From: a bacterium
GTDB taxonomy: Bacteria; Krumholzibacteriota; Krumholzibacteriia; G020349025
Direction: 5' to 3'
Assembly (NCBI GenBank): GCA_031362565.1
Contig: JANLSU010000003.1
Coordinates: forward strand, 1 to 64,000
Length of the DNA: 64,000 bases
Position 1 is the first letter of the stretch. The number at the start of each line of letters is the position of its first letter. Positions 1 to 64,000 of the stretch are shown here, in pieces. A program made the position numbers and the translations under genes. The notes under the pieces were generated by a model. It had not been told where the DNA came from. It was given only the letters and a program-made list of their open reading frames with translations, and did not search any database.

Positions 1-22
1 ACCAAAACGGGGGGGCAGAGGC

Positions 23-1114
23 ATGCGTTGGTCGAGACGTGATTTTCTGGGCGCGGGCTTGGCAGGGTTCGGAGCGACGCTCGCGACGCGATTCGGCGCC
101 ACGCCGGCGAGTGCCGGCTCGAATCCGGTGCGCAATGCGGCGGCGGCCTCGGCCGCGACCGCTGCCAGCAAGGACGCAACCAAAGCCACCGTGCTCTGCA
201 GCCGCGGTGAGCGCTGGGGCCGCGCGGTCAACGAGGCGGCGTGGAAAGCGCTGCAATCCGGCGGTTCATCGCTCGATGCCGTGGTGGCGGGCGCCAACAT
301 CGTCGAACTGGACCCGGAGGATCAGAGCGTCGGCTATGGCGGCCTTCCAAACGAAGAAGGCGTCGTGCAACTGGATGCCTCCGTCATGTCCGGCAAGCTC
401 AAGAAGTCCGGTGCAGTCGGGGCGCTCGAGCGCATCAAGACACCGAGCGCCGTGGCGCGGCTCGTGTTGGAGCGCACCGATCATGTGATGATCGTCGGTG
501 AAGGTGCGCTCCGATTCGCACACGCGCACGGTTTCCAAGAGGAAGAACTGCTGACCGAGAAATCGCGCCTCGCCTGGCTCAAGTGGAAGGAAAACCTGAG
601 CCCCGCGGACGACTGGAACCCGCCCGCCGACGGCATCTATCTCGATCACGCCGGCCGGCCGACTGGCACGATCAATGTGCTCGCAATCGATGCGAGTGGC
701 GACATTTCGGGCTGCACGACGACCAGCGGCCTCGCCTACAAGTTGCCGGGTCGGCTCGGCGACTCGCCGATCGTCGGCGCGGGTCTGTACGTCGACTTCG
801 AAACAGGCGCCGCCGGGGCGACGGGGCGCGGCGAAGAGGTCATCAAGACGTGCGGCAGCTTCGCCATCGTCGAAGCAATGCGGCGCGGCCTGGCGCCGGA
901 AGAGGCGTGCCTCGAAGCGTGCCGCAGCATCGTCCGCTGGTCGGGCGATCATCCCAAGTTCCAGGTGAAGTTCGTGGCGCTCCGCCGCGATGGCGAGGCC
1001 GGTTGCGCGGCACTCTGGGGTGCCAAGGACAAGCCGAACGAAGCGGCGCTGCAAACCCCGAACGGTTTCCGCGTCTTGGTCGGCAAGTATCTCTTTGAAG
1101 GCGCGCCGGGCTGA
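23..1114 (+). CDS. Tat-exported glycosylasparaginase / isoaspartyl peptidase (Ntn hydrolase, asparaginase_2 family)
   Basis: Tat signal SRRDFL; motifs SVGYGGLPNEEGVVQLDA, TGTI (Thr nucleophile), TTTSGL, PGRLGDSPIVGAG, ATGRGEE. Confidence 0.9.
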   Translation: MRWSRRDFLGAGLAGFGATLATRFGATPASAGSNPVRNAAAASAATAASKDATKATVLCSRGERWGRAVNEAAWKALQSGGSSLDAVVAGANIVELDPEDQSVGYGGLPNEEGVVQLDASVMSGKLKKSGAVGALERIKTPSAVARLVLERTDHVMIVGEGALRFAHAHGFQEEELLTEKSRLAWLKWKENLSPADDWNPPADGIYLDHAGRPTGTINVLAIDASGDISGCTTTSGLAYKLPGRLGDSPIVGAGLYVDFETGAAGATGRGEEVIKTCGSFAIVEAMRRGLAPEEACLEACRSIVRWSGDHPKFQVKFVALRRDGEAGCAALWGAKDKPNEAALQTPNGFRVLVGKYLFEGAPG

Positions 1115-1134
1115 GGGCAAGGGGCGCGGATCGT

Positions 1135-1809
1135 TCAGGGCAGATCGCGTGGCGACACGGGTGCGAGCCACCGTTCGCGCAGCAGGAACGCGCGCGTGCA
1201 GAGTTCGGCAAACGCCCGCACGCTGCGCCCGACGATGACCGCGGTGCGATTCGGATCGCCGTCCAGCCATTCTGCGAAGGTGGCGAGGAATTCCTCGCTT
1301 GCGCCTGGGCTTGCCGCATAGAGAGGGTCGTCGAGCAGGAGCAGCAGCGGATCGTCGAGCCAGGCGTGCGCCATTGCCAGGCGAAAGCGGTCATCGGGCG
1401 CGAATTCGCGGAGCGACGCCGCGGCACCCGTATCGAGGCCGACGCGCTGGAGATGCCGCGCGACCTCGCGGTCGAGAGTCGCCGCCGGCAACCCTTTCAT
1501 TGCGGCGTGTTGCCGCAAATTGTCACGCGCCGAGAGTGACCCCAGAAACGATTCCTGATCGCCGCGCAGATACCCGACGTTCTCCCACACCCGGCGCGGC
1601 TCGGATTGCACATCGATGCCGAGCACCTCGAGCCTGCGAGCGCGGGCTGGAAGCCGGCCCGAGAGCAGGCGCAGAAGGGTGGTCTTTCCGACGCCTGGCG
1701 ATCCGGCGATGGCAATGACCTCTCCAGGCTCGACAGCAAGGTCGAAACGGCGCACTTCGACGCCGTTGCCAGGCAGCTCGAGTCCCTGCACACAAATGGC
1801 TGCATCCAT
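1135..1809 (-). CDS. ABC-type ATP-binding protein with degenerate catalytic motifs
   Basis: ATG at 1809 (MDAAICVQGL); Walker A GSPGVGKTT; signature, Walker B and H-loop altered (FAPDD, LLLLDDP, IVGR). Confidence 0.8.
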   Translation of the reverse strand: MDAAICVQGLELPGNGVEVRRFDLAVEPGEVIAIAGSPGVGKTTLLRLLSGRLPARARRLEVLGIDVQSEPRRVWENVGYLRGDQESFLGSLSARDNLRQHAAMKGLPAATLDREVARHLQRVGLDTGAAASLREFAPDDRFRLAMAHAWLDDPLLLLLDDPLYAASPGASEEFLATFAEWLDGDPNRTAVIVGRSVRAFAELCTRAFLLRERWLAPVSPRDLP

Positions 1810-1887
1810 GTGATAAGAATACCCGAGTCCTGCTGGGGCGACAATGCCGCTGCCTGAAGCGGGCGCGCCAACCTTGGAGGATCTGCC

Positions 1888-2613
1888 GTGCGACGACTTT
1901 GGATGGCTGCTGCAGCAACCGCGGCCCTGCTGGCGGCCTACCCGTCGACGGCGTCGGCCGCGGGCGACAACTCGTGGTGGCCGCGCGAAGGCAAAGCCTA
2001 TTTCATGATCGGTTGGGCGGGGATCGATGTCACTGGGTTGAATGACGCGCTCGCGAGCCATGGTTACGACCGCTTCGGCACGGACTTCTTGTCGATCGGC
2101 GGCGAAGGCCATTCGACTTTTCGGCGCTTCGTGATTGGCGCGCAGGGTTATGGCCTCTTGACCCGCGACCGTGATGTGAGTCTGGTGAGCGGGCCTTTCC
2201 GCAGCCGTTTGCGCGGCGGCGCGGGCTTCTTGGACTTGGGCGTCGTGGCGCTGCGGCGCGGGCGTACGTCGCTCACCGGGCTTCTCGGTTTGGGCGGCGG
2301 ATCCGCGGTACTCGACGTCGTCGATCGCGGCACGACATCGTTCGACGGCGCGATTGCCGATCCGCGTCTCTCGATGACCATCCGCCGGGCGGCATTCTTG
2401 ATCGATCTTGGTGGCACGCTCGATACCTACATTCGCACTTGGCAATCGTCGCAAGGCCAGAGCGGACCCGCGTTCGGCGTTCGCGCCGGTTATGTCTTCG
2501 CGCCGGCGCAGGGCGATTGGAGCTTCGACAATCGCGGCCTGAGCGGCGGCCCGGATGCGCCGCTCACCGGGCCCTACGTGCGGCTTTTGCTGGGGTTTGG
2601 CGGCGAGCGCTGA
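1888..2613 (+). CDS. Secreted hypothetical protein, probable outer-membrane beta-barrel
   Basis: GGAGG SD before GTG; Ala-rich signal peptide; alternating Gly/aromatic strands; C-terminal GPYVRLLLGFG. Confidence 0.7.
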   Translation: MRRLWMAAAATAALLAAYPSTASAAGDNSWWPREGKAYFMIGWAGIDVTGLNDALASHGYDRFGTDFLSIGGEGHSTFRRFVIGAQGYGLLTRDRDVSLVSGPFRSRLRGGAGFLDLGVVALRRGRTSLTGLLGLGGGSAVLDVVDRGTTSFDGAIADPRLSMTIRRAAFLIDLGGTLDTYIRTWQSSQGQSGPAFGVRAGYVFAPAQGDWSFDNRGLSGGPDAPLTGPYVRLLLGFGGER

Positions 2614-2636
2614 TTCGGACGGCGAGCAGTTCGAAA

Positions 2637-3581
2637 TCAATACCGATCGAGATCATGGCCGATGACAGTGCGCCCCGTGAATCCACCGGCGCGCACCCCC
2701 GTGAGTAGTTCCTCGTCGCTCGCATGCATTCGCACGATGTGATGCAGCACGAGGAGCTTCGGCTGCGCCGCGGCAGCGATGCGGCCGAGTTCGACATCGG
2801 ACGTATGAAATTCCCGCATGTATTGTGGCCAGTCCTCGCCTCCCGGACGATTCTCGGGCCCGAGCTTGGACGCCGGATAGGTTTCGAAGATCAGAACATC
2901 GACGCCGCGTGCGGCGGTCGCCAGCGCATCGCATGGCCGCGTGTCACCCGAGATCACGATTGATCGGGTCGGAGTGTCGATGCGGAACCCGTATGCGTGC
3001 TTCCAATCGCCATGCTGCACCGGAATTGCCGTAACGCGCACCCCGGCACTGTCGTATACGACGCCGGCTTCGATCTCGTGGACCGCCACGGAGTAGCCGC
3101 CGGCCGTCTCATGCTCGAGACCGGACGTGCGGATGTCGATGTCTTCCGCCCACGCCCCGAGCAAGTGATCCGTCATGTTCTGCAGCCCCGGCGGCCCGAA
3201 CACTTGCAGCGGCGCATGCCGCCCCATCACCCAGGACGTAAGGATGAGATCGGGATAGCCGAGCGTATGGTCACTGTGCAAATGCGTGATGAAGAGCGCC
3301 GTCACGCCGTCAATCGGCAACCCCGCCGCGTTCATGCGCCGCATGACGCCGGCGCCCGCATCGAAGAGGAAAACGCGCCGCCCCACGACGATCGCCGTCG
3401 CCGGCCCCGACGCCGCCGGATCCGGCCGCGGCGTCCCCGTCCCGAGCAGAACGACCTGCGTGCTGTCCGGCGACGCTGCCGCTGCGGTGGTTGTCGCCAT
3501 CGCGCCAGCGGGGAAAGTCGCCACGGCAACCGCGACGAGTGCCGTCAACACCACCGTCGTGCATGAACTCCCGGTGGCCAT
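2637..3581 (-). CDS. Secreted MBL-fold hydrolase (RNase Z/ElaC-AtsA arylsulfatase-like)
   Basis: LLGTGTP, LFDAG, THLHSDH, SGDT, HT, LVLHH motifs; hydrophobic N-terminal signal peptide. Confidence 0.85.
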   Translation of the reverse strand: MATGSSCTTVVLTALVAVAVATFPAGAMATTTAAAASPDSTQVVLLGTGTPRPDPAASGPATAIVVGRRVFLFDAGAGVMRRMNAAGLPIDGVTALFITHLHSDHTLGYPDLILTSWVMGRHAPLQVFGPPGLQNMTDHLLGAWAEDIDIRTSGLEHETAGGYSVAVHEIEAGVVYDSAGVRVTAIPVQHGDWKHAYGFRIDTPTRSIVISGDTRPCDALATAARGVDVLIFETYPASKLGPENRPGGEDWPQYMREFHTSDVELGRIAAAAQPKLLVLHHIVRMHASDEELLTGVRAGGFTGRTVIGHDLDRY

Positions 3582-3583
3582 GG

Positions 3584-4024
3584 TCACCGGTACTTGCGAG
3601 CGAATTGTTCGTCCGACATCGCGAGGTAGAGGATTCCCTCGACGATGCCGACGATGGCGGGAACCCCCGTCCAGCACAGGATCAGGTACACGACACCAAG
3701 GCCAGTGTCACCGAGATAGAATTTGTGGGCCCCGAAACTCCCGAGCAGGATGGCGAAGAGCGCGGCGGAGATTCGACTCTTCCCGCTTGGCGTCAAATAC
3801 ACGGGCGTTTGCACCGGTGGCGGAGTGACGGTTGTTCCCGGCGCATACAGGCCGTCGACGTGTCCCGCCGCGACCCAGTATGGGAACCCGGTCTTCCACA
3901 CTGGATCTACCGGGAGCAGCAGTCCCTCGCGCACCCGCTCCTGCAGCGCCGCCCAAGTCACGGGCCCGACGCGGCGGTCGGCGACGATGTACCACCACTG
4001 CTGCTCCGTCGCTTCGTCGGACAT
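3584..4024 (-). CDS. GYF_2 (DUF4339) + TM2/NINE domain membrane protein
   Basis: WWY...GPV...VWKTGFPYW (GYF_2); KSRISAALFAILLGSFGAHKFYLG (TM2). Confidence 0.85.
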   Translation of the reverse strand: MSDEATEQQWWYIVADRRVGPVTWAALQERVREGLLLPVDPVWKTGFPYWVAAGHVDGLYAPGTTVTPPPVQTPVYLTPSGKSRISAALFAILLGSFGAHKFYLGDTGLGVVYLILCWTGVPAIVGIVEGILYLAMSDEQFARKYR

Positions 4025-4054
4025 CAATCCACGCTCCGCGTTTGGGGGCCGATC

Positions 4055-4530
4055 CTACCACCGAAGGCCCCGCGCGGGCCAGCGAGCGCCCGTGGGCGGA
4101 ACCACTACGGTCACGTACGTTGTACAATGAGCCATTGTTTCGCCGCCGGCCATCGCTCCGACCGTGCACCCGATTCCAACACCGGCGCCGAGATAGGACA
4201 GGGCACCGAATCCGCAAAGCTCGCCGTGGCAGTCGCCGTAGCGAATCTTGTAGCTGATCGCGCCGGTGACGACCCCAAGCACGACACCAGTCGCAAAGCC
4301 GCGCAGAACGTTCACCCTCCGTGGATGGCGGCCGCGTTCGACCTCGACAACTCCAAACGCGCGGACGCAAGAGCAGGAAGGCGAAAGGCAGCCACTCCGC
4401 GCCAACTCTTAGTCGTCGCACAATTCTCCCGCGGTCACACCGCTTGCGCTGGGGAATGCTGCCGCCGTCATTTCGGCCTGAACGCTGGGCTCCGCGCCGT
4501 TCCTTGTTGTTTCCCGTTGTTGTCGCCGGT
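4055..4530 (-). pseudogene. Possible degraded glycine-zipper-type membrane protein gene
   Basis: One frame reads VEVERGRHPRRVNVLRGFATGVVLGVVTGAI...GAGVGIGCTVGAMAG but has no credible start; upstream protein-like sequence is in other frames. Confidence 0.3.
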
Positions 4531-4668
4531 GTGATCTTTGTGTGTTCTTCGCCGGCTGACAATGCGGTCGAACGCCTTCGCAGTGTACAATAGAGAAGGC
4601 TCGCTCGCCTCGATCGGCCGCCAGTCCTTCCGCCCGCACAATCCCCTCGACCACCGGGAGTCTCCGCC

Positions 4669-6009
4669 ATGCGTGTTCTCCGGCACCACCGCCCCAGTGC
4701 CTTGCCGCCACCGGTGACCCGATGGGCAATTGGACTCATGACGCTCGCGGTGACATTCACCGCGCGCGCCGCGACGATCGAAGTCGCGCCCAGTGGCGCC
4801 GGTGCCTACGCAACAATTCAGGCGGCAGTCAACGGCGCGCAGCCGGGTGATGTCATCGAACTGTTGGATGGCACCTTTCACGGGCCAGGCAACCGGGACA
4901 TCGACTATCTCGGCAAGGCGATCACGATCCGGTCGCGAAGCGGTCAGGCTTCTCTCTGTGTCGTCGACTGCGGCGGACAACCAATGACCCCGCATCGCGG
5001 CTTCCTCTTCCAGTCGGGCGAGGGCACGGGATCCGTCCTCCAGGACGTGCGGGTCGAAAGCGCCCACTTTTGGGCCGAAGGCGGCGCCGTGCTTTGCACG
5101 GCCGCGTCGCCAACGCTGCTGCGGGTCGAGTTCGCGGACAACTATTCGAACTTCGGTGGCGGACTCGCGTGTCTCAACGGCGCCAATCCGCAAGTGCAGG
5201 GTTGCACGTTCATGGGCAATCTTTCCGATTTCGGCAGCGCCGCTGCGTGCCGCGGCTCTTCGCCGCAGATCGTCGACTGCCGTTTCGTGGACAATCTGAC
5301 CGCCGAGATCGGCGGCGGCCTGCTCTGCGAACAGAACTCGAATCCCACCATCGAGCGCTGCTCGTTCGAAACCAACCGCGCCGAAGTCGGCGCCGGAATG
5401 GCCTGCCGCGATGCGTCGAACCCCAAGGTGTTTCAGACGCGGTTCGTGCAGAATTCGGCCCACGAAGCGGGTGCGGTGTGGTGCGCCAACTCGTCGCCGG
5501 TGTTCACGGAATGCCTCTTTGCCGCCAACGAAGCTTCCGAACGTGGTGGGGCACTGCTCTGTGTGTTCGCCGCGCCGCAGCTCTCGCGCTGTACGCTCTA
5601 CGGCAACCACGCGCCGGTGGCTGCTGGAATCTTCGCTTGGCTGGACTCAGCACCCGTCGTGGAGTCGACGATCATCGCGTTCTCGCCCCAAGGCGAAGCC
5701 GTCGCCTGCACCGATGGCGGCACAGCGACGCTCTCTTGTAGCGATGTCTACGGCAACGCCGGCGGCGATTGGTCCGGAAGTATCGCGGCCCAAATGGCGG
5801 GCGACGGCAATTTTGGCGCCGACCCGCGATTCTGCGACACTTCCACCGGTGTTCTACATTTGTGGGCTAACTCGCCGTGCCTGCCGGGCAATCATCCGGG
5901 TGGAGCGACTTGCGGCGTCATCGGCGCCTTCGGATTTGCCTGCACGCCGGTGCGAGTCGAGAGCACAACCTGGGGTCAGCTCAAGTCGTTGTATCGCGGC
6001 GGACGCTGA
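4669..6009 (+). CDS. Secreted right-handed beta-helix (Pmp-like GGA/FxxN repeat) protein with C-terminal TWGxxK tail
   Basis: Signal peptide; TIQAAV...GDVIEL..GTF.G.GN start; about 8 repeats of GGx(L/V)xC...P...C.F..N; ADPRFC and SPC motifs; ends VESTTWGQLKSLYRGGR. Confidence 0.85.
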   Translation: MRVLRHHRPSALPPPVTRWAIGLMTLAVTFTARAATIEVAPSGAGAYATIQAAVNGAQPGDVIELLDGTFHGPGNRDIDYLGKAITIRSRSGQASLCVVDCGGQPMTPHRGFLFQSGEGTGSVLQDVRVESAHFWAEGGAVLCTAASPTLLRVEFADNYSNFGGGLACLNGANPQVQGCTFMGNLSDFGSAAACRGSSPQIVDCRFVDNLTAEIGGGLLCEQNSNPTIERCSFETNRAEVGAGMACRDASNPKVFQTRFVQNSAHEAGAVWCANSSPVFTECLFAANEASERGGALLCVFAAPQLSRCTLYGNHAPVAAGIFAWLDSAPVVESTIIAFSPQGEAVACTDGGTATLSCSDVYGNAGGDWSGSIAAQMAGDGNFGADPRFCDTSTGVLHLWANSPCLPGNHPGGATCGVIGAFGFACTPVRVESTTWGQLKSLYRGGR

Positions 6010-6027
6010 GCCGGCGCGATGCGCCGA

Positions 6028-6477
6028 CTACTCCGGCCGCCCGGCGCCGCGCTCCGAGAGCATGTGTTCGTACTCCGTGTCCATGAGCGGGCTCGAGAGC
6101 AGGAAGTCGGCGGTAGCCCGGTTGCACGCGATCGGCGTGTTGTACACGACTGTGATGCGCAGCAGCGCCTTCACGTCCACGTCGTGTGGATGCGGCTCCA
6201 GCGGGTCCCAAAAGAAAATCACGAGGTCGATCCGGCGCTCCGCAATGGCGGCGCCGACTTGCTGATCGCCGCCCATCGGCCCACTCAAGAAGCGCGTGAC
6301 CCCGAGCCCGAGCTCGGCGGCGAGCAGCCCTCCCGTAGTGCCGGTCGCGAACAGCTCGTGGCGGCTCAATGTCCCGACGTTGAACCGCGCCCACTCGAGC
6401 AGATCCGCCTTGCAGTTGTCGTGGGCGATCAACGCGATGCGCTTCCGCCCCGCCATCCGGACTTTCTTTACGTCCAC
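6028..6477 (-). CDS. mgsA: Methylglyoxal synthase
   Basis: [43 protein letters not shown]. Confidence 0.97.
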
Positions 6478-6582
6478 GGGTCACCTCCGCCAAACGGCGG
6501 AGGGTAGCACAGGCAGGCGACTCCCCGCCGCGCGACTCTACGCGGCCTTGATGAGCGGGGCATCGGCTCGTCGCCTCGTCCC

Positions 6583-7275
6583 CTACCGCGCCGCCGATGT
6601 CCGCGCCTGTTCTTCCGCTTGGCGCTCCAGCTTTTCGCTCGGGGCGATGTGGACCGCGACGCGCCGATTCTTGGCGCGGCCGTCTTCGTCCGAGTTGCTC
6701 GTCACGGGAGCTGTTTCACCATAGCCGCGTGCCGAGAGCCTTCGTCCGGGGACGCCGCGATTGACGAGGTAGCTCTTCACCGCGGTCGCACGCCGATCCG
6801 ACAGCCGCAGGTTGTATGCATCGCTCCCGACATTGTCGGTGTGCCCGATCACGATGAGGTTCGTGTCCGGATACTCGATCAGGACGGTGCTCATCTGCTG
6901 CAAGTTGTCCTTGGCTCCGACCTTCAACGCCGACGAATCGAAATCGAACAGAATCGGCGCCGCGAAGGTTACAACGAGCCGGTCCCCCTCGCGCTGCACG
7001 TCGGCCCCGGGGATTTTCTCGAGTTCCTTCTTTTGCCGTTCCATGTAGTCACCGATGATCGCGCCTGCAGCCGCACCGACCGCGCCCCCGACGACCGCTC
7101 CCGTTCCGGTACGCCCGCCTTGATGGCCGATGACCGCACCGGTCGCGGCTCCAACTGCACCACCGATCGCGCCGCCTTTCTTCGCACCACTCGTGCAGCC
7201 GACGAGTTGCAGCGCAACGAGCCCTATGGCAATGAGCATCAGGCGAAACATGTTCTTGTGGATTGATCTTCGCAT
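6583..7275 (-). CDS. OmpA-family lipoprotein with glycine zipper (YiaD-like)
   Basis: Lipobox LVGC; Gly-zipper repeats; LFDFDS, GHTDNVG...N.RLS.RRA, NRRV. Confidence 0.92.
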   Translation of the reverse strand: MRRSIHKNMFRLMLIAIGLVALQLVGCTSGAKKGGAIGGAVGAATGAVIGHQGGRTGTGAVVGGAVGAAAGAIIGDYMERQKKELEKIPGADVQREGDRLVVTFAAPILFDFDSSALKVGAKDNLQQMSTVLIEYPDTNLIVIGHTDNVGSDAYNLRLSDRRATAVKSYLVNRGVPGRRLSARGYGETAPVTSNSDEDGRAKNRRVAVHIAPSEKLERQAEEQARTSAAR

Positions 7276-7605
7276 GTTCTGGACCTCCAGTGTCTCTCGA
7301 TTGACCGAGGCGTGTAATCCTGCCGGCAGTGTAGAGCCACGAGCGGCGGGCATCAAGCACAAGCACCGGTCCCAGTTTCAAATCGGCGCTCGCGCGCGGA
7401 CAGTCTGACGCGAACTTCATGAAGAGGCGTTCACTCAAGCGAACCGAAGGCGGGAGCAAAGACGTCCGCCACCGAAGGCGCAACAGGCCGGGACGGGATT
7501 CCTTCCCGCGCTTGCACGGTGGTAGGGCGACTGTTCTCTTTCGAACGGAAAAACACCGCCCGAACGCCGACATCGTCTGCTGATTCCAGAGGACTGCCGC
7601 AAGGG

Positions 7606-8094
7606 TCACTCCGGCGGTTCGCCGACGTTGACTCTCGGCTCCTCGTCCAGCCGCTCCTCGGCCACGAACGCGATTCGCATACCCCAGCCGGCGAAGGTGG
7701 TCAGCATGCGCCCAAACTCTTGCAGGCTGAACTCGCGCTCATCGATCCAGATCGTTGGCTCGCCTCGTGGACCGCCGTCCTCAATGACGCAGCGCAAGAC
7801 CTCGCCGCGCGGAACCCATTGATCACTCCTCTTCGAGTACTCAACCTGAGGGAAGCCTGGTGCTACTTCGAGAACGACGTTCTCGTGCTCTGCCGCCGCA
7901 CGCTCTCGGGCACGAACGGTATCGTTGTATTCATCCAGGATCTCGGCCTTGGTCATGGTGTGCACCCGTGCACCGAGAATCAGGCTTGTCGAGCCTATTG
8001 TTGGATCGTGATGTTCGATGAGTGCGGCTTCGGCTTCCCGCGTGATGCTCACCTCGTCGAGCCGTGCAACGCGTGGCTTCTTCACACGTGGCAT
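7606..8094 (-). CDS. Conserved hypothetical protein
   Basis: GGAGG SD; globular composition with WVPRGEVLRC and FGRMLTTFAGWGMRIAF motifs. Confidence 0.75.
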   Translation of the reverse strand: MPRVKKPRVARLDEVSITREAEAALIEHHDPTIGSTSLILGARVHTMTKAEILDEYNDTVRARERAAAEHENVVLEVAPGFPQVEYSKRSDQWVPRGEVLRCVIEDGGPRGEPTIWIDEREFSLQEFGRMLTTFAGWGMRIAFVAEERLDEEPRVNVGEPPE

Positions 8095-8172
8095 TTGGAA
8101 CCTCCTCTGCGTAGGCGGAGCCGCCGACGGCGTCCTTTGTGCGGGGCAAGGCGCGATCGAGATCGCGACGCG

Positions 8173-10140
8173 TCAGTTCCCCGCCACCAACGACGGCCCC
8201 GGCCGGCGGTTGTCTCCGGCCCGGGCCGTGACGCCTTTGCGATCGAAGTACTCGAGCAGCGGCACGGCGAACTTGCGCGACAGACCAGTCAGATCCTTGA
8301 AATCCGTCATCGTCATCTCGGCGTGTGATGCGAGATAGGTGCGCAGTTTGGCATCGAGTTCTTCGAGCGCCACGGGATGATAGAAGAGCGAATCTCCCAC
8401 CTTGACGAGCGCACCGGCCTCCTCGAGCAAGCTGACGAAGGCAGAGAAGCGCGGTCCCACCCCGAGCTGCGTTTGCAGGTCATTCGGGGTCGGCGGTGAC
8501 GCACCGCCGGCGCGCAGAAGGGATTCGAACTTTTCGAGCGTGGCGCGATCTGCCGCCGCGAGCTGCCGATCGGGTGTGCCTACCCGCACCGCGTCGGAAC
8601 GCAAGTGGATCGCAGGCTCGCCCGCGGCCGTTTCGTCCGGCGCCGCGTCGCGCCCGCTCCGTGCCGCCACCGCTTCGAGTAGCTCCGTGAACCGCCCTTT
8701 GGTCCCGCGGTGCCCGAGCCGCTCCTGAAGTTCGGCGCGGCCGATCCCCCACGTGAGTGGATTCACCTTCTGATATTCCGCAGCGATGCGCCGGACTTCG
8801 TGCACCGTTTCGGTGATCCGAATCGCATCGTAGTACGCGTCGCCGCAGCGCAGAATCGAGCCGTTGGCGACTGAAACTTCGATCGCCTCGTCGAGCGCCT
8901 CCTCGGGAACGATGCGCGCCGCGCGCAGCTCGTTTTGCGTCAACCCGGCGACTCCGGCGCGCCGCACCGCATCGCGCACCAACTCGTCGGCGCCACCCTT
9001 TTCGCGCAGGGCGATCGCTGCCAGCACGTCGTCGCGAAATCGCTTGTGCTTGCTAGGCGCTGCATCGAGCACTACCGCACCGCCAAGCGTCCGCATCGGC
9101 GAATACTGCCGCAGCACGATGCGGTCGCCGCGCTCGGCCGCGAGCGGCGACTCGAGCCGCAGTTGCGCCGGCCCCGAATCGCCCGGCAACAGTTCATCGC
9201 GATCCAGCAACACGACGCGTCCGAAAAGCTCGTTCGCGCCATGGTGGATGCGCACCCGCGTCCGGTTCAAGAGCGCCCGTTCCCAGGTCGGCAACACGCG
9301 TAGCGTCACATCCAGCATGAACGTCGGCTTCATCATGCCGCTCGTTGCGACCACCATGCCGCGCTCGACTTCGTCGTTCTTCGGCCCATGCAGATTGAGC
9401 GCCACCCGTTCACCGGCAAATGCGGTCTGGCGCTTTTCGCCGTGGACTTGAATGCCGCGGACGCGAGCTTGCAATCCCACCGGCAACACTTCGACCGTGT
9501 CGCCTTCATGCACGCGGCCGGACCAAGCAGTACCCGTCACCAAGAGCCCGGCGCCGGCAATCGTGAACGCCCGGTCGATAGGCAAACGGAAGTAGGTATC
9601 ACTCGGACGCGGCGGCAGTTTGGCAGTCACGGTGTCGAGCGCCTGGCGCAGGTCGTCGAGCCCGCGGCCCGTCTTGGCCGAGACGCGCACCCGCGGCGCA
9701 TGTTCCAGGAACGTGCCGTGCACCAAATCCTCGACTTCGGCGTCCACGACATCCAGCGTGTCGTCATCGGCCAGGTCGGCCTTCGTCAACACGACGACGC
9801 CGCCCTTGAGTTCGAGCAGTTGCAGGATTTCCAGGTGCTCACGGGTCTGCGGCATGACGCTCTCGTCGGCCGCCACGATCAACATCCCCAGGTCCATGCC
9901 GGCAGCGCCCGCCACCATGGCCTTCACGAAACGCTCGTGCCCGGGAACGTCGATGAGACCGACGCGGTCACCGCTCGGCAGCTTCAATTCGGCAAAGCCG
10001 AGTTCGATGGAAATACCACGTTCCTGCTCTTCCTTGAGCCGGTCGGTATTGACGCCGGTCAGCGCCTTCACGAGTTCGGTCTTGCCGTGATCGACGTGTC
10101 CCGCGGTGCCGATGATGACGTGCCGGTTCGGTCGTGCCAT
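8173..10140 (-). CDS. selB: Selenocysteine-specific elongation factor SelB
   Basis: [32 protein letters not shown]-terminal winged helix with [14 protein letters not shown]. Confidence 0.96.
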
Positions 10141-10233
10141 GGCCGCAGTATAGCGAGCGAGAAGGCCCCTCGCTGGAGCCTTCTCGCTTGATGCCATCCA
10201 AGCCTTTGCGGTCCGGTCGGGCGGGGACCGGCA

Positions 10234-10773
10234 CTAACGGCCGCCCACTTCCTCATGCGTCATGATCGGGCGCATGAAGAGGTCGCCGGCGTCGAGTGTC
10301 TCGCCATCGCCAACCTGGAGCGGAGTCAGCTCCGGCGATCCCAAACTGCCGTTTCCGAACCAGCCGGCGAAATCCCCGGGCGTCCAAGCCGTCGAATTGT
10401 CGGTGTCCTTCCACACATCGAGGTAGTACGTCCCCGGCAACAGATCCACGAAAGCGAACGAAACCTGCGCGCCCTCGCCGGTGACGCGCACGAAAGCGAC
10501 CGGCAGGTTGTGGCGCCACTCTTCGACGCTCCGGTAGAGGGCAGCCCTGGCGTTGCCGAGATTGCCGCCCGCTCCTGCCGGGAGACTGCCGGTACCGCGG
10601 ATCTGCGTCACGGGCGCCGGTTGCGGATCGAGCGTGGGCGCTGGCACGGGCTCCGGAGTCGAGACCGGGTGCGGTGCCGTGGGGCCGCTCTTGCAACCAT
10701 TCACAACGAACCCAGAAACGGCGGCGAGAGCAACGACGAGACAACGGGCGAAGTGCGTACGTGTCGAGAACAT
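10234..10773 (-). CDS. Lipoprotein paralog 1 (Pro-rich linker + beta-sandwich with DxDN motif)
   Basis: AGGAGG SD; lipobox VNGC; YYLDVWKDTDNS..W..GDF.GWFGNG motif shared with the two neighbours. Confidence 0.85.
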   Translation of the reverse strand: MFSTRTHFARCLVVALAAVSGFVVNGCKSGPTAPHPVSTPEPVPAPTLDPQPAPVTQIRGTGSLPAGAGGNLGNARAALYRSVEEWRHNLPVAFVRVTGEGAQVSFAFVDLLPGTYYLDVWKDTDNSTAWTPGDFAGWFGNGSLGSPELTPLQVGDGETLDAGDLFMRPIMTHEEVGGR

Positions 10774-10853
10774 TGGAAGACCTCCTGATTGATAACTTTT
10801 TCCAGTTGGACGTTTGGTGCCTGACTCGAATCGGCCGTGCTCAACGGCCGAGC

Positions 10854-11399
10854 TTATCGATCCGTGCCACCGACCTTGCTCGCCTGCGCCGCGCCGTTGA
10901 TCAAGTACATCGGCAGGTCACCGACATATTTCGTCTGCCCCTCGCGCACCATGAGCGGCGTGAGCGCCGGTGAACCCAGTGCGCCGTTCCCGAACCAGCC
11001 CACGAAGTCGCCGACCGACCAGGTCCCCGAGTTGTCGACGTCCTTCCAGATGTCCAAGTAGTAGACGCCGGGGACGAGATCCGAGAGCGTGAAGGACGTC
11101 TGCGCGCCATTGCCTTCCACCCGAACGAAGGCGACCGGCATGTAGTTGGCCCACTCGTCGAGGCTGCGGTACACGGCCGCCATCGAGTTACCGAGATCGC
11201 CATTGGATCCGGCGCGCAACGTGGCTTGCCCGGTGACTTGTGTGGCACGCTCCGGCTCGCGGACGGGTACGGGCGCCGGTGCGGGTGCCGTCGTTTGCGG
11301 CGCGGTGACGCTGTTGGTGCAGCCGTTCAGGACGAGTGCGGGGACCAGGGCGATGGCGGCAACGAGGCCGCGGGCGATGGAAGTGCGGATGGTGAACAT
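10854..11399 (-). CDS. Lipoprotein paralog 2
   Basis: GGAGG SD; lipobox LNGC; APAPAP linker; YYLDIWKDVDNSGTWSVGDFVGWFGNG. Confidence 0.87.
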   Translation of the reverse strand: MFTIRTSIARGLVAAIALVPALVLNGCTNSVTAPQTTAPAPAPVPVREPERATQVTGQATLRAGSNGDLGNSMAAVYRSLDEWANYMPVAFVRVEGNGAQTSFTLSDLVPGVYYLDIWKDVDNSGTWSVGDFVGWFGNGALGSPALTPLMVREGQTKYVGDLPMYLINGAAQASKVGGTDR

Positions 11400-11448
11400 T
11401 GTGATTCCTCCGAGCCTCGATGTGATCCCAGTTCGGCCTGGGCGCCTC

Positions 11449-11507
11449 GGCCGTGGTGGCCTCCTTCACCTGTTCATGGCGCAGGACTGGCGCGAAGGTG
11501 TTCAGAC
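11449..11507 (-). promoter_or_regulatory. Duplicated upstream element, copy A (putative ECF promoter)
   Basis: Minus strand reads TCTGAACACCT-N9-TCCTGCGCCATGAACAGGTGAAGG; identical blocks occur at 12200-12257. Confidence 0.65.
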
Positions 11508-11524
11508 AAAATCACCGGCGGCGC

Positions 11525-11560
11525 AAAAAACGAGAACGCCCCCTCGAGGGGGGCTTCTCG
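11525..11560 (-). terminator. Intrinsic terminator after lipoprotein paralog 3
   Basis: Minus-strand hairpin CGAGAAGCCCC...GGGGCGTTCTCG followed by T6. Confidence 0.85.
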
Positions 11561-11599
11561 CCTGGTGCTCGGTGCCTGGTGCCTGCGCGACGATCGGGC

Positions 11600-12151
11600 T
11601 CAGCGATCGTTGCCACCGGTCTTGCTCGCCTGAGCCGCATTGGGGATCAGGTACATGAAGAGGTCGCCGACATCGAACGTGCGCCCGTCACGCACCTGAA
11701 ACGGGGTGAGGGCGGGAGCACCCAAGGCACCGTTTCCGAACCAGCCGACGAAGTCGCCGGCGGACCAGTTTTGCGAGTTATCGACGTCTTTCCACACATC
11801 CAGGTAGTAGGTCCCGGCCACCAGATCGTCGATGCTGAAGGAGATTTCGGGTCCGTCGCCATTGACCCGGACGAACGCCACGGGCATGTAGTTGGCCCAT
11901 TCCTGATAGCTGCGGTAGATGGCCGCCATCGAATTGCCGAGATTCCCGGCGGACCCGGCGCGGAGGTAGCCCCGGCCGGTGACGGTGGTCGAGCGCGGGC
12001 CCTGATCGCGGCCGGTCGAAGGCGCCGGAGCCGGAGCGGGTGCTTGCTGCGGCGCCGTGGGGTTGGGGTTACAGCCGGTCATGACGGCGCCGGGGACGAG
12101 GACGAGGGCGACGACGAGGCGGCGCGCGATTTGAGTGCGGATCGAGAACAT
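11600..12151 (-). CDS. Lipoprotein paralog 3
   Basis: AGGAGG SD; lipobox MTGC; APAPAPAP linker; YYLDVWKDVDNSQNWSAGDFVGWFGNG. Confidence 0.87.
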   Translation of the reverse strand: MFSIRTQIARRLVVALVLVPGAVMTGCNPNPTAPQQAPAPAPAPSTGRDQGPRSTTVTGRGYLRAGSAGNLGNSMAAIYRSYQEWANYMPVAFVRVNGDGPEISFSIDDLVAGTYYLDVWKDVDNSQNWSAGDFVGWFGNGALGAPALTPFQVRDGRTFDVGDLFMYLIPNAAQASKTGGNDR

Positions 12152-12199
12152 GGCGTTTCCTCCTGCGTTTCGAGCGGATCCCGAAGGGTTCGGTGCCTG

Positions 12200-12257
12200 G
12201 GCCGTAGTGGCCCCTTCACCTGTTCATGGCGCAGGAAGACGGCGCAGGTGTTCAGAC
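12200..12257 (-). promoter_or_regulatory. Duplicated upstream element, copy B (putative ECF promoter)
   Basis: Minus strand reads TCTGAACACCT-N9-TCCTGCGCCATGAACAGGTGAAGG, same spacing as copy A. Confidence 0.65.
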
Positions 12258-12363
12258 TATTTTGGGGGCCCCCTGCAGAGGTGCATTGGGGATGGGTTTC
12301 CAGGCGAGCCCGGCAGCAGGGATAATGGATGCACCCCCCGGAGAGACTGGTGGATTTCGAGCG

Positions 12364-12933
12364 ATGGCGACGCCTGATCTCACTCATCTGCTGCAGGAGC
12401 TGGGCGGTGGCAACCGCCAGGCGCTCGACGAGCTGATGCCGCTCGTGTATGGCGAGTTGCGTAAGATCGCGCACCGCCAGCTGGCTTCGGAACGCGCCGG
12501 CCACACGATGGATTCTGTCGCGCTGGTCAACGAGGCCTTCGTCAAGCTCGTCAACCAACGCGATCTCACGCCGCAGAATCGCGCCCATTTCTTTGGCGCC
12601 GCGGCTGGCGCCATGCGGCGCATTCTGGTCGACTATGCGCGCGCACGGCGCGCCGCCAAGCGCGGGTCTGGCGAGGGAGCCGTTCCCATCGAGCTTGTTC
12701 AATCCATGCTCTCCGACTCGGGCGCCGAAAACCTGCTCGATCTCCACGATGCCTTGAAACGCCTTTCCGAAATCGACGCCCAGGCGGGACAGGTCGTCGA
12801 GTGCCAGTACTTCGGCGGCATGACGTATGAGGAGATCGCGGTGGCGATGGGGATTAGCGTGATGACCGTGCGCCGCCGCTGGCAGTTCGCGCGCGCTTGG
12901 CTGGCACGCGAACTCGGCGAGGCGAAGGAATGA
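12364..12933 (+). CDS. ECF sigma factor, TIGR02999/ECF43-type (kinase-coupled)
   Basis: LMPLVYGELRKIAHRQL, HTMDSVALVNEA, RAHFFGAAAGAMRRILVDYAR...KRG, TVRRRWQFARAWL. Confidence 0.93.
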   Translation: MATPDLTHLLQELGGGNRQALDELMPLVYGELRKIAHRQLASERAGHTMDSVALVNEAFVKLVNQRDLTPQNRAHFFGAAAGAMRRILVDYARARRAAKRGSGEGAVPIELVQSMLSDSGAENLLDLHDALKRLSEIDAQAGQVVECQYFGGMTYEEIAVAMGISVMTVRRRWQFARAWLARELGEAKE

Positions 12934-15401
12934 ACCCCCAAGAGCGCGATCGCCGCGCCTTCGAACTTTTTCTCCAGGCCGTCGAGCTTGCCGCCGCAGA
13001 ACGCGCCGCATTCTTGGGCGCGGAATGCGGCGACGATGCGGATCTCCGCCACGAAGTCGACGCGCTGCTGCAAGCGGACGAAGGCTTTGCGTCCGGCGAG
13101 CCGCTGCCGGCAATCCTGCGCGCCTCCCGCGTTCGCGACGTGATGGGGCAGGCCCTCGGCGCGTGGAGCAACGACAACGACGATGGCATGGGTGCGCCGA
13201 TCGCAGCCGAAGAGATCCCCGAACGCGTCGGCCCGTACCGCATCCTCCGCAAGGTCGGCGAGGGCGGCATGGGCGTCGTCTACGAGGCCGAGCAACTGCA
13301 GCCGGTGCGCCGCACGGTGTCGCTCAAGCTCATCAAGTGGGGCATGGATACGAAGGAAGTCATCGCGCGCTTCGAGTCCGAGCGCCAGGCACTGGCGTTG
13401 ATGAATCATCCGGCCATTGCGAGCGTCTACGACGCCGGAGCGACGGAACAGGGCCGCCCGTACTTCGCGATGGAGTTCATCCACGGGATCCCCATCACCG
13501 ACTACTGCGACAAGCATCGCCTGACGATTCCGGAGCGGCTCGATCTCGTGATTCAGGTTTGCGAGGGAGTGCAGCACGCGCATCAGAAAGGAATCATCCA
13601 TCGCGACATCAAGCCGGCGAACGTTCTGGTGATGGTGCAGGATGGCCGGCCGGCGCCGAAGATCATCGACTTCGGCATCGCGAAAGCGACCTCGCAACGG
13701 CTCACCGAGCACAGTGTCTTCACCCAGGTCGGCCAGCTCGTCGGCACGCCGGCCTACATGAGCCCCGAACAAGCCGAGATGACGAACCTCGACGTCGACA
13801 CGCGCACCGACGTTTATTCGCTCGGCGTGCTGCTCTACGAGTTGCTCGTGGGCGCGCAGCCGTTCGACGCCAAGGAACTCCGCAAGACGCCGATCCGCGA
13901 GATTCAACGCAAGCTGCGCGAGATGGAGCCGCCGCGTCCGAGCACCAAGGCCGGCACGTTGGGAGCGGACGCCACAGCCTCCGCCTCCAACCGCCGGCTC
14001 GATGGCAAGGCGCACGTCAAACAACTGCGAGGCGATCTCGACTGGATCACGATGCGGGCGCTCGAGAAGGACCGCACGCGTCGCTATGCGACGCCCACCG
14101 ATCTCGCCGCCGATCTCCGGCGCTACTTGAAGGACGAACCCGTCCTGGCCGGCCCGCCGAGCACCACCTATCGATTGCGCAAGTACGCCAAGCGCAACCG
14201 CGTGCCGCTGGCCTTCGTGGGGACGGTGTTCCTGGCCTTCAGTCTCGCGCTCGCCGAGTCGAACCATCAGCGCGGCAAGCTGCGCATCGCGCGGGACGAG
14301 GCGGAACTGGTGATCGCCTCGCTGGAAGACTTGTTGGCTTCCGCCGATCCGAACAAGCGCGGCCGGGACGCAACGGTGCGTGAGGTTCTCGAGGACGCGT
14401 CGAGCAAGATGGCAACGCAGTTCAAGGGCCAGCCACGCGTCGAGGCACGACTGCGCTTCACCGTCGGCAAGACGTACCTCGCCCTCGGCGAGTACGACCA
14501 GGCCGAGTCGAATTTGAAACGCGCCATCGAAGTCGCGGCGCGCGAGCTGGGACCCGAGAATCCGGAGACGCTGCGATCCAAGGTGGCACTGGCCGACGTG
14601 CATCGCGAGCAGGGGCGCTACGATGAATCCGAGGCGCTCTTGAAGGAAACGCTCGACATCCGGCGCCGGGTGCTCGGTCCGGAGAATCCGCAGACGCTCG
14701 CAACCATGACGAGCCTCGCCAGCATCGAGGTGTACCAGAAGCGCGCCAAGGAGGCCGAGACACTTGGCCGCGAGACGGTCGAACTCAACCGGCGCATCAT
14801 GGGCCCGGAGCATCCGCAGACGCTCATTTCAATGCACTACTACGCGCGCGCTTTCCAAGACCAAGAGCGCTGGGGCGAAGCAGAGACACTCTTCAACGAA
14901 ACGCTCACCATCAAGCGCCGAGTGCTTGGCGACGATCACCTGGAGACGTTGAAGACAATGAATGATCTGGCCAACGTCTACATGAGCGAGAGGCGTGTTC
15001 CGGAGGCGGAAGCACTCTATATGGAGACTCTCGAGGGCCAGCGCCGCGTGTTGGGAGTGCAACACACGCACACGCTTATCACCATGTACAATTTGGGTTT
15101 CTTGTATATGCGGCAGAACCGCTACGACGCCGCCGAGAAGATGCTTCTGGAAACCCTGGCACTCGACCGCAAGGTGAGAGGCGAGAAGCATCCTTCCACA
15201 CTCGAGACCGAATACACGGTTGCTTGTGTTCAGGCTCGCGCCGGGAAGCGCCGGGAAGCACTCGACACGCTGCACCACATGGCGAACATGGGCTTCGACG
15301 GCACCTCCATCGACGGGGACACGGATCTTGCATCGCTCAAGGGCGACCCGGAGTTCCAGGCGGTGGTCGCCGAAATCAAGCAGCGCTCCAAGAGCAAGTA
15401 A
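12930..15401 (+). CDS. Hanks-type Ser/Thr kinase with TM segment and TPR (kinesin-light-chain-like) repeats
   Basis: ATGA overlap with the ECF gene; GEGGMGVVY, HRDIKPAN, DFGIAK, GTPAYMSPEQ; 42-aa LGPENP.TL-type repeats. Confidence 0.95.
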   Translation: MNPQERDRRAFELFLQAVELAAAERAAFLGAECGDDADLRHEVDALLQADEGFASGEPLPAILRASRVRDVMGQALGAWSNDNDDGMGAPIAAEEIPERVGPYRILRKVGEGGMGVVYEAEQLQPVRRTVSLKLIKWGMDTKEVIARFESERQALALMNHPAIASVYDAGATEQGRPYFAMEFIHGIPITDYCDKHRLTIPERLDLVIQVCEGVQHAHQKGIIHRDIKPANVLVMVQDGRPAPKIIDFGIAKATSQRLTEHSVFTQVGQLVGTPAYMSPEQAEMTNLDVDTRTDVYSLGVLLYELLVGAQPFDAKELRKTPIREIQRKLREMEPPRPSTKAGTLGADATASASNRRLDGKAHVKQLRGDLDWITMRALEKDRTRRYATPTDLAADLRRYLKDEPVLAGPPSTTYRLRKYAKRNRVPLAFVGTVFLAFSLALAESNHQRGKLRIARDEAELVIASLEDLLASADPNKRGRDATVREVLEDASSKMATQFKGQPRVEARLRFTVGKTYLALGEYDQAESNLKRAIEVAARELGPENPETLRSKVALADVHREQGRYDESEALLKETLDIRRRVLGPENPQTLATMTSLASIEVYQKRAKEAETLGRETVELNRRIMGPEHPQTLISMHYYARAFQDQERWGEAETLFNETLTIKRRVLGDDHLETLKTMNDLANVYMSERRVPEAEALYMETLEGQRRVLGVQHTHTLITMYNLGFLYMRQNRYDAAEKMLLETLALDRKVRGEKHPSTLETEYTVACVQARAGKRREALDTLHHMANMGFDGTSIDGDTDLASLKGDPEFQAVVAEIKQRSKSK

Positions 15402-15475
15402 TGACCTCGAGAGCGCACCACTGTTGCTTGTCCGCATCGCGACGATTGTTTCTGGAGTGTTACAAATTGGCAAGG

Positions 15476-16564
15476 ATGCGAACGGGCGAGGCGACGCCTC
15501 AAATCGCGCTCGGCGCCGCGCAATCGGCGCGTGACGCCGGGCTGCGATACGCGAAGGATAGCCAGCCCGGTATTCGCCGGATCGGCGGGCCCAAGCGGTT
15601 TTGTTACGTCGGCGCCGATGGGCGGCCGGTACGCGAAGAGCGGATCGTCGAGCGAATCCGCCGGCTGGCGATCCCGCCCGCCTGGGTCGACGTGTGGATC
15701 TGCCCCTACGCGACGGGCCACCTGCAAGCGACCGGGCGCGATGTGAAGAATCGCAAGCAGTACCGCTATCACCGCCGCTGGACCGAATCCCGCAACGAGA
15801 CCAAGTTTGAACGCGCCGTAGAGTTCGCGGAAGCGCTGCCCGCGCTACGCCAACGCGTTCGAGCCGACCTGCAGCAAGCTGGCCTGCCGCGCACCAAGGT
15901 CTTGGCGACGGTCGCGCAGCTCCTGCAGTACACGTTGATCCGCGTCGGCAATGCCGAATACGCCCGCGACAACGACTCGTACGGACTCACAACACTGCGC
16001 TCCAAACACGTCCGGATCGAAGGCGAGACGCTGCGCTTCCGATTCCGCGGCAAAAGCGGCAAGGATCACGTCATCGATCTCCGCAACCGGCGGCTGGCGC
16101 GCATCGTGAGGAGTTGCCGCGATCTGCCGAGCAGCGAACTCTTCCAATATATCGACGAATCTGGAACCGTCGAAAGCATCGATTCGGGTGACGTCAACCT
16201 GTACCTACGTGAGCTGACCGGTGAGACCTTCAGCGCCAAGGATTTCAGAACCTGGGGTGGCACCGTAATCGCCGCGCAGGTGCTGCACGAACTCGGCGAG
16301 GCGTCCACCGCCGAGGAAGGCGCCAAGCGGGTCGTCGAATGCATCAAGCGGGTTGCGAAGCAGCTCGGCAATACCGCGGCCGTTTGTCGTAAGTACTACG
16401 TCAACCCGGTGATCGTCGATTGCTACCTGGACGGCTCGCTGACCGAAGCCATCGAAGGGCAAAGCGCTAGATCCGTACGTGCAGTCGATGGGCTGTCGGC
16501 GGTCGAGACCGCCGTACTCGAGTTGTTACGCCGCAACCGGGGTTCAATGCGCCGCGTCGCCTGA
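15476..16564 (+). CDS. DNA topoisomerase IB (bacterial, poxvirus-like)
   Basis: IPPAW.DVWIC, GHLQATGRD.KNRKQYRYH, IRVGN, FRGKSG, AKDFRTW, LGNT..VCRKYY (catalytic Tyr). Confidence 0.93.
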   Translation: MRTGEATPQIALGAAQSARDAGLRYAKDSQPGIRRIGGPKRFCYVGADGRPVREERIVERIRRLAIPPAWVDVWICPYATGHLQATGRDVKNRKQYRYHRRWTESRNETKFERAVEFAEALPALRQRVRADLQQAGLPRTKVLATVAQLLQYTLIRVGNAEYARDNDSYGLTTLRSKHVRIEGETLRFRFRGKSGKDHVIDLRNRRLARIVRSCRDLPSSELFQYIDESGTVESIDSGDVNLYLRELTGETFSAKDFRTWGGTVIAAQVLHELGEASTAEEGAKRVVECIKRVAKQLGNTAAVCRKYYVNPVIVDCYLDGSLTEAIEGQSARSVRAVDGLSAVETAVLELLRRNRGSMRRVA

Positions 16565-16577
16565 TGGCGCGCGACCC

Positions 16578-17315
16578 TCATTCGCCCAGCCCGCGCAGGT
16601 CCTTCGCCCGGTTGCGGCTGACCGCGAGCCGGGTGCCGTCGGTCAAGACCGCCGCCATCTGGCCCTTGCCCTGACGCCGGAACGCCTTCACAAAATCCAA
16701 GTTCACGATGTGGGTGCGATGGATGCGGACGAAGCGCTCCGGGTCCAACCGGGTTTCGAGTTGGTGGAGGGCGATATGCAGGACGTGCTGCGCGGCTCCG
16801 ACGTGCGCGGTCACATAGTCGCCTTGGGCTTCGAACCATGTGACGTCTTTGACCGCGACCGGGATGATCGCGCTGCCCGAGCGCACGAACAACCGGCTCA
16901 TAGGGCCATTCCTCAGTGCCTCACGCAAGCGATCGAAGGCCGTCGCACTTTGTGGTTCACCGAGGGCGGCGCGCACCCGTTCGAGAGCACTCGCGAGTCG
17001 CTCGGGGCCAAACGGCTTGAGCAAGTAGTCCAGCGCACCCAGTTCGAACGCCGTCACCGCGTGTTGTGCGAATGCCGTCGTAAACACGACGAACGGCCGA
17101 TGCTGAATCCGTGTGAGAACTTCCGTGCCCAGGAGCCCAGGCATTTGAATGTCGAGGAACACGAGTTCGGGGCGCAGTGTATCAATGGCTTCGACCGCGG
17201 CCGGTCCGCTTGCCGCCTCGCCGACGCACGCCACCCACTCGACGGCGTCCAGCATGTCACGCAGGCCGGCGCGCGCCACGGGCTCGTCGTCCGCGATCAG
17301 CACCGACACCTTCAT
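16578..17315 (-). CDS. LytTR-family response regulator
   Basis: ADDE, FLDIQMP, DYLLKPF receiver; FVRIHRTHIVN...VSR LytTR domain. Confidence 0.95.
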   Translation of the reverse strand: MKVSVLIADDEPVARAGLRDMLDAVEWVACVGEAASGPAAVEAIDTLRPELVFLDIQMPGLLGTEVLTRIQHRPFVVFTTAFAQHAVTAFELGALDYLLKPFGPERLASALERVRAALGEPQSATAFDRLREALRNGPMSRLFVRSGSAIIPVAVKDVTWFEAQGDYVTAHVGAAQHVLHIALHQLETRLDPERFVRIHRTHIVNLDFVKAFRRQGKGQMAAVLTDGTRLAVSRNRAKDLRGLGE

Positions 17316-18379
17316 GATGGAAGCACTCCCCGGCTCCGCTCACTCTGCGCCGGGCGGTCACCGTCGGACGCATGCGGAATGACGAGCGCCGCGGTAAAAC
17401 CGCCGCCGTCCGCCATCGCCACGTCGAGCCGTGCCCGGCCGCCATACAGCGCTGCCAGGCGTTCACGCAAGCGCGCGAGGCCGGTGCCGCCACTCGCGGC
17501 GATTGCTGCCGGACTCGCACCTGCTCCGGTATCGTGCACCGTCACCGTCAGCGTGTCGTCCGACATGCGGCCCTGCACGGTCACGGTCGTGGGCTCCACA
17601 CGCGGCGCTGCACCGTGCCGCACGGCGTTTTCGACCAACGTCTGCACTGCGAACGACGGCACGAGTGCAGCGCGTGCGTCGTCGGTCAAGTCGACCTGCA
17701 CCTGCAGGCGGTCACCGAATCGAATCCGTTCGATATCCACGTAGCGCTCCACGAACGTCCACTCTTCGCCGAGCGACACCATGTCGCGGTTCTCCTCGAT
17801 CGTCGTGCGGAGCAATGCCGCGATCTGTTCCGCAGCATGCGCCGCCTGCCGCGGCTCACGAGGAATGAGTTGCACAACGGTGTGCAGGGCGTTGAACAGG
17901 AAGTGCGGATTCAATTGCGCCCGCAACGCGGCGAGCTGCGACTGTACCGCGATCGCCTCGATGCGCGCCGCCCGCTCCGCCGCCTGATGGGCATAGGTCA
18001 CACCCGCTACGATCACGTACAGCCAGACACCCGTCACGAGATACGGTCCGGCGCCCGGCCCGAGAACGAGGACCAAGGCGCGCTGCCGAATGCTCTCGAT
18101 GGCGCTATTGGTCAGAAACCACGTGGTCGCGAAGACCGCCGCAGCCAGCAGATGCGCCGCCACGAAGCCCGGCCGCATCGGATGCGGCCACGGCAATCGA
18201 AGTGTCAAGCGTTGGACGCCCAACCCCAGTACTGCGGCAATCGCGATCATGCGGAAACCGATGAGAACTGCGGAAAGGAACCCGATCCCAGGATGCGCGG
18301 TCAGCAAGAGCGTCACGAACAACGCCCAGACCGGCGTCCAACCGATCAGCAATTGCAGCCAAATCCAGCGTCGTATCAT
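17312..18379 (-). CDS. LytS/YehU-type sensor histidine kinase
   Basis: Four N-terminal TM helices; LRAQLNPHFLFNAL, ERIRFGDRL, LVENAVRHG, GTGL. Confidence 0.93.
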   Translation of the reverse strand: MIRRWIWLQLLIGWTPVWALFVTLLLTAHPGIGFLSAVLIGFRMIAIAAVLGLGVQRLTLRLPWPHPMRPGFVAAHLLAAAVFATTWFLTNSAIESIRQRALVLVLGPGAGPYLVTGVWLYVIVAGVTYAHQAAERAARIEAIAVQSQLAALRAQLNPHFLFNALHTVVQLIPREPRQAAHAAEQIAALLRTTIEENRDMVSLGEEWTFVERYVDIERIRFGDRLQVQVDLTDDARAALVPSFAVQTLVENAVRHGAAPRVEPTTVTVQGRMSDDTLTVTVHDTGAGASPAAIAASGGTGLARLRERLAALYGGRARLDVAMADGGGFTAALVIPHASDGDRPAQSERSRGVLPS

Positions 18380-18421
18380 GGGCGGCAATCCCCAAGCCGG
18401 CGTCCGGCCCTTTCACAAGGC

Positions 18422-19009
18422 TCACCGCGGAGCGATCGCCGCGACGCGTTTGGCCTCGATCTTCATGATGCCCTCGGTCCAGGTCTTGCCGTCATCGTAC
18501 GAGCGGTCCTGCTGAAACCGGAAGCTGGTCGGCGTAATGGAGTAGAACCGCGTCCGCGACACATACGCGCGCCCCTCGGAGTCGGTCCCGTGGCCTTGTT
18601 GGTGCATTTCCCCGTCACGCCATTCGCCTGTCCCGGTCTGAAAGGTCGCCCGGTAGACATCCACGGATGATGAGTTCCAGTGCCGTGCCTTGGCATCGTA
18701 CACGCGGACGCACTGGGTGAACGCCCGTGGATTTCCGGATTCATCGGTGAGCCGGATTTCGTCCTCGATCCCCCAACCATCCAACCCACGCCACACCTTC
18801 CAAATACCCGGGAACTTTGGAGTGCCGTGGATCTTTGCCGCGAGGCCCGCGACGTAGGGTTCGGCCACGATCTCCCATTGCCCGACCATGAAATCGAACT
18901 GCGAAACTTCGGTCGGGGCGGTGTATGAGGGCGGAGCACCATGCTGCGCGCCCGCGGGCAGAGCGGTCACAAGAAGTGCCGATGCGATGATGATCGAACG
19001 GATGGTCAT
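18422..19009 (-). CDS. Secreted hypothetical protein (DUF1579-like)
   Basis: GGAGG SD; signal peptide; QFDFMVGQW and SYDDGKTW motifs. Confidence 0.8.
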   Translation of the reverse strand: MTIRSIIIASALLVTALPAGAQHGAPPSYTAPTEVSQFDFMVGQWEIVAEPYVAGLAAKIHGTPKFPGIWKVWRGLDGWGIEDEIRLTDESGNPRAFTQCVRVYDAKARHWNSSSVDVYRATFQTGTGEWRDGEMHQQGHGTDSEGRAYVSRTRFYSITPTSFRFQQDRSYDDGKTWTEGIMKIEAKRVAAIAPR

Positions 19010-19056
19010 GATTCCTCCAACGGGGGATCGCCACGACACAACGTACGCGCTCCAGC

Positions 19057-19121
19057 AACGGCAAACGGCGCCTTTTTCGCCCAACGGTTGCTCGAGGCCG
19101 TCGAACGGCGCCGCAAAACGG
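19057..19121. promoter_or_regulatory. Putative LytTR binding repeats in a divergent promoter region
   Basis: AACGG (CCGTT on the minus strand) at 19057, 19064, 19083, 19104 and 19117; 19083 and 19104 are 21 bp apart. Confidence 0.55.
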
Positions 19122-19155
19122 CACCCTGGACGCCCGAGTCGCGTATGTTCTCAGC

Positions 19156-19842
19156 ATGAGTGAATCAGTGATCGTTCTACGCGATGTAACGAAGACCTAC
19201 CAGACCGCGGCCGGCGGCTTCACGGCGCTTGCAGGCGTGAGCCTGCGCATCGAACCACGCGAGTTCGTCGCCGTCGTAGGCCCGTCGGGCAGCGGCAAAT
19301 CCACCCTGCTCGGACTCCTGGCCGGCATTGACCGGCCGACACATGGCGAAGTGGAGGTTTGCGGGGCTGCCCTCCAGACGCTGCGCGAACGCGACCTGAC
19401 GGCGTGGCGCGGCCGTGCCGTGGGCATCGTGTTTCAGTTCTTTCAGTTGCTGCCGACGCTGACTTCGGCCGAAAACGTCATGCTGCCGATGGACTTCTGC
19501 AGCACGTGGCCGGCGCGCGAACGCCGCAGCCGGGCGCTCGGGTTGCTCGATCGCTGTGGTGTCGCCGATCAAGCGGACAAGTTTCCGGCGACCCTCTCGG
19601 GTGGTCAGCAACAGCGCGTCGCCATCGCGCGAGCGCTCGCGAATGCGCCGGCGCTCTTGCTCGCGGACGAGCCCACCGGCAACCTCGATACGCGCACCTC
19701 GGAAACCATGCTGGAACTCTTTGCACGCCTGGTTGCGGACGGGCAAACCGTGGTGATGGTCACCCATGAACACAGCGCGCAACGTTATGCATCGCGCACC
19801 GTGACGATGGCCGATGGCCGCATCGAGGGCGCGCATGCGTAG
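19156..19842 (+). CDS. MacB/LolD-type ABC ATP-binding protein
   Basis: GPSGSGKST, LSGGQQQRVAIARAL, ADEPTGNLD, VTH. Confidence 0.95.
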   Translation: MSESVIVLRDVTKTYQTAAGGFTALAGVSLRIEPREFVAVVGPSGSGKSTLLGLLAGIDRPTHGEVEVCGAALQTLRERDLTAWRGRAVGIVFQFFQLLPTLTSAENVMLPMDFCSTWPARERRSRALGLLDRCGVADQADKFPATLSGGQQQRVAIARALANAPALLLADEPTGNLDTRTSETMLELFARLVADGQTVVMVTHEHSAQRYASRTVTMADGRIEGAHA

Positions 19843-22231
19843 CGTGAAGACTCGGCGCCCGGACGCGCTCGCGCCACGCTGGCGCAAGGTGTTGCGCGAC
19901 GTCTGGCGGCACAAGCCGCGCACGCTGCTCGTGGTGCTCGCCATCACGATCGGCATTCTGGGGGCCGGCGCGGTGCTCGACGCCTGGTCGCTGGTGCGCC
20001 GTGGAACACGCAGCGAGTACCAAGCCAGCAATCCGGCCGCCGCAACGCTCAAGATCGATTCCACGGACGCGGCCCTCTTGGACCGCATTCGTGCGATGCC
20101 CGCCATCCGCGACGTGCAAACACGGCGCACGGCTGCCGGTATGGCGCGTGTGCCGGAGGGCATGCGTCCCGCGATTCTCTTTGCGGCCGATGACTTCAAT
20201 GCGATCCGGATCGGCATCGTCAAGCCCGAGTCCGGTGCCTGGCCGCCGCGTGACGGGGAGATTGTCGTCGAAACGTCATCGGTGGAATTTGCCGGCACGG
20301 CGGTCGGCGATTCGATGTTCATTCAAATGGCCGATGCCGCGCCGCACTTCCTCCGGGTGGCGGGCATCGCACGTGACGTCGGCTTGGCCCCCGGCTGGAT
20401 GGAGCATGTCGTCTACGGTTTCGTGACTCGTGCCACGTTGGCGCAACTCGGAGCACCGGCGGGCGACGAATTACAGATTGTCGTTGCCGACAAGACCCTC
20501 GGCCGCGATGCGGTGCGCCGTATTGCGAACGACGTCCGCGACGTCGTCGAAAGCACCGGTCGCACGGTATCGAATGTCGACGTCCCGGTACCGGGCCGCC
20601 ACATCCATGCGGCGCAAATCGATTCCCTGCTGTTTACGCAAGGTGCGTTCGGCGTTCTGGCGATGCTCTTGAGCGGCCTTCTCGTGGTCAACCTGATTGC
20701 GGCAATGTTGGCGGGCCAAGTGCGCGAAATCGGCGTCATGAAAACGCTTGGAGCCGGCAGCCGGCAAATCGCCATTTTGTATTTGAGCCTGGCGGCCGTG
20801 CTCGGTCTGGTGGCCTGCGTGATCGCAATTCCAGCCGCGGCCGTGCTCGGGCGAATGTATGCGAACTTCACCGCCAACATCCTCAACTTCGATGTGGCGG
20901 GCTTCAGCATTCCACCCGTGGTGTTTCTGGTGCAACTGGCGGTAGGCGTCCTCCTGCCGGTGGTTGCAGCATCGTTTCCGGTGGCACGCGGCTGCCGGAT
21001 CCCGGTGGCACAGGCACTGCGCGACATCGGCATCGATGCCACTTCCGGCAGCTCGGGCGGCCGTTTGCTGCAGCATGCAGGCGGCCTGTCGCGCCCGATC
21101 TTGCTGGCGTTACGGAACGCCTTCCGGCGCCGGCAGCGGATGTTTCTGACACTCATCGCACTGGCCACGGGCGGCGCCGTGTACCTGGGCGCGCTCGATT
21201 TGCGGGCGGCGATCAGTGGCTCGGTCGACTTGCTCTTCGCTGCGAATCGTTACGACATGGCGTTGCGCTTCGCAGCCGCGCAGCCACCCGATAGCTTGGA
21301 AGCCATCGTCGCCGCGGTCCCGGGCGTGGCGCGCACGGAAGCGTGGGGCGCCGCCCGCGCCGCGTTCCGCGAGGCGGATGGCCGGCTCGGCAGCACATTC
21401 CCAATCAGCGCACCACCCGCGGCAACGCAAATGTTCGTGCCGTCCTTCCGAAGCGGCCGGTGGCCGGGCCCCGGCGATGGCAACGCGCTCGTGGTGAATC
21501 GCCGTTTACTGTCGGATGAACCACGCTTGGGCCAAGTGGACACGCTGACGCTCGTCATCGGCGGGCAGGCGGTGCAATGGAAAATCGTCGGCGTCGTCGA
21601 CACCGGGCCGTCACCGGTGGCCTACACCTGTCGCGAAACCCTCGCCCGCATCACCGGAAAGAGTCGCATGGACCGCGTCGTGGTTGCGGCGACCGCAAGT
21701 GGACCCGCAACCCGCCTCGATTTGATTCAGCGACTGCGCACGACTGGAGAAGCGCACGGCATCGCCGTGCAATCGAGCCAACACATGGAGCCCGCCCGCC
21801 GGGTCATGGAAGATCACCTACTGATGGTCGCCGGATTCCTAGGCGTCATGGCGCAGCTCATGATCGTGGTCGGCGGATTGGGTCTAGGCTCCACCATGAG
21901 TCTCGGCGTCCTCGAACGCACCCGCGAGATTGGCGTGCTGCGCGCGATCGGCGCTCGCCATCGCTCCATTCTCTTCATGGTGCAAATCGAGGGGCTCGTC
22001 GTCGGCATTCTCAGTTGGGCGATTGCGCTGCCGCTCTCGATTCCAATGAGTGTCGTGCTCGGCAAAGCCTTCGGCCGGATCATGCTCCCGGTGCCAGTGA
22101 TCTACCTGCCCCAACTGTCGGCTGTCTTGCAGTGGCTGGGAGTCGTCATCGCAGTGTCGATCGTCGCCTGCGCCTGGCCGGCCTTTCGTGCCACCCGCAT
22201 TCCTACCGCTGCGGCACTCGCGTACGAGTGA
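19835..22231 (+). CDS. FtsX/MacB-type ABC permease (duplicated domains)
   Basis: REIGVMKTLGA and ERTREIGVLRAIGA motifs; ends ALAYE; overlaps the ATPase gene. Confidence 0.92.
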   Translation: MRSVKTRRPDALAPRWRKVLRDVWRHKPRTLLVVLAITIGILGAGAVLDAWSLVRRGTRSEYQASNPAAATLKIDSTDAALLDRIRAMPAIRDVQTRRTAAGMARVPEGMRPAILFAADDFNAIRIGIVKPESGAWPPRDGEIVVETSSVEFAGTAVGDSMFIQMADAAPHFLRVAGIARDVGLAPGWMEHVVYGFVTRATLAQLGAPAGDELQIVVADKTLGRDAVRRIANDVRDVVESTGRTVSNVDVPVPGRHIHAAQIDSLLFTQGAFGVLAMLLSGLLVVNLIAAMLAGQVREIGVMKTLGAGSRQIAILYLSLAAVLGLVACVIAIPAAAVLGRMYANFTANILNFDVAGFSIPPVVFLVQLAVGVLLPVVAASFPVARGCRIPVAQALRDIGIDATSGSSGGRLLQHAGGLSRPILLALRNAFRRRQRMFLTLIALATGGAVYLGALDLRAAISGSVDLLFAANRYDMALRFAAAQPPDSLEAIVAAVPGVARTEAWGAARAAFREADGRLGSTFPISAPPAATQMFVPSFRSGRWPGPGDGNALVVNRRLLSDEPRLGQVDTLTLVIGGQAVQWKIVGVVDTGPSPVAYTCRETLARITGKSRMDRVVVAATASGPATRLDLIQRLRTTGEAHGIAVQSSQHMEPARRVMEDHLLMVAGFLGVMAQLMIVVGGLGLGSTMSLGVLERTREIGVLRAIGARHRSILFMVQIEGLVVGILSWAIALPLSIPMSVVLGKAFGRIMLPVPVIYLPQLSAVLQWLGVVIAVSIVACAWPAFRATRIPTAAALAYE

Positions 22232-22307
22232 AATCTGCGCGGCTGTGCAATGCGACTGTGCCGCCGCGATCGGTGTCGTGACGCCAGGGCCGCGTCTGAG
22301 CTAGAAT

Positions 22308-23894
22308 GTGCCGATGATCAGACGAGACCCGCGAATCGTTGCCGTCGCCGCCGCCATCGCCGCTGTGCTGTTCGCGCTCGTGTCCTTCATCGTTCGGGCC
22401 CACTATTACGCCCCGTGGATGGACGATGACGCATTCATCTCCTATCGGTATGCGCGCAACCTGGCGCGCGGCTTCGGCCTCGTTTACAACGTCGGCGAAC
22501 GTGTCGAGGGGTACTCGAATTTCCTCTGGACGATCTTGCTTGCGGGTGCGCACAAGTTGGGCGCGCCGCTTCCTGAAAGCGCTCGGGCGATGGGCGTCAC
22601 GTTCGCCCTTGCAACGGGACTGCTGCTTCTCGCGCTCCGCATGCTGCCGGCAGGGACTCCGGGCGTCAGGGTACGGCCGCTCTTCATCGTCATCCCAACG
22701 GTGGTGCTCTGGCTGACGGACTCCTGGGCCGCCTGGGCGGTCGGGGGGCTCGAGAACCCGCTGGGTGCGTTCCTTGTCGCGGCGATGTTCCTCTATTACT
22801 TCCGGTCGCTCGGCACCGGCAATTCACTGCGTGCGACCGCGGCAGCGGGCCTGCTCGCGACACTTGCAGCACTCACCCATCCTTCGTACGCGCTGTTTGG
22901 TCTCATCGTGGGCGCGCATTCCATTGCAACGGTCGTCCGCTCGCGTTCGTTGCGCCGCCCCATCGCGTTGGTCGTGCCCGCTCTCGCGATCGGAGTGCCC
23001 TACATCGCGTGGAAGTTGAGCTACTACGGCCACGTGTTACCCAACACTTTTCGCGCCAAGGTCGGACTGACACCCGCGGCGCTCGACCGCGGGCTGCGAA
23101 ACTTGGGAGAAGTCGTCACCGGCCTGCCGATCGTCGGGATCGTCCCGGTCGCGGTGGCGATCTGGCTCATCGCGCGGCGCGACGGCGATCCGCGACCGTG
23201 GCTGCTCCTTGCTGCCATCGGCGCGTATGCCGCCTACACCGTCGGCATCGGCGGCGAGGCTTTCCCGGCATTCCGGCTCTTTCTCGTGGTGCTGCCTTTG
23301 GCGTGTCTACTCCTGCAGTACGCACTCGCCTCGGCCTCGACCATGGGCCGGTCTGGCCCCGCCGTCTCGCTCGGGATCGCATTCGTGGCGACCTTGGGAC
23401 TTGGTGCCGCGAACCGTGCAAGCGAGCGCGTGCGCGTGCTCGACACCGCGGTAGAGACCGACCTCTTGGGGTTGTTCCGTGCCGTCGGACTCGAACTCAA
23501 GCGGATCCTGCCGCCCGATGCCCTCGTCGCGCACTCCGGTGCGGGTGTGATCGCGTTCTACTGCGAACTGCCGTTTCTCGACACACTCGGCCTTACCGAC
23601 GCGCACATTGCGTCGCGCACCATCCGCAACATGGGCGAGGGTGCGGCCGGGCACGAAAAGGGCGACGGCCGTTACGTTTTCTCGCGGCGACCGCACGTCA
23701 TCATCGTCAGCGGCATTCCGATCTCGACCTTCAAACCGCGCCTGCTAGGCGATCGCGAGTTGCTGTCGATCCCCGAGTTTCCGCAGGTCTACGAGCGCAG
23801 TGTCATGGACGTGCGCTACATCCCGCGCGGCGCCGGCAAAGAGCGGTCGGTGCCCGTTCCGGTGTTCGTCCGCAAGGAACTCGTCGGGCCATGA
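22308..23894 (+). CDS. GT-C fold membrane glycosyltransferase (AftB-like)
   Basis: DDAFISYRYARNL..G.GLVYN.GERVEGYSNFLW, LPNTFRAK, DTLGLTD.HIA...GHEK. Confidence 0.82.
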   Translation: MPMIRRDPRIVAVAAAIAAVLFALVSFIVRAHYYAPWMDDDAFISYRYARNLARGFGLVYNVGERVEGYSNFLWTILLAGAHKLGAPLPESARAMGVTFALATGLLLLALRMLPAGTPGVRVRPLFIVIPTVVLWLTDSWAAWAVGGLENPLGAFLVAAMFLYYFRSLGTGNSLRATAAAGLLATLAALTHPSYALFGLIVGAHSIATVVRSRSLRRPIALVVPALAIGVPYIAWKLSYYGHVLPNTFRAKVGLTPAALDRGLRNLGEVVTGLPIVGIVPVAVAIWLIARRDGDPRPWLLLAAIGAYAAYTVGIGGEAFPAFRLFLVVLPLACLLLQYALASASTMGRSGPAVSLGIAFVATLGLGAANRASERVRVLDTAVETDLLGLFRAVGLELKRILPPDALVAHSGAGVIAFYCELPFLDTLGLTDAHIASRTIRNMGEGAAGHEKGDGRYVFSRRPHVIIVSGIPISTFKPRLLGDRELLSIPEFPQVYERSVMDVRYIPRGAGKERSVPVPVFVRKELVGP

Positions 23895-23965
23895 GAAGGC
23901 GGCGCGCCCCGGTCGCAGACTGCGAATCCCGCAACAACCGGCACCGTTCCGGCGTACGACGGAAA

Positions 23966-24856
23966 ATGATGCGCATCAAGCAACGCTCGCTCATTCTGAT
24001 CGTATGCGGGGCGGCAGCAAGTGGTCTCCTCACGCTCGCGGGCTGCCTTTCGTGGCGGTCGCCGCCATTCTACGAGCTGACGCAGAGTCCTCCGCTCCCC
24101 GCTCCAATCCTGACCCAGGCGCAGTACGACTCGGTGCATGCGTTCTTCCCGCGGCCCTATGTCCTGCGTTGCGACAGCGGCGCGGCGCAGTTGCTGGTGT
24201 ATGGCGCGAGCCACACCCGCGACCGCAATGACCCGCAGATCGCCGATCTCCGGCGCCAGTTCGTCGAGTTCCACCCGACGGTCGTGTTGGTGGAAGGACG
24301 CCCGGGCGGGCCGCTCGCCGGGCTGCGCGATCCCGTGGCCCAGTTCGGCGAGATGGGCGAGGCCGTACGCCTCGCGCGGCGCGCGCGATGCCGGATCTGG
24401 ACGTGGGAGCCCTCGAAGGAGGCCGAGATCGCCGCACAGCTGACCCGTTTCCCGCCAGCGCACGTCGCGATGTTCTACGTCTTGCGCCCCTATTTCGGGC
24501 AAGTGCGGTTCGGCAAACCCGCGGATCCGGCAGGGTTCGTTGAACCGTTCCGCAAGAAGCGCACCCGCTGGAAAGGACTCGAGGGCCAACTACCGTCGAT
24601 CGCGGTCATCGATTCCATCTGGAGGCAGGATTTGGCGGGACTTCCCGATTGGCGTGAGACATCGGACGAATACGGCTGGCCGGGAGTGCTGAGCGATATT
24701 GCCGCGCGCTCGAATGCGATGCGCGACGAGCACTTGACTCAGCTGCTGCTCGAACTCACCGGGCGTGGCGAACGCGTGTTTGCCGTCGCCGGGTCGTCGC
24801 ATGCCGTCAAGATCGAACCACCGCTGACGGCAGCGTGCGGCCGGCCGTTGCGCTAG
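23966..24856 (+). CDS. Hypothetical lipoprotein
   Basis: Lipobox LAGC; YGASH, VLVEG, RDEH, VAGSSH motifs (TraB/Tiki-like metal ligands, tentative). Confidence 0.7.
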   Translation: MMRIKQRSLILIVCGAAASGLLTLAGCLSWRSPPFYELTQSPPLPAPILTQAQYDSVHAFFPRPYVLRCDSGAAQLLVYGASHTRDRNDPQIADLRRQFVEFHPTVVLVEGRPGGPLAGLRDPVAQFGEMGEAVRLARRARCRIWTWEPSKEAEIAAQLTRFPPAHVAMFYVLRPYFGQVRFGKPADPAGFVEPFRKKRTRWKGLEGQLPSIAVIDSIWRQDLAGLPDWRETSDEYGWPGVLSDIAARSNAMRDEHLTQLLLELTGRGERVFAVAGSSHAVKIEPPLTAACGRPLR

Positions 24857-25449
24857 TCGCGAGGCGTCTGCGCTACCTGCCAAAGCTCGGTGTACTTGTC
24901 GCCCACGGAAGCATCCAATTGCGCCCCGAAATCCGGTGTCAATTCGTTGGCGCGAATCAGCGTAATCACGTCCGCCAAATCTTGTAGACGATCGGGCGCC
25001 GTCATTCCAGAAGCGAGTTTGAGTTCGAGGAGCGTTCGGAGGTCGACCACTCGCATGCCGGCTTCGGGTTTTTGGATGGCACTGGGGTCGGGGAATCGAA
25101 TCGCCTTTGGTTTCCCGTCACCAGGGTAGTCACCGGCAATCAAAAAATCGATTGGCACACCCGTTTCGGCGTCGCGGACACCGCGTGACCCGGGGAATTT
25201 CTCGGCGTAGCCGCGGCCAAGCAAGTGCGTCCTGAATCGCTCGAGTCCCTGTGAAGTCACCAAGATGTTCACATCCCCAGTCAACCGCTGATGCCCATGC
25301 GCGTAGACGGCTAAACCACCAACCAGGGCGAAGTCGACGCCGAGCTCTTGCAGTGCGTGTTCGACCCGCGCCAACGTCCGATGTACCTTCGAGCCGCCGG
25401 CGAAGAAGGCGTCCACTTCCTGGATCCTCTTATCCAATGATTCTTCCAT
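24853..25449 (-). CDS. Minimal nucleotidyltransferase-fold protein (DxN variant)
   Basis: ALVGGLAV.AHG..RLTGDVNILV; LLELKLASG...DRLQDLADV. Confidence 0.82.
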   Translation of the reverse strand: MEESLDKRIQEVDAFFAGGSKVHRTLARVEHALQELGVDFALVGGLAVYAHGHQRLTGDVNILVTSQGLERFRTHLLGRGYAEKFPGSRGVRDAETGVPIDFLIAGDYPGDGKPKAIRFPDPSAIQKPEAGMRVVDLRTLLELKLASGMTAPDRLQDLADVITLIRANELTPDFGAQLDASVGDKYTELWQVAQTPRD

Positions 25450-25544
25450 CACGGTGAGGATACCCTCGCGTGGGGCAGGCCGCCAGCGGCGACCGTACGG
25501 CAGCTTCGACAACGCGACTGTCGCATTTCTGTTACGCTCCCGCC

Positions 25545-26531
25545 ATGAAGGTGCACGCTTCCAACGCGTTGGTGATCGTGAATCCCGCCTCCGGACGGGA
25601 TAACGGCGCACGCATCCAAGAACTGCTGCGGAACCGGCTCGCAAGCGACGGGTGCGGTTGCGTGCAACGTTTGACGACGGGGGCAGGCGACGCTGCCGCC
25701 TGGGCTGCCGGTGCCGGCATGGAGGGGTTCGATCTGGTGATCGCAGTCGGCGGCGACGGGACCCTGGCCGAGGTCGTGGGTGGCATGTGCAAGGCACAGC
25801 GACGGGTACCGATCGCCTATGTGCCCGCCGGATCCGCCAATCTCGCGGCGCGCGCGCTGGGGATCGAAAGCGCCGCCGATGCCGCCGTCGAAACCGTTGC
25901 AACCGGCGTCGCCGTACCTTTCGACGTCGGAGTGCTTCCGGAACGCGATCGCTACTTTCTGGTCGCAGCCGCGATCGGCTACCCGGCGTCGCTGGTTCGC
26001 GACGCACCGCGGGCGCTGAAGAAGCGTTTTGGGTTCTTGGCCTATCTCATCGGCGCGTTGCGGAACGCCGGTCACGTCGTCCGGCCCGAGCGCTTCGAGA
26101 TCGAAACCGAATACGGCCGCCGCGTCTATCGCGCCCACACCGTGGTCGTAATGAATACCAGCGTCGATCTTGGAATCCCCATGCTGCCGAGCGCGAACCC
26201 GCATGACGGCCGGCTCGACATCACGGTCATGACGACGCGCAACTGGTGGGGTGTGCTGCGTGTCTTGGTGGCGGCACTCCTGCGCCGCCCCCACAACGCC
26301 GAGGTCATTCAGTTCAGCGCGAAGCGCGTGCGCATCACCGCGCATCCCGCGCACCCGATCCACTTGGATGGCGAGATGGTAGGACCCACGCCCGTCCTGG
26401 TCGAGGTGTTACCTGCAGCGGTCGAACTGGTGCTCCCAGCTCCGCAAGCGGACCGCCCCACCGGCGGGGCGGTCCTTCTTGCGTCCGTCGCGGCAGCATT
26501 CCAACGCAGCTCGAGCGGGCGAGCCGACTAA
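25545..26531 (+). CDS. Diacylglycerol/lipid kinase family protein (YegS/DagK)
   Basis: VNPASG, VGGDGTL.EV, PAGSAN, DGRLD, LDGE. Confidence 0.92.
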   Translation: MKVHASNALVIVNPASGRDNGARIQELLRNRLASDGCGCVQRLTTGAGDAAAWAAGAGMEGFDLVIAVGGDGTLAEVVGGMCKAQRRVPIAYVPAGSANLAARALGIESAADAAVETVATGVAVPFDVGVLPERDRYFLVAAAIGYPASLVRDAPRALKKRFGFLAYLIGALRNAGHVVRPERFEIETEYGRRVYRAHTVVVMNTSVDLGIPMLPSANPHDGRLDITVMTTRNWWGVLRVLVAALLRRPHNAEVIQFSAKRVRITAHPAHPIHLDGEMVGPTPVLVEVLPAAVELVLPAPQADRPTGGAVLLASVAAAFQRSSSGRAD

Positions 26532-26568
26532 GCCCGTCGTCGCGTCGTGGTTCGCACTCCGCCCGACT

Positions 26569-27144
26569 TCAGGAACCCACCGTGACGGGGTCACCGGTCT
26601 GATGGTCGGTGATCTGGAACCGCAGAAACTCATGAACCGCGTCGCGGGCCTGGCGATCGCGCGTCAGAATCAAGACCCGGGCGCCGCGGTCGGTCGCCTC
26701 CCAGTGATACACGATCGATGACCGCAGCCGTTTCATGGTCGCGGCACCGGTAGGGAGCTGGCCGTGAATCTGCACCGGCATGCTGAAATCGCCCTTCGCG
26801 AATGTTTCGGCCACGGCCTTGAGATGATCGCGAATGAGCGTAACGCTGGCGCTGTCGTCGGCACTGTTCGCTTCGACGCGGATCTCGCCGCCGTCCTTCG
26901 ACAGCGAAAAGTGATGCGTTGTCTTTTGGTGGTCGAACCCCATCACGGCATCGCCGTGCTGGTTGACCGCATCGAAGTGACTGTCGGTTGTACTGCCGGT
27001 GGATGCCTTGGCATTCATCGGGCAGTCCTTGGTGCCCATCAACGGACATGCAGCGGTGCCGTGCGGCTTGTCGGCTGCCGCGACCGAGATTGCGAACACG
27101 ATCGCGCCGGCAAATACAACGTGATCCAGTCGGACGATCTTCAT
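26569..27144 (-). CDS. Secreted His/Met/Cys-rich hypothetical protein
   Basis: ATGA overlap with the MerR stop; signal peptide; CPLM..CPM, MGFDHQKTTHHF, FQITDHQTGD. Confidence 0.8.
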   Translation of the reverse strand: MKIVRLDHVVFAGAIVFAISVAAADKPHGTAACPLMGTKDCPMNAKASTGSTTDSHFDAVNQHGDAVMGFDHQKTTHHFSLSKDGGEIRVEANSADDSASVTLIRDHLKAVAETFAKGDFSMPVQIHGQLPTGAATMKRLRSSIVYHWEATDRGARVLILTRDRQARDAVHEFLRFQITDHQTGDPVTVGS

Positions 27145-27656
27145 GGTTTTCTCCATCGATCGGGGTTCTGCTTGCGACCCTTGGCGACCGCCCGGCGCTG
27201 CGGTTTCCCAAGGCTCTGCCGTTCGGTCTCGCCGAGCGCATCCAGCAACCCTGCCCGCTGGCCGCGGGGTAGTCCCGCAAGCCGCCGGTCCCAGTCACGC
27301 AGCAACTTGCGGAGACCGGCCCGGAACTGCTCGAGTTGCTCGATCCGCTCCTCGACGTCTCGCAACTTCCCGGCCGTCAAGGCGCGCACGGTGCGGCATG
27401 GCGTGCCGCCCGCGTCGCGTACCTTGAGCACCCGGGCCAGCTCACGCAGCGTGAAGCCCACGGCCAGGCCGTTCTGAATCAACCGGACCCGTTGCTCGGC
27501 TTCGGGCGGATAGATCCGGTAACCGCTTGCCGTCCGCGGCGGCCGCGGCAGAATGCCGAGCCGCTCGTAGTGGCGCAGCGTATCGGCACTGACGCCGGTC
27601 CTTTGTGCGAGCTCTCCGGACCAGCAGCCCGGTCCTGGTTCACGGTGCGTTGCCAT
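27141..27656 (-). CDS. MerR-family transcriptional regulator
   Basis: GELAQRTGVSADTLRHYERLGIL...RT.SGYRIY, GFTLREL, coiled-coil dimerisation helix. Confidence 0.93.
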   Translation of the reverse strand: MATHREPGPGCWSGELAQRTGVSADTLRHYERLGILPRPPRTASGYRIYPPEAEQRVRLIQNGLAVGFTLRELARVLKVRDAGGTPCRTVRALTAGKLRDVEERIEQLEQFRAGLRKLLRDWDRRLAGLPRGQRAGLLDALGETERQSLGKPQRRAVAKGRKQNPDRWRKP

Positions 27657-27661
27657 AGAGG

Positions 27662-27693
27662 ATGAGAAACCCTGGAACGGGTTCCGGGGTCAA
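27662..27693 (-). promoter_or_regulatory. MerR-type promoter/operator
   Basis: TTGACC -35 overlapping the 22-bp dyad ACCCCGGAACCCGTTCCAGGGT (27669-27690). Confidence 0.8.
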
Positions 27694-27757
27694 GCGGGTT
27701 TGATCGGCCCTCCCTGCCGCCATAACCCTGAGGCTCTCCGCTGCTAGACTGGCCACC

Positions 27758-28561
27758 ATGAAGTTGCCAGCGGCATGCGTTCTTTTCGCCCTGGCGACCG
27801 GCGTCGCCGCCGAAGAGCCTTGTCCATCTCCGGTCTTGCCGGCCTACGCCCACAACGACTATGAAAATCAGCGGCCGCTATTCGACGCGCTGCGCCTGGA
27901 ATACCGCGGCGTCGAGGCGGACGTGTTTCTCGTCCACGGCGAGCTCCGAGTCGCCCACGACCGGCGCGGGACGCGCGCCGGCCGTACCTTGCAGTCGCTC
28001 TACCTCGACCCGTTGCGCGACATTGTCGTCCACTGCGGTCGAGTGTGCACCGACTCGGTGCCCTTTCTCCTGAACGTCGAGATCAAGGAGGCATCACCCG
28101 CGGCGTATGACACGCTGTCTGCAGTATTACGGCGCTATCCGGACCTTCTGAGCGCGGTCGATCGCGGCACGAAGCCGTCGACAGCCGTCGAGGTCGTTCT
28201 CGTCGGATGGCATCCGCCGATTGCGGTGCTGGAGCGCGACCCGGGTCGTTGCGCAGGCGTGCAGCAGCAAGTCATGTCGCAATCCACGCCACCGGACTCG
28301 AGCGCCGTCGTGCGCCTCGTCAGTCTCAACTATGGAAAGACCATCCGCTGGTCGGGCCGCTCGCCGCTCCCGGCGAGCGGTCGAGCGTGGTTGCAGGCTC
28401 TCGAGCGCGCCAAACGCGCCGGCCCCCGCCGGATCGCACGCGTCTACAACGTGCCGCCGAATGCAGAGATCTACCGCGTCCTTCTCGAATCCGGCGTCGA
28501 TCTCATCGGCACGAAGGATCTCGAGGCCACGCGGCGCGCCCTCGTGCCGCCCCAACGCTGA
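27758..28561 (+). CDS. Secreted PLC-like phosphodiesterase (GDPD/AIM6-like)
   Basis: Signal peptide; AHNDY, VEADV, VAHD, LQSLYLDPL, LNVEIK, GVDLIGT. Confidence 0.78.
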   Translation: MKLPAACVLFALATGVAAEEPCPSPVLPAYAHNDYENQRPLFDALRLEYRGVEADVFLVHGELRVAHDRRGTRAGRTLQSLYLDPLRDIVVHCGRVCTDSVPFLLNVEIKEASPAAYDTLSAVLRRYPDLLSAVDRGTKPSTAVEVVLVGWHPPIAVLERDPGRCAGVQQQVMSQSTPPDSSAVVRLVSLNYGKTIRWSGRSPLPASGRAWLQALERAKRAGPRRIARVYNVPPNAEIYRVLLESGVDLIGTKDLEATRRALVPPQR

Positions 28562-28823
28562 GCGGTGCTCGATCTCAACCTCGACCTGCGCCAGCTCGCG
28601 ACGCTCCTGCCCCGTTACCCACTCGCTTCCCTCCCCGCGGTGCGGCAGACGGTCGGCCCGTGTTCTCAGCCCTTGCCTTCCCATTCGCGCGCGGACCGGG
28701 ATCACGTTTCGACGCCCGCCGCGTCTCGATGGACGGCTGCCATTGACCTGTCGGCTCGGTGGTGCTCCTGCCCACTTGTCGGCAGCATCCCACGCGGCAT
28801 GGGAGCGGCAGTACACTGGACCC

Positions 28824-29726
28824 ATGGCTGTGCGTAGAGCTGCTCCCAAGAAGGCCGAGCCGGAAGCGTCCCGGAAACGGAACCGCCCCGCGGCAGCCGG
28901 CTCGCGCGCGGCCGCACCCGAGAGCGTCGATGACTCGTCCCCGGCGGCCGCGCCCGCGCCGGCTCGTATCGACCTCGAGCGCCTGGCGCCTGCAGCCCGG
29001 GCGCTCGCCGCCGGCACGCCGCCGCTCTATATCGGTACGTCGGGTTTTTCGTACACCGAGTGGCGCGGTTTCTTCTATCCCGACAAGCTGGCCAGCAAGG
29101 GCTTCCTGCCCTTCTACGCGGCATGCTTCCCGACCACCGAGATCAACAACACGTTTTATCGCATCCCTCGCCTCGCCATGACCGAACAATGGGCCGCGGC
29201 GGTGCCGGATGATTTTCGCTTTACGCTCAAACTCTCGCAGCGCGTCACCCATATCAAGCGCCTCAAGGACGTCGACCAAGAGATGAGTTGGTTCGCGGCC
29301 GCAGCCCTCGGCCTTGGAAGCAAGTTGGGACCCGTGCTCGTGCAGTTGCCGCCCAATTTCAAGAAAGACGTCGAACGGCTGGCGGCGTTTCTCGCCAAGC
29401 ACGCGCCGCGCGTCAACTTGGCATTCGAGTTCCGGCACGCCTCCTGGTTCGACGATGAGGTTTATACGCTCCTGCGGTCACACAACGCCGGGTTCGCGGT
29501 CGTCGAAATGGAAGAGGGCGATACGCTGCCACGCCCCCGCCTCGTGACCGGGCCGTTCGTCTACATGCGGCTCCGGAAAGGCCTCTATGCGCCCGGGGAA
29601 CTCGCCGATTGGGCCGCTTGGATGCGATCGCAATCCGTCCCCGTCTACTGCTATCTGAAGCACGACAATCAGGCGCCGGTGCTTGCAGCGGCGCTCGTGC
29701 AAGCGTTCACACCCGGCGCCCCCTGA
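28824..29726 (+). CDS. DUF72 (YecE-like) protein
   Basis: IGTSGFSY..W.G.FYP, EINNTFY, LVQLPP, FEFRH.SW, YMRL. Confidence 0.93.
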   Translation: MAVRRAAPKKAEPEASRKRNRPAAAGSRAAAPESVDDSSPAAAPAPARIDLERLAPAARALAAGTPPLYIGTSGFSYTEWRGFFYPDKLASKGFLPFYAACFPTTEINNTFYRIPRLAMTEQWAAAVPDDFRFTLKLSQRVTHIKRLKDVDQEMSWFAAAALGLGSKLGPVLVQLPPNFKKDVERLAAFLAKHAPRVNLAFEFRHASWFDDEVYTLLRSHNAGFAVVEMEEGDTLPRPRLVTGPFVYMRLRKGLYAPGELADWAAWMRSQSVPVYCYLKHDNQAPVLAAALVQAFTPGAP

Positions 29727-29728
29727 AA

Positions 29729-29759
29729 CGCGAAACGCCCCTTGGAGGGGCGTTTCGTG
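29729..29759. terminator. Hairpin between convergent genes (probable terminator)
   Basis: CGAAACGCCCC-TTGGA-GGGGCGTTTCG perfect 11-bp stem. Confidence 0.65.
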
Positions 29760-29803
29760 ACCTGCACTCCGCAGCGCGCAGCGCAATGCTCTCGACAGGA
29801 AAA

Positions 29804-30649
29804 CTACTTCGCAGCTCCCTGCAATTCATCCAGCTTACGCTTGGCGCGCTCGTTCTTCGGATCCAGCTCGACGGCCTTCCTGTAGGCCTCGATCGCCTTG
29901 TCCTTCGCGCCGGCTGCCAACTGTGTTTCGCCGATCATCATCTGAACCCGTCCCGACTTCGGGTTCATCTCGGCGTTCAGATTGAGCAGCGTCAACGCAT
30001 CGGCCATCTTCTTGTCGTTCGCGAGCCGCTCGGCCATCTGGTTCAAAGGCTGCTCGCCGAAGTCGAACGCATCACGCCCGTAGTACTTGTCGCGCAATTC
30101 GCGATAGCGCGCCACCGCACCGTCGACACCCTTGTCGGCCATCGTCCCGGTCAATACATCCTGCAGGCTGCGCGGTTGCATCTTGCCGTGATGGCACGTG
30201 GCGCAGGCCACTTGCACGCGCTCTTCGCCCGCCTTGAGCTTCACCTGAGTGATCCACTTGCTGTTCAGATCTTGCGTCATCTTCATCATGACGCGGGCGG
30301 TGGCTTTTTCCGGCTTGTCGTCGGACGCCCAGTTCCAGGTCTGCATCGGCTTTGTTTCGTCGCCGACGTGGCACGCGAGACAACGCACCCCAAGCGCACC
30401 CGCGAAGCCGCGCATCGTGTCATGCAGCGCTTCTTCGGAGATGTCCTTGGGCAGCACTTGCAAATTCTTGAAGCCCTCGGATGCCTCCGCCGCGGCAGCC
30501 GGTGCCTTGGCCGGCTGCGCCGTCGCGGTGTTCACGAGCAGCATTGTCGATGCGGCTGCCAACCCAATGACCGGCAGAATCACGCGGGCGTGCAGGATTT
30601 CCCGCTTGCGACCGCGTCGGCCCACCGGCTGAAACGTACGATTCTTCAT
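29804..30649 (-). CDS. Di-heme c-type cytochrome (photosynthetic-RC cytochrome-like domain) with TPR
   Basis: FKNLQVL, CLACH and CATCH heme motifs; C-terminal TPR (YRKAVELDP); start uncertain. Confidence 0.85.
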   Translation of the reverse strand: MKNRTFQPVGRRGRKREILHARVILPVIGLAAASTMLLVNTATAQPAKAPAAAAEASEGFKNLQVLPKDISEEALHDTMRGFAGALGVRCLACHVGDETKPMQTWNWASDDKPEKATARVMMKMTQDLNSKWITQVKLKAGEERVQVACATCHHGKMQPRSLQDVLTGTMADKGVDGAVARYRELRDKYYGRDAFDFGEQPLNQMAERLANDKKMADALTLLNLNAEMNPKSGRVQMMIGETQLAAGAKDKAIEAYRKAVELDPKNERAKRKLDELQGAAK

Positions 30650-30721
30650 GTCGAAGATCCCTCCCCGTACCACAGGTCCGGGGAAGATAGCCGGAAGCGG
30701 CCCGACGGCGCCAGAGGGGTT

Positions 30722-31984
30722 TTATTCGGCGTTCTTCTTGCGTTCGATCGGTGCGCCGAGCGCCGCGAACTTCTCTTCGATCTGCTCGTACCCGCGGTCG
30801 ATATGGTAGACGCGCGAGATCTCGCTGCGCCCTTGGGCCGTAAAGGCGGCCAGGATGAGCGCCGCGCTGGCGCGCAGGTCGGTTGCCATGACCGGTGCAC
30901 CCGACAATTTGGACGCCCCGGTCACCACCGCGATGTTACCGTCGAGCCGAATCTTGGCACCCAAGCGCCGCAACTCTGCAACGTGCGTGAAGCGATCCGG
31001 GTAGATCGTCTCGGTGATGAGACTGACACCATCTGCCACCGCCATCGCCGCCATGAACTGGGCTTGCAAGTCGGTCGCGAAGCCCGGGTACGGGGCGGTG
31101 ATGACGTCAACAGCCTTGAGTCCGTTGGCGCGCCGGATCCGGACCCACGTATCGCCGGTTTCGATCACGGCGCCGGCTTGCGAGAGCTTGTCGAGTAGCG
31201 ACTTCACGTGTTCGGGCACGCAGTGCGTCACCGTCACGTCGCCGCCCGTCATCAAGCCCGCGATCAGGAAAGTGCCGGCCTCGATGCGATCCGGCATCGT
31301 GACGTGCTCGAGTGGCCGGAGCGCCTTCACGCCTTCGATCTTGATCGTGTGTTTGCCGGCATTCTCGATCTTGGCGCCGGCGTGATTGAGCGCCTCCGCC
31401 AAATCCGGGATCTCGGGTTCGCGCGCCGCGTTCACCAGCAGCGTCGTGCCTTCCGCCAGCACGGCCGCCATCATCACGTTGATGGTCGCCCCGACGCTCG
31501 GGATCTCGAAGAAAATCTCGGCGCCCTTGAGCCCATTCGGCGCTTTGGCGTCGATGAAACCATGTTCGATGTCGATCTTGGCGCCGAGCTTCTCCATGCC
31601 CATCAGGTGCAAGTCCACGGGCCGCGGGCCCCAGGCGCAACCGCCCGGCAAGCTGACGCGCGCCCGGCCCTTGCGCGCCAGAAGCGGCCCGAGCGCATAG
31701 ATGGAAGCGCGCATGGTCTTGACCAGCTCATAGGGTGCTTCGCAGAAGTCGAAATCGCGCGCATCGATGTGCATGGTGCCGCGCTCGTGATCGACGCGCG
31801 CACCGAGCACGCGGAGCAAATGCGCCATGGTTTCGGTGTCGCGCAGGTGCGGAACGCGCTGCAGCGTGCTCACGCCTTCGGACAAGAGCGCTGCGGTCAT
31901 CACCGGCAGAACGGCGTTCTTGGCGCCGCTCACCTCGACGGTGCCTTGAAGCCGAACCGGTCCTTCGATTACGAAGCTATCCAC
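30722..31984 (-). CDS. murA: UDP-N-acetylglucosamine 1-carboxyvinyltransferase
   Basis: SGAKNA, MRAS, LPGGCAWGPRPVDLH (catalytic Cys), PDRIEAGT, TDLRA. Confidence 0.97.
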   Translation of the reverse strand: MDSFVIEGPVRLQGTVEVSGAKNAVLPVMTAALLSEGVSTLQRVPHLRDTETMAHLLRVLGARVDHERGTMHIDARDFDFCEAPYELVKTMRASIYALGPLLARKGRARVSLPGGCAWGPRPVDLHLMGMEKLGAKIDIEHGFIDAKAPNGLKGAEIFFEIPSVGATINVMMAAVLAEGTTLLVNAAREPEIPDLAEALNHAGAKIENAGKHTIKIEGVKALRPLEHVTMPDRIEAGTFLIAGLMTGGDVTVTHCVPEHVKSLLDKLSQAGAVIETGDTWVRIRRANGLKAVDVITAPYPGFATDLQAQFMAAMAVADGVSLITETIYPDRFTHVAELRRLGAKIRLDGNIAVVTGASKLSGAPVMATDLRASAALILAAFTAQGRSEISRVYHIDRGYEQIEEKFAALGAPIERKKNAE

Positions 31985-32018
31985 CGCGCTCCCCCTCGTC
32001 GTCGTCCAACCCCGCGCG

Positions 32019-32903
32019 TCAGCGCGTTCCCAGCACGATGCGGTCGAGTCCCGCGTAGTCCTGCAACAACGTCACGTCCTGCAGGCCTGCAGCACGGAAC
32101 AGTTCGGTCGCAGCCGCCCCCTGCCGGTGGCCGATCTCGACCGCCAACATCCCTCCTGGCGACAGAAACTGCAAGCCTCGGGTGCACAGGTAGCGATGGA
32201 AATCGAGTCCGTCATCGCCGCCGTGCAACGCTTGGTGCGGTTCGTGATCCCGCACCACCGGATCCAACCCGATCATTTCGTCCGTCGTCACGTACGGCGG
32301 ATTGGACACGACGCACGCCATCGTGCCCGCGAGATCCGGCGCCAGCGCCTCGAAGCGGTCCATGACCAAGACGTGGACGCGCTCGGCGACAGCATGACGG
32401 CGGGCGTTCCCCGCGGCGACAGCCGCCGCGCCCGGGCTCGCATCGGTCGTCCAGACCTCGACATGGGGAAGGTGCACAGCCAATGCCACCGCGATCGCTC
32501 CACTGCCGGTTCCGAGCTCCAGAACGGCGGCGGTCCCCCGTCCGGCCAACTTCGCCAAGCGCTTCTCGACCGCGTCCACCAAAAGCTCGGTTTCCGGACG
32601 CGGCACCAGGACGCGCGGATCGACGGCGAACGTCAGGCCCAAGAACTCGGCGTCGCCTTCCACATATTGGAGCGGCTGGCCGCTGCCATAGGCGCGGACC
32701 AAAGCCCGAAAGGCCGCAAGCACGGCCTCGTCGATGACTTGCTCGGTGCGCAGGTACAAATCGACGCGGCGGCAGCCCCAGGCGTGGGCCAAGAGGCGCT
32801 CGGCGGCCAAACGCGCCGCCGGCCGGCCCTTTTCGATGAAGTAGGCGGTCGTGGTCTTGAGAAGTTCGAGGCTCGTCCAGGTCCGCGTCGCCATGCCCGT
32901 CAT
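32019..32903 (-). CDS. prmC: Release factor glutamine methyltransferase
   Basis: PLQY, LVPRPETE, ELGTGSGAIA, SNPPY. Confidence 0.95.
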   Translation of the reverse strand: MTGMATRTWTSLELLKTTTAYFIEKGRPAARLAAERLLAHAWGCRRVDLYLRTEQVIDEAVLAAFRALVRAYGSGQPLQYVEGDAEFLGLTFAVDPRVLVPRPETELLVDAVEKRLAKLAGRGTAAVLELGTGSGAIAVALAVHLPHVEVWTTDASPGAAAVAAGNARRHAVAERVHVLVMDRFEALAPDLAGTMACVVSNPPYVTTDEMIGLDPVVRDHEPHQALHGGDDGLDFHRYLCTRGLQFLSPGGMLAVEIGHRQGAAATELFRAAGLQDVTLLQDYAGLDRIVLGTR

Positions 32904-33145
32904 TCTCCCAAACCACTCCCCAGACAGGTACCGCTGAACTTGTTTCCGAACGGTGCGTGAGTGCCTGACCGCCCGCCGTCGTCGGCACCGCGGCGAGGAG
33001 CCCTACAGCGTCCGAACCGGCTCGGGTTTTCGACCGGTGATCCGGAGCGACCGCCCATTCCACCATGGCACGCTGATCGGTGTATCGACAAGTCCCGAGG
33101 CAAGACAAAAGTGGGTCTCCGTTCGATCGTTCCCTTGGAAAGCGG

Positions 33146-33874
33146 TCAATGCTGTAGCGCCACCCGCTGCTTCCATTGCTCACTGTTCACGCCCTTGATG
33201 ATGAGCCACAAACAGAGAGAGAGCTCGCCGACGAAGGCCGGTGCCAAGATGGCGGGAAACATCGCTGCCGCGAAGGAAGGCGCTAAAAGCAAAGCGAAGC
33301 TGTTCGTCAGATAGCACAGGCCGGCAATCAAGATCAGAAGACCAAGGACTCTTGGGAAGTATCCGGATCTGAAGATCAGATAGCCGCGAACCAAGCATGC
33401 GAAGCCAAAAAATATGAGCCCGATGCCAAAGCCAAAGCCGTGCGCCTTGATTGCCACAGAAGACAGCGCATGCAGCTGCTCGGGCGAGAAGGCTTTCAAG
33501 AAGCCGGCGTCTTCTTGCAGGAAAATGGGAACCAAAAGGTTGAGCTTGTTGGCGGCCAAGACCGCGGTCTGCACCAGATTCATCAAAGTTGCCAACAACG
33601 CGAGGCTCTTGCTGACCGGCCTGAGCAACAAGTAGAGGACCACGATCACCGGTACATCACAGACGTGCATCAGGATGTCGCCGGCGATGCCGGCGCGCCA
33701 AAGAACATTGGAACCCGAAATGTTACTTGCAGTAGCGGCCGCGTCGCCGGAAACGACGAGTGTGCCTCGTACGAACATCTCTCCGAAGAGGCCGAGAAGG
33801 ATGATGGCGAGATACAACACGCCGCCAAGACGCGCGTAGAGCTGCGGGGACCGTTCAATGGAAGAGTGCATCAT
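33146..33874 (-). CDS. DUF4386-type membrane protein
   Basis: ARLGGVLYL...GDAAATA.NI, FFG, SGYFPRVLG, ELSLCLWLIIKGV; about 6 TM segments; visibly lower GC. Confidence 0.85.
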   Translation of the reverse strand: MMHSSIERSPQLYARLGGVLYLAIILLGLFGEMFVRGTLVVSGDAAATASNISGSNVLWRAGIAGDILMHVCDVPVIVVLYLLLRPVSKSLALLATLMNLVQTAVLAANKLNLLVPIFLQEDAGFLKAFSPEQLHALSSVAIKAHGFGFGIGLIFFGFACLVRGYLIFRSGYFPRVLGLLILIAGLCYLTNSFALLLAPSFAAAMFPAILAPAFVGELSLCLWLIIKGVNSEQWKQRVALQH

Positions 33875-33917
33875 TTGACGTTCGCTTACCTTGCCTGTGC
33901 GACGCCCAATGCGGCGC

Positions 33918-34988
33918 TCAATCCGCTGCCAGCAAGGCCCGCTGATGGTCGGTGACGAGCGCTTGGATGATATCGCTCAAGTCGCCGTCCAGGATCCCCG
34001 CTAAATTGTGCACCGTCAACCCGATACGGTGGTCGGTGAAACGTGACTGCGGGAAATTGTAAGTGCGAATCTTGTCGCTGCGCTCCGCACTGCCGATCTG
34101 CGACCGGCGTTCGTCGGCGCGCTTTTCATCGCGCTCGGCGCGCTGCTTCTCGAACAAGCGCGAACGCAGGATCTTGAGCGCCTTGTCCTTGTTCTTGAGC
34201 TGCGAACGTTCGTCCTGGCAACGCACTTCGAGGCCGGTCGGCAAGTGCACGATGCGCACCGCGGAATCGGTTGTGTTGACGTGCTGGCCTCCGGGGCCAC
34301 CGGCGCGGCAGACCTCGATCTGCAGGTCGCCCGGGTTGATGTCGACTTCCACCGCCTCGACCTCGGGAAGCACGGCGACCGTCGCCGTCGACGTATGAAT
34401 GCGCCCACTGGCTTCGGTCTCCGGCACGCGTTGCACACGGTGCACGCCACTTTCGAAGCGCAGCTTGCCGTACGCCCCCGTGCCGTTCACCGAGAAGATG
34501 ATTTCCTTGAACCCGCCGATGCCGGTCGCATTCGACGACAGAAGTTCCATCTTCCAGCCCTGGCGTTCGGCGTAACGCTGGTACATGCGGGCCAGATTCG
34601 CGGCGAAGAGTGCCGCCTCTTCCCCGCCGGTGCCGGCGCGGATTTCGACGATCGTGTTCTTTTCCGCCAGCGGGTCGGGCGGCAGCAGCATGACTTCGAG
34701 TTGCGCTTCGAGCTCGGCCCCGCGGGCTGCCAGCGTGTCGGCTTCCTGGCGCGCCAGTTCCTTCATTTCGCGATCGTCGCTCGTCCGCAAGAGATCGTTG
34801 GCGCTCGCCCGCTCGGCGTGCACCTTCTGATACAGGCGTGCCACGTCGACGATATCGCGCAGCCGCCGGTGTTCCCGCGACAGGTCTTGCAGGCGCTTCT
34901 GGTCGCGGAGCACGTCGGCGTCGCCGAGCTGCCGCTCGATCGACTCGAACTTGTCGATGATGCCTTGGAGTTTTTCTGGAGTCAGCAT
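33918..34988 (-). CDS. prfA: Peptide chain release factor 1
   Basis: [20 protein letters not shown] (PxT, RF1-specific), [15 protein letters not shown]. Confidence 0.97.
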
Positions 34989-35040
34989 GGGCGGAACCGG
35001 AGTTGGCGTGAGGCTCGGTTGGGTGGCCTGAAAATGCGCG

Positions 35041-35997
35041 TCAAGCGCCGGCGCTCGACAGCACCAACGCCGGCCGCCGGGCCGCCGGAGCTTCGTCGCC
35101 TTCGTATGCCAAGCAGGCATTGATGGCGGCCATCGCCACCTCTACCTGGTCGAGCGTCGGCTCTTTGGTCGTGATCTTCTGCAGCCACAGGCCCGGCAGA
35201 ATGAGCGGCATCATCCAGCGCTGATAAGCGGCCTTGCCCGACAGCTTGATGAGCTCGTAGGCGATGCCCGCGATCAGCGGCACGAACGCGATGCGCTCCA
35301 GGCGGTCGCCGAGAGTCTCCGGCCGTCCGAGGAAGCTGAACACCACGATGCTCGTCAGCATGACGAGCAACAGAAAACTGGTACCGCACCGCGGGTGCAG
35401 TGTCGTGAACTTCTTCGATTGCTCGGGTTCGAGCGGCAGTCCGGCCTCGAACACGTAGATCGATTTGTGCTCGGCGCCGTGGTACTGGAAAATCCGCCGC
35501 ATGTCCTTCCACAGCGAAATCCCGTAGATGTAGGCCAAGAAGAAGGCGATCCGGAAAGCGCCGTCCACGAGGTTGAAGAGGATGCTGTTCTTCACCCCGG
35601 TCAGGCCGGTCAACACGAGCGGCAAATAGAAAAAGATGCCGAGCCCGAGTGCAAAAGCCACGATCAGCGTCGCGATCATGCCGGCCTGCTGCTTCCACGA
35701 TGCCGGCGCGTCCTTGGGACGCTCGTCTTCGGCCATTGCCTGGTCGGCCGAATAGTTGAGCGATTCCATTCCCAGGATGAGCGTTTCGATGAGATTGATC
35801 CCACCGCGCAGGATCGGCAGGTTGAGGAATTTGTACCGCGCAGCGATCCCACGAAACGCCTTGTGGGTCACGACGATCTCACCGTTCGGCTTGCGAACGG
35901 CGGTCGCGACGGCTGCCGGCGAGCGCATCATCACGCCTTCCAGCACGGCTTGGCCGCCGATGCTGAAGGACGGGACGATTTCAGCGCTTGGCTTCAT
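35041..35997 (-). CDS. DUF1385 membrane protein
   Basis: [38 protein letters not shown]. Confidence 0.95.
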
Positions 35998-36016
35998 GGG
36001 ATCCTTCAGCCGGCGA

Positions 36017-36241
36017 TCAGGCCTTCACGGGGCGCGCGATACCGGCCTTCTCGTACTTGCGACGGAACTTCTCGACGCGGCCGGCGGTGTCGAGGCTCTT
36101 TTCCTTGCCCGTATAGAACGGGTGGCACAGCGAGCAAATTTCGACGTGCAACTCGGACGTCACCGAACGGGTCTCGATGATGTTGCCGCACACGCAATGG
36201 ATCTTGGCGTTGACGTAGCGCGGGTGGATTCCCGGTTTCAT
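36017..36241 (-). CDS. rpmE: 50S ribosomal protein L31 (Zn-binding type)
   Basis: [28 protein letters not shown]. Confidence 0.97.
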
Positions 36242-36349
36242 CTGCGAACACTCCTCGGAGGAAACTGCGGACTGGGGACCTTGGACTTCTCGGATTGCGC
36301 CGGGCCACCAGGGGCCCGTGGCGCGATGCCCGCGCCCGTAAGTACGACA

Positions 36350-36401
36350 ACGTTAACAAGATAGCAAGGGCCTGTCAACGGGCCGCCAGGGGCGGCCCGT
36401 T
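36350..36401 (-). promoter_or_regulatory. sigma70-type promoter of rpmE with an overlapping hairpin
   Basis: TTGACA-17-TAACGT with TGn extension; perfect 11-bp inverted repeat at 36377-36401 overlaps the -35. Confidence 0.7.
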
Positions 36402-36524
36402 TCCGGGGCCGCAATCCGCAGGCGTTTCGGACCAAACCCGTTCGTGGCCGGGACTTGCGTGGCTGCCCAGGCCCCGGAACCGGATTGCACCGGCCTTCGG
36501 CCGGCGCGACTTCGGCCCGCGTGA

Positions 36525-37907
36525 CTAGCCAGGCGTATTCATCGACTCCAGGAACTTCCGGTTGCTGCTGGTCTTGGACAGCTTGTCGATGAGGAACTCC
36601 ATGGCCTCCACCGACGGCTTCTCGTCCAGGAACTTGCGCAGGATCCAGACCTTGTTGAGCACGGCCGGCGCCATGAGCAGCTCTTCCTTACGCGTTCCGG
36701 ACTTCGAAACGTCGATGGCCGGGAACACGCGGCGGTCCGCCAAGCGGCGCTCGAGCACGAGTTCCATGTTACCGGTGCCCTTGAACTCCTCGAAAATGAC
36801 TTCGTCCATGCGGCTGCCGGTTTCGATCAGCGCCGTCGCGATAATGGTCAGACTGCCGCCGCCCTCGATGTTGCGCGCCGCGCCGAAAAAGCGCTTCGGC
36901 TTCTGCAACGCGTTCGAGTCGACACCACCGGACAGGATCTTGCCCGAGTGGGGCACGACCGCATTGTGGGCGCGGGCCAAACGCGTGATCGAGTCGAGCA
37001 GGATGACCACATCCTTGCCATGCTCCACCAAACGCTTGGCCTTTTCGAGCACCATGTCCGACACCTGCACGTGGCGGTCGGCCGGCTCGTCGAAGGTCGA
37101 ACTGATGACCTCGCCCTTCACCGAGCGCTGCATGTCGGTCACTTCTTCCGGGCGTTCGTCGATCAACAGCACGATGAGCACGACTTCCGGATGATTCTCG
37201 GTGATCGAGTTGGCGATCTTCTGCAGCAGGATGGTCTTGCCCGCCTTGGGCGGCGACACGATCAACCCGCGCTGTCCCTTGCCGATCGGTGCCAGCAAGT
37301 TGATGATGCGCGTCGACACTTCCTCGGCCGAAGTCTCGAGATTGACCATCTCCTCGGGATACAGCGGCGTCAGGTTGTCGAACAGCGTCTTGGTCTTCGC
37401 GACCTCCGGATTCTCAAAGTTCACAGCCTCGACACGCAGCAGCGCGAAATAGCGCTCGGTGTCCTTGGGGGGGCGAATCTGGCCCGACACCGTATCACCG
37501 GTCCGCAGGTCGAACTTCTTGATCTGCGACGGGGAGACATAGATGTCGTCGGGGCCGGGCAAATAATTATAGTCGGGCGAGCGCAAGAACCCATAGCCCT
37601 CGGGCAGGATCTGCAGCACACCCTCCGAGAAGATGAGCCCGTTCTTCTTGGTCTGCGCTTCGAGAATCTCAAAGATCAGCTCCTGCTTCCGCAGGCCGCT
37701 CGTGTTGGCGATCTTGAGTTCATTCGCGACGCCAATGAGGTCGTCGATTTTCTTGTTCTTGAGTTCGGCGATATCCATCACCGGGTCGCGTTGGTTCGAT
37801 TCGCGCGAGACGGTGTCCGAATCTTCGTGGTTACCGTTGGGCTGCGCCGCCTGCTCGAGGGGCAGTGAGGGATCCGGAGCAGGCCGGCGTGTTTGCTTGG
37901 TAGGCAC
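36525..37907 (-). CDS. rho: Transcription termination factor Rho
   Basis: [41 protein letters not shown]; start uncertain (GTG 37907, ATG 37916 or ATG 37778). Confidence 0.97.
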
Positions 37908-38157
37908 TTGTCTCATCCTGTGGATTGGAGGGTTCCCGAGTCCGCGCGAAGGGCTCGCACGGACTCCTTTTGGCACGAACCCGACCTTCGTTCCTTCGGG
38001 CGGAGGACGGTCCCCAACGCGTGGAGATCGCTCGCCTGCCTGCACTGGAGATCCCCGGAAGCCTTGGGTCCTGAACACGGTACTTCGCCGCGTCAAGGCG
38101 ACCGTCGAGCTGCGGGGGAGTGCGGAGGTCGGTGTGGAGTGCTCTTTTCAGAACGCG

Positions 38158-38187
38158 ACTCTACACCCGGTGGCCTTGCCGTGTCAA
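38158..38187 (-). promoter_or_regulatory. sigma70-type promoter upstream of rho
   Basis: TTGACA-18-TAGAGT. Confidence 0.6.
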
Positions 38188-38234
38188 GCACGGTGGCGTC
38201 CTATTGGCCATCGGGGGGTTGCCGTGCACGAGAC

Positions 38235-38251
38235 TGCATCGCCCATGCCAA
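38235..38251 (-). promoter_or_regulatory. Putative sigma54 (-24/-12) promoter upstream of rho
   Basis: TTGGCATGGGCGATGCA with GG-N10-GC spacing. Confidence 0.45.
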
Positions 38252-38324
38252 TCATTCGGGCGAGGCGATCCGCCTCGTGCACGGCGCCACTTCTGAACGC
38301 ACGGAAGGCCGCGCGCCCACGGTT

Positions 38325-39530
38325 TTACTGCGCTTTCTGCCGTAGCTCGCTGAACTTCTTCAGTGAACGTGCAGCCGCGGCGGTGTCGCCGATGCCACGC
38401 TGGCAATATCCCAGCACCTGGTAGGCGGTGTCTTTGTTCGGGTTGATCCCGACCAATTGCGTACCGACCTTGATACCTTCGTTGTAATGCGCCTTGGCTT
38501 CGTCCATCTTGCCGTCTTTTTCGAATGCATCGCCCGCCTTGTAGTGCGTGACGAGGAGCGCATACAGGGCTTCCTCGTACGCGGGCTGGCCTTCCGGCGT
38601 CAGCTTGAGCGCCTTGTCATAGGACGCGAGCGCGTCATCGAATTTGATTTGCTTGGTATAGATCAAGCCGATGACGCTATAGGTCTCGGCGTCGTCCGGG
38701 CTGATCTGGGCCAGACGCTCCTTGACCGAGAGCGACAGCGTCAGGTACTCGATCGCGCCTTCCAAGTCGCCGTCGTTGTACAACCGGCTGCCGATGACAC
38801 GCGGCAATTCGTAGTTCTCGGGGTCCAGCTCGATGGCCCGGGCGAGCGCCTCCTGCGACTCCTTCTTCTGGCCCTTCTGCCACAGCACTTCACCCTTGGT
38901 CTGCCACACGCTGACGACCTTGTCCTTTTCCGCCGGCTTGAGCTCGATGACCTTTTCGAGGTCGCGCAGCGCGGCATCGGTCATTTCAGTGAAATGGGTT
39001 TCATCCTTCGCCCGCTTGGCGACCTTGGCGAGTTCCCAGATCGCCGCCGCGTGGGCGTAGTAACCGGCATAGTTTTCGGGGTCGGCGATCGTCGCCAGCC
39101 GGTACTCGAGCGCCGCAGTCGCGTTGTCGCCCTTCTTGGTGGCGATCACCCCGCGGTTGTAGTGGCGCCCAAACAACGACACGATATTGTCATCGGCACT
39201 CTTGCCCCAGGCACCGGCAGCGTATTTCTTGGCGGACCCGAAGTGCTCGTAGGCCTTGCTCAGAAACAGCTCCGCGGAATCGCCGTAGGCCGGCGCCTCG
39301 GGCTTCAGTTCGCTGTCCTTGCCGAAGTAGGCCGCGCCCAGGAAATAGTGCGTGTCGCCATCGGCGGCATTCAACGCCAGCGCTTTGACGCCCTGGGCGA
39401 TCGCCTTGTCGAACAGCTTCTCATGCACATAGATCTTCATACTGGTCTTGTTGACGCCGCCGGCACCGCCGCCGCAGCCCACGAGCCCGAGGATGCTGAG
39501 GGCAACCAGCCCCAGAATCAGTTTACGCAT
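38325..39530 (-). CDS. TPR-repeat lipoprotein
   Basis: GGAGG SD; lipobox LVGC; multiple TPR repeats (ALARAIELDP, YDKALKLTP). Confidence 0.88.
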   Translation of the reverse strand: MRKLILGLVALSILGLVGCGGGAGGVNKTSMKIYVHEKLFDKAIAQGVKALALNAADGDTHYFLGAAYFGKDSELKPEAPAYGDSAELFLSKAYEHFGSAKKYAAGAWGKSADDNIVSLFGRHYNRGVIATKKGDNATAALEYRLATIADPENYAGYYAHAAAIWELAKVAKRAKDETHFTEMTDAALRDLEKVIELKPAEKDKVVSVWQTKGEVLWQKGQKKESQEALARAIELDPENYELPRVIGSRLYNDGDLEGAIEYLTLSLSVKERLAQISPDDAETYSVIGLIYTKQIKFDDALASYDKALKLTPEGQPAYEEALYALLVTHYKAGDAFEKDGKMDEAKAHYNEGIKVGTQLVGINPNKDTAYQVLGYCQRGIGDTAAAARSLKKFSELRQKAQ

Positions 39531-39711
39531 TCAGTTCAAGCCTCCTGTGACGGTGCTGCGGACGCTGTCGTTCATGGCCTCGCCGAGATGTGGGAACGGA
39601 ATCCCAGAGCTCCGGGCCCTGGCGGGAGTAGGGCTTGTGACGCGATAAGCGAAGCGCAGGCGTCGCAGAGCCCAAAGGGGGCCTTGGTTCAAGGCGATCT
39701 GTGGCCTGCTG

Positions 39712-39740
39712 TATTTAACCGCGCCGGGGCCACCTGTCAA
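39712..39740 (-). promoter_or_regulatory. sigma70-type promoter of the TPR lipoprotein gene
   Basis: TTGACA-17-TAAATA; implies a leader of about 175 nt. Confidence 0.55.
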
Positions 39741-39799
39741 GGCCGTCGCCCAAAGGGCCACAACAGAATCCAGGACCAGTGGGGGCCCACAGGGCGTTT

Positions 39800-41809
39800 T
39801 CATAACATGTGGGCCGGGTCGACGTCCACTTGGAATTCCAGACCCGCGGTGTCGTGGGCGATGCGCTCGAGCAATTCCAGGATGCTGTGCTTGGCTTCCG
39901 GCCCCAGCGTTCCCTTGAGGAGGAGCTGCTCGCGGTACCTGCCGCGCAGACGCGGAATCGGGCTCGGTGCCGGCCCGAGGACCTGCAACGGCTCCGCTCC
40001 GGCGGCACCCGGTTTTCGCAGCACACCCTCGATCCGTAGCATCGCGGCGCGCAGCGCCGGCCGGTCGGGCCCGAGGCCGGTCACTTGCGTCAGGCGGGCC
40101 AACGGCGGATAGCGAAGCGCGCGCCGCAGTTCCATTTCCTTGGCGAAAAACCCGCCGAAGTCCTGCGCCGCCGCGAAGGCAATGGCGTAGTGCTCGGGGC
40201 AAAGCGTCTGCACATAGACATCGCCCGGCAGCGTGCCGCGTCCGGCGCGTCCGGCCACTTGCGCCAACAACTGGAAGGTGCGTTCCGCGGCGCGGAAATC
40301 GGGCAACGAAATACCGCCGTCGGCGTTCACGACTCCGACCAGCGTGACGCCGTGAAAATCGTGCCCCTTGGCCACCATCTGCGTCCCCAACAGGATGTCG
40401 ACATCACCACGTCCAAAGTCTTCCAGAATGCGGCGGTGCGAATCCTTGTGCGACGTCGTGTCGAAGTCCATGCGCGCCAGGCGCGCCTGCGGCAAGAGAC
40501 CGCCGAGCGCCTGTTCGAGCTGCTGGGTTCCAAAACCACGAAACACCTGGCACGGATTGCTGCACGCGGGGCATTCCTTGGGCACCGGCCGCGAGTGATC
40601 GCAATAGTGGCAGCGCAGGCGCCGGTCGGTGGCATGATAGGTCAGCGAAATATCGCAGTACGGACACTGCACGATCTCGCCGCAGGCAAAACACTGCACA
40701 TAGTTCGAGTGGCCGCGGCGATTCAGCAATAGAATGGCCTGCTCACGCCGCTCGAGCCGCGCCGCGAGTGCGTCGAGCAGCGGGCGCGACACGATGGCGC
40801 CCTTTTCCTCTTCGACTCGCATGTCGACCAGATGTACCTGCGGGAGCGGCCGCGAGTCGACGCGTCCTGGAATGGTCAGCAGCGTGTGCTTGCCGCGCTC
40901 GGCATTGTGGTAGCTCTCGAGACTGGGAGTCGCCGAGCCCAGGACGACCGCAGCACCTTCCAGAGTGGCCCGCACGAGCGCCACCGAACGGGCGTGATAG
41001 CGCGGCTTCTCGCCTTGCTTGTAGGACGACTCGTGCTCCTCGTCGACGACGATGAGGCCGAGATTCCGGAACGGCGCGAAGATCGCGGAGCGCGCCCCGA
41101 GCACGACCTGAATGTCGCCGCGCGCCGCCGCCACCAAGATATCGTGGCGTTCGGCCGGCGTCATGGCGCTGTGCAGAATGCCGACCGGCGCTCCCAGGCG
41201 AGCGCGAAACCGGTCGGCGGCTTGCGGGGTCAGGGCGATTTCCGGAATGAGCACGATGGACGCGCGCCCGCGCGCCAGGGCGTGCCGGATCGCATGCAGA
41301 TACACTTCCGTCTTGCCGCTACCGGTGACGCCGTGCAAGAGAAAGGCTTCGTAGCCGCCCGACTCCATCCGCGCCGCAATGCGGTCGAGCGCCGTCTGCT
41401 GCCAGTCGTTGAGTTGGGTGGGCGGCGCGGCTTCGACGAGGGTGCCTTGGATTTCGGTCTTTTTCTTGTGGCCGCGCGGCGCGGCGCGCTTGCGATCGAG
41501 ACCGCCCGGCAGCACGGCGCGCAGCGCCTCGCCCAGCGAACAGGCGTAGTACGACGCGATCCAACGCGCCAACTCCACCAACGGCTCGGTCAACAGCGGC
41601 GGGTCGTCGAGCAACCGCTCGATGGGCTTGATCTTGTCGACTTTCGCCGCCGCCGGAAAACCGACGACATAGCCGACGACATTGCGCCGCCCGAAGGGCA
41701 CTTGCACGCGCGCGCCCGGTGCGACCGTCTTCACGAGTGCTTCGGGAATGCTGTACGTATAAAGGTCGCGCAGCGGCAACGGTACCGCAACGTCCACGAG
41801 TCGTTCCAT
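39800..41809 (-). CDS. priA: Primosomal protein N'
   Basis: GVTGSGKTEVY, PEIALTPQ, DEEHE, SATPS, four CxxC Zn-binding pairs, GTQMVAKG.DF. Confidence 0.97.
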   Translation of the reverse strand: MERLVDVAVPLPLRDLYTYSIPEALVKTVAPGARVQVPFGRRNVVGYVVGFPAAAKVDKIKPIERLLDDPPLLTEPLVELARWIASYYACSLGEALRAVLPGGLDRKRAAPRGHKKKTEIQGTLVEAAPPTQLNDWQQTALDRIAARMESGGYEAFLLHGVTGSGKTEVYLHAIRHALARGRASIVLIPEIALTPQAADRFRARLGAPVGILHSAMTPAERHDILVAAARGDIQVVLGARSAIFAPFRNLGLIVVDEEHESSYKQGEKPRYHARSVALVRATLEGAAVVLGSATPSLESYHNAERGKHTLLTIPGRVDSRPLPQVHLVDMRVEEEKGAIVSRPLLDALAARLERREQAILLLNRRGHSNYVQCFACGEIVQCPYCDISLTYHATDRRLRCHYCDHSRPVPKECPACSNPCQVFRGFGTQQLEQALGGLLPQARLARMDFDTTSHKDSHRRILEDFGRGDVDILLGTQMVAKGHDFHGVTLVGVVNADGGISLPDFRAAERTFQLLAQVAGRAGRGTLPGDVYVQTLCPEHYAIAFAAAQDFGGFFAKEMELRRALRYPPLARLTQVTGLGPDRPALRAAMLRIEGVLRKPGAAGAEPLQVLGPAPSPIPRLRGRYREQLLLKGTLGPEAKHSILELLERIAHDTAGLEFQVDVDPAHML

Positions 41810-41849
41810 TTGGGGCCTTCGGGGGCAACGGGGATCGGAAGACGCCCCG

Positions 41850-41878
41850 ATTCAATCAGGCGCGCGGCGCACTGTCAA
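41850..41878 (-). promoter_or_regulatory. sigma70-type promoter of priA
   Basis: TTGACA-17-TTGAAT with TGn extension. Confidence 0.5.
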
Positions 41879-41898
41879 GGCAGGCGCGCGGCAACGTG

Positions 41899-42279
41899 TC
41901 AGTGTTTCGCGGTGGCGAGAATCGACTGCACGCGTTCGATGAGTTTGCTCGGGCTGAACGGCTTCGTGATGTAGTCGCTGGCGCCGACTTCCTTGCCGAG
42001 CTTCTGGTCGACTTCACGGCCCTTGGCGGTGAGCAGGATGACCGGAATCAGTTTCGTCTTGGGGTCGGCCTTGATGAGCCGGCAGGTTTCGTAACCATCG
42101 AGCTTCGGCATCATGATGTCGAGCACGACGAGGTCGGGCTTTTCGTCGCGAACCTTCTGCAACGCTTGCTCACCGTTGGTCGCAGTAATGACGTCGTAGT
42201 TTTCCGCACCCAGGATGAAATCGAGGATGTGGAGAATGTACACCTCATCGTCGACTACAAGCACTTTGCCGTTGTACAT
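41899..42279 (-). CDS. Single-domain response regulator
   Basis: VVDDE, LDIMMP, LTA, ITKPF. Confidence 0.93.
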   Translation of the reverse strand: MYNGKVLVVDDEVYILHILDFILGAENYDVITATNGEQALQKVRDEKPDLVVLDIMMPKLDGYETCRLIKADPKTKLIPVILLTAKGREVDQKLGKEVGASDYITKPFSPSKLIERVQSILATAKH

Positions 42280-42430
42280 CCGTGTTGCCCCCCGACTCGC
42301 GCTTGTGTCGCCCCGTGCGTGTTGGCCTTTTGGCTCTCTGGTGCCGCGTCCGTCGGTCGCGACAGGCGGGCAATCAGCAAGTCCGGGGCCACCCACGCTC
42401 CGCGCGCATCCTGACGCTGTCCACGCGCGC

Positions 42431-42805
42431 TCAGACGGCCGGGGCCAGCAGCTGATTCACCGTATTGAGCAGGTACTCGACTCCAAACGGCTTGGGCATG
42501 TACGCATCACACAGCGTTTCGAGTTCGCGGGCTTCGCGTTCCGTCAGTTTTTTGGCCGATAGCGCCAGGATCGCCACGCCCTCCATGAGTTCGTTCTGGC
42601 GAGTGATCCGCATGGTCTCCAGCCCATTCAGATTCGGCATCATGATGTCCATGACGATGAGGTCCGGGCGATTCACACCCAGATAGCTCAGTGCCTTCAT
42701 TCCGTCGTTCACCCAATCGACCTGGAAGCCCTCGTTGCGAAGGGCGTAGGTCAGAATGGTTGCCAGTGGCTCGTCGTCATCTACGAGCAAGACTCGTCGC
42801 TGCAT
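42431..42805 (-). CDS. Single-domain response regulator
   Basis: LVDDD, MDIMMP, LSA, MPKPF. Confidence 0.9.
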   Translation of the reverse strand: MQRRVLLVDDDEPLATILTYALRNEGFQVDWVNDGMKALSYLGVNRPDLIVMDIMMPNLNGLETMRITRQNELMEGVAILALSAKKLTEREARELETLCDAYMPKPFGVEYLLNTVNQLLAPAV

Positions 42806-42863
42806 GCACTCTCCCCCTCGGACGCCTCCGCCCGTGCGGCTTGCAAGGCGTCGGCGTGTTTGG

Positions 42864-43709
42864 TCAATACGGCTGCAGTCCGAAGCGGAACGTCGTACCA
42901 CGATCGCGCGTACTCTCGACTTCGATCCGGCCACCGTGTTGTTCCACGATGGTCTTCACGATCGCCAGACCCAGGCCGGTGCCGCGTTCACGCGCCACCC
43001 GTTCGTCGGCGCTGCGAAACCATGGCTCGAACACCTGTTCCAGATCCTGGGGCGCGATCCCATATCCCTCGTCGCTGACTTCGACGCGGACGCCGTCGCG
43101 TGTCGGCATGGCGCGCACCCGGACCCGGGTGCCGGGCGGCGAAAATTTGACGGCGTTCTGCACCAAATTCAGGAACACCTGCTTCAGGAGATCCGGATCG
43201 GCCGCGACCACCGGCACCGCGGCGTCGATTTGCAGTTCGAAGTCCGTGCGCCGCGCCGTGAGTGCCGGCTGCAGGGCGGCGCGTACTTCGCCAACCAGAT
43301 CTTCCAGGCGTACGGGTTCCAGCCGCAGCCCGGTGTCGCGGCGCGCGAGTCGCGAGATCTCGAGCGTCCGCTCGACGACGCGCGCCAAGCGGCTGATCTC
43401 ACGATCGAGCACCCCGAGGAACTCCGCACCTTCCGCGAACGACGGATCGCCATAGTTTTCGAGCAAGGTTTCGACATACGCCTTCATGCCGGCGAGCGGC
43501 GACGACAACTCGTGCGCCATGATGCAGAAGGATTGCTCTTTCAGACGCGCGGCGCGTTGCATGGAGTCGATCTCCGCCCGCAGTTCGCGCACTTCGAGCT
43601 CGAGGGCGACGCTTTCCGGAGCCGCCACCGCATTGGGGGCGGGCGGCGCCGTGACGCCGTTCCGGGCCGCGGGCGTCGCCGCGGTGCGGCGTGATCTCGA
43701 TCCGCTCAT
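42864..43709 (-). CDS. Cytoplasmic histidine kinase without a sensor domain
   Basis: AHELSSPL H-box, NLVQNAVKF, DEGYGI, GTGLGL; alternative start TTG 43745. Confidence 0.9.
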   Translation of the reverse strand: MSGSRSRRTAATPAARNGVTAPPAPNAVAAPESVALELEVRELRAEIDSMQRAARLKEQSFCIMAHELSSPLAGMKAYVETLLENYGDPSFAEGAEFLGVLDREISRLARVVERTLEISRLARRDTGLRLEPVRLEDLVGEVRAALQPALTARRTDFELQIDAAVPVVAADPDLLKQVFLNLVQNAVKFSPPGTRVRVRAMPTRDGVRVEVSDEGYGIAPQDLEQVFEPWFRSADERVARERGTGLGLAIVKTIVEQHGGRIEVESTRDRGTTFRFGLQPY

Positions 43710-43741
43710 GCCCTGCTCCTCGGCCGCCGCGCCAACGCCCT

Positions 43742-44680
43742 TCAACGGCGCCGCTCGGTGACCACGATGCTCCCCGGCCGGCTCTTGCCATAGCGGCGCA
43801 ATTCCGCCGCGACATCCGCCAGACGCCGCACGTGCAGTTCGCGCCCCCGCACGTTGTCCACGACCGCGATGGTGACCGCCAAGAGCGGCACCATTTCGCG
43901 CCGCCCGCCGCGATTCACCATCTCGAAGTAGCCGCGTTCCAGATCGTGTGGAACGAAGAAGCCGCGCGATTCCGCGTCGAACTGCTGCGTGATGCGCTCA
44001 CCGATGTGCTGCGCGACGTCGGACGTCGTTAGAACGACGAAATCGTCACCGCCCAAATGGCCCACGAAACGCACCTTGGCCGACTCTTCGTCGAGTGCGT
44101 CGGTGAGCAAGCGCGCCAGCATGCTCAGGACTTCATCGCCCTTTTCGTAGCCGAAGTTCTCGTTGAAACGCTTGAAGTGATCGATGTCGATCGACAAGAA
44201 CGCGAAGTCGTCGTCGCTGTTCATGAGACGGGTAATCTCGGCCTCGATTTCGGCCGAGCCCGGCAGGCCGGTGAAACTGCGCTGGCCGTGATGCCGGTGC
44301 GCCAATTCCAATACGTTCTGGATCCGCAGCAGCAATTCTTCCCAGGAGTACGGCTTCACCAGGAAGTCGTGTGCGCCGGCGACGAGCGACTGGAGTTTCG
44401 TGGCCGCATCGCCGCGCGCCGTAATGACGATGATCGGCAGATGCGTCGTCTGGGGATTGCCGCGCAAAGCCCGCGCCACGGCGAAGCCGTCCATGCCCGG
44501 CATCATGAGGTCGAGCAGCACGACGTCCGGTTTCCAGGTCAGGGCGGTCGGCAACGCTTCCTCGCCACGCCCCAGCCCACGCGCTTCGTGACCTTCGCCA
44601 CGCAGTTGGAAAACGAGAATATTTCGCAAATTCTCCTCGTCATCGACGACGAGAATGCGAGCTCGATCCGGCTTGGTCAC
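43742..44680 (-). CDS. REC-GGDEF diguanylate cyclase (GGDDF)
   Basis: AGGAGG SD before GTG; VVDDE, LDLMMP; TGLPG, DIDHFK.FN..FG...GD, HLGGDDF. Confidence 0.9.
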   Translation of the reverse strand: MTKPDRARILVVDDEENLRNILVFQLRGEGHEARGLGRGEEALPTALTWKPDVVLLDLMMPGMDGFAVARALRGNPQTTHLPIIVITARGDAATKLQSLVAGAHDFLVKPYSWEELLLRIQNVLELAHRHHGQRSFTGLPGSAEIEAEITRLMNSDDDFAFLSIDIDHFKRFNENFGYEKGDEVLSMLARLLTDALDEESAKVRFVGHLGGDDFVVLTTSDVAQHIGERITQQFDAESRGFFVPHDLERGYFEMVNRGGRREMVPLLAVTIAVVDNVRGRELHVRRLADVAAELRRYGKSRPGSIVVTERRR

Positions 44681-44810
44681 GACGGCGCGCCTCCTTGCGA
44701 TCCGATGCGGAACGATTCCACCGCGCGAGAGAACCGTGGAACACGGCCTGTCGCGGCACCGGCAATCCATGTGCCACGCGCTTCCGCACTACGCGCGCGT
44801 CACGCCCGTA

Positions 44811-46055
44811 TCATTGCGCGGGCGACGACTGTGGCTCCACGGCCAGGCTCCGCGCCAAATCCTGCGAGCGCGGCACCAGGTCGCGCGCCGGTGAGATCGG
44901 GCGCGACGGCGCCGTCGGCTGTGCCGCGGCCGCGGTCTGCAAGAGCATCTGCGCGTACGCTTCCCAGTGTTGACGCAAGCGGTCATGAATGACGCGCGCC
45001 GCCTCGGGGTGTCCCATATCGGTCTGCAACTCCGCGACGCGGAGCGCATATTCGGGGCTCCCCGGATCGAGCCGCGCGGCGACCGATTCCAACGTCAGGG
45101 GAATAACACGGTAACCGGTGAAGCGCATGGAGCCCGCGAACTGGTCGAGGTCGCGCGCCATCTGCCCCGGGTGGAATGCGACGACGAAGGTGACAAGCGC
45201 CGCGACGAACGCCACGGTGACCGCGTCGCCGCGCACGAGCGTGGTGCGGGCCCGGTTGCGGCGGAAGGAACCACGTTTCGCCTCGGCGAGACGCGCGCCA
45301 TCCAGCGCGGTGCCGATCCACAGGAGCGATCCGCCGGCGACAACCGCTGCCGCGATCATGAACAGTGACTCAACGAACGCCTTCGGCATGGCGTCGGCGC
45401 CGGTCTTGACGTTCCAATTCCACAGCAAGCTCGCATTCGCCAATACGAGCGCCGCGAACGTCACGCTGGCGGCGTTCCAAAGCGCCAAGCTGGCGCGCAG
45501 GGCGCGCCCGGCGAGCGCCAGGCCCGAGCCCGGCAGCAACACACCGGCCACACCCGCCGCCCACGGATGCCGCAGCCAGCGCGGCAGCGTCTGCGGCTGA
45601 AAGCGTTCGTCGCGCACGACGTGTTTCACGGCGCGGCTCCAGGCGATCGCGCCCACGACGTAGACGATTCCAAGCGCCAGCAGGAACGGCAGGATCGGCA
45701 GGCGGCCGCTCTGCATCGCGGCCCGCACCGTCGACCAATACCAAACGAGCGTCGCCCAACCGGCGAGCGACAATGTCGACAGCGCCGCCCATGCGAACTT
45801 CCGCGGTCCGACGCGCAGTGCCAGCGGTGCGATACCACCCAGCGTGTACACGGCGACGAGGGTCCGCATTGCCTTGAAGGGACGGCGGCCCGCCGGTGAA
45901 GGTGTCGCCGGTTGCCGGACCCACGCCTCCGGCACGTCGTCGAGATTCGGAATGCGCGGCGCCTGATGTGACGCACCCGGTGCGTGCACTCGCGACGTCG
46001 TCCCGATGTCCTCGCGCATGTTCGGCACGTCGAGGAGATACACCTTGTCCGCCAT
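44811..46055 (-). CDS. Multi-pass membrane hypothetical protein
   Basis: AAGGAG SD; about 6-7 hydrophobic segments; TPR-like C-terminal helices. Confidence 0.75.
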   Translation of the reverse strand: MADKVYLLDVPNMREDIGTTSRVHAPGASHQAPRIPNLDDVPEAWVRQPATPSPAGRRPFKAMRTLVAVYTLGGIAPLALRVGPRKFAWAALSTLSLAGWATLVWYWSTVRAAMQSGRLPILPFLLALGIVYVVGAIAWSRAVKHVVRDERFQPQTLPRWLRHPWAAGVAGVLLPGSGLALAGRALRASLALWNAASVTFAALVLANASLLWNWNVKTGADAMPKAFVESLFMIAAAVVAGGSLLWIGTALDGARLAEAKRGSFRRNRARTTLVRGDAVTVAFVAALVTFVVAFHPGQMARDLDQFAGSMRFTGYRVIPLTLESVAARLDPGSPEYALRVAELQTDMGHPEAARVIHDRLRQHWEAYAQMLLQTAAAAQPTAPSRPISPARDLVPRSQDLARSLAVEPQSSPAQ

Positions 46056-46376
46056 GTTGGCTCCTTCCGAGCTTGCCGCCTTCATCCAAGGCAGCGCGAT
46101 TTCGATGGCGTCTGGGCGTCAGGACCCACGCACATCGAAAGTCGGGCGAGGAACCGGCAATCCACATGCCGCGTACGTCTGGACCACGTTGCGATACCAC
46201 AAGGGCCAGTGAGGTAGCGGTCCAGTCGCAATTTGCGTGCGCCGGACCAAGGGCTTGCGGCGCTTGGCAACGCCCGCCGCCACGGGCTCGGCGCGCGCCA
46301 TTATGATGTAGTGTCCAGGCAGTGCCCCGTGGCGCGAGTCGCCTTGGCGCTACTCCATTTTGACGGCGAGGTGCAG

Positions 46377-46853
46377 ATGAAACGGATCGCGGCAATCGCA
46401 GCGCTCGCAATGCTCGCGAGCGCAACCAACATCGCCCGGGCCCAGAGCCAGGGATTCGGACTCGGAGTGATCATCGGCGAACCGACTGGACTCTCGGCCA
46501 AGCTGTGGCAGACACGGTCCACGGCGCTCGACTTTGGTGCCGCGTGGTCCTTCGTCGACGATGCGGCGTTCCACCTTCACATGGATCTCTTGGTGCACCG
46601 CTTCGACGTCATTCACGTCGATCGCGGCAAGCTGCCGTTGTACTACGGGTTGGGTGGCCGGGTGAAATTCTCCGACCACAACAACGGCAATCAGGATGCG
46701 CATTTCGGCATTCGGTTTCCGGTCGGCCTGGACTATTTGTTCGCGCGCGAGCCGCTCGACATTTTCTTCGAGTTCGTACCGATCCTCGACGTGGCGCCAA
46801 AGACCGACGTGTCGCTCAATGCGTCGCTGGGGTTCCGGTACTGGTTCCGGTAG
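46377..46853 (+). CDS. Small outer-membrane beta-barrel (DUF3996-like)
   Basis: Signal peptide; FGLGVIIGEPTGLSAK, GIRFPVG, ends GFRYWFR. Confidence 0.85.
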   Translation: MKRIAAIAALAMLASATNIARAQSQGFGLGVIIGEPTGLSAKLWQTRSTALDFGAAWSFVDDAAFHLHMDLLVHRFDVIHVDRGKLPLYYGLGGRVKFSDHNNGNQDAHFGIRFPVGLDYLFAREPLDIFFEFVPILDVAPKTDVSLNASLGFRYWFR

Positions 46854-46881
46854 GCGTACGGCGACGGTACGGCGCGAAAAA

Positions 46882-47790
46882 CTATTCGCGTTCGAAGTGG
46901 ATGTTGACGGAACCGTCGGGAGAGTCGGCACGGAACCCCCGATGGCGCTCCAGGAGTTCGATCATGCCGGGCGGCGCGGGGTAACGCCGTTCGCCGTGCA
47001 CGAGCCGCGGCGCGCCGATCATGTCGCTGCCGCCGCAAAGGAAAACGCGGCAGTGGGCCGGATCGAGCCGGAACCCGGCGCGTTCTTCCAGCACCCCGCT
47101 CGTGAACAGATCCTGAATGCGCCCGCCCGGTTCGCCGGGTTCACGGGTCGTGACCGGCACGTACCGGTAGTTCTCGAACAGTTGCGCCAGGTGCTCATGA
47201 ACGGCACGATACGCTTGATCGATGCGCCGCCGGGTCGTGACCACCGATGCGATGCGACCGCGGTGGCCACGGCGCAGCAGTTCCAGGATCATCCGATTGT
47301 GTGGCGCCTCACCCGTGCCGCTCGCAACAAACAGTACGGAATCGTCAGGCCGCACCGCTGCGAGAGTGTTGCGGCCGTGTGGCATGTCGTCGACCCAGAG
47401 CCGGGCGCCGGGCGCGAGGCCGGCCAGCCGCGCCGGCAATGCGCTGCCACGCGGCGTGTCGCGCCAGAGCGCGACGTACAACTCGTAGTCGGTTTCGTCG
47501 TTCGCCGCCAGCAAACGTGAACCATCCGCCGCCAGGATCGCCGAGCTGATGGAAAACGGCCGGCGCAGGAGGATGTGCGGGGCCTCCGTCTCGGTCTCTT
47601 CCGGTCGAAAGCCCGGCGCCCGCGGTTCCCAGCGTCCAACGCCGATCGCGATCCATTGGCCGGCTTCGTACGGCGGCAGAGGTGCGTCCGGACGCACGTG
47701 CAAGATGGCGAGTTCGGCATGCACCGCGCGCACCGCGACGAGCGTCGCGTTGTAGTGCTCGCGCTCGAGCGCCGCGACGTCAGCGGTCAC
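46882..47790 (-). CDS. Ferredoxin--NADP+ reductase (plant-type FNR fold)
   Basis: GGAGG SD before GTG; YNAT, GQW, RRPFSISS, ASGTGEAPH, FLCG; ends HFERE. Confidence 0.82.
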   Translation of the reverse strand: MTADVAALEREHYNATLVAVRAVHAELAILHVRPDAPLPPYEAGQWIAIGVGRWEPRAPGFRPEETETEAPHILLRRPFSISSAILAADGSRLLAANDETDYELYVALWRDTPRGSALPARLAGLAPGARLWVDDMPHGRNTLAAVRPDDSVLFVASGTGEAPHNRMILELLRRGHRGRIASVVTTRRRIDQAYRAVHEHLAQLFENYRYVPVTTREPGEPGGRIQDLFTSGVLEERAGFRLDPAHCRVFLCGGSDMIGAPRLVHGERRYPAPPGMIELLERHRGFRADSPDGSVNIHFERE

Positions 47791-47821
47791 ATTCCGCCTC
47801 CGTGGCCTTGGCGCGGCCGCA

Positions 47822-49576
47822 TCAATACCCCATCGCGCAGCCGTCTTTGCGCGATTCCGTCGCACCCAAGAGCACATGGCGCTCGGCGTCGAGCCAGATG
47901 CCTTGATAGCCGCCGAAGGTACCGAAGGACTCCGCGATGCGATGGCCCTTGAGAATGAGCGTCCGCACGACATCCTGGGGCACGCCGCTTTCGAGGTGCA
48001 GCACGCCGCCATCCTGCATGACTTCGCCGGTCGGCTCGCTCGAACCCTCGTGATGGAAGCGCGGCGCATCGCCGGCCTCCTGCACGTTCATGCCGAAGTC
48101 GACGATGTTGCACAAGACCTGCACGTGGCCTTGCGGCTGGACGTCGCCACCCATCACGCCATAGCTGAAGAGCGGTTTGCCGTCCCGCGTCACGAACGCC
48201 GGGATGATGGTGTGGAACGGCCGTTTCCCCGGCGCATAGGCGTTCGGATGCGCGGCATCGAGGTTGAACAGCGTGCCGCGGTCTTGCAGACAGAACCCGG
48301 CGCCTTCGGGCACGACACCGGATCCGAATCCCATGTAGTTGCTCTGAATGAGCGACACACAGTTGCGGTCGGCGTCGACCACGGTGAGATACGTCGTATC
48401 GCCGGCCCGCAAGTCGATGTCGCCGGCCGGAATCTTCCGTGCGGCGCGGTCCGGGTCGAAGAGTTTGCCGCGTTCACGGCCATAGTCCTTCGACAAGAGC
48501 CGTTCGAGCGGTGCCTGGGCGAAAGCCGGATCGACGTAGTACCGCGCCCGGTCTTCGTAGACGATCTTCTTCGCTTCGACCATCAAATGCAGGGTGGCGG
48601 CCGTGTTGTGCCCCATTGTCTTCAAGTCGTAGGGCTCGAGCAGGTTCAGCATCTGCAATGCAGCGATGCCTTGGGTGTTGGGCGGCAGTTCCCAGACATC
48701 GTAGCCGCGATAATTCGTCGACACGGGATCGATCCAGGTCGCGGTGTGGGCCGCCAAGTCTTCCACGGTGATCGCACCGCCGTATTTTTGGACGGCGGCA
48801 GCAATCCGCCCGGCCATTGCGCCCTTGTAGAAGGTATCGCGTCCACCGCGGGAGATGGCCTCGTAGGTGGCGGCAAGATCCGGGTTCTTGAAGATATCGC
48901 CGGTCGCGGGTGTCTTGCCGCCGGGGGCATAAGTGCGCTGCCATTCCGGATATTCCGCGTAACGGCGCACGCCGCGCTGCCAATAGAAGGCGATCACCGG
49001 CGGCACGGGATGGCCGTCGCGCGCATAGCGAATCGCCGGGGCAAGCACCTTGGACATCGGCAGCTTGCCGAAGCGATCGTGCAGCGCGAACCAACCGCTC
49101 ACGGCGCCCGGAACGGTGACCGGCACGCCGCCCAGTTCCGGCATCTTCTGCAAGCCGCGTTTGTGCAGCTCGTCGAGCGTCAGAAGGCGTCCGGCGCGGC
49201 CGCTGGCGTTCAAGCCGTAGAGTTTTTGTGTCTTGGCGTCCCAGACGATCGCGAATAGATCGCCGCCCACCCCGCACGACACCGGCTCCATGAGGCCCAG
49301 CGCGGCATTCACCGCGATGGCGGCATCGATGGCGTTGCCGCCGGCCTTGAGAATGTCGATTCCGATCTGCGTCGCGAGCGGGTGGGCGCTAGCCACCATG
49401 CCGTGCTCGGCGATCACCGGCGAGCGCATCGCAAAGGGGCGGTCGGTCAGGCGATCGGCGGCATGCGCCGCGGGCGCCAAAGCGAGTCCGGCGAGAACCA
49501 GCGTCGTGGTGCGGTACAGAATGTCCGTCCAACGGCGAACCGCACTGCCGCCGGTCTCGTCTGCGTGGTTCGGCAT
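47822..49576 (-). CDS. ggt: Gamma-glutamyltransferase
   Basis: GGNAIDAAIA, GVGGDLF, VTVPGAV, ELPPNTQG, GDTT (nucleophile), GKRPFHTIIP, MGGDVQPQG. Confidence 0.93.
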   Translation of the reverse strand: MPNHADETGGSAVRRWTDILYRTTTLVLAGLALAPAAHAADRLTDRPFAMRSPVIAEHGMVASAHPLATQIGIDILKAGGNAIDAAIAVNAALGLMEPVSCGVGGDLFAIVWDAKTQKLYGLNASGRAGRLLTLDELHKRGLQKMPELGGVPVTVPGAVSGWFALHDRFGKLPMSKVLAPAIRYARDGHPVPPVIAFYWQRGVRRYAEYPEWQRTYAPGGKTPATGDIFKNPDLAATYEAISRGGRDTFYKGAMAGRIAAAVQKYGGAITVEDLAAHTATWIDPVSTNYRGYDVWELPPNTQGIAALQMLNLLEPYDLKTMGHNTAATLHLMVEAKKIVYEDRARYYVDPAFAQAPLERLLSKDYGRERGKLFDPDRAARKIPAGDIDLRAGDTTYLTVVDADRNCVSLIQSNYMGFGSGVVPEGAGFCLQDRGTLFNLDAAHPNAYAPGKRPFHTIIPAFVTRDGKPLFSYGVMGGDVQPQGHVQVLCNIVDFGMNVQEAGDAPRFHHEGSSEPTGEVMQDGGVLHLESGVPQDVVRTLILKGHRIAESFGTFGGYQGIWLDAERHVLLGATESRKDGCAMGY

Positions 49577-49577
49577 G

Positions 49578-50951
49578 TTATCGCGACTCCGGAGTATTGA
49601 GATTCAACGCCGCCAACATTTCGTCGTTGGTCGTGAACTTGAACTCGTCACGTCCGAGGCGTTCGGCTGCGGCCCGTTCGAGGCGTTCGAGTTCGTTCCA
49701 CTGCGCGGCTCCGACGACCGGCTTGCCGGTGCGCTCCAAGCGCGCCTGCAACTCGGCCCAACCCGCACCGGCGCCATTCTGCGCCGGGCGTGCGGCCAAG
49801 GCCTGCAGCATGGCAAACGCCCCTTGGTTGCCGTCTTTGCGCGCCACCCCGACGAGCCCCGTACTCGGTGAGCGCGCCCATCCGGCCAGAAAAACCTGGT
49901 CGAGCGGGGCGCCCGTGCCGGGATCGAGTGCTTCGTACGAAATTCCCTCGACCGGGTACCGCGGCGCGGGATGCACCGCGAACGCATTGCGCTCGATCGC
50001 GAGCCCCAGGTCCGCGTCGACGCTATCGCCCACCGCGAACACCACCGTGTCACAGGCAATCACGCGCCGCCGGCCGGTGCCCTTTGCCTGCACGGCGTTC
50101 GCACCCTGCACGAGCACGTTATCTTCAACTTCGAGCCCAACGACGTGTCCCGACTCCCCGACGATGCGCGCCGGCGATGCCAGGAACTCGAGACGAAAGC
50201 GCGTCGCGGAATTCGGCTCCGGCGCCTTGGCCAAAGCCGCCACGATGAAGGCCCGCGCGGCGGCCACATCCTGCCCCAGGGCTTCCATCGCCGGCCGCAC
50301 CCGGCCGATTTCCGCATCGAGTGCCGCGACATCCAAGTTACGCGCCACGTATTCCATCTCGGCGCGGTCGAATTTCACTTCGGCGGGGCCGCGCCGCACC
50401 ACGGCAACCACTTCGTCGACGCGCAAATGGCGCACCAGCCAATGCGCGATGTCGAGCATGACGTTGCCGGCACCGACGATCGCCACCCGGCGTCCGATGG
50501 CATATGTACGGGCGGCGAACGGCGGCAGCAGGTTGTAGTGGTAGACGAGATCCTTCGCATGGTGCACGCCCACCAGATCCTCACCGGGCAGCCCGAGCCA
50601 CTTGGTGCCCTGTGCGCCCACGGTGACGAGCACCGCGTCGCAACCGAGCGCGCGCAGCTCGTCGAGCCGCAAGTCGCCGTGGCGTCCGACTGTGACATTG
50701 CCGAAGTACTCCACTTGCGGCGACGACAGAATCTGACGAAACTGTTTGCGCAGGCCGTCCTTCATCTTGTGCTTGGTGGGAAAGATGCCGTATTCGGCCA
50801 GGCCCCCGGGCTTGATGTCGCGATTGAAGAGCGCGACGTGCGCGCCGCGCGCCGCAAGCACCTGCGCCGCATACAAACCCGCCGGCCCGGCGCCGATGAC
50901 GGCGACACGAGCCTCCACTTGGGGCGCACTGGGGGTGCTGGCGCTCAACAA
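49578..50951 (-). CDS. FAD-dependent oxidoreductase (FprA/adrenodoxin-reductase-like ferredoxin reductase)
   Basis: IGAGPAG, GGLAEYGIFP, VGAGNVMLD, RRGP, GWAR.P.TG; TTG start after GGAGG (approximate). Confidence 0.85.
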   Translation of the reverse strand: MLSASTPSAPQVEARVAVIGAGPAGLYAAQVLAARGAHVALFNRDIKPGGLAEYGIFPTKHKMKDGLRKQFRQILSSPQVEYFGNVTVGRHGDLRLDELRALGCDAVLVTVGAQGTKWLGLPGEDLVGVHHAKDLVYHYNLLPPFAARTYAIGRRVAIVGAGNVMLDIAHWLVRHLRVDEVVAVVRRGPAEVKFDRAEMEYVARNLDVAALDAEIGRVRPAMEALGQDVAAARAFIVAALAKAPEPNSATRFRLEFLASPARIVGESGHVVGLEVEDNVLVQGANAVQAKGTGRRRVIACDTVVFAVGDSVDADLGLAIERNAFAVHPAPRYPVEGISYEALDPGTGAPLDQVFLAGWARSPSTGLVGVARKDGNQGAFAMLQALAARPAQNGAGAGWAELQARLERTGKPVVGAAQWNELERLERAAAERLGRDEFKFTTNDEMLAALNLNTPESR

Positions 50952-51100
50952 GGCCCTCCGATTCAAACTGCAACGATCGCTGGGACACGCCATCGTACTA
51001 TAATCGAGCCGCTCTGAAAGCGGTCCTCCACCGCGTGTCTCCCACCGTCCGGGACGCTTGGATCGGGGAGCCTATTCGTACCTCGAGGGGAGCCTCACAG

Positions 51101-51805
51101 ATGACACGTTTCTGCGCTGCGTTGGTCGCGATTTTGGTGCTGCAGGGCAGCGCAACGGCGGCGCCGGTCGCGAAGGCCGGCAGTTCGGTGCGCGGGGCCC
51201 GCACGCCGGACAATGCAGCGTTGCAGGAAGCTTCCTCGCCATTCGAAGATATGATCGAATTTGCGGTCGCCGCCGACACCGTGGGCATGGATCGCGCGCT
51301 GACCGCGTACGGGCGTTATGCCACCCGGGCCCGGGCTGCGCTGGGTGACCACGGTCGCGCCGGTCTCGATTCGCTCGTGGCGGTCATCCATACGGCGCGC
51401 CGCGCACACGACGGGAGCTCGGTGGCGTTTGCCGCTGCTGCCGCCTACCGGATCCTGGTCGATGGCCTGGATGAACGCACCTTGGTGGTGCCGAAAGCTG
51501 TCGCCTTGCTCGATTGGGTCGGTTTCGAGCTGGGCCTCCAAGCCGGTGCGGCATCGCCCGACTGGGTCGCAATGCAGCGCACCGGGCAAGAAGCCAATAC
51601 GCTTTGGGCGAGCGTCCGCAATCGCGTCAAGGATCATGGATTGCAAGATGTCGTGGATGCGACCTTCCGCGGCATGACGCAAGCTATCGCCGCCCATGAC
51701 GCACCGATGGCAGCGTTTGCGGCAGAGATCGATCTCGGCCTTGTGGATCTTCTCGAGGCGTACTTCACTCGCGCGAGAGCCAGCGCGCCGGCTGCAGGAA
51801 AGTGA
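51101..51805 (+). CDS. Secreted helical hypothetical protein
   Basis: GGAG SD; signal peptide; Ala-rich helical body; LDW and LVDLLE.YF motifs. Confidence 0.72.
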   Translation: MTRFCAALVAILVLQGSATAAPVAKAGSSVRGARTPDNAALQEASSPFEDMIEFAVAADTVGMDRALTAYGRYATRARAALGDHGRAGLDSLVAVIHTARRAHDGSSVAFAAAAAYRILVDGLDERTLVVPKAVALLDWVGFELGLQAGAASPDWVAMQRTGQEANTLWASVRNRVKDHGLQDVVDATFRGMTQAIAAHDAPMAAFAAEIDLGLVDLLEAYFTRARASAPAAGK

Positions 51806-51874
51806 CGAGTCACCGTTCCCGGCGTCCTGCTGGCGCACCCTTGGCAGGCCTGCTAGCCTGCCAAGTGGAGGACA

Positions 51875-52651
51875 ATGACGTTTCCTGATTTCAACGGCCG
51901 GCGCGCGTTGGTCACCGGCGCGACGAGCGGCATCGGCCGCGCGACCGCGCTCGCCATCGCACGGGCCGGCGGCACGGTCATGGCGACCGGCCGTAGCGCC
52001 GCAGCGCTCGATCACCTGATGCGCGAGCCGGCCGGCACGTCCGGACGCCTCGCCATTTGCGCCGGCGACCTCACCGACGAATCGTTTCGCGCCGCCCTCA
52101 TCACGCGCGCCATCGCCGAGTTCGGTGGGCTCGACGTGCTGGTCAATGCCGCCGGCATCATTCAGAGCGCCGACTGGAAAGCCACCACGCTCGAATCCTG
52201 GGACCGGATGTTCGATATCAACCTGCGGAGCGTCTTCGCGCTGACACAACACGCTTTGCCGCATCTGATCGAGTCGCGCGGCGCCATCGTCAACGTGAGC
52301 AGCGTGACGGGTCCGCGGGCTTTTCCCGGCGTTCTCGCCTATTGCGTCAGCAAAGCCGGCGTCGATCAACTGACACGCTGTTTGGCGCTCGAGCTCGCGC
52401 CGCTCGGGGTGCGCGTCAACGCCGTCAATCCCGGCGTCGTGCGCACCAACTTGCACCGCAACGGCGGCATGGAAGAAACGCGTTACGCAGCGTTCCTCGA
52501 GCACAGCAAGACGACCCATCCGATGGGGCGAATCGGCGAGCCCGAGGAAGTCGCCCAGCTCATCGGCTTCTTGGCGTCCGATTCGGCCGGTTGGATCACC
52601 GGCGAGACGATCGCCATCGATGGCGGCCGCGCCCAGACCTGCGCCCGCTAG
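51875..52651 (+). CDS. Short-chain dehydrogenase/reductase
   Basis: TGATSGIG, VNAAG, NVSS, YCVSK, VNPG. Confidence 0.95.
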   Translation: MTFPDFNGRRALVTGATSGIGRATALAIARAGGTVMATGRSAAALDHLMREPAGTSGRLAICAGDLTDESFRAALITRAIAEFGGLDVLVNAAGIIQSADWKATTLESWDRMFDINLRSVFALTQHALPHLIESRGAIVNVSSVTGPRAFPGVLAYCVSKAGVDQLTRCLALELAPLGVRVNAVNPGVVRTNLHRNGGMEETRYAAFLEHSKTTHPMGRIGEPEEVAQLIGFLASDSAGWITGETIAIDGGRAQTCAR

Positions 52652-52666
52652 GGAGGTCTAACCGCG

Positions 52667-53347
52667 ATGATTCCACTGCGCGACGCGCAAAAGACCCAGT
52701 CGTTTCCCATCGTCAACATCACGTTCATCGCCATCAACATCTGCGTCTTCTTGTACGAGATGTCGCTCGGGCGCAACCTCGAGGGATTCATCCAGTCCGC
52801 GGCTTTCGTACCGGCGGATTTCTTCCAGCCCGGCAACGTCGTCGCCGACGCGCGGTCGGTGTTCGTGTCCATGTTCTTGCATGGCGGCTGGATGCATTTG
52901 ATCGGCAACATGCTCTACCTGTGGATCTTCGGCGACAACATCGAGGACCGGCTCGGGCATGTGAAGTACGTGGTGTTCTACGTCCTGTGCGGCTGGGCGG
53001 CGACGCTGGCCCATGGCTTCGCCGCCATGTCGTCGCAAGTGCCGGCGATTGGTGCGAGCGGTGCCATCGCCGGGGTGCTCGGCGCTTACCTGTTGCTTTT
53101 CCCGCACGGCCGCGTGCTGACCCTCGTCCCGTTCGGTCTCTTCACGCAGATTCGCGAGCTGCCGGCGATCTTGGTGCTGGGAATGTGGTTCGTGCTGCAG
53201 TTCTTCAGTGGCATCTTGAGCCTTGGCGCCCGTGAACAAACGGGCGTTGCCTGGTGGGCGCACATCGGCGGTTTCGTGGCCGGCATGATCCTGATCAAAG
53301 TCATGAGGGCCCGCCAGGCACCGCCGCCGGAGCGCGGGTTCTTCTGA
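52667..53347 (+). CDS. Rhomboid intramembrane serine protease
   Basis: MFLHGG.MHL.GNM, GASG, AHIGGF. Confidence 0.95.
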   Translation: MIPLRDAQKTQSFPIVNITFIAINICVFLYEMSLGRNLEGFIQSAAFVPADFFQPGNVVADARSVFVSMFLHGGWMHLIGNMLYLWIFGDNIEDRLGHVKYVVFYVLCGWAATLAHGFAAMSSQVPAIGASGAIAGVLGAYLLLFPHGRVLTLVPFGLFTQIRELPAILVLGMWFVLQFFSGILSLGAREQTGVAWWAHIGGFVAGMILIKVMRARQAPPPERGFF

Positions 53348-53755
53348 TCAGGGCCCGAAGGCCTTCTTGAGCACGCCGATCTGCCCCGAGTGATACAACT
53401 CGTGATCGACGATGCCGTGCAGCATGGTCGCGAACGCCGTCCCCGTGCCGAGCGCCGGATCCGGCGGCCCGCCGACGATTTGCGGCAGACGGGCCGGATC
53501 GAACTCTTGCAACGCCCCGATCAGTGCGGCGTGGATGCTTTCGTGCGCCGCGAGCATCTTGTCCCAAGCCGCCGGACTTGCATCCCGCACCTCGGGCCAA
53601 TCACCTTCGGCGGGCAACGCGGGCTTCGCACCGGCCTTCAGGCGGCGCAGCACTTCACCCTGCCAGGCGTTCATGTGCAGGAGAATCTCCCAAATCGAGT
53701 GCGCTGTTGGAATCGGCCGCGCCGCGGCTTGCGCGGCCGTGATCCCGGCGAGCAC
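53348..53755 (-). CDS. DinB-family protein, apparently N-terminally truncated
   Basis: AAARP...HSIWEILLH, DWP, HELYHSGQI; the only in-frame start near the domain is GTG 53755. Confidence 0.75.
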   Translation of the reverse strand: MLAGITAAQAAARPIPTAHSIWEILLHMNAWQGEVLRRLKAGAKPALPAEGDWPEVRDASPAAWDKMLAAHESIHAALIGALQEFDPARLPQIVGGPPDPALGTGTAFATMLHGIVDHELYHSGQIGVLKKAFGP

Positions 53756-53930
53756 CGCGCCTTGGGCATGCAGCCTCTTGATGCACCCCCGCGACGCCGG
53801 CGGCGGCCTGGCGTAAGATGCGCCGCGGGCTCGCTCGCTTGGCCAAGGGGTGACTGGCGCTCGCGCCGTCCAGGGCCCACGGCCTCCGCACCCGCGAACC
53901 AAGGCCTCGCCGCGCCAGGAGTCGATTCGC

Positions 53931-54821
53931 ATGCGTCTGAGATTCGCCGCCGCGCTCGCCGCTGCGGTCTTGGCTTGTGCCGGCCGTGCCGCGGCGCAAG
54001 CGGTCATCCCCAACCAAATGCACAACTCGTTCACCTTCGAATTGCATAGCGTCAAAGACGAAGTGCTCGTGTACGAAGGCGATCCGCAGTACCTCCTCAA
54101 GGCCGACATCCAACCGGTCAACACGCTCTATCCGCGCATCGAATTCACCAACGCCAACCAGGTAGTCGTGCTGCGAATACGCGATTTGTCGCTCTTCGAC
54201 GTCGCGACGATCGATTCGGCGCGCGCCGCGGAGGACGCCGAACTGGGCATCCACGATGATCAGATGGACAAACCGCCATTGTCGCAAGTGTGGGAAGTGC
54301 AGCTCGCGCCGGCTTGCGGCGGCGACTATGTATTGCAGTGCGACGGCGGCAAGGGCGTGTTCGATTTTACGGACCTGCCGGTGCAAATGGTCCAGCTCAT
54401 GGCCGACACGACAAACGTGCAGGTGGCGTTCAAGCGCCCGAATCCCACCGTACTCGAACGCTTCAAGCTCACAGTGCGCGCCGGCAAGGTGCAATTCGAA
54501 TCTTTTCTGAACGCCCGCGCCAAGTCGACGACGCTGCAACTCGACAACTCCGACTGCACACTCGACTTCACCGGCACGCCGTTCACCGGCGATTGCGAGG
54601 TATTCTTCGAGGGCGAACCCAAGCGCTTGCGCATCACCGTACCGCACAACACCGGTTTGCATGTCGAAGGCCCATCGGCGATCGTAACCCGGTTCGACCG
54701 GGCCGGAATGGCCGTCGTAGGCTCGGCACTCGAAACCGCCGACTTCGCTGTCCAGCGCTGCAAACTGCGGTTGTATTTTTCGCAGCCGCTACCGAAGTTC
54801 GAGATCCACTGGTCCGAATGA
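53931..54821 (+). CDS. Secreted hypothetical protein (beta-rich, toast-rack/LiaF-like, tentative)
   Basis: AGGAG SD; signal peptide ending AAAQA; repeated short beta strands (GKGVFDFT, CTLDFTG). Confidence 0.72.
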   Translation: MRLRFAAALAAAVLACAGRAAAQAVIPNQMHNSFTFELHSVKDEVLVYEGDPQYLLKADIQPVNTLYPRIEFTNANQVVVLRIRDLSLFDVATIDSARAAEDAELGIHDDQMDKPPLSQVWEVQLAPACGGDYVLQCDGGKGVFDFTDLPVQMVQLMADTTNVQVAFKRPNPTVLERFKLTVRAGKVQFESFLNARAKSTTLQLDNSDCTLDFTGTPFTGDCEVFFEGEPKRLRITVPHNTGLHVEGPSAIVTRFDRAGMAVVGSALETADFAVQRCKLRLYFSQPLPKFEIHWSE

Positions 54822-54858
54822 CGCGCTCCTCGAGCCACGCCGCTTCTTGGAGGGACAA

Positions 54859-55920
54859 ATGCCGCACAACGAGTGGACCGGCGCCGCGCGCTGGCTCGTG
54901 CCCCTGGTGCTGTTCGCCACCGTGCTCGTGGTCGGCGTGCTGCTGCGCGCCCTTGCCATGCGCGGCCTCGACCGCTGGTCCAAGAGCACGACGACGCGCG
55001 CCGACGATCTCGTGGTCGCCGCCATCCGTTGGCCCTCGTACCTTTGGATCTTGATCCTGGCGACCATTGCCGCGCTGCACACGATCGACCTCCCGGGCGA
55101 GCAGGCTGACATGGCGGTGCGGCGCGGGCTCGAGGCGCTGCTCGAGCTTTCGGTCACCATCGGCTTGGCGCGCCTGCTGGGCGAACTGGTCCAGAATTCC
55201 CGCAACGACCTGCCGCCGCACCTCGCAATCGCTTCGACCGGATTGCTCCGCACGATCGTCCGGGTGGGCACGGTCATCGTCGGGATCCTGGTCATGCTGG
55301 GGACACTCGGCATCAACATCGCGCCGATTCTGGGCGCGCTCGGCGTCGGCGGCCTGGCAGCCGGCCTGGCATTGCAGCCGACGCTGTCGAATCTCTTTGC
55401 TGGTTTTCAGATCGCCGTGACCAAGCAGGTGCGGGTCGGGCATCGCATTCGCCTGGCGAGCGGTGAAGAGGGCTACGTCACGGACATCGCCTGGCGCACG
55501 ACGACTTTGCGCACCCCTACGAACCACCTGGTGATCATTCCGAATTCCAAATTCGCGGACAGCATCATGACCAACTTCAATCTGCCCGATCCGCCGGTCA
55601 GTATCGTCGTGCCGCTCACGGTCGCGTACGATTCCGACCTACGGCGGGTCGAATCGGTGTTGCTGGCGGAGACCGAGCGGCTGGTGGCCGAGCTGCCGCA
55701 GCTCGTGAACGACTTCGAACCCGTGGTGCGTTTTCTGGCGTTCGGGGAGTCGGGCGTGCAGTTCAACGTCACGGTACGGGCGCACGACTTCGAGTCCCAG
55801 TATGGCGCTTGGAACGAGATCTACCAGCGGTTGATCGAATGCCTGCGGCGGGAAAACATCGCCATTCCATTTCCGACCCGCAACGTCTATCTGCGCGGCG
55901 AGGTGCCACCGCGGGCGTAG
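54859..55920 (+). CDS. MscS-family mechanosensitive channel
   Basis: LGVGGLAAGLALQ.TLSNLFAG, EGYV.DI.WRTT, IPNS, IPFP. Confidence 0.93.
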   Translation: MPHNEWTGAARWLVPLVLFATVLVVGVLLRALAMRGLDRWSKSTTTRADDLVVAAIRWPSYLWILILATIAALHTIDLPGEQADMAVRRGLEALLELSVTIGLARLLGELVQNSRNDLPPHLAIASTGLLRTIVRVGTVIVGILVMLGTLGINIAPILGALGVGGLAAGLALQPTLSNLFAGFQIAVTKQVRVGHRIRLASGEEGYVTDIAWRTTTLRTPTNHLVIIPNSKFADSIMTNFNLPDPPVSIVVPLTVAYDSDLRRVESVLLAETERLVAELPQLVNDFEPVVRFLAFGESGVQFNVTVRAHDFESQYGAWNEIYQRLIECLRRENIAIPFPTRNVYLRGEVPPRA

Positions 55921-55941
55921 GACGTGCGCCGGGGGCCCCGG

Positions 55942-56457
55942 TCAGGGCGCGACGACGGTGAGCGTGATGGGCTGGGACGTGAAGTGGGCGTGCACTTCGT
56001 GCCACATCGCCACGGTCATGCTCGTGGTCCCCACCTTCTTGCCCGTGATGTTGAAGCGCCAGCGCAAAGCGGGGTCACGCGTCACGGTGGCCAGCGTCGG
56101 GTCGAGCATCTCGACTTCGAAACGCATGATGTCGCAGTCGTTGGCGATGTGAAGCGGCACGGCGTTCTGATCGAGAAACGTCACCTCGATCGCTTGCGGC
56201 GCGGCGTCCTTGACGATCGACATGCTGCCCCTGGTGTGGAACCCGAACTGATAGAAAACTTCGCTGTCGTTCGACACCAAGTCGACGCCGCCGGCGAATT
56301 CGATATGGCCGCAGATGCCATTGTCGACTGCGGGGCCTGAAGGTCCACTCCCGCAGCCGGAGGCCAGAAGCAACGCCGCGAGACCGGCGCCGGCGATCGT
56401 CCGCCATACGATGCGACGCAAGGAGCGCGTCCGGGGCTGGGTCGACGTGGCGTGCAT
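55942..56457 (-). CDS. Hypothetical lipoprotein with C-terminal His motif
   Basis: Lipobox ASGC; CGHIE near the N-terminus; WHEVHAHF near the C-terminus. Confidence 0.75.
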   Translation of the reverse strand: MHATSTQPRTRSLRRIVWRTIAGAGLAALLLASGCGSGPSGPAVDNGICGHIEFAGGVDLVSNDSEVFYQFGFHTRGSMSIVKDAAPQAIEVTFLDQNAVPLHIANDCDIMRFEVEMLDPTLATVTRDPALRWRFNITGKKVGTTSMTVAMWHEVHAHFTSQPITLTVVAP

Positions 56458-56566
56458 GGTGGACCCTCGATCGGCTACGGAACGTCTGCGGCCCGCGCCG
56501 GCTTGGCGCCGGACCACTGGACCCTGTCAGTATAACCTCTGACCTCGCGGGGGTCCACCGCCGCCC

Positions 56567-58351
56567 TCAGGGGGAGGTGGCGCAACTCGCTTCCACGAGC
56601 TTCTGCAGGGTCGGCAACGTCACGGCGCCGTTCCGCAGCACCGTGTCATGAAAGGCCCGGATGTCGAAGCGCTCCCCCATCGAGGCCTTGCAGCGCTCGC
56701 GCAGGCGCAGAATTTCCAACTGCCCGAGCTTGTAAGCCAGCGCCTGTCCAGGCCAAGTGATGTAGCGATCGACCTCGTTGACGATGTTGTTCTCGGCCAG
56801 TGCGGTGTGCGCCAGCATGAAATCGATGGCCTGCTGGCGGCTCCAGCCCATCGCGTGCATGCCGGTGTCGACGACCAGCCGGCAAGCGCGCCAGGCATCG
56901 AAGCTCAACATGCCGATGCGATCCAAGTCGCTCGAATACAAACCCATCTCGTTCGCGAGCCGTTCGGAATAGAGTCCCCAGCCTTCGACGAACGCGGTGC
57001 ATCCCAAGTGCTTGCGAAACTCCGGTACGCCGGTCAGCTCTTGCGCGATGGCAATCTGCAAATGATGCCCCGGCACGGACTCGTGAAACGCCAGCACCTC
57101 GGCCTCGTACTTCGGCCGCGTCTCGGGCGCGTAGGTATTGATGTAGTAGCGCCCCGGGCGCGAGCCGTCGATCGCCGGCTGGCGGTAGTAGGCGATCGTC
57201 GAGTTCACTTCTTCGTGCGCTTCGATGCGCGTCACTTCACACGCGGTGCGCGGTTGAATGTTGAACCATTTCGGGACCGCCGCCTGAGCCCGCGCTAGCG
57301 TCGTTGCCGCCTTCGCCGCGACTTCATCGCGGCTGCTGAAGTGGAGCGCCGGGTCGGTGCGCAACCGCCGCAAGATCTCGGCGTGGTCGGTTGTGCCGAG
57401 CACTTTGGCGCCGAGTTCGGTCATTTCGCGATCGATGCGCTCGACTTCCTGCAGGCCGATCTTGTGAATGCGGTCGGGGGCGAGATCGAGCGAGGTTTGG
57501 ATCCGGGCGAGAGTGCGATACGCTTCGGCCCCACCGGGCAGATTGACGAGCCCTACTTTGTCCTGCGGGCGCGCCACGGGCAGGACCTCGGCGTGGAGGA
57601 ACTCGCGGTACCTCGCGAACGCCGGCCGCACGCCGGTATCGATCGCCGCCTGCAAGTCCTTGGCAAAGTTCTCGCGATCTGCCGGGCTCCATTCGGCGGG
57701 CAAGGTGTGCGCCGGTTCCATGAGCGCCCATTCGGATGTCGGTTGGGCCGCGAGCGCATCCAGTTCACTCACGACGCGTTCGACCTGCGATGCGGTCGCC
57801 ACACGCTTCTCGGCCATACCACGCCGCAAGTTCGCCATGAGATCGTCCACCCACGGTCCCATCGCCCGCCAGCGCTTGACGAGCGCGCGCGCCTCGGCCT
57901 TGGTCCGCAGCGGCTGTTGCGATGGGATGTTGAAAAACGCGACCTGCGGGCCATCGAGCGGATCGACGTTCCAGGCGACGAGGTCACACGCGAGCCGGTG
58001 GAGATCGTCTTCGATCGCCTGGTGCAGCATGTCACGATTGACGCGGTCGGCTTCCGACAACACTTCGGGCGCGATCAGGCCGACGCGGTTCTGCAGTGCT
58101 TCGAGCCGGAGGCGCTCTTTCTTGCGGCCCGCGGCGGTGATCTCGGAAAGCCGCTCGTCGAAGCGCCGGTCGCCGAGCGATGTCGCATCGACGGGATTCG
58201 CTTGCTGATGCGCGTTCCAATAGTCGGCGCAGACCGCTGTCAGCTGTCCGGCCGCGGTGGTCGCGATGCCGGCGGCAGCGGCGACGGCAGGACGGCCGGC
58301 GCCCCAACTCACGACGACGGCGATCGCTAGTGTCTTCGAAATCCAAGTCAT
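56567..58351 (-). CDS. DUF885 family protein (putative metallopeptidase)
   Basis: [55 protein letters not shown]. Confidence 0.93.
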
Positions 58352-59793
58352 GACACCTCTCTCTTGTGTCCGGACGTGGGCTCGACAGCCGGGCCGCCGA
58401 GGTCTCGCACCGCTTCGCCGTGCGGTCCACAATCCGGGTCCTGGACCTTGGCGGGCGCCGACTGGGTGGCCTGTTCGACTCGCACTTCGTAGCTCCGCCC
58501 ATCGGATACGAACGACGTGTTGTACTGCTTCGAGAGTTCTGGATGCTCCGGATCGCGCGGCCGGCCGAGTGCCGGCGCGTCATCCACCACGAAAACGTCG
58601 GCGCCCACGTCACGGGCCCGGCCGATGGATTGCGCCACGGCACCCGCGAGACCATCCGCCGGATCCCAGCTATAGGCCGTGTTCGGCACGAACGCGACGC
58701 GCGGACTCAGGGTCTGAATCCACCCCAAACTGGTCGCGTTCGACAACCCGTGGTGGTGCAGCTTCGCGAAATTGACTTCCAGTTCGGGCGCCGGGAACGC
58801 ATCGAGCATGCTCGCTTCGGCCGCGACTTCGGAGTCGCCGCCGATGACGAACCGCACGTCGCCGTAGGTGAATTGCAGGACGATCGACTCGTTGTTGATA
58901 TCCGTGCCGCCGATATCGGTTGTTGCCCTGTAGCCCGCCGGGGTGCCGGCATTCAAGACCCGGATGGTCACCAAGTCGTCCCAGCGCAGCTCGAAGACGT
59001 TCGAGGAGCTGTCGAACCGGTGCAGAACGACGCGTATCCGCCCCTGAGCCGCCAGCGTCCGCAACAATTCGTCATACGCGAAACTATTCTGCGACTGGCT
59101 ATTCTTCGGCCCGGAATCGAAGAACACGGCGCCGGGAAACGCGGCGGCGACCCCATCCGTGATCAATCCCGACGACCCGAGCTCTCCACCCAGGTGATCG
59201 ATATGGGTGTGGGTCGCGAGCATCGCGTACATCTGTGTGACACTATGGTCGCGCAGGTAGGTCTTCACCGACTGTTCGGCGAGGCGCGTTCCACCATCGA
59301 TGAGAATATGCCGCCCGCTCGACGGCATGGTGAGCAGATGGCTGTCGCCGAAACCGATGTGGATCATGGTCGAGATCAAGAGATTTGCGGTGGGGGCCGT
59401 CGTGGCGATAAAACTATCGACCGGCGAGTAGCCGGTGGGCGCGCCGCTCACTTGGTTCACGACCTGGTAATAGGTCTTCCGGCCTGGCGCGAGATCGAGC
59501 AACGCGACCGAATGGTCGCGCGTCGACGCCCGGTCGAGGCGCTGCGCCGCATCCGGGTACGCCATGTGGTCGAAGACCGGGTTCGAAAACCTGAACGCGT
59601 AACGCACACTGCCACGGGCCGCTTTGTCGGTCTGCCACAAGATACGATTGGCGTCGACATGGACGCCGCTGCTCACCGCCGGCGGCGGTCCAACCGGGGC
59701 CACCGTCTTGTCGGCGCACGCGCCGATGATGCCGGCGGCAACTGCGAGACCACACAGGACGACGCGCGTCCGCAGGGAAAATGCTGGTGACAT
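58348..59793 (-). CDS. Lipoprotein with FN3-like domain and ComEC/Rec2-type MBL hydrolase domain
   Basis: Lipobox IGAC; IGFGDS, IDGG, THTHIDH, NNESIV, GGD, HHG. Confidence 0.85.
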   Translation of the reverse strand: MSPAFSLRTRVVLCGLAVAAGIIGACADKTVAPVGPPPAVSSGVHVDANRILWQTDKAARGSVRYAFRFSNPVFDHMAYPDAAQRLDRASTRDHSVALLDLAPGRKTYYQVVNQVSGAPTGYSPVDSFIATTAPTANLLISTMIHIGFGDSHLLTMPSSGRHILIDGGTRLAEQSVKTYLRDHSVTQMYAMLATHTHIDHLGGELGSSGLITDGVAAAFPGAVFFDSGPKNSQSQNSFAYDELLRTLAAQGRIRVVLHRFDSSSNVFELRWDDLVTIRVLNAGTPAGYRATTDIGGTDINNESIVLQFTYGDVRFVIGGDSEVAAEASMLDAFPAPELEVNFAKLHHHGLSNATSLGWIQTLSPRVAFVPNTAYSWDPADGLAGAVAQSIGRARDVGADVFVVDDAPALGRPRDPEHPELSKQYNTSFVSDGRSYEVRVEQATQSAPAKVQDPDCGPHGEAVRDLGGPAVEPTSGHKREVS

Positions 59794-59954
59794 CGAAGCT
59801 CGGTCCCTTCACGGGAGGCCGCGTTCTCGGGGGGAGATTTCAGCGCGCCGTGCCGTGCCCGGCGCGCGCCAAGGAGTCTACTCCTCCGCGACGAACGAAT
59901 GCGACGCCCCTCGGGCGGCGGCGATGATTCAGGCCGTGGTCAGCCGTTCGGGCG

Positions 59955-60143
59955 TATACTTCACATGTAAACCTCGTGCGGTCTGGAGGCGCCGGGTCGA
60001 GTCCCCCGGCAACGAACGGCCGGACGAGTTCAGCCGGACCGGGCACGCCGGTGGAGAACCACCGCGCGGCACGGACGGCGCACGAGCCGGGGACCCCATC
60101 CACGGCAGACGAAGCGGGGCGGCGCAAGCCGCCTCGCTTTTTT
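59955..60143 (+). ncRNA. Candidate structured ncRNA or cis-regulatory leader (~175 nt)
   Basis: TATACT -10 at 59955; several stems; ends in an intrinsic terminator; no credible ORF. Confidence 0.6.
60114..60143 (+). terminator. Intrinsic terminator
   Basis: GCGGGGCGGC-GCAA-GCCGCCTCGC followed by T6. Confidence 0.88.
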
Positions 60144-60189
60144 GTTGGGAGCGCCGTAGTACACTGCGGCGAACCGTGGAGGCACCGCC

Positions 60190-60573
60190 GTGAAGGAACT
60201 CATCGTTGTCGGAGACCGAGTTCTCGTCGTGCCCGAAGAGGGCGAGGAGCGCACGCAGGTCGGCCTGTACTTGCCACAGACTGCGATCGACGCCCGGCAG
60301 GTGCAGGGCGGCCGCGTCACCGCACTCGGCCCCGGCATTCCCGTCTCGGCTCCGGACGCGAATGACGAAGAACCCTGGAAGCGGCAGCGGCCGCAGCCGC
60401 GCTATATGCCGATGCAGGTGCGCGTCGGCGATTACGCGATCTTCTTCCGGCGCGCCAGCGTCGACATCACGTTCGAGGGCAAACGTTACTTCGTGGTGCC
60501 GCACGATGCGATCCTGGTCGTTGTGCGCGACGACGGCGTCGAGCCGTTAGCGGCTGTCGTCTTGCCGAAGTGA
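60190..60573 (+). CDS. GroES-like co-chaperonin (orphan, long-loop type)
   Basis: GGAGG SD before GTG; VGDRVLV.P, GLYLP, G.V.ALGPG, VRVGD; DEEPWK insertion; no groEL adjacent. Confidence 0.88.
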   Translation: MKELIVVGDRVLVVPEEGEERTQVGLYLPQTAIDARQVQGGRVTALGPGIPVSAPDANDEEPWKRQRPQPRYMPMQVRVGDYAIFFRRASVDITFEGKRYFVVPHDAILVVVRDDGVEPLAAVVLPK

Positions 60574-61904
60574 ACGCCGATTCGACCGGCGGCGCCGGGC
60601 GCGTGGTGCGTTGGATCTGCATCGCGGTCATCGCACTCACCAGCCTCGAGTTCGTGGTCGCGACGACCGGCGTGTTGCTGCGCCAACCGGCCCCCGCGCA
60701 CACTGACTTTGCGTCCTACTACATGGCCGGAGTGTTGGCGCGCGAACACCGATCGCCGTACGACGCCGCGGCGCTCGTGGCGCGCTCCGAGGCACTGGGG
60801 CTCGGGCAGAGCACCTATCCGTTCGTGTATCCACCCCCCTTCGCGATCGCGATGCGGGCGCTCGCCGCATTGCCTTTCGAAACCGCGCGGCGAATCTGGA
60901 TCCTGCTCACTACGGTCGCATTGTTCGGCATGCTTGGCGCGACCTGGCGGCTCGGGCGAGCGTTGTCGGCCCGTCTCGAGATCACGAGTCCTCTCGCCGG
61001 CTGGCTCGTGATGGCGGCCTTCGCGCCGGCCGCGCTCAACTCCGCGAGCGTGCACAGCGACATTCGCGTCGGTTCCGTCGGAGTGCTATTCGGCGCCTGC
61101 ACGGCGATCATCGCCTGGCGTTCACTTGCCGGAGCGCGGCCGTCGCCGTGGGTCGGACTCGTCTTGGCACTCGCAGCGCTCGCCAAGACGACGCCCGTAG
61201 TTCTGATCGCGTGGGTGGCGTGGCGCGGTGCGCGCCGCACGGCGGCTTGGAGTGTCGCGTGGTTGGGGCTCGCGTTCGTGCCGGCGGTGTGGGTGTGGGG
61301 CCCGGGGATTATCGGCGATTGGTTGCAGCACGGCGTGCTTGCAAGGCTCGCGGTACCAAGCGGCTGGGCTCATAATCAGAGTTTGAATGCGGCCCTGTTG
61401 CGGCTCTGCGTGCCGGCGGCGCTCGATGGCGTGACGGTGCGCGCGCCGCTGTTGCAACAAGTCCTCGTGTGGGCATTGACGGCGGGCGTCGCAGTCTCGA
61501 CCTGGAGTTGCGTGCGCATTCGTTCACGCCCCGCAGCAATGTTACCGCTCGAGTGCAGCCTGATCGTCCTTGCCATCCTCATCGTGACCCCCATCACCTG
61601 GGTGCACACGATGGCCGCACTGTTGTTCGTGTGGCCGGTGCAGATGCTCGTTCTGGCGCGCGCCGCCGCGCAGCGCTGGAAATGGACGCCGCACGCCACT
61701 TGGGCTGCATGCGCCGGTTTTTTCCTGTCGTCGGCGCATTTGCCGGTGCTGTGGGGAACCGCACTGCATCACCGCCCGTGGGTCGCACTGACGACGCTCC
61801 CCTTGGCCGGCATGCTCATCTCCTTCGCAACGTGCGTTGTCCTCCTGCACCACGCTCCCGTGGTCGCAGCAGCAACCCCGGGCGCCATTCGTCAATCGGC
61901 GTAG
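60570..61904 (+). CDS. GT87/DUF2029-type membrane glycosyltransferase
   Basis: DFASYY, PFVYPPPFA, LAKTTP, HNQSL, PITWVH; GTGA overlap with the GroES-like gene. Confidence 0.85.
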   Translation: MNADSTGGAGRVVRWICIAVIALTSLEFVVATTGVLLRQPAPAHTDFASYYMAGVLAREHRSPYDAAALVARSEALGLGQSTYPFVYPPPFAIAMRALAALPFETARRIWILLTTVALFGMLGATWRLGRALSARLEITSPLAGWLVMAAFAPAALNSASVHSDIRVGSVGVLFGACTAIIAWRSLAGARPSPWVGLVLALAALAKTTPVVLIAWVAWRGARRTAAWSVAWLGLAFVPAVWVWGPGIIGDWLQHGVLARLAVPSGWAHNQSLNAALLRLCVPAALDGVTVRAPLLQQVLVWALTAGVAVSTWSCVRIRSRPAAMLPLECSLIVLAILIVTPITWVHTMAALLFVWPVQMLVLARAAAQRWKWTPHATWAACAGFFLSSAHLPVLWGTALHHRPWVALTTLPLAGMLISFATCVVLLHHAPVVAAATPGAIRQSA

Positions 61905-62012
61905 CGGAGAACTGTCAATCGCGTTGACACTCGGGCGAATGGATTCCGTTGGGCGAGGGGTTCGCGTCGACAGCAACAGCACTGAGGTTTGCAGCACTGA
62001 CGTCGCGAGAGT

Positions 62013-62030
62013 TTGTGAATCTTTTCACAA
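62013..62030. promoter_or_regulatory. Rex-type (also CRP-type) operator palindrome
   Basis: TTGTGAA-TCTT-TTCACAA. Confidence 0.55.
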
Positions 62031-62111
62031 CTCGTTCTGGAACGAGTTACGCGCTGGGTTAACGTTCTGTTTCTGAACGCGTTGGATGCGGCGACGACGT
62101 CTTGGTCGACT

Positions 62112-63095
62112 TCAGCGCGATGTCGCCACCAGGCGTCCGAAGGCTTCCTTGAGGCCGTCGTGGAGGGCGCGTTCGTCGGCGGGCGCCCAATCCCCGTGGT
62201 CGTCACGAACGAACGACGTCTTGTCGACGCGGTTGTCGAAACGCGCCGCCGGTAGATGAAATGCCTTGCCGCGCGTCGCGACCCCCACCGTGCCGGAGCG
62301 GTCACTCGTCTCCATGAGATAGGTCATGTCGTCAGTGCCGTAGTCTTCGAGCATGACACGGCGCGGCACGCCGTGGTGCAGGATCGACGCATCACCGTCG
62401 GGGCCCGGCTTCGCACGCGCCTCGTTCTTGCGGCGCGATTCCTCCGGCGTCACCCAGATGTAGAGAATCGACGCGCGCTCCAGGATGCTGTCCGAGAGTT
62501 GCGCCAGCGAATACTGGTATCCGAGCGGTGCCGGCAGAGGCGGGGTCGCGCCATCGGGCCCGCCGCGCGCGAACTCGATCACGATCGTCTTGTTCGAGAG
62601 ATCGCGCCCGCGTTGCATTTCGGCCACCTTGTCGTCCAACAACTTGCGCGCATCGGCCTCGAGTGCATCCACGAGCCCGGCGCGCGTGCGTGAATCGAGT
62701 GTCGCGAACTTCGGCTCGGCGCCGACTTTCGCGCGCGCCGCGTCGAAGCGATCGAGCAGCCACGCCGCCGCCGCGGCCGGCGCAATCCGCGGCTGGCGCC
62801 GCAGATCCTCATAGTCCTCGTTCACCAGTTCGATGAGCGTGCCCCAATCCTTGGTGTCGATCATCGGCTCGTCGCTCGACCGGAAAAACACTCCCTCCTG
62901 GCCGCGCGCCCGCAGTTCTTCCGAGATGCGGCGCATCATGTGCACGTACGGGTAGTCGTCGAGTTGCACCGTCTCGCCGAGATGGAAGCCGTTCAGCGCT
63001 TCGTCACCCGACAGCGTCGCGAGGTACGAGCGGACCTCCGACTTCCCGGATGCAGGCAGCGCGAGCAACAAGACAAGTTCGAGGGGTCGAGCCAT
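62112..63095 (-). CDS. Hypothetical P-loop NTPase-fold protein
   Basis: [18 protein letters not shown] (Walker A variant), LDDYPY, VIEFARG, ILYIWV.PEES. Confidence 0.8.
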
Positions 63096-63205
63096 GAGAG
63101 CCTCCGCGTTGAATTCGGCCTCCAGCCTAACACCAGGCGTGGCGCCGGGGTGCGAGCCCAGGTGTTGCGGGCCCCGGCGCGGCCCCCCAACCATTGCCCC
63201 AGGGG

Positions 63206-63247
63206 TTGACAGACTTGCTTCTATCGTTTATCGTCGATTAACGATGA
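63206..63247 (+). promoter_or_regulatory. arsR promoter/operator
   Basis: TTGACA-17-TATCGT; imperfect dyad ATCGTTTATCGTCGATTAACGAT overlapping the -10 and start codon. Confidence 0.8.
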
Positions 63248-63636
63248 ATACTGAACATGACATCCAAGATCGAGGCCCGAGCGGCGACGAAACCTGTTGT
63301 GGAACAAGCGCTTCCGCGTCTGCATCGCCCTCCGGGGCGGATGCGGACCTGGCGGCGCTCGCCAAGGCGCTCGGCCACCCGGTCCGCGTGGCGATCCTGC
63401 GGCACCTGCTGCAGCGGGGCGAGTGCGTCTGCGGTGACATCGTCGGGATGCTGCCGCTCGCCCAGTCGACCGTCTCGCAGCACCTCAAGGTGCTGAAGGA
63501 TGCGGGACTCGTGCGCGGCACCATCGAAGGGCCGCGCGTCTGTTACTGCGCCGACCCCGCGGCCGTGCGCCGCGTGCACGATCTCGCGCTCGCATTGTTG
63601 CCGGGCGCGATTCAACCGAGCGAACCGGGCGCGTGA
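63244..63636 (+). CDS. arsR: ArsR/SmtB-family repressor
   Basis: N-terminal [33 protein letters not shown]. Confidence 0.92.
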
Positions 63637-63673
63637 CGGGCCACTGTTGCGCTCCGATCACAGGAGGCCTCTC

Positions 63674-64000
63674 ATGTCCGACACTCTTCGACCGGCTACG
63701 AGTCCGAACGAAATCCGCACCATGGTGCGGGAGAAATACGGCGCCATCGCGGTGGGCGGCGAGTCGTGTTGCGGTCCACAGGGCGGTTGCGGCGCTGCAG
63801 CCCCCGAAACCGTTCTCGAACAAATCGGCTACACGGACGCGCAAGCGGCGGCGATTCCCGAAGGCACGAATCTCGGCCTGGGCTGCGGCAATCCGCTTGC
63901 ATTCGCCGCCGTGCAGCGGGGCGAGACCGTGCTCGATCTGGGTTCGGGCGCCGGCATCGACGCATTCCTCGCCGCCCGCGAAGTCGGGCCCACGGGCCAC
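63674..64000 (+). CDS. arsM: Arsenite S-adenosylmethionine methyltransferase (5' part; runs off the window)
   Basis: AGGAGG SD; my translation MSDTL...VREKYG..A...SCCG...GY......PEGTNLGLGCGNP...GETVLDLGSGAGID; absent from the ORF track. Confidence 0.92.
   Translation, partial: MSDTLRPATSPNEIRTMVREKYGAIAVGGESCCGPQGGCGAAAPETVLEQIGYTDAQAAAIPEGTNLGLGCGNPLAFAAVQRGETVLDLGSGAGIDAFLAAREVGPTGH

Follow-up and report, generated by a model that had tools for sequence, protein, structure and literature searches.

A possible orphan small RNA gene ahead of a Cpn10-like/GT87 operon

The window considered here, that is, the whole stretch of 64,000 nucleotides that was analysed (C31:1-64000), belongs to a MAG of 5.4 Mb with 65% G+C. 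In a 396-nt intergenic region of this window (59794-60189), a -10-like hexamer and an intrinsic terminator enclose a G+C-rich stretch that can be folded into hairpins. The question raised by this locus is what kind of element it is: a leader that controls the genes downstream, an RNA gene of its own, or DNA of no consequence. The original prediction had left two options, an attenuator or riboswitch of the downstream operon and a stand-alone RNA similar to 6S or Ms1. The features involved are the following.

58348-59793, minus strand: MBL-fold gene, divergent from the candidate RNA, with a DUF885 gene behind it
59875-59880, minus strand: TAGACT, likely -10 of the MBL-fold gene, inside the block GGAGTCTACTCC (59873-84)
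59955-59960, plus strand: -10-like hexamer TATACT, putative promoter of the RNA, with no -35 recognised
59967-60143, plus strand: candidate non-coding RNA of about 177 nt, its 5' end placed from the -10 box and its 3' end from the terminator
59973-60028, plus strand: hairpin 1, with base CUCGU/ACGAG, top GCCGGG/CCCGGC and the 8-nt loop UCGAGUCC
59995-60156, no strand: extra segment of about 162 nt without counterpart in L064, the nearest syntenic relative; inferred boundaries, flanked by AGGCGCCG (59987-94) and AGCGCCG (60150-56)
60033-60079, plus strand: hairpin 2, an interrupted stem with the cap CGGUGG-AGAA-CCACCG
60086-60106, plus strand: hairpin 3, small, with the C-rich loop ACCCC
60111-60143, plus strand: intrinsic terminator located by a terminator scan, with a 13-bp stem (9 G-C), GCAA loop and T6 at 60138-43
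60111-60140, plus strand: terminator stem alone, 13 pairs
60160-60165, plus strand: TACACT, -10 box for the Cpn10-like/GT87 operon, past the terminator
60190-60573, plus strand: Cpn10-like gene (127 aa; Pfam Cpn10, 47 bits), the downstream neighbour, outside the RNA
60570-61904, plus strand: GT87 glycosyltransferase gene, which pairs with the Cpn10-like gene

When the sequence was read directly, all the motifs on which the original prediction was built were found at the positions it had given. The strands CTCGTGCG and CGCACGAG lie at 59973-80 and 60079-86, GTCTG and CGGAC at 59981-85 and 60072-76, GCCGGG and CCCGGC at 59991-96 and 60005-10, CGGTGG-AGAA-CCACCG at 60049-64, and the hexamers TATACT and TACACT at 59955-60 and 60160-65. 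The GNRA-capped terminator with its T6 is also present, with 13 pairs and a GCAA loop (60111-60143), and it has the G+C-rich stem, the short loop and the U-tract directly after it that characterize intrinsic terminators. Its distance to the start codon of the Cpn10-like gene, on the same strand, is 47 nt.

Concerning a coding function, the G+C content shows no contrast between codon positions in any frame of the candidate region (0.69-0.76), the values in the neighbouring real genes being 0.41-0.57 for GC2 and 0.79-0.82 for GC3, and the four ORFs that overlap the region have no Pfam matches. There is, accordingly, no coding signal, and a small protein was ruled out on these two grounds. A remnant of the 3' end of a gene was ruled out as well, because there is no codon-position GC pattern and no stop codon ahead of the terminator in the plus direction; in fact, none occurs in any plus-strand frame between 59971 and 60150. 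Where the 5' end of the RNA is predicted (59965-59970), an ATG is immediately followed by TAA, and no ribosome-binding site was seen ahead of this start-stop pair.

Regarding known RNA families, no riboswitch, SRP, RNase P or tmRNA consensus had been recognised in this stretch, and a comparison with Rfam had been proposed. Using the 4227 models of the Rfam set, no match at the gathering score was obtained in the whole window. A permissive scan (E<=10) of the 481 nt from 59780 to 60260 gave three sub-threshold matches only, all of them on the terminator hairpin: BjrC68 with 25.6 bits (gathering score 39), PrrB_RsmZ with 14.3 and STnc390 with 14.1. No Rfam family of any name matched the body at E<=10. 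BjrC68 (RF02353), an sRNA of Bradyrhizobiaceae and the best match (E 1.6e-4, 60094-60147), differs from the candidate in that the terminator hairpin alone aligns, 32 model positions being skipped and the body left uncovered; judged from the alignment, this match is generic terminator likeness. ARAGORN detected neither tRNA nor tmRNA in 59000-61000, and the genome carries its SRP RNA (77.1 bits) and tmRNA (177.5 bits) elsewhere.

The possibility of a 6S/Ms1-like RNA that binds RNA polymerase is favoured by the size of the element, which at about 180 nt is similar to that of the 179-nt 6S RNA of the same genome. However, this canonical 6S RNA (C15:1885-2063, 71.4 bits) already occupies another place in the genome, and the 6S model (RF00013) matches neither the window at its gathering score of 46.4 bits nor 59780-60260 at E<=10. 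6S RNAs are defined by a rod that results from pairing between the 5' and 3' ends and by a large central bubble, whereas the predicted fold of the candidate lacks both the 5'-3' closing stem and the bubble; the long-range rod that can be drawn is 6.5 kcal/mol costlier and still ends in the terminator. Moreover, the element is unconserved, whereas housekeeping 6S RNA is conserved. The length is alike, but the model match and the architecture differ, so the 6S/Ms1-like label is not supported and a function of this type is extremely unlikely.

The hexamer TATACT sits 12 nt ahead of the first helix. Hexamers of this kind (no more than one mismatch to TATAAT, with A2 and T6 required) number 1052 per strand in 5.4 Mb, which gives 0.019 expected per 100 nt, and because they are so rare the position of TATACT relative to the first helix is suggestive. 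The tRNA genes of this genome have clear promoters of the form TTGACA-17-TAnnnT, and that of tRNA-Phe has TATACT itself 17 nt after TTGACA. A scan for two-hexamer promoters in 59500-60700 gave 0 sites, and no -35 box was found for the candidate RNA. The hexamer is not conserved in L064, which has CTTACT aligned to it.

The second -10 proposed before the groES-like gene (TACACT, 60160) is there and corresponds to TACAAT in L064, within a conserved block ahead of the Cpn10-like gene. The g2 relatives L022-L024, L071 and L073 present a perfect TATAAT before this gene with no recognisable -35, at the same distance from it as TACACT in the window genome (G000) and TACAAT in L064. For the Cpn10-like operon, the lack of a -35 box may be the usual state of the promoter.

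Terminator-like structures away from gene ends were also surveyed. In a crude census with heuristic gene calls, 104 hairpins (<= -22 kcal/mol) followed by T5 or more were counted genome-wide; only 29 of the 104 follow a predicted gene of the same orientation at 120 nt or less, and for 40 no gene of that orientation ends within 300 nt. Given these roughly 40 sites, orphan terminators are not rare in this genome. Other candidate sRNA ends are found, for example, at C56 52200 (minus strand, -34.2 kcal/mol), C97 53319 (minus strand, -33.5 kcal/mol) and C85 144791 (plus strand, -32.8 kcal/mol).

The fold of the whole unit (59962-60143) on the plus strand has an MFE of -99.2 kcal/mol and a z of -4.27, and none of 200 dinucleotide shuffles was as good; on the minus strand z is -1.72. 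Much of this signal is supplied by the terminator, which reaches -26.3 kcal/mol on its own. The body without terminator (59968-60108) shows a z of -2.4 on the plus strand and -0.75 on the minus strand, and 2.5% of 200 random 141-nt windows from the same genome reach z <= -2.38; the body fold is, therefore, only moderately unusual and not extreme. Both the MFE and the centroid folds consist of three local hairpins plus the terminator. Hairpin 2 (-30.2 kcal/mol, z -3.9) is the best-supported part of the body. Hairpin 1 has a similar energy (-30.1 kcal/mol, z -2.2) and was recovered in 985 of the 1000 Boltzmann samples; hairpin 3 (-8.7 kcal/mol, z -0.9) is indistinguishable from chance.

Two alternative folds had been proposed for this unit, and both can indeed be drawn: Fold 1 has -94.7 kcal/mol and the long-range pairs of Fold 2, when forced, -92.7 kcal/mol, versus -99.2 kcal/mol for the MFE. 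What fails is the switch between them. Of 1000 structures drawn by Boltzmann sampling, 985 show the 5' strand in a local pairing with 60024-28, 14 show it paired with 60079-86, and every one contains the terminator. Fold 2 had been proposed to sequester the left arm of the terminator, but the terminator still forms in that forced fold. When its right arm is blocked, the best fold has -77.0 kcal/mol, which is 22 kcal/mol worse than the MFE, and the left arm does not engage the upstream body, whether the right arm is blocked or still to be synthesised. Hence, neither the sampling nor the right-arm-blocked fold offers a credible antiterminator that competes with the terminator. In our reading, the alternative pairings stem from the many CCGG/GGCC words of this stretch.

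A regulator of the downstream genes would be expected to accompany them in related genomes. Orthologues of the Cpn10-like gene are present in 22 of 41 genomes, the window genome included. In 13 of these orthologues the upstream 450 nt were read, and neither a terminator nor a similar sequence was observed. A single-sequence covariance model of 59968-60108 with the MFE structure (R1) gave nothing at E<=1 in those 13 loci or in 9 GTDB loci. Collections of metagenome and genome contigs were also queried with the neighbouring proteins as probes, and on the metagenome contigs the MBL-fold protein retrieved 11 loci, one of which is L064. Overall, the element is upstream of the Cpn10-like gene in 0 of 26 related loci, which comprise 13 from the genomes of relatives, 9 from GTDB and 4 from metagenomes, with L034 excluded since it has only about 90 nt upstream.

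These data bear directly on the reading in which the Cpn10-like/GT87 operon is controlled through read-through of the terminator, with the element as its cis-acting leader (an attenuator, riboswitch or RNA thermometer). As in attenuators and riboswitch expression platforms, a terminator closely precedes a gene of the same orientation, here with 47 nt to the start codon, and alternative pairings of the 5' strand can be drawn within 4.5-6.5 kcal/mol of the MFE. However, those systems do not place a promoter between the terminator and the gene. Here the -10 of the downstream operon follows the terminator and is conserved in L064, so the unit does not depend on that operon. There is also no competing antiterminator, given the presence of the terminator in every sampled structure, its unengaged left arm and the 22 kcal/mol gap; nor is there a match to any riboswitch family or a conserved aptamer, and the element is missing from the orthologous leaders. 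The cis-leader reading fails on three tested features (the downstream -10, the 26 loci and the antiterminator) and is largely refuted, so that an attenuator or riboswitch, the first branch of the original prediction, is now very improbable. Its preference for a stand-alone RNA over a cis-regulator is in line with the same three features.

The search for homologues, another step proposed at the outset, was extended to the relatives of this genome and to the rest of the phylum, and no credible one was found in 40 relatives, 207 phylum genomes or 150 class genomes. The element is single-copy in its own genome (blastn, tblastx and R1). In the 40 relatives, blastn gave no full-length match, only matches of 17-56 nt, the two best of which break the hairpin. 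In the 207 other genomes of the phylum there were 0 full-length matches and six of 31-63 nt; four of these were inspected, and all fall inside open frames of 441-831 aa, on one strand or the other. R1 produced only marginal matches in 6 family genomes, three of them at E 0.19-0.86 (the two inspected overlap long ORFs and the third is L063), two equally marginal ones in 150 class genomes (E 0.026 and 0.051), neither of them credible, and nothing in the 33 related loci. Likewise, phage and plasmid collections contained no match to the element, and two exact patterns gave 0 occurrences in viral contigs.

The most informative comparison is that with L064, the metagenome contig that is the nearest syntenic relative. 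It shows the same DUF885, MBL, Cpn10-like and GT87 gene order, with protein identities of 80%, 78%, 91% and 81%, respectively. The intergenic region is 235 nt long in L064 vs 396 nt in the window. Both ends align, and the block GGAGTCTACTCC is identical, but about 161 nt with the body of the RNA and the terminator are missing from L064. The spacer of L064 has no terminator and folds no better than shuffles (z +0.88), and the element is also absent from the further syntenic metagenome loci L071, L073 and L074. The unit appears to be evolutionarily young, since the stretch of about 160 nt with its body and terminator has no counterpart in L064.

To the left of the segment, the 109 nt at 59887-59995 show a weak alignment with the 113-nt spacer of L064 (z 2.0), other placements on this spacer giving z values of 0.96 and -0.33. 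The pattern would fit an insertion in the window genome and, equally, a deletion between repeats in L064; the short state of the more distant g2 relatives mildly favours an insertion. Should the indel boundary be correctly placed at 59995, older flank and extra segment would each supply half of hairpin 1, which would then be fortuitous. A MITE-like segment was discarded because no terminal inverted repeats are seen by eye at its ends.

What, then, is this element? A plus-strand terminator at this place can only end a transcript born in the intergenic region, because the nearest upstream gene is divergent. The combination of this terminator, a -10 box and a strand-specific fold is most simply read as a short independent transcription unit. 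On this reading, which we hold tentatively and place somewhat short of an even chance, the element would be a self-contained non-coding transcription unit confined to one lineage, namely an orphan sRNA gene of about 177 nt. In that case, transcription would start a few bases past TATACT, at about 59966-59969, cross the three hairpins and end at the terminator (60111-60143), so that the RNA would be finished ahead of the promoter of the Cpn10-like gene. The likeliest function, if there is any, would be that of an ordinary terminator-stabilised trans-acting sRNA that base-pairs with its targets via unpaired C-rich stretches; its C-rich loops are presumably similar to those of RsaE/RoxS. As a side effect, the promoter of the Cpn10-like gene could be shielded from upstream transcription. 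Pairing of the RNA with the leaders of both neighbouring genes was no better than with shuffles (z -1.41 and +0.78, from crude unrestricted duplex energies).

In its length, within the range of about 100-200 nt, its lack of an ORF, its small number of hairpins and the Rho-independent terminator that closes its 3' end, the candidate is like terminator-ended trans-acting sRNAs; like them, too, it lies between genes and is phylogenetically restricted. Such sRNAs have promoters of their own, and for the candidate TATACT is a putative -10. It differs from them in that neither a -35 box nor a homologue was found. These two absences, together with a hairpin 3 at chance level and the fact that orphan terminators are not rare, speak against an sRNA. 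On the other hand, at the roughly 80% protein identity between the neighbouring genes of the window and L064, turnover of sRNA genes is common, as is established for enterobacteria.

The same facts can be read in a different way, in which the locus holds non-functional DNA: a segment of about 160 nt with a terminator and a GC-rich hairpin, inserted or left over from an older arrangement, whose remaining structure would be due to chance in a CCGG-rich sequence with 70% GC and which would be untranscribed or transcribed without consequence. This is the main rival and a real possibility, though one we are inclined to doubt. The element is single-copy and occurs neither in the nearest syntenic relative nor at any other of the related loci, and the segment is flanked by the short direct repeats AGGCGCCG and AGCGCCG, as expected for a microhomology-mediated insertion or a deletion between repeats. 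In addition, the z of -2.4 of the body is equalled by 2.5% of random windows, no -35 box was recognised and about 40 other orphan terminator-like sites exist. Inert DNA does not readily explain, however, why a rare -10-like hexamer lies at the right distance upstream of the structure, nor why the fold is strand-specific and has the same direction as the terminator. The segment is not the 3' end of a gene, given the lack of plus-strand stops and of a codon-position GC pattern, and it has no parent copy in the genome, phages, plasmids or viral contigs. A more novel reading is the birth of an sRNA gene within one lineage of Gemmatimonadales, by capture of a segment of about 160 nt beside a -10 box, or else the first member of a class of structured RNAs not yet sampled; we regard this as unlikely. 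Under such a scenario the segment would have brought a terminator and a stable hairpin to a -10 box that was fortuitous or newly evolved, and the sister lineage would still show the empty site.

A last source for part of the sequence would be a decayed tRNA-Leu gene fragment, for example an old duplicate of an integration site. The 13 nt of AAACCTCGTGCGG (59969-81) recur without mismatch in the variable-arm/T-stem part of tRNA-Leu(tag) (G000 C75:77520-77606, compared with 59969-60005 of the window) and match tRNA-Leu(cag) in 12 of 13 nt, and the T-loop-like GGTCGAGTCCC comes 13 nt further on, in the same order as in the tRNA. Nevertheless, a match of 13 nt or more to some tRNA is found in 3.7% of random 149-nt windows of the same genome, the acceptor/CCA end does not follow, and ARAGORN finds no tRNA here and none on contig C31. 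The identity is probably due to chance, and a tRNA-Leu fragment is a highly improbable origin. BLAST also matched the T-loop-like stretch to sequences of L008, L014 and L057-L059, but these sequences are not tRNAs.

With regard to its significance, the candidate sRNA, if transcribed, would be among the first described in Gemmatimonadota; in the literature on sRNAs or RNA chaperones of this group, no title or opening of an abstract was relevant. Together with the empty site of L064, it would also offer a dated example of the origin of an sRNA gene. As an unconserved singleton in an uncultured MAG, it has small practical value, and the useful outcome is a negative one: the element is in all likelihood neither a riboswitch for the Cpn10-like/GT87 operon nor a second 6S RNA.

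Finally, some minor features of the neighbourhood may be mentioned. The block GGAGTCTACTCC (59873-59884), which contains the likely -10 of the MBL-fold gene, is also a small imperfect palindrome. The Cpn10-like protein matches the Pfam Cpn10 model in two stretches, which is read as an internal insertion. The stop codon of its gene overlaps the start of the GT87 membrane glycosyltransferase gene, and this pair is kept in L064.
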